Shown: one piece after another, positions 1-64,000 of the stretch
Layout of the letters: every line of letters starts with the position of its first letter
Numbering within the stretch: the first letter of the stretch is position 1
From: Diadema antillarum
Taxonomy: Eukaryota
Assembly: GCF_040938485.1 (NCBI RefSeq)
Contig: NW_027270898.1
Coordinates: forward strand, 62,001-126,000
DNA length: 64,000 nucleotides
Direction: 5' to 3'
Position numbers and translations under genes: made by a program
The notes under the pieces: generated by a model
Seen by the model: only the letters and a program-made list of their open reading frames with translations
Told to the model about the DNA's origin: nothing
Databases searched by the model: none

Positions 1-27911: not shown

Positions 27912-28585
27912 CTTGCTTCTAAAAAGGGCTAAATCCATCATTTTTCAATGGATTTAGTGCCTTTTGGAAGCACGTATTTTTCAGATCGTCGAGCCCTTTA
28001 GTTCGTGCTATTTACAAAAGTGTAGTTGCAAGAACATGACTTCATTTTTGGTTTTGCATTTAAAACTTCACGTTAAAGGGATGGCATAGTATTGGTGGTA
28101 ATGAGGACTGGGATTTTAACTTTTTGCGAGATACCAAGAAACCACTTATGAAACAATACAGAGCTAACCATTGTAAGTGGAATTCAACGTTTACTTGATG
28201 AAAATTGGTTTCGAAATGGCTGAGACATCCAAAAAACAAAGTAAAACAAAACAATCGTAATAAAAGCTGGGTCCCATATTTTATTTGGATTGCTCTGTTT
28301 TCTCCGAATTCCACTTGAGTTACATGATCTTTCATATTTCAAAGGTTTCTCATTATCTTACCAAATATGCTAGAAACCTTGTTTGGTCTCAACCAAAACT
28401 TTACGGTCCCTTTAATAAAGTACCATAGCTTTTTTCTGTCAGGTCAGTGTGTGTTTTAGGACACGAAAAAGTACCGGGATAAAGGGGGATGATTAGCCTC
28501 CTCTTTCCTCCTCTCTCCTTTTCTCCTCCTCCCGTCAATGCCCATGATCTAGCCTGCAATAAAGATCAAGGGGGCTTTTAAGCTT

Positions 28586-28604
28586 GTGGCTCCAGATGGC
28601 GCTG
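28586..28604 (+). promoter_or_regulatory. Candidate CTCF-binding motif
   Basis: GTGGCTCCAGATGGCGCTG matches the CCAG(A/G)(T/G)GGCGC core of the bilaterian CTCF motif. Sequence match only. Confidence 0.4.
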
Positions 28605-29137
28605 TTGAATATAAAGTTTCATCATCTTTAAATACTCTCGACTACTCTATTTTGTTTCTTGCTTTATGCCAAACCCCAAGTGAATGCTGGTCCGAGAGCA
28701 GTCACTGAACATTTTGGTATCTTATCTCAAACAAACGTTTCTTTCAAAATATTGACTAGACGTAATGCCATACCTGAAAGCACTCCGCTGGATGTACAAA
28801 AGAGGTGTTTCATCGCCGCACTTCAGTGTACAAAGTACAGACACACATACACACACGTATACACACATACGTATACACTTTCTGTTTAATATATGTGCAT
28901 AACTATACGTGTTATACACACATTCAAATGTAGATATGATACATATACAGTATCTACAAATACCACCAAGGGTAAGTGACATAAAATATGGTCGTTATAG
29001 ACAGGTGGCCAATGTGGTCAAAGGTTAGCGCTGTGTAGCCTTTGACAGGTAATTTCCATTTCCTTGCTGGCATCTAGCTGCAACCCTTAAAAAAAACATA
29101 CTGCATGTATGTATGCATATATATATGTATATGATAA

Positions 29138-29270
29138 NNNNNNNNNNNNNNNNNNNNNNNNNNNNNNNNNNNNNNNNNNNNNNNNNNNNNNNNNNNNNNN
29201 NNNNNNNNNNNNNNNNNNNNNNNNNNNNNNNNNNNNNNNNNNNNNNNNNNNNNNNNNNNNNNNNNNNNNN
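29138..29270. other. Assembly gap (N run)
   Basis: Run of N next to TA-rich simple repeat. Confidence 0.99.
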
Positions 29271-30676
29271 CAATTTGATGAATCGTTATTGTTTATGCTA
29301 TAAGGTAATGTTTTATTCCATTTTAATTCTATGAACATTTCAATGAATTATACTTTTTCATTTTTTTTTTTAGATTGGAGCTAATTTCGCAGTTTGTTTG
29401 ATTTTGTAAAGCCTTGTAATAATTTGTTTTTCTTAAAAAACTGTTCTAGACGTTGGAATGGGCACACTGTAGTGCAGAACTTTCACATTAACACAGTTCA
29501 CACCTTTGCTGCCATTTATTTGGTCTATAGTTCTTTAAGTTTTTATCCTTTTTAGATACAAATGACATACAGTGACTTAACTAAATGAAGAAAAACAAAA
29601 TGAAATCATACTAAATGGCAAGAAAATCCTGCCACATTAGTCATCAAACATCGCATGAAGAAGCCTCCTCAGTATGAATGTACCTGAGTTGTTGTTGTTG
29701 TTGTTGTATTTGTTGTTTTGTTGATCTTACAGTAAGTAGTTACTTTTACATAACTTGAGGATAAAATACGGAAGAGAGAATACAATTGATATATCTGTTC
29801 GGTCTTGTCAAATGAAAAGGCAAATCGTACAGCGATGAGAGTCTTAAGAAAAGCAGAAGACTTCCATTGACTGCTGTCATCACTCACTCGAAGGTTCTCT
29901 AAGTCTTCTCGATCAATATCAGCGGGGAAAAGCAGATATGAAATTAAGTGCAGGTCAAATCGATGGTGCTTTTAGCACACAATGCACGCTTATTGACTGA
30001 CGAAGTGTCCAACGTGGCTTTGCAGGATATGAAAAGATGTAATCAGAAGGCTGAACATTCTTGCGGTATTCTTGAATCCGAGCATGCGCGGTGAATGCTA
30101 TCACGCGGAAGAGCGATCAGCAGTAAGAGGAATTAACTGTTAATTTGATGTCTTGCAAACGAATCAATAATGAAAAAAGAAATATATATATATAGAGAGA
30201 GAGACATAATTCTTTCCGATTTGAGTGTATTTACGTTTATATAATCATGTTATTTGAAAAGGCTGCCTACTGGGGAAGAAAGTTCAGTTACTCCTTGACC
30301 ACTTTCCGATCAATACTCTGGATGCATTGTGAGTTAAAAATACAATGTATATTATATTCTAAAATTGATTGCTTGCAACGATATTCTCATACTGATCCAA
30401 AACCGTTGAGTTAGAAATATCCCCTTTTTAACGACATGACATCCAACGTAATCATGAGTATGTTTTATCAAGGTCAAGTCATTGATAAAAAAAAAATGAT
30501 ATTTTCATAAATGTTTAATTTGACTTGTCTTGTTCCATTTAAGAAAATGTCTCTAATATTGACTAGAAAGTATAAAGTATCAATTTGAAACTGCACACTT
30601 TACGTTAGATCAGTTACTGGGCAAATCTTCACACCTTTACTAATACAAAGCAATGTTGAGGTTTGGAAAAGTTATT

Positions 30677-30762
<86 letters not shown>
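30677..30762. repeat. (TA)n microsatellite
   Basis: Direct reading. Confidence 0.95.
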
Positions 30763-30765
<3 letters not shown>

Positions 30766-33700
30766 TATTCCCCATCAAAATGCTGCAGCTTCGTGTATAA
30801 GTGTTTGAAAAAGAATTTAGGGGCATTTCTACACTTCTATCTATCAACCTCACCTTGAGTGAAAATGAGAATGATCTGTTGCGTTGTGCATGAGTAAGCA
30901 CACATTAAAAAAGAATGGTTACTTTTCTAGTTTCACCAGCACGACAAAAATCATTTCTTTAACAATATTTTGGCAAGTGCAGTTTCTGATTTTTGGTAAG
31001 TCCTTGTTTTGTCACCACTCGCTTCACACTTCTCATGCCATATTAACTGTTCACTATAAGTTTTTCTTGCTTCATTTTTAAAGTGTGCTCATTCAACCGC
31101 GACACTATACGACTACCTCTTATTCACTCAATGCACTGTTAAATCCTGTTTACATTAAAGTGATGTTAATTCTTTAAAACTGAATGAATTTTCCAAGTTC
31201 AGAAGGATTGAATATAGCCACCTCGCCTATAACTCTACTCACCCAACCGTAAAAAAGAAGTGGAACGTGTCGAGATAGGTGTGAGGGGGTCAAACGATAC
31301 AACCCCCCCCCCCCAAAAAAAAAAAAGTCCTGTAATTCTAGCTTGGTGCATCATATTTCTTTTAAATCGCCATCATTTCATTTAAATGTGACATCATATG
31401 AAGCGCGATTAATTTTCTTCACAATGACAACTCACTTGTTTGCATTATGTATTTCTGGAACGCACAGCACGACTTAGTGTCAGGAAAGGTCAAATGTGAA
31501 ATGTTGCAAAAATGGAGCAAACGTGTTATGTCAGACAGTGTAATCCCTATTTTGTTTTTTCTTTTCAGGAAAGGAATGTGCTTGAAAAGAATGAATGCAT
31601 TGTGGGATTATACAGGATCATCCATGAATTGAAAATTATAGTAGCGTTTGCAGATTACAATTAAATGTAAAAGTTGAGCAAACAATCATCTAATGCTTAG
31701 GAAAAGGGAGGATTTTTTTTTTTCGTGCTAACATTTCATCATTGCTTTAATATTCCAGTGACCTTTTCACTTTTGATCTGTCCCCATACTCAACTGCTTT
31801 GCACATTCAAAGAACACCCAGTCATATAGTAAGTGAGGTGTCATTTTAAAGATGATTGATCAGGCTTTCTTATGATGTTTTACTTAATGAAGTTAATGCC
31901 GGTGTAAGAGAAATATGATATATAAAATCTTAAATACGGAACCTATTTTGAGAGGATTGTACATATGACTTCCTCGGGCATACAGCTGCTGTAGAATAAC
32001 TGGTGACATTTAAGCTCGGTAAGAATAATAAAGCTTATTTACATTGTGCTAATAACGCATTGAAAGAGGACAATTAAGTAAACGTTATAATTTTGATCAT
32101 TACCCGGTGTGATATATCTATCACTCATACATATGACATGTATAAATCCCTATTTTTGTCAATCGGTTTATATTTATTATTCATAAGGTCGGATACATCG
32201 TAGCTCTTGTGTTTCCCTTTAATATTTCAAGGCTAATCTTCAATGAATATTAACTTGATGTTGCACTTTTGAAGAACAGTATCAACAGTATAGAATGCGT
32301 TGGTGTCTCTGTTGTTCGTGTTTGTGTATGTGGGGTAAAGTTTTGGAATCCACTTTCACTATTCTTGGCTCTTTTGAACTAAACACTTAGATTGGCCCAA
32401 GGTCTTGTTGCACCAACTACATCTTTTTCATGTCGTTGAATGTTTTCTCCGGTTTAAGTTGCATCTTATTTTTGCCTTGGTGACAAACAAATTTTGCTAG
32501 ATAGCTGGATGGAAAGGTAAGTAAAGATTCATTCTCCCATTCTCAGAGTTAAAAATTGGCAGAATTTAACAAAAATTCAAGGTGAGGAACAAGACATCAG
32601 TATTGATCAAAACGATTAAAATCGCGTTAGTAAAGACATTTTTTAACAGTGTTGTGAGAGAAGATGACTTGAATGATACAGGATTACACGACCAGAATAT
32701 TTTTAAAGATTGATGAATGGTCAGTTTAACCTCTGTTGATTTTCCCTTTGGAGGTTGAATAGATTAGTTGGATGTTGCAGACTACCACGAGCTCTACAGT
32801 AACGAAGCTAACAAACAAAAAGAAAGAAGAAAGAATGAGAAAAGGATGTGAGCAAATGTTCTTTATTCCCTTTGCAAGATTGAGGTTTAATTCAACTATT
32901 TACATTTCCAAGTAACACTCAGACAAGCATTGGACATGACATATGGCATTACAAAGAGAGATTATGCAAGAAGAAAGGGAATCGTTGTTAATGTAAGAAC
33001 ATAATATATGAAATACCTGTTGGTGTTATTCTTGGATCTTCAAAAGTCAGTTTGCAAAATAGCGTAAGTTCAATCTGCATCAATTTATGCCATACAGTGA
33101 TAGTATTGCCAATTTTATTTTGGCATTAATTAGGTTGAGAAACTGAAAAGGTGTTGGTGATTCATTTCTACTCTTTAAAGCTCAGTGAATAGCATGACTC
33201 ATTTGAATTCATTTTAAGTAAAATAATGTGTCGAACGAGTCAATAAGATACTATCACATCAATAAAGTATGACTGTATCAATGTTAATATAATGCGATCC
33301 CATCAGCAAAGTACGACTTTAAGAACATTGATATCATTCAGGCGAGTTTGAGTCGTGATGGCGGATCACTGTAACAGTAAAATCCTCCATCACATACAAC
33401 AGTGTATAGTTATTTGTTCTTCAATATCAAATGATTCAAATTGTAGAAAATTAATTCCAGGAGTACTTCGTTGTTTGCGGAATGCCATTTGTTGTCAAGG
33501 TCGTGCTGGGCGAAACTTACTAGTTCGTAACGTGCAGATCTTGTGACATGCGTCATGCGTTCTGTGACAACTGGTATCACTTTGGCTCATAGTTAATTCG
33601 GAGATGCATAATTATTGATAGGCTTTTAATATGATTAACGTGATTTTGATATCAACGTATTATCGCTTTGATGGAGATATATTTTTAATCTCCACGCAAG

Positions 33701-34948
33701 ACCGATTGACAATGTTGAGGCTATTCCTGTTGAATGGAATGGCACGGTTGACTTGACATTTAATTTCCGCCGATCCAAGGGCAACTCCAACATGGCACGG
33801 CTTTAAATAATTTCTTCCGAAGATTGTCAATTTTGTTTGTATCTAATTAGGTCAGAAATATTATTACATAGTAGAATTCCTCAAATCATTTCAACAAAAT
33901 CATTTTAGAAAATAAAGAAGTGGATGTCACATAGTTACAGTCATCATGTAGAAACATAGAGAATCTTAATAATGGCATAAACACGGAATTATGTTCTTAT
34001 ATTGCGTAACTTTGCTAAGCTTCTTTTTGCCTGGACATGTTTGAAAACACTGCACCTGTGAAAAGAATTTCGCTCCTATTTTTATTGCAATGCATCGAGA
34101 CGAAACAGGAATCAATAAAATGGAGTTCATGTACAATAATCGAGATGAATTTTTATACTTTTTATCGGAAATCAATAAGGCCGCGACCGGTGGTCAGGTT
34201 AACAGTCATATAATACGATTTATTTATAACTTCATAGTTTACAGTTGAATTTTTGGGGGTTTTGCGTGTCGTGAAATGCCTATTTCGTTTCCATTGCCTA
34301 AACAAATGACGGGAAATGAAGTCATCTTACACGTGTCAAGTTTTGAAGCTCACATTTTAATTGAGTAGATATGCACAAAAGGCAAACAGACAAAATCGAA
34401 ATGTATGAATTTGATAGGCAGTTTAAGTTCATTTCTTCTGCTCTGTGAAATCGAGCGCACTGAATTCTTAAGGGTACAGACATCATGAGGTATTGAATAG
34501 TTTTTTTCCCCACCCGTCGAGTGATTTGATGCAGCGTAGTTACCAGGCAACTGTTTGTAAGAAAGTCAAACGAGATACATGCCACTGGGTTTGTAGTATA
34601 TTAATCTTATCGAAGATCACCTGGAGACTATTCAGACCAAGTATTCATAATGTCTAGATGATCACAAGAATGTCTATTTTGAATCCAGGTATCACGGAAA
34701 GAGCACAAACGCGAAAACATACAAAATAGAAAACATTGAATACAAGTTCCATTTCCTCTAGCAATACCCTTCCTATCTTATTCTTCCAAATAAAAACATT
34801 GCAAATTTATGATAATCATACTTTACAGACTAGTGTTATGCGCGTAAACAAGGTCAAAGTCGTCTGACTACTATTTTCAAAACCTAGAATCATCGAGTAC
34901 AGCCCCCAACAAATCGCCCAAATCATTAAAACATTAAAATGGATGTGG

Positions 34949-35076
34949 NNNNNNNNNNNNNNNNNNNNNNNNNNNNNNNNNNNNNNNNNNNNNNNNNNNN
35001 NNNNNNNNNNNNNNNNNNNNNNNNNNNNNNNNNNNNNNNNNNNNNNNNNNNNNNNNNNNNNNNNNNNNNNNNNNNN
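34949..35076. other. Assembly gap (N run)
   Basis: Run of N. Confidence 0.99.
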
Positions 35077-35792
35077 GAAACATAACAAAACAAAAAACAG
35101 CGTACATAAGATGTATTTTCAAAGGTTTCAAATAAAACCCGCAAAACTACCGATACGTAAATGAATATTATTTGACACTCATATACAATTTCTCCCGACG
35201 TTCTTCAAACAATGAGTTTATACGGCCATGACACTATATTGCAGTGTTTCTCCTACTTGGCATTACACTGACATATATGACACATACTTCTACAGATCAA
35301 CATCATTATTCCAGCACAATGAACACATGGCATCACGCCCTCTGCACGACTACTGTTGAGTGAATGGCAGCAGATATCATGTACATGAACATATTTCATG
35401 TTGCATCTTTCTTTGCTTTAGAAAGGTCTGCTTCTTGTCAAATGTTTGCCTAAAACTGTAATTTGAATGTATTATCGTCCATTGTGTCGATGTAAATTCA
35501 ATATGAAATTGGTTTGTAAGTTTGATTTACAATGTGTGCTTTACGCGTGTATCAAAATAATGATAAGAGTATTAAATTCTGCTGTATTGTGTTCACGCTG
35601 ACATTCTGTTAATTTTTCTTACATTCTAAGGATAATACAGAGCAGAAATACGACTAAACTGAAAATGAAAGTCATGTATTAGTAACCATGATAATAATAC
35701 AAATAATTATGACAATGTAGGGATAACGATAAAAGCTCATCCTTATTATCATAAGCGTTGAGAATTTCATTCTGCTTTAAAGACAATGAATC

Positions 35793-35877
35793 GGTGTCAT
35801 TCCACGAGTCCGACAGCCACGAGTTATACAACCCATGGCTTAACACTAGGTAGCCTAAATGCACTAGACAAAAAAGG

Positions 35878-35917
<40 letters not shown>

Positions 35918-36129
35918 TCCAACACTAGGCAACGAAAAAAAAAAGCCAAAGAGGTCTACAATGCCTCTTGATGTAAAATAAGTGTCGGACTCGTGACCCT
36001 TGCTTGCTTACTGGTGGACTCATGGGCATTTTTGTTTTTTTGCGTAGTGTCGGACTCGTAGGCCTTGTTTGCCTCGCGTCGAGCTCGTGGGTTGTATGAC
36101 TCGTGGGTGTCGGACTCATGACCTGCACC
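35793..36129. mobile_element. 337-bp MITE with 9-bp TSD (Mutator/MULE-like)
   Basis: CAATGAATC at 35784-35792 and 36130-36138. GGTG...CACC termini, imperfect TIRs of about 45 bp, repeated GAGTCCGACA/TGTCGGACTC motif, internal (TA)n. Confidence 0.8.
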
Positions 36130-36986
36130 CAATGAATCAATAATCAGAGCAATCATTAATTCACACATTATGCATTCCTAATAACTGATGACATGAATGT
36201 TAAAGAGAGCGTGACTCAATATTCTCGAGTAAGCAAATGAAACTTCTATGTACAATAAATCGTCTAATTTATAATCGAGTGAGCTCATTATGCCAATTAA
36301 CAAGATTTTAATTGAACATTGACTTTATCTGTTTCAACAAATGAGGAAAAAAGAAAGCTTTGTGATTCCATGACAGTGTTAATGTTTCTCTATCTAGGAC
36401 CTTGCCCAGAGACCGAAATCGAGTTTTTTTTCTTTTTTTTTAGCCCTGCTCCAAGTTTTGATTTTATTTATGTCAACACGAAACGTCAAACTGTTCTTTA
36501 TCATTTTTGCTTAGCAATGCTTAAAATAATGTGCTAAAACAAATAAAACATAATAGAACAAATAACAAAGCCCAAATACCATGTGCCACTCTCTATTCCT
36601 TGTCATTGCTACATGATTGTCTTATACCATTTCTACTATAGTAGTAATCAATTTACTGCCACAAATTTAGTAATTAGAGTCCGATTTTAAATTCAGGTAC
36701 GCACATGACAATATTTTGCATATTGCATCAGAAAACACATTTTACTAGGTCTTATTAATGAACACATTTTACAATTTGTCTTCAGTGTGTTGAATTTATT
36801 GAAATTTTTGGGGTTTAAAATAAATGCTTATGATAAAGGTCTAAGTTGATCTACAAGCTACAGACTTCACTTTCACTGTCAAGCTTTAAAGATTACCAAA
36901 CTATGATAAATATTTATTACGAAACTACATTTGTGTTCATAACTTACGTTTGGTGCAACTTGAACGTTTAAAGGCGATCAAGTTTC

Positions 36987-38399
36987 TTAGACATCGACAT
37001 TGTAGATTGAAGGATCCGTATTTACTGTTATTTTTTCGCTGAATAAAGCTGCTCTACCCGACATGCTAGTGGTCGATTTGAACAATTCTCCTATCGCCTT
37101 GCGAAATTCAGGATTTCGAATAGTGTAAATGACAGGATTTGCGCAGGAATTACAGAAGGCTAAGACATTTAGAGTAGAAAATATAGCGCTGTACAAATAG
37201 GATGCTGGCAAAACACGAAGATTGTACAAGAGATATCCCGTCTGTGCCGGTGTCCACGAGATGAGAAAAACAGCGACAACAAGGAACAGAATCTTGAGAA
37301 CACTTTTTCGAGCTACAAGGTACTTAGATGTCGGGTTTAACTTGTTGCAGTTCAAATCTTCTCCCAACCTTCGGCGGGATTGTCGATGGAGCACCAGTGC
37401 GGTGAGACCCTGGGCTACTAGCATAATGAAAGCCGGTATGAGAAACTGAACGAGGAAAAGCATACAACCTGTCATTAGCTGGGCTAGCTGTGACTGAAAC
37501 ACCTCAATGCACGTGTCGTCCTTTGCGCTAGCAACAAAAAATAAGAAAAAGTTTGCCAAAAACGAAACCATCCATGTTACGGCAACAACTTTGCCAACTC
37601 TCTGCCGTGTTACAAGACGCTTGAAATGAAGAGGATGGGCAATCGCAATGTATCTCTCTATTGGAATTAAGGTCAGAGTGAAAATGGAGGCATCCACTGA
37701 AACCCACATTAACATGGACGTGTAAAGTACCTTGCAGTAGACTTCTCCAAGCCATGTTCCAGGAACCCTGAGTGGCGTAGGCAATGGGATCATGAACACC
37801 GACGTCAAGAAATCCGCAGCGGCAAGAGCACCGATCAGGGCATCAGTGGACCGGCAATTCTTTCGCCTTTGGAATACCACCGAAATTACGGTCAGGTTGC
37901 CCACTATTCCTAACATGGACATTGCTAGTTGCGGAATCGTCACCCATGTCCATGTAACTGGCTGCCACTTCCAAAGCAGCTGGGGAACAGCAGTTTCATC
38001 CTTATTTTCCTGAGTGAAATCCAGCGTAGTAATCTTTGCATTCTGTGTATAGATTTCAGTTTGATTTTCACGGTTGATTCTCAAAACGTTAAAATCCCTT
38101 TGTAGGAATGTCTTTATTGGATCGCTTTTGTCGTGGTGTGGGGTTGTTTCGATGTGAAAATGTATCCTTTCTAATCGAGTAGAAACTGCAACATTGTCTA
38201 AAGGTTGAATATGTGTCGTCGAATTGCCATTGATAACTTCACTGTCTGAATGACTTTTAAAAGTGGCATCTGATGCACCCGTAGCGTTTGGGGTAAAATA
38301 TTGAATAGGCACAGTGGTGACCGGCTGCGCCGTGAGTGTAAGATTGACTGTTCTAGATATGATAAGGAGAACGATCGTCCGAGTTGCCAATGTCCTCAT
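36987..38399 (-). CDS. Class A (rhodopsin-type) orphan GPCR, copy 1, 470 aa (galanin/allatostatin-receptor-like by motif resemblance)
   Basis: Signal-peptide-like start MRTLATRTIVLLII. GN in TM1, LAAAD in TM2, C...ERY in TM3, W in TM4, FLIP in TM5, FLISWTP in TM6, NSCANPVIY in TM7, helix 8 NPEFRKA. Start placed at the ATG shared by the paralogues, not the ORF-track start at 38483, which falls in the inferred intron. Confidence 0.95.
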   Translation of the reverse strand: MRTLATRTIVLLIISRTVNLTLTAQPVTTVPIQYFTPNATGASDATFKSHSDSEVINGNSTTHIQPLDNVAVSTRLERIHFHIETTPHHDKSDPIKTFLQRDFNVLRINRENQTEIYTQNAKITTLDFTQENKDETAVPQLLWKWQPVTWTWVTIPQLAMSMLGIVGNLTVISVVFQRRKNCRSTDALIGALAAADFLTSVFMIPLPTPLRVPGTWLGEVYCKVLYTSMLMWVSVDASIFTLTLIPIERYIAIAHPLHFKRLVTRQRVGKVVAVTWMVSFLANFFLFFVASAKDDTCIEVFQSQLAQLMTGCMLFLVQFLIPAFIMLVAQGLTALVLHRQSRRRLGEDLNCNKLNPTSKYLVARKSVLKILFLVVAVFLISWTPAQTGYLLYNLRVLPASYLYSAIFSTLNVLAFCNSCANPVIYTIRNPEFRKAIGELFKSTTSMSGRAALFSEKITVNTDPSIYNVDV

Positions 38400-38415
38400 T
38401 TTCGTGTGTTTTTTT

Positions 38416-39521
38416 CTGTAAAGAATATGATATAAAAAATAGATGGGATAGGTGTATTTGTCTTTTGTGATATCAGGAATCATTGAAAGCGCATTACCAC
38501 AAAAATCTTACTTTGACTTTGAAAACTTTGTGAAATCATACAAACCGATGAAATGCCATCAAAATGTAAAATCAGACCTCAATGGAATTTCAAAATGGCA
38601 AACGTTTCTTTTCTAAAGAAACAGTGATATTACTTGCTATCACGTATGCAAATCAGATGTTATAATGCCAAGGCATCTTTGGACGATCCGATAAACCATT
38701 ACATTTTCGTTTTTGAAATGAAATCATGAGTCATTTTTTCGTACATTATTGTTTCTTAGCTGTATAAACGAATCAACTCTTTGGCGTTTTGACTGCTGAT
38801 ACACGATTTCGTAAATTTCTGGTTACCAACTAGAAGGAAAGTTCGGAGGTCATGAAGTATTCACTCCATCTACTTATATTTGGTCATTAAGGTTAGGACC
38901 TACATCATTCTTCCATGAAAACACGTAAAAGTTGATTTCATCTGCTCTTTATAATTGAAGTGCCGGATTGTTTTATTTTGACTTCATTGGAATATAGGGG
39001 CGACACTGCATGCATTTTCAGCAGGACACAAATTGATTCGAACTTTACTTTATCAAATGCTGGGATTGCAAGAAGAGAAAAGAGAGAAAGTCGTTAAGCA
39101 AGAAAATTAGACCGACTAGTGAGATCTAATTCTCGCCAAGAAAGCCTTCGGAGGTCTATGAGAAACTAGGGCATCTTTTATGACAACAACTTAGGCAAAG
39201 ATAACTTTACTTCAATTTCTTTGGACACACCTCAAAAATGAAATGAGAATGATATGGTAATCAGCCATTTCCAACTTTAGGCTAGATGCTATAAGCTATT
39301 ATCGTGCTTCACGATGCTATAACCATGTTGTAGAACGTTAGAGCCTAATTTGATTAGAGCTGATTTGCTTAGTTACTTACTTCAAACGCGTTTTAATGAG
39401 TACAATGTATCTATTTCTTCAGGTATTGAAACAATGCTAATTATGTAATATCAATACCGTCTCTGATCAGAGTGATTATTCTATTGTAGGATTGAGCAAA
39501 TTTAACTAAAAAAAATCTTAC
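38416..39521 (-). other. Inferred 5' UTR intron of GPCR copy 1 (1106 bp)
   Basis: Donor CAG|GTAAGA at 39521 and acceptor TTCTTTACAG| at 38416, 16 nt before the ATG. Both positions are conserved in the paralogous units. Confidence 0.7.
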
Positions 39522-39680
39522 CTGAAGCAGCTGACTCCTTAGCACAGATTAGCAATACCTACAAGTCACGTACATCCGCATTTCGTCGTTAAAATGATGT
39601 GTTGGAACTGAAACTTTAAGCTTAAATAGTCCTCATATGATGCGCGTGAGCAGTGCATGGGTTGAAGTCAGCCAATGATA
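39522..39680 (-). promoter_or_regulatory. Inferred core promoter and non-coding exon 1 of GPCR copy 1
   Basis: TATTTAA on the minus strand at 39622-39628, CCAAT (AGCCAATGA) at 39672-39676, exon of about 75 nt ending at the donor. Confidence 0.6.
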
Positions 39681-39727
39681 TCATACGCCAAACATATCTA
39701 GACGGTTTTCCTTTTGAATTACAAACA

Positions 39728-39766
<39 letters not shown>

Positions 39767-51341: not shown

Positions 51342-52917
51342 AGCGGGGTTCCCACTGTCGTATGATCCGTCACAAACGCCACGATTGGACATTCGTAACT
51401 GACTGTGGAAGTTTAGTTGAACTCGTCTAAAATTTCACGTTTGGATACGACGTTATGCGAGTCAATACGTGCTGGTTCGCTTGGAGGCGATATGGTCACG
51501 ATTGGTCTATTTCAAGGAATACGGTTTGTCACGATCTGGTCTCCCGTTCAACAACGATCCTATAGGATTGTCCCGATTGAGTCCACGATTGGTTCCGACC
51601 TACACGATTATTACGATCGGGATACCCGATCTTGTGCGTGCAGCTACGTTCTGATACGTTCCAATTCGAATACTGCGAACTAATGCGGGCTGTTGAGATA
51701 AGATACGATATCTTTCACGATCGGCATCAAAAGCGACCCCCATTTAAGTTGCGATTGGACCTGAATGTCAATATTATACTCCGGCTGACAATGGATTTCA
51801 TTGTTTCCTTAACTTCTGCAGAGTGATTAGGCCTATACAGGTATATACTATCCACAATCATTGATGATGGCAAGGGTTGACAGGTTGAGGATAATGACAA
51901 CGTGACCTTTGCAGTATTGCGAATGACGATTACGTTATCATCAGAGAGAAAGCAGCACCTAGGCCAGCCACAACCTCAGATAGTCCCCCCTCTAACTTAA
52001 CCTAGGAAAGAAATTAATAGACTATTGAATCGACATGCTCATCCTCTCTCCCCCTACCCCCAACCCCCCCTCCCCCCCCCCGAAAACCGACGAATACACA
52101 AGATCAGATCATTGCCCCCTCTTACCCCAGAAAAAAATCAAGACAATTGCTTTCGCCTTCTTTTGAAATATATGAAGGTAATAATGGTGAAATGGAAACT
52201 AAAAAAGAGGATGGGATTTTTATGAATGCTTACATTATGTGTTATATGCGATCAATGTAGGAATTTGGCCGAAATGATAGTATTGCTTGTGTGTTTGATT
52301 TTGTATTCGCATAGTATGTATCATATTATGGCTTTTTATTACAAAGTGTCGTAATCTCATGGGGTATTGAAAGTTTAGTTGGTTTGGCTTGATTTACCGT
52401 TTTATTTAACATTGTTTAAGGAAACCGATATGCACACAACAGAAAATTAACTTTTCTAAAATAATATCACTTTTTAACAAAACCATTGTTTTAAGCAAAA
52501 TTATTTCGTAGGGGTATTGCTACACTTATTGACTAACTTTTATGTGAAAAATAACGACAGCGATCTTTATAGTCCTGTACGAGTGGCAAATGTGCAAAAA
52601 AAAAAAAAAAAAAAACAAGCAGAAGGGAAGTGAAAAGTCGATCCCGATCAACACGATTGAGAAGCAGGTAGATGAGATTTGCTGCGTTTTGATTCGATCC
52701 AAGACAATCTGATGCGATGATCACGATCAAAAATTAATCGTGTTAATCGCAGAAAATGTTTGCACCGTCCAAAACTTTTCTACGATTTACGCGATTGCCA
52801 CGATTAACCTCAAGATCTGATACAATCTAATACGATGTAATAAGATCACCACGATTGCTTCACGATTTAGACCACGATTGCAATCGTGGCGCCAATCGTG
52901 ACAGTGGGAACCCCGCT
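51342..52917. mobile_element. 1576-bp non-autonomous PIF/Harbinger-like DNA transposon
   Basis: TIR AGCGGGGTTCCCACTGTC / GACAGTGGGAACCCCGCT. TAA TSD at 51339-41 and 52918-20. Paralogous units show the empty site (TAAACGTC). Many (C/T)ACGAT subterminal repeats. No transposase ORF. Confidence 0.85.
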
Positions 52918-54076
52918 TAAACGTCATTAATTTCTTAAAGTGATCAATTATATTTCATGCATGTTTTTCTCCTCTGTGAAATTCGATGGATCAAAAAATT
53001 ACTTAATCCCCCCCCCCCCCAAAAAAAAAAAATAAGAAGTCATCTTAGAAGTGTTTATGTATGCTAAAATAACCATTGCGGTATAAAGCAAAATACTTGG
53101 CGAGCTGTGAAAGATCAAGAAGAGTACAGTAAGCTCCTTCCAAGGAACATTCAATAGTGAAAAAAAAATCCTCTCATCCGAGTGGAATCTCGATGGAGTG
53201 TGAGGAATGAGAAATGAAAGTTACGTTTGCGTGTCAGATGTTCCCTCAAGAAATCTCGAAATTCTGCATTTTAACAACTAAAAATATACAAAATATCAAA
53301 AAGGTTGTGATTTTTACAATAGCAGCAGAAAAAACAACAACATTTTTTCAAGCAATTAAGATGAGAATTCAAGGAACAGCACATAAGGTTTGAACACTTT
53401 TTTTTTCCATTACCCACGCTTTGTTTCTTTTGAGTTTAATTCATATTTCACATTTTTGACGCTTTGGTTCTTTTCTCTCCAATACCGATTAATCTATGAT
53501 TTAACATTCTAGATGTGCTGATTCATGTTGTCATGTAGTCCGTGCACGTGTTGTTTGGCGCTAATTCTAATCTGCCTCTCAGAAAACACTAACAATGGGA
53601 TTGAATTAAATTGATGTGAATTGAAGGTGGATCATTCATGTCGAGACTCTCTGGGGCATAAGACCCTAATTTAATGTCTTTAATCTCATACTTATCAACA
53701 CGTTTTAATTGTGTGTTATATGAATGTTTGTTTGGGGTATGGGTATGGTTTTTGCTGTCAGCGACAAAGTATTACATGATCTATACATTTCTTAAACTGC
53801 GGCTTATGTGATATTTTCCAGTTTTGAACAGTTGTTGTTTTTCATAATGATCCTTGATTGATTCATGACTTTTAAATAAACTTCACAAAATGTTAGACTT
53901 AGAAACACTTTAGCGAAGTCTATGCAAAACATGATATGAACCAATTATTTAAATGAAAAGATCCAAATGATTTTTTTAGCAAAATATAACACACTAACTT
54001 AAACTTACTTAAAACTTCAGAGCCTCAGTGAATTTAAGTATTTTTATTTTGTTGATAAACATCTAAGAATATAGAT

Positions 54077-56340
54077 GAATTAATAATAATAATAATAATA
54101 GTGGCTACTTGTATAGCGCACAGGTCCACTTTTCAGTGCTCATGGCGCTTCAAAATGAAAAGATATCATATATTTACATGCATATACATATTCAAACATT
54201 TCAACAAATAAGAAAATGGTAAACAAAAACAAATATATATCAAATAAAGAATACAACATATACCAATTAAAAATACAATATTGATCCAATATTAATGACA
54301 TACAGCAATTACAGTCCTCAGTATGAAAGGAACAGATAAGTTTTAAGTTTGGATTTGAATGACTCTGTAGATGACAGTTCCCTTAACTGAAGAGGTAACT
54401 GATTCCACAATTTTGGTCCCATAACGGAAAAAGCACGATCACCATACCCATGTTTTACTCTGGGTGTTTGGAGTAAGAATGCATCTGATGATGAACGTAG
54501 CCTTCGTGCCGGAATGTATTTTTGAACAGAATTACTTATGTATATTGGGGGAAAAGAATGAACTGAATGATGTACTAATAACAGAATCATGAAAATAATC
54601 CTTTTTTCTACAGGTAACCAATGTAAGGAACGGAGAACTGGTGACATGGAATCAAACTTATTAGTAAAAGTTAACAATCGGGCAGCAGAATTTTGCAACC
54701 GTTGAAGTTTTGTGACATCTTTTTTTGAAAGATTACACAACAATGAATTCGAAAAATCCAACCGAGAAGAAATCAAAGCATGAATAAGTATCTCAGCTGC
54801 AGATTTAGACAAATATTTCCTTATGAAACTTAAATTACGCAACTGATATCGAACATTCCGCTTAATATGAGTTACATGACTTCGAATGACATTTCCTGAT
54901 CAAATATGACACCTAAATTACGGGCTGTTTTCGACGGAGTAATGCAAGTGCTACCGATGTTGACATGACATGACTGATAATCAACTTTGCTTAACATATG
55001 CTTTGATCCCAATAACAGAAACTCAGATTTATCATCATTTAGTTTAAGGCCATTGGATGTAAGCCAGATTTTCAGGTCTTGCAAACATGTTTCGAGTTTT
55101 GCAATGGCGGATGACAATGAAGACACAGTGGGTTAAAAGACAAATATAGTTGTATATCATCCGCATAACAATGATAACTAATACAATGCTTGCGAAATAC
55201 TTCACTAATTGGTTGCATATACAGAGAAAAAAGCAGCGGGCCTCCAACAGAACCTTGAGGTACACCAAACTTTGTCATAGTTTAAGAGGTAGAATCACCA
55301 ATTCTAACATAATGAGATCGATCACATAAGTAGGATATAAACCAATCAAGAACAGTTCCTTTGATGCCCAAATATCTCAATCGTTGAATCAGAATAGCAT
55401 GATCGACTGTGTCAAAAGCTGAGCTCATATCAAGCATGATAAGAGCAGTGATGTTACCACTATCTAATTCTCTGAACACAATATCTGATAAGTTGACTAA
55501 CAGTGTTTCTACACTATGACCAGGCTTGTACGCAGATTGAAAAGAATCAAGTAATTCATTATCTTGCAGATACATTGTCAGTTGTGAGAAAACAACCTTT
55601 TCAAGCAATTTACTTAAATAAGTTAAATTTGAAATTGGGCGGTAATTTTTTAGACACTCCTGATCTAAGCCTGCTTTTTTCAAAGTTGGATGAATAACTG
55701 CTTTTTTACACACCTGTGGAACTACACCTAATCTCAGGCTAGCATTTATGATTCTTGTGATAACGGGTGCTAAAACTCTGCCACACTTCTTAACCAAATC
55801 TGTTGGGATTGGATCAAGTTCACATGATTTGTTAGGTGAGTTCTTAATAAGCTTTTCTATCTCATTAACAGTGACAGACTTAAACTCACTCAATTCTGAC
55901 TTGACTTCACATACAATGTTATTTGGCTGTTCACAACGAGTTGGGAAACTCCGTTGGATTGCCACAATTTTATCAATGAAAAATTGATTAAAACAATTGG
56001 CTAACTCAACTTGATCACCATGAGGGAGGTGTTCTGGCAAAGGAGATCGCTGTTTTCGATAAAGCAAAGCATTAGCAGCTTTGTACAACTTCTTTGTATC
56101 TTTCCCACAATCCGTAACCTTTTTTGAATGATATTGTAACTTAGCATCTTTAATCAAGGCATTTACACATCGCCTTTGTGCATGATACATCTGCTTGTGA
56201 ATCTCCAGTTTTGTGGACCTTGACTTCCTTTCTAACTGTCTACGAAGCAGTTTTGCTTGAGCTATTTCTGGGGTATACCATTCCGTATTGGGGTGTATTG
56301 TGACCTTGATTCGTTTCTCAGGTGCCAACTTATCAATTCG
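54077..56340 (-). mobile_element. 5'-truncated L2 LINE with disrupted ORF2 (reverse transcriptase)
   Basis: Fragments [84 protein letters not shown] and GDRAFSVMGPKLWNQLP. In-frame stop near 55282 and frameshifts. 3' end GCGCC...GCGCTATACAAGT followed by (TAT)n. Confidence 0.95.
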
Positions 56341-56350
56341 CCATGTCTTA

Positions 56351-56828
56351 AATATCTAAACTATGCAAATTTGTATGAGGCAAATAAACACATTTTGTTT
56401 ATGTGGGAGAATGCAATTACAACCGGGGTAGATGAATATTGGTTTATTTCATCATAACAAGAATGATACAAAGCTAATTGCGTGTCATTGCTGTAAATAT
56501 GCACGCAATACAATACAATACAATACAATACAATATTTTTCACATTCAAACCCCCAAAATATGTTCCGTATTATATTTTTTACAAAAAAAATATCTAAAC
56601 TATGCGAATTTGTATGAGGCAAATAAACACATTTTGTTTATGTGGGAGAATGCAATTAAAACCGGTATAGATGGATATTGGTTTATTTCATCATAACAAG
56701 AATGATACATAGCTAATTGCGTGGCATTGCTGTAAATATACACGCAATACAATACAATACAATACAATACAATATTTTTCACATTCATACCCCCAGAATA
56801 TGTTCCGTATTATATTTTTTTACAAATA
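56351..56828. repeat. Two tandem copies of a 239-bp unit containing (CAATA)n
   Basis: AATATCTAAACTATGC starts at 56351 and 56590; the copies are near-identical. Confidence 0.9.
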
Positions 56829-57942
56829 TGATTTTATTCTTAAGAAAAAAAAAACTAACATCAAAAAGTAATACGAAATAAAAGAAATAAAAAATATATA
56901 TACATACATGTATTATACATACTATGGGCCTACATCAGCCCACTACAGCGGTAACATGTGCCAAATTTCATATCAAATGCTCAACAACTGTGGGAGATAA
57001 TCCAATCTACGATACATTTTATACCTTTTACATAAAAAAGGTCACTATGGCAACACATTGCTCAAACATTAAGAAAAAAATCCAATCAAGAAAAATCTTG
57101 TTGATCCTGTGTGTAAGATTCCGAATCAGATACTCAAAACTGTGGGAGTTAGCCAAATGAGCTGATAATCAATTTGTATAATTTCCATTAAAAGATATTG
57201 TTACCATGACAACAAATTGTCTAGCATTGACAAAAACAAATAAAAATAATATTGCGCGAGTAAGATTTTGCAGTCTTCCAAAGATTTTTTCGGTGACGCA
57301 GATCCAAATGAAAAGGGTACCAGAAAATGCTGAGAGGATAATTCTACCAAGACATATTGTGAAACCTTTGATTAGATGTCAATACTTCAAACGAGACAAT
57401 TGTAATTGACGACACTTTTTTTCTGAATCACTGTGTCATATGCAGTACTGATAAGCGCGGTATAAAAAAAAATGCAAAATGCCGCGCTTTAAATAGTAAA
57501 GGACCTAAAGTTCGGGTGATATATTACACTTTCATTTTAGGTCAGAGTTGCAGGCGAGCAAAACATGATGCTGCAGTGAAGTGATATGCAACTTTCCTCT
57601 CTTTGAATCCTTCTTTTCTGTCATTTTCTTATCTGCATTTATAACCAAACAAGAGACACACTGTATAGCGCTTTGCTGATGAGCTTTGAAATTATTACCC
57701 AATCGTTGCAAATAAAAATTAACAGCGCTTACATAATTATGACGTTAAAGCCCGCAAAATGTATCCAAATGAAAATCGGTCAAACAAACCACACATGCTA
57801 TACATATTATATTGTGCACCTAGAGAATTTTGATCGGAGCAATTATATAATAACACTGCACTTCAGTCGGCAGACAACGTAAATTTACAACTCTTCCCGT
57901 GTACTGTGATGCAACACGAAGGCCAAAATGTCGAAAAACTTC

Positions 57943-59017
57943 TTAGACAGCGACATTGTAGATTGTCGAATCTGTATCACATGTTACTTTATCGCTGAGC
58001 AAAGCCGTTCTTCTCGTCGAGTTGGCCGTTGATTTGAGCAATTCTCCTATCGCCTTGCGAAATTCAGGATTCCGAATCGTGTAAATGACTGGGTTTGCGC
58101 ACGAATTACAGAAGGCTAGGACAACTAAAGCTGAATTTAGTGGGCTGTACAAGTAGGTCTCCGGCAGAACACGAAGGTTGTACAAGAGATATACCGTCTG
58201 CGTTGGTGTCCACGAGATGAGAAAAACCGCAACAACAAGGAAAAGAATCTTGAGAACACTTTTCCTAGCCACAAGGTACTTCGCTAACGGGTTTAACTTA
58301 TAGCAATGTGAATCTTCTCCCAGCCTCCGGCGTGACTGTCGATGGAGCAACAGTGCGATGAGACCTTGGGCTACAAGCATAATGTAGGCTGGTATTAGAA
58401 ACTGAACGAGGAAAAGCATACAACCTGAGGTGACCTGGAAAAGCCGTGAATGAAATGTCGCTGTGCACTCGTCGTCTTTAGCACCAGCCACAAAGAACAA
58501 GAAAACGTTTGCCAAAAACGCGATCATCCATGTAACAGCAACAACTTTGATAACTCTCTGCCGTGTTACAAGACGCTTGAAATGAAGAGGGTGGGCAATC
58601 GCAATGTATCTCTCTATTGGAATCAAAGTCAAAATGAAGATGGAGGCATCCACTGAAACCCACATGAGCATTGATGTGTAAACAACCTTGCAGTAGACAT
58701 TCCCTAGCCACGTTCCAGGAACTCTGAGTGGAGTCGGCAGGGGAACAATGAACACTGAAGTCAGGAAGTCCGCAGCGGCCAGAGCACCGATCAGTGCATC
58801 AGTCGACCGGCAATTGTGGCGCCTTTGGAATACCACCAGGATCACGGTCAGGTTTCCTGATATTCCCAGCATGGACATTGCTAGTTGTAGAATAGTCACC
58901 CATGTCCATGTGACTGACTGCCACTTCCAAAGCGGCTGGGGTACTGCAGGCTTTCCCTCATTTTGCGCCGGAAAATTCGGAGTTCTAATCTCTGCAGTCT
59001 CTGTATGGATTTCTGTC
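57943..59017 (-). pseudogene. GPCR copy 4: 7TM region intact, 5' end deleted (probable pseudogene, or N-terminally truncated receptor)
   Basis: Homology to the paralogous CDS stops at about 59017 and jumps to sequence matching 44061 onward, which is intron in copy 2. The native ATG, signal peptide, most of the stalk and the acceptor are missing. An in-frame ATG at 59062-64 lies in former intron sequence. Confidence 0.75.
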
Positions 59018-59996
59018 AAGTAACATTCCTCAATGAAAACAGATACAAAAATGGTAGATGTCATCAAATTTCACCTGCGATTTTCAATGCTGCATTGATT
59101 TATTTAGACTTCATTGATATCCACCTGAACATATGGGGTGCCATTAGATGACTTTTCAGCAGAACACGAATTATTTCAAACTCTCATATTTTTTTTTGTT
59201 AAATGCTCTCCTGCATTAGTGATTGCAAGAGGAGCAAGTAGGTCAGTACGCAAGAAAATTAGACAGACTAGTGAAAGTCAAGAGGCACCAAGAAAGTCTT
59301 TGGAGATCTGTGCGAAATTTACTGCCTTTGAAATAGGCTACACTCTACCAGACATTTTGGCATATCCAAAATTGTGAGCTTCATACAAGAATTTTGATAT
59401 GTCAATACTAAAACACACAACATTGGCTATGACTAAAGATTGACGGGAGCTAATAACAGCTTGATGGCTTTTGTCAGAGTCTACGCTTTGCCAGACCTAT
59501 CAAAATGAAAGTCTTTTGGCCACTTTGGATAATACGTCAACACTATACAGAATAAGATTGGTTTCGACTATAGATTATCTGTTTAGGATTTCTTCTTTAA
59601 AGACATAAATACAAATTCTTATCACAGCATTGAGCTATGTTGTGTTAATTTTGTGATTGGAAAGGTAATTTACTACCATATTCTTATATAAACCTGAAGC
59701 TGACATGAAAATTATAACGTAATTGATCACTTCCGATTTTAGTCTATACTTGTAGGTGTTATAATAAACTATTATCGTGATTAACGACAATGCAACTACA
59801 ACCAGGTTATAGGACGTTATAGCAGAATTAAACTCAGTAGTATACAGTGCCTTACCTCAAAGGCGTCATAACTGCAATGCTTCTGTTTCTTAAGCCCCTA
59901 TTGAGACTATAGAACAGTTATACAATAATCGATACCGTTTCTGATTAAGGCCAATATTCTTATGCACGCATGCGGAAATTATGTGGCAAATCTTAC

Positions 59997-60162
59997 CCGA
60001 GAAGCAAATGACTCCTTAGCAAAGATTAGCAAAATCAGCAGATCACATATACATCCGCATTTCGTTGGAGTGATGTACTAGAAATGCATCTCTTTAGGGC
60101 TTAAATAGTCGTCGTCAAATAATGTCCGTGTGTAGTGGATGATAATGAGTTCAGCCAATAAT
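59997..60162 (-). promoter_or_regulatory. Retained core promoter, exon 1 and donor of GPCR copy 4
   Basis: Donor CGG|GTAAGA at 59996, TATTTAA at 60101-60107, CCAAT at 60155-60159. Confidence 0.55.
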
Positions 60163-62365
60163 ACCAATTCATTCGCCAAACATAATTAAACGTAGTACCT
60201 TTTCACAATACAGACAGACAGACATACACACGCGTGCGCACTCCACAAACATTAGGCCTATAGCGCCGCACGCAGGAACAAAATCACTCATGCACCATAG
60301 CACTGTAAAGTTGACTCAATATAAACAAATCTGTAATCCGGCATTGCAATGTGATAATCACATCGAAGCACAGCCAGGCAAAACACTCGTAAGAAAACAT
60401 CAGTACGTCACTACGCATAACATAAGATGTTCTTGCTTTTAAAAATGAGTTGCATTATTTCACATAAACGTCTTTCATTTCTTAAAGTGATCTATACTTT
60501 ATTTCACATTCTGTTTCTGACCTTAACGAATACAATGTTACGGAATGCAATGGGTCAGTAAAGCATTGACTACCAAGGAAAATAGGAATTTATTCAATGT
60601 GCTAATTTACCCTCAAATCACCATAGCAGTGAGCAAATCTAGTTCGGTAGCTGTGAAAGATTGAGAAGAGTACAGTAATTTCAATCCGTGGAATTTTTGA
60701 TAGTAAAGGAAATCCTATACTCTCTGATTGGAATCTTGAAAGAGTGTGAAGAATGGGAAATTGATGTTAGGTTTACGTGGAGGCGTTCCCTCTAGAAATT
60801 TCAACATTTAGCATTCAACTTAAAACATGCAACGAGTTGTGCCTTTCAAAACAGCAAGGCAAAAGACATCATTCGTGTTAGCAATTAAGACGAGAAGGAA
60901 AGGCCACATAAGTATGAGCATTTCAACATTACTGACTCTTCTTTCTTTTTAGTTCATTGTATACAATTTGCAATATTGATACTTTTCTTCTTTCCCCTCC
61001 AATACCGGTGAGGGAGAAAATATATGCATTCAGACACTAATCGTTTACACGTCTTAATTACGTGTCATATCGATACAAGTTTGGGGTTAGGGGTATGTTC
61101 GCTGCTGTCTGTGTTAAAGATTTTGCTCACTCTATAGGTTTTCCCATCTGCTTAATAGGAGATATTTTCCCATTTTGAATAGTTGTCGGTTTTTCAACAT
61201 TGATCTATGCTTGACTCATGATTTCTAAATGAACTCTACAAAACATGGAGACTCAGAGAAGCACTTTAATGAAATTTCTCCAAAACATAAAGTAAACCAA
61301 AAAAATTAAATGAAAAGAGCCAAATGCGAAATAGAAAGATATCACAATAAGTATACTTATTTGAAAATTTAGAGGCTCAGAGAATATAAGCACTTGATGA
61401 TAAACGTACAAGTGTGTGTGAAACTTTAGTAGTTCTTGAAATACCTTAAATCCTTTGTATTCATATAAAGGAAGATAAATACGTGTTGTTTATGGGAGTG
61501 GGTGGAATAAATGCGGCGTTTTTAAGCCAGAGTGCTTACACTATCTCAGGTAATTCAACACACATTCATTGTCAGTTAAGGTTACACATAAGTTATGCAT
61601 ACTGTTGCAGTGAAGTGGCGTGAGGTGATAACTTTCACATCTCTGGGGTGTTCTTTTCTGCCAGTTTCCTACACTCGATATAATAAGAGAAATAAGTCCA
61701 ACTTTGCACTTTTACGTGTGATGTACAACATCTTTCCGGGTGCAACTTTGCACCGTTTAGACCAGTGAGCACCTTCAATCCTCTCTGTGCCACGTCTATT
61801 TCCTATTCATAGACATGTGTGTGAAATTTGTGCATATTTGACTCTTTGTCACAGAAGGGTTAAGGATGAAACTTTGCCCCATTAAAGGTACTCATTGTTC
61901 AGAAAGGTGCAAAGTTGCATCCGTAATGGTGCTACAATTGTGCCACACATAAATGTGCAAAGTTAACCCTTTTTATATATCTGCATTCATGATCAAACAA
62001 TAGGACAGTTGCTGTAGCGCTCAGCTGGAGCTCTTTAAAATTATTCCCTCATTGTTGCAAACCAAATGAACCACTCATATATCTGCTATAAATCTACACT
62101 CATTACTTCATTGTTGCACTCTTTGCATAACCATAACGCAAAAACATGCCAAGATGTGTCCATGTGAAAAGCAAACCTACAAAACCACTCATATATCTAC
62201 TGGGAATTTAAAAAATCACACATCTACTGTAAATTTAGAAATTGTTGATTGGAGCAATTACTTCAGTTGACGATTATCATAAATACTTAACGTAAGTATC
62301 TAACTCTTCTTATATTTCGCGGTGAAACATGAAGATTTAACAACTGCTTAATGTCGAAATGATTC

Positions 62366-63775
62366 TCAGACAGGAACATCGGAGATTGTCGAAACTGAAT
62401 CGTCTATTTCCTTTCCACCAAACAAAGCCATTTTCCCCGATGTGCTAGTGGTTGATTTAAACAATTCTCCTATCGCCTTGCGGAATTCAGGATTCCGAAT
62501 CGTGTAAATGACAGGATTTGCGCAAGAATTACAGAAAGCTAGGGTAACTAGAGCGGAACTTAGAGGGCTGTACAGATAGGACTCTGACAAAATACCAAGG
62601 TTGTACAGGAGATATCCCGTTTGAGGCGGTGTCCACGAGATAAGAAAAACCGCAACAACAAGGAACAAAAGCTTTAGAGCATTCTTCCTAGCCACAAGGT
62701 ACTTTACTGATGGGTTTGAGTTATTGAAGTTTGAACTTTCTCCTAGCCTCCGGCGGGATTGTCGATGGAGCACCAATGCCGTGACAGCCTGGCCTACAAG
62801 CATGATGAAAGCTGGTATGAGAAATTGAACGAGGTAAAGCATAATCCCTGAGATAATCTGGACAATTCGTGACTGAAATACTTCGGTGCACTTGTCGTCC
62901 TTAGCACTAGCCACAAAGAATAGGAAAACGTTCGCTAAAAACGCGGCCAGCCATGTCATGGCAACAGCTTTGCCAACCCTCTGCCGTGTTACAAGACGCT
63001 TGAAATGAAGAGGGTGGGCAATCGCAATGTATCTCTCTATTGGAATCAATGCGAGAATGAAGATGGAGGCATCCACTGAAATCCACATGGGCATCGATGT
63101 GTAAATAACCTTGCAGTAGACATCCCCTAGCCATGTTTCAGGAACCCTGAGTTCCGTAGGCAGTGGGACCATGAACACTGATGTTAAGAAATCCGCAACG
63201 GCTAAAGCAGCGATCATTGCATCAGTCGACCGGCAAGTGTAACGTCTTTTGAATAACACGAGGATCACGGTCAGGTTTCCTACTATTCCCAGCATGGACA
63301 TTGTTAGTTGCAGAGTCGTCACCCATGTCCATGTAACTGACTGCCACTTCCAAAGCACCTTGGGAACAGCAGATTCTTCCTCATTTTGCTTGGTGAAATT
63401 TGGCGGACTAAAATCTGCAGTGTCCGTTATTAATTCTGTGTGATTTTCACGGTTCATTTTAGAAATGGTAAAATCGTTTTGTGGGAATGCTTTCATTTGG
63501 ACGTTATCATTGTGCTGTCGGGTTGTTTCGATATGTAAATAGTTCTTTTCAAACTGAGTAGAGACTGAAGCATTATCTAAACGTTGGGCAAATGTCGTCA
63601 AATTGCTGTGAATGACCTCGATGGTTGAATTACATGTAGAATTAACAACCTGTGCCCTCGTAGTGGTTGAGGAAGAGTATTGAACGGCCGTAGTCCTAAC
63701 CGTCTCCGCTGTGACTGTAAGACGGACCGCTTTAGTTATGATAAGGAGAACGATCATTCGAGTTGTTGACCACAT
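62366..63775 (-). CDS. Class A orphan GPCR, copy 5, 469 aa
   Basis: Intact ORF with all 7TM motifs. Acceptor TAATACAG|G at 63793. Exon 1 and promoter would lie beyond the window. Confidence 0.95.
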   Translation of the reverse strand: MWSTTRMIVLLIITKAVRLTVTAETVRTTAVQYSSSTTTRAQVVNSTCNSTIEVIHSNLTTFAQRLDNASVSTQFEKNYLHIETTRQHNDNVQMKAFPQNDFTISKMNRENHTELITDTADFSPPNFTKQNEEESAVPKVLWKWQSVTWTWVTTLQLTMSMLGIVGNLTVILVLFKRRYTCRSTDAMIAALAVADFLTSVFMVPLPTELRVPETWLGDVYCKVIYTSMPMWISVDASIFILALIPIERYIAIAHPLHFKRLVTRQRVGKAVAMTWLAAFLANVFLFFVASAKDDKCTEVFQSRIVQIISGIMLYLVQFLIPAFIMLVGQAVTALVLHRQSRRRLGESSNFNNSNPSVKYLVARKNALKLLFLVVAVFLISWTPPQTGYLLYNLGILSESYLYSPLSSALVTLAFCNSCANPVIYTIRNPEFRKAIGELFKSTTSTSGKMALFGGKEIDDSVSTISDVPV

Positions 63776-64000
63776 TGTTCCTCTTGCTTTTCCTGTATTA
63801 CAGAATATAACATCATAAAATTGTAACGATGTTCATTATTCTGTTGCCAAGGCATGACAGAGGATTATCAAAAGTGCATTATAATTCAGTGTTCACTTTG
63901 ACTTTGAAAACTTCGTATAATCATACAAACAGGCGAAGTTTCATAAAAACTCCGAAACAGCCATGGAATTCTACAATGACAACTTTCTTTCTTAAAGATA

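What the first reader, a model, noticed from the sequence alone, without database searches (positions are those of the whole stretch)
36987..63775. Five-copy tandem array of orphan class A GPCRs: candidate lineage-specific chemoreceptor cluster undergoing birth and death
Seen: five same-strand paralogues with intron-free CDS. Whole units, including intergenic DNA, are duplicated (stop-to-stop 5219, 5430, 10307 with TE insertions, and 4423 with a deletion). Cytoplasmic motifs are nearly invariant while ECL2, the top of TM5 and the top of TM7 vary. Known: sea urchins and sea stars have large expansions of clustered, mostly single-coding-exon rhodopsin-type receptors proposed as chemosensors, and such genes are often auto-labelled galanin/allatostatin-like. 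Inference: these are not orthologues of neuropeptide receptors but a diversifying sensory family. The array may continue past the right edge.
Basis: partly seen in the sequence, partly recalled or inferred. Interest (0 to 1): 0.72.

Follow-up and report, generated by a model that had tools for sequence, protein, structure and literature searches.

The report
Sea urchin orphan receptor gene array
The five receptor genes are the first five of at least 42 related, head-to-tail genes found only in Diadema sea urchins. It is a typical, still changing sea-urchin "orphan receptor" expansion whose smell-or-taste role is plausible but untested.

Summary
Five same-strand, single-ORF class A GPCR genes lie at the stated coordinates, with the stated stop-to-stop spacings, and their intergenic DNA is duplicated too.

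The window is Diadema antillarum contig C10:62001-126000. The array runs on for about 370 kb. It holds 42 core-family copies, 34 intact and 8 broken or truncated, plus 5 more distant copies out to 563 kb. All are on one strand.

The core family forms a Diadema-only clade. It has several one-to-one D. setosum partners and no neuropeptide-receptor orthologue. The public label "TAAR9-like" fails, because no copy has Asp3.32.

Selection is purifying but weak. Omega is 0.38 in the 7TM core, 0.22 in the cytoplasmic loops plus helix 8, and 0.50 in ECL2 plus the tops of TM5 and TM7, against 0.36 elsewhere. No site shows robust positive selection.

The two retained haplotypes of the sequenced animal differ in copy number and in which copies are intact, so birth and death is seen directly.

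[quoted passage not shown] The scan has noted other such arrays in this genome. Verdict: a new member of a known kind.

The parts
36987..38399 (-). Copy 1: intact single-ORF class A GPCR of 470 aa counted from the conserved start Met. The mechanical ORF reaches an upstream ATG at 38483.
   Evidence: the allele on haplotig C344 is intact
42206..43609 (-). Copy 2: intact GPCR, 467 aa. Layout: signal peptide 1-23, disordered Cys-free glycosylated ectodomain 24-139, Trp-rich motif 140-150, 7TM 151-422, helix 8, tail ending in a hydrophobic-Asp-Val motif.
   Evidence: (AF2, pLDDT above 90 in the 7TM)
47636..49045 (-). Copy 3: intact GPCR, 469 aa from the conserved Met. Nearest window paralogue is copy 5 (dS 0.18).
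57943..59064 (-). Copy 4: N-terminally truncated copy. It has a 373-aa ORF from an ATG in formerly upstream DNA, no signal peptide or ectodomain, and an unbroken 7TM frame. It is sister to copy 6 just outside the window and is absent from the other haplotype.
59018..59022 (.). Junction of the ~786-bp deletion that removed copy 4's first ~110 codons and ~457 bp upstream (equivalent to 43281-44066 of unit 2).
62366..63775 (-). Copy 5: intact GPCR, 469 aa. It pairs with D. setosum protein P0005 in the tree.
55282..56328 (-). Truncated reverse-transcriptase ORF (retrotransposon fragment) inside the 10.3-kb unit.
   Evidence: RVT_1, E 1e-13, profile positions 3-106 of 205
56350..56826 (.). Two tandem copies of a 239-bp unit next to the retrotransposon fragment.
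50949..51203 (.). Dispersed repeat insertion, 93% identical to 25861-26111 in inverted orientation. It is absent from the other haplotype.
53493..59612 (.). A 6.1-kb segment, holding the retrotransposon fragment and the copy-4 coding sequence, that is present on this haplotype and missing from haplotig C344.

Best explanation
SHOWN.
- The five genes are the 3'-most members of a tandem, single-strand array of at least 42 paralogous, single-coding-exon class A (rhodopsin-type) GPCR genes. The array lies on D. antillarum contig C10, about 99-466 kb, roughly one gene per 9 kb.
- Each intact gene encodes a signal peptide, a ~115-aa cysteine-free, N-glycosylated ectodomain predicted to be disordered, an almost invariant Trp-rich motif (WKWQSVxWTWVT) just before TM1, and a canonical 7TM core. 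The core has the TM3-ECL2 cysteine pair, ERY, W6.48/P6.50, NPxxY and helix 8.
- The family is restricted to Diadema within a wider echinoid-only radiation.
- It grows by duplication of whole ~5-kb units and shrinks by deletion, frameshift and truncation. Both processes are still segregating between the two haplotypes of one animal.
- Constraint is strongest on the G-protein-facing side. It is weakest in the ectodomain (omega about 0.9-1) and relaxed around the top of TM3, TM4, ECL2 and the top of TM5, which in solved class A receptors line the ligand pocket (established knowledge).

INFERRED.
- The copies share one conserved signalling output and differ in ligand recognition.
- Like the sea-urchin surreal-GPCRs and the starfish OR-like genes, they most likely act as a receptor repertoire for external chemical cues.
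- Copy 4 is a dying or dispensable member.
For: Array extent and strand. Intact and broken tally. Unit-level homology.

Domain layout.

Echinoid-only hits above E 1e-39, then a drop to E 6e-14 (fish TAAR13c-like, 30% identity). A Diadema-only core clade (SH-aLRT 100) with six one-to-one D. antillarum/D. setosum pairs. D. setosum has the same tandem layout, three copies in 21 kb with one frameshifted.

Codon-model omegas: whole gene 0.545, 7TM 0.38, ectodomain 0.89, intracellular loops plus helix 8 0.22. 124 sites are under significant purifying selection. Allelic pN/pS is 0.45.

Haplotype differences: copy 4 is missing on C344; an extra 6.4-kb unit sits on C10 and a frameshifted copy on C10 is intact on C344. 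The assembly retains both haplotypes (PMC13511894).

Known kind: surreal-GPCRs and starfish OR-like genes are clustered, independently expanded, and found mostly in tissues that touch the environment (PMC5442662, PMC7042368).
Against: There is no expression evidence: no RNA run was listed, so sensory-tissue expression is untested. No ligand is known for any echinoderm receptor of this kind (PMC7042368).

Positive selection is not demonstrated. 18 sites have beta above alpha at p<0.05, about what 467 tests give by chance, and the smallest p is 0.0009.

The extracellular/cytoplasmic contrast is modest, and the share of significantly constrained sites is about the same on both sides (36% against 38%, tallied).

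Most duplications are older than the Diadema species split and have one-to-one partners. That also fits stable receptors for internal signals.

The closest solved folds are peptide receptors.
Confidence: 0.6

Rival explanations
1. The copies are receptors for endogenous, lineage-specific signals, such as fast-evolving neuropeptides, gamete or spawning factors, or immune or damage cues, rather than for environmental odorants.
For: The fold and the best sequence matches are peptide receptors: CCK1R, orexin, nociceptin, kisspeptin and GALR1. ECL2 is a beta-hairpin as in peptide receptors. Many copies have one-to-one D. setosum partners and omega below 1. Starfish OR-like genes are also expressed in the nerve plexus and internal tissues (PMC5442662).
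Against: [quoted passage not shown] The 7TM omega of 0.38 is higher than I would expect for a conserved peptide receptor (my own knowledge, not measured here). No orthologue was found outside echinoids.
Confidence: 0.25
2. They are true trace-amine-associated or aminergic receptors, as the public annotation 'TAAR9-like' implies.
For: NCBI product names. TAAR9 is the fifth-best solved match, E 1.7e-22.
Against: The residue aligned to Asp3.32 is Leu, Pro, Phe or Lys in all 34 intact copies, never acidic. CCK1R scores better than TAAR9. The fish TAAR13c-like proteins fall in the outgroup with an adrenergic receptor. The TM7 TAAR fingerprint is absent (read from the sequence; the motif is from my own knowledge).
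Confidence: 0.02
3. They are one-to-one orthologues of a conserved bilaterian neuropeptide receptor (galanin/allatostatin-A, CCK or QRFP type) that merely happen to be duplicated.
For: More distant paralogues carry such automatic labels. GALR1, CCK1R and QRFPR are among the structural neighbours.
Against: Identity to these receptors is only 19-25%. All 99 echinoid sequences form one clade apart from the nine non-echinoid sequences used as outgroup (SH-aLRT 100). The outgroup included TRH-receptor-like, GHSR-like, pyrokinin-receptor, adrenergic, TAAR13c-like and a starfish somatostatin-receptor-like protein.
Confidence: 0.03
4. The array is largely non-functional, decaying duplicated DNA, or an assembly artefact.
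For: Eight of 42 copies are broken. The ectodomain evolves at omega near 1. The assembly is an uncollapsed diploid draft.
Against: 34 copies keep open frames of 447-474 codons. The 7TM omega is 0.38, with 124 sites under significant purifying selection. Allelic pN/pS is 0.45. Two independently assembled haplotigs carry the same genes in the same order. D. setosum has the same array.
Confidence: 0.03

Closest known systems
Surreal-GPCRs of Strongylocentrotus purpuratus (Raible et al. 2006, as cited in PMC5442662 and PMC7042368)
   Same: Rhodopsin-type receptors that expanded independently in echinoids and sit in tandem clusters. The papers read here treat them as candidate chemoreceptors. The nearest non-Diadema relatives of this family are Lytechinus and S. 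purpuratus proteins.
   Different: This subfamily is Diadema-only in my sample. Which surreal group (A-F) it falls in could not be determined, because the Raible paper and its sequences are not held. The long, near-neutrally evolving ectodomain and the Trp-rich motif before TM1 are not mentioned in the passages I retrieved from the two papers I searched.
Acanthaster planci OR-like receptors (ApORs; PMC5442662) and holothurian OR-like genes (PMC7042368)
   Same: Clustered class A receptor expansions in echinoderms with no known ligand. Tandem neighbours are each other's closest relatives.
   Different: No starfish or sea-cucumber protein appeared among the close hits. The best starfish hit has 24% identity. 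These are therefore parallel expansions, not the same family.
Vertebrate odorant receptor and TAAR gene clusters
   Same: Single-coding-exon class A genes in large same-strand tandem arrays, with pseudogenes and copy-number polymorphism. The parts that vary most here line the ligand pocket in solved class A receptors.
   Different: No orthology: 25-30% identity, and they fall in the outgroup of the tree. There is no Asp3.32. The long signal-peptide-led ectodomain is not an OR or TAAR feature (my own knowledge).
Peptide receptors of the CCK / orexin / opioid / galanin group
   Same: The best sequence and fold matches. A beta-hairpin ECL2 and the ERY and NPxxY motifs.
   Different: Only 19-25% identity and no one-to-one orthology. 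TM3 has two extra residues between the conserved Cys and ERY compared with CCK1R and TAAR9.

Membership tests
Class A (rhodopsin-type) GPCR | Match to Pfam 7tm_1 above the gathering score over the whole profile | tested here: met
   125-141 bits against a cut-off of 30.5, profile positions 1-260 of 260, in all five copies
Class A (rhodopsin-type) GPCR | Microswitch motifs: E/DRY, W6.48-x-P6.50, NPxxY, the TM3-ECL2 cysteine pair, N1.50 and D2.50 | tested here: met
   ERY and Cys219 are invariant in all 34 intact copies. In the five window copies SWTP, NPVIY, N1.50, D2.50 and Cys294 are invariant. Across 72 relatives N165, D193, N415 and Y419 are invariant, and C219, C294, W376, P378 and P416 are at least 90% conserved.
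Class A (rhodopsin-type) GPCR | Seven-helix fold | tested here: met
   AF2 model with pLDDT above 90 across the 7TM. Foldseek probability 1.00 and target-normalised TM-score 0.7-0.83 to many class A receptors.
Echinoderm expanded 'OR-like' / surreal-GPCR kind | Lineage-restricted, independently expanded clade with no one-to-one bilaterian orthologue | tested here: met
   All hits better than E 1e-39 are echinoid, then a gap to E 6e-14. The echinoid clade and the Diadema-only core clade both have SH-aLRT 100.
Echinoderm expanded 'OR-like' / surreal-GPCR kind | Tandem genomic clustering of mostly single-coding-exon genes | tested here: met
   At least 47 same-strand matches on one contig, with single ORFs from signal peptide to stop. 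The D. setosum gene model P0002 spans exactly 1353 bp for 450 aa plus the stop.
Echinoderm expanded 'OR-like' / surreal-GPCR kind | Assignment to one of Raible's groups A-F | not testable with these tools
   The paper and its sequences are not held. The supplement of PMC7042368 does not list the S. purpuratus relatives.
Echinoderm expanded 'OR-like' / surreal-GPCR kind | Expression in tube feet, pedicellariae, spines or other tissues that touch the environment | not testable with these tools
   No RNA run was listed for this stretch, so no reads could be laid.
Trace amine-associated receptors / aminergic receptors | Asp at position 3.32, which binds the ligand's amine | tested here: not met
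   The TAAR9 (8itf) Asp aligns to Pro227 of copy 2. That column reads L27 P4 F2 K1 across the 34 intact copies, and neither neighbouring column holds an acidic residue.
Trace amine-associated receptors / aminergic receptors | Groups with vertebrate TAARs in a tree | tested here: not met
   The two fish TAAR13c-like proteins group with an adrenergic receptor in the outgroup.
Galanin / allatostatin-A (or CCK, QRFP) receptor orthogroup | One-to-one orthology with the bilaterian receptor | tested here: inconclusive
   Everything seen argues against it: 19-25% identity to GALR1, CCK1R and QRFPR structures, more than 40 paralogues, and an echinoid-only clade. But no curated GALR/AstA-R or CCKR sequence set was available to put in the tree.

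The most novel reading that the evidence does not exclude
The N-terminal module may be a working part of a new receptor design rather than a spacer. The module is a signal peptide, then a ~115-aa Cys-free glycosylated ectodomain evolving at omega near 1, then an almost invariant Trp-rich WxWx(3-5)WxW segment. AF2 models that segment confidently, with a short strand in it. The motif occurs in most full-length echinoid relatives and in none of the nine outgroup receptors. The Trp-rich segment could act as a built-in lid or tethered element over the pocket, with the variable ectodomain capturing large or surface-bound ligands such as microbial, algal or conspecific glycoconjugates. That would set this echinoid superfamily apart mechanistically from odorant-type receptors.
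Probability: 0.12. Interest if true: 0.65.

Novelty: new member of a known kind. Interest (0 to 1): 0.35.

Why it matters
Diadema antillarum is a keystone reef grazer hit by repeated die-offs. Its settlement, feeding, aggregation and spawning are thought to depend on chemical cues, yet neither genome paper I searched mentions GPCRs.

This locus provides a well-defined candidate repertoire of 34 intact genes at known positions. It has a clean family signature and shows copy-number and intactness differences between the two haplotypes of one animal. It also shows that the public names ('TAAR9-like', 'QRFP-like') are misleading and that many public gene models cut off the N-terminus.

For receptor evolution it is a tidy example of birth and death. 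It adds little that is conceptually new beyond the S. purpuratus surreal-GPCRs.

Tried and rejected
- RNA evidence: the look-up of sequencing runs listed no RNA run, so read laying could not be used. Expression, transcription start and any 5' non-coding exon stay untested.
- Ancestral-state counting of substitutions (SLAC-like): the machine refuses ancestral sequences. I did not work around this. I used codon models by region and my own fixed-effects site test, which sums over ancestors. That test reproduces IQ-TREE's log-likelihood (-21371.097).
- Omegas for short segments are unstable. For the top of TM4 they were 1.0 with free branch lengths and 0.5 with fixed ones, so I do not rest on them.
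- Surreal group assignment: the Raible paper is not held, and the holothurian paper's supplement does not list the S. purpuratus relatives.
- Atlas search of the ectodomain gave only chance-level scores of 0.79 or less.
- Pfam found nothing in two further ORFs of the long unit. A call with unsuitable coordinates failed.
- The large exhaustive protein search was not run. It returns no taxa, and the word search already showed the gap between echinoid and other hits.
- TAAR, one-to-one neuropeptide-receptor and junk/artefact readings were rejected (see the rival explanations).


Full report
OBSERVATION

Stop-to-stop spacings are 5219, 5430, 10307 and 4423 bp, exactly as written. All five match Pfam 7tm_1 across the whole profile (E 1e-36 to 1e-41). 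They are 67-78% identical in protein. tblastn finds no further copy or fragment in the window, and nothing left of 36987 resembles the units. So the window holds the left end of the array, which is its 3' end in gene orientation.

Unit-against-window blastn shows that the intergenic DNA is homologous too, at 67-82% identity. The long unit carries a truncated reverse-transcriptase ORF (55282-56328, RVT_1), a 239-bp tandem duplication and a dispersed repeat at 50949-51203. The short unit lacks about 786 bp compared with unit 2. The missing stretch is the first ~110 codons plus ~457 bp upstream. Copy 4 therefore has no signal peptide or ectodomain, but its 7TM frame is unbroken.

WHERE IT IS AND HOW BIG IT IS

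Protein hits place the window in Diadema antillarum. A search of the window's own genome gives its address as contig C10:62001-126000.

That search changes the picture. The same family continues on the same strand from C10:98,990 to 466,296, with five more distant members out to 563 kb. That is at least 47 matches, and it is a lower bound because only the best candidates were scored.

I fetched every copy on C10. Of the 42 core-family copies, 34 have an open frame of 447-474 codons running from a conserved start Met and signal peptide to the C-terminal tail. The other 8 are truncated, frameshifted or lack the start.

Contigs C344 and C519 mirror C10 copy for copy at about 98-99% identity. The published analysis of this 1.75-Gb assembly shows that it retains both haplotypes: 84% of BUSCOs are duplicated and each phased haplotype is about 0.9 Gb (PMC13511894; preprint). 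I therefore read C344 and C519 as the other haplotype.

BIRTH AND DEATH, SEEN DIRECTLY

Three differences separate the two haplotypes of this one animal.
- Window 53493-59612, which holds the retrotransposon fragment and the whole coding sequence of copy 4, is missing from C344.
- C10 carries an extra 6.4-kb unit. Its gene (C10:163185) is a near-copy of its neighbour (dS 0.024, similar to the pooled allelic value of 0.027), and C344 lacks it.
- The copy at C10:169745 is frameshifted on C10 but open on C344.

Other young pairs have dS of 0.05-0.08.

The five window genes are old by comparison. Their pairwise dS is 0.18-0.59. A D. antillarum/D. setosum orthologue pair has dS 0.09, and copy 5 pairs with a D. 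setosum protein in the tree.

D. setosum has the same layout: three same-strand copies in 21 kb, one of them frameshifted.

Copy 4 is sister to copy 6, which lies just outside the window. Their 7TM omega is 0.18, so the truncation of copy 4 is recent, or the short form still works.

WHAT THE PROTEINS ARE

The AF2 model of copy 2 has pLDDT above 90 throughout the 7TM. It shows:
- an N-terminal hydrophobic helix (residues 4-23, a signal peptide by position);
- a stretch modelled with very low confidence (most of residues 23-117 have pLDDT below 50);
- a confidently modelled Trp-rich segment just before TM1;
- seven helices, a beta-hairpin ECL2 and helix 8.

The ectodomain is nearly free of cysteine, carries 0-6 N-glycosylation sequons and is about 20% Ser plus Thr.

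ERY and the TM3 cysteine are invariant in the 34 intact copies. SWTP, NPVIY and the ECL2 cysteine are invariant in the five window copies. The corresponding residues are invariant or at least 90% conserved across 72 relatives.

The best solved relatives, by sequence and by fold, are peptide receptors: CCK1R, orexin, nociceptin, kisspeptin and GALR1, at 19-25% identity.

The public name 'trace amine-associated receptor 9-like' does not hold. The residue aligned to TAAR9's Asp3.32 is Leu, Pro, Phe or Lys in all 34 intact copies.

Many public gene models start at an internal Met, some in the middle of TM1 (the 311-aa models). The N-terminus is therefore under-annotated.

PHYLOGENY

I built a tree of 108 proteins (IQ-TREE, LG+G4, SH-aLRT support; quick search, so treat deep nodes with care). 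All 99 echinoid sequences fall in one clade apart from nine non-echinoid receptors. The core array family forms a clade of Diadema sequences only (support 100). It contains six one-to-one D. antillarum/D. setosum pairs and no Lytechinus or Strongylocentrotus member.

In the word-based database search, every hit better than E 1e-39 is echinoid. The next hit is a fish TAAR13c-like protein at E 6e-14. No one-to-one neuropeptide-receptor orthology is visible. I could not add curated GALR/AstA-R sets, so that particular membership test stays formally inconclusive.

SELECTION

Codon models (GY+F3X4) on the 34 intact copies gave these omegas:
- whole gene: 0.545
- 7TM core: 0.38
- signal peptide: 1.19
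- ectodomain: 0.89
- extracellular halves of the helices: 0.40
- extracellular loops: 0.47
- cytoplasmic halves of the helices: 0.36
- intracellular loops plus helix 8: 0.22
- C-terminal tail: 0.59

I also wrote a fixed-effects likelihood grid, which reproduces IQ-TREE's log-likelihood. Its results:
- The ectodomain cannot be told apart from omega 1.
- The extracellular side exceeds the cytoplasmic side (0.42 against 0.30, p 0.016).
- A zone chosen after seeing the data (TM3 top, TM4, ECL2, TM5 top) reaches 0.60 against 0.30.

Site by site, 124 codons are under significant purifying selection. Only 18 have beta above alpha at p<0.05, about what chance gives over 467 tests, and none survives correction. 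Allelic pN/pS is 0.45.

The family is therefore functional, weakly constrained, and most relaxed where class A receptors bind their ligands. Positive selection is not shown.

The open ectodomain frame does not need selection on its own residues. Any stop or frameshift there would also cut off the 7TM behind it (inference).

WHAT IT MOST LIKELY DOES

The signalling face is conserved and the ligand-facing half is variable. There are dozens of paralogues, with pseudogenes and copy-number polymorphism, and the family is restricted to one genus. This profile matches the sea-urchin surreal-GPCRs and the starfish and sea-cucumber OR-like genes. Those genes are clustered, independently expanded, found mostly in tube feet, pedicellariae, spines and other exposed tissues, and still without known ligands (PMC5442662, PMC7042368).

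I therefore read the array as a Diadema-specific receptor repertoire for external chemical cues, with a confidence of about 0.6. The main rival is a set of receptors for endogenous lineage-specific signals, at about 0.25. Its support comes from the peptide-receptor-like fold, the old one-to-one orthologues and the lack of any expression data. No RNA run was listed.

NOVELTY

Neither D. antillarum genome paper mentions GPCRs, and I found no paper on Diadema chemoreceptors. The kind, however, has been known since 2006. Earlier notes of this scan record other echinoid-specific GPCR arrays elsewhere in this same genome. This is a new member of a known kind, of moderate interest.

The least expected feature is the N-terminal module, in particular the WxWx(3-5)WxW motif. 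It is present in 33 of the 39 array proteins tested and in most full-length echinoid relatives, and in none of the nine outgroups. Its role is unknown.

Noticed in passing
window 42206-43609 (residues 140-150 of copy 2) and all array copies: A Trp-rich motif (WKWQSVxWTWVTIPQL) lies directly before TM1. It is near-invariant in the array. As WxWx(3-5)WxW it also occurs in Lytechinus and S. purpuratus relatives, but in 0 of 9 non-echinoid receptors. AF2 models it at pLDDT ~90 with a short strand in it. It could serve as a signature of the echinoid superfamily; its function is unknown.
   Followed up: partly
C-termini of the array proteins, e.g. window 36987-37013 and 42206-42232: Most intact copies end in ...S-T-I-Y-N-V-D-V (hydrophobic-Asp-Val). 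This looks like a PDZ-ligand-type tail, which would suggest scaffolded localisation. Several copies have lost it through early stops or short extensions.
   Followed up: no
window 5979-7193 (minus strand): A 404-aa Ser/Pro-rich ORF sits in a GC-rich island (51% GC against ~35% around it). It has no Pfam match and only chance-level Atlas hits. It is probably an exon of an unrelated gene that flanks the array.
   Followed up: partly
window 51396-52918 against L031:4069-6278 (C344): At this point the other haplotype carries a 2.2-kb insertion that is an inverted, 79-83% identical copy of the neighbouring intergenic DNA. The intergenic spacers are structurally unstable as well.
   Followed up: no
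public gene models P0001, P0003, P0005, P0007-P0013: NCBI models of these genes are 311 or 363 aa long and start at internal Mets, some inside TM1. The conserved ORF starts ~105-155 codons further upstream with a signal peptide. The product names (TAAR9-like, QRFP-like) are not supported.
   Followed up: partly
TM3 of all copies (copy 2 residues 219-246): There are 27 residues between the conserved TM3 Cys and the Arg of ERY, against 25 in CCK1R and TAAR9. Both alignments open two one-residue gaps. A variable Asp/Gly/Cys lies mid-helix at residue 233.
   Followed up: no
L007 against L008 (copy 1 alleles) and L054 against L026: Allelic pS is 0.077-0.092 for these two pairs, against 0.003-0.03 for the other eleven. 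This may reflect deep haplotypes, gene conversion or wrongly paired paralogues.
   Followed up: no
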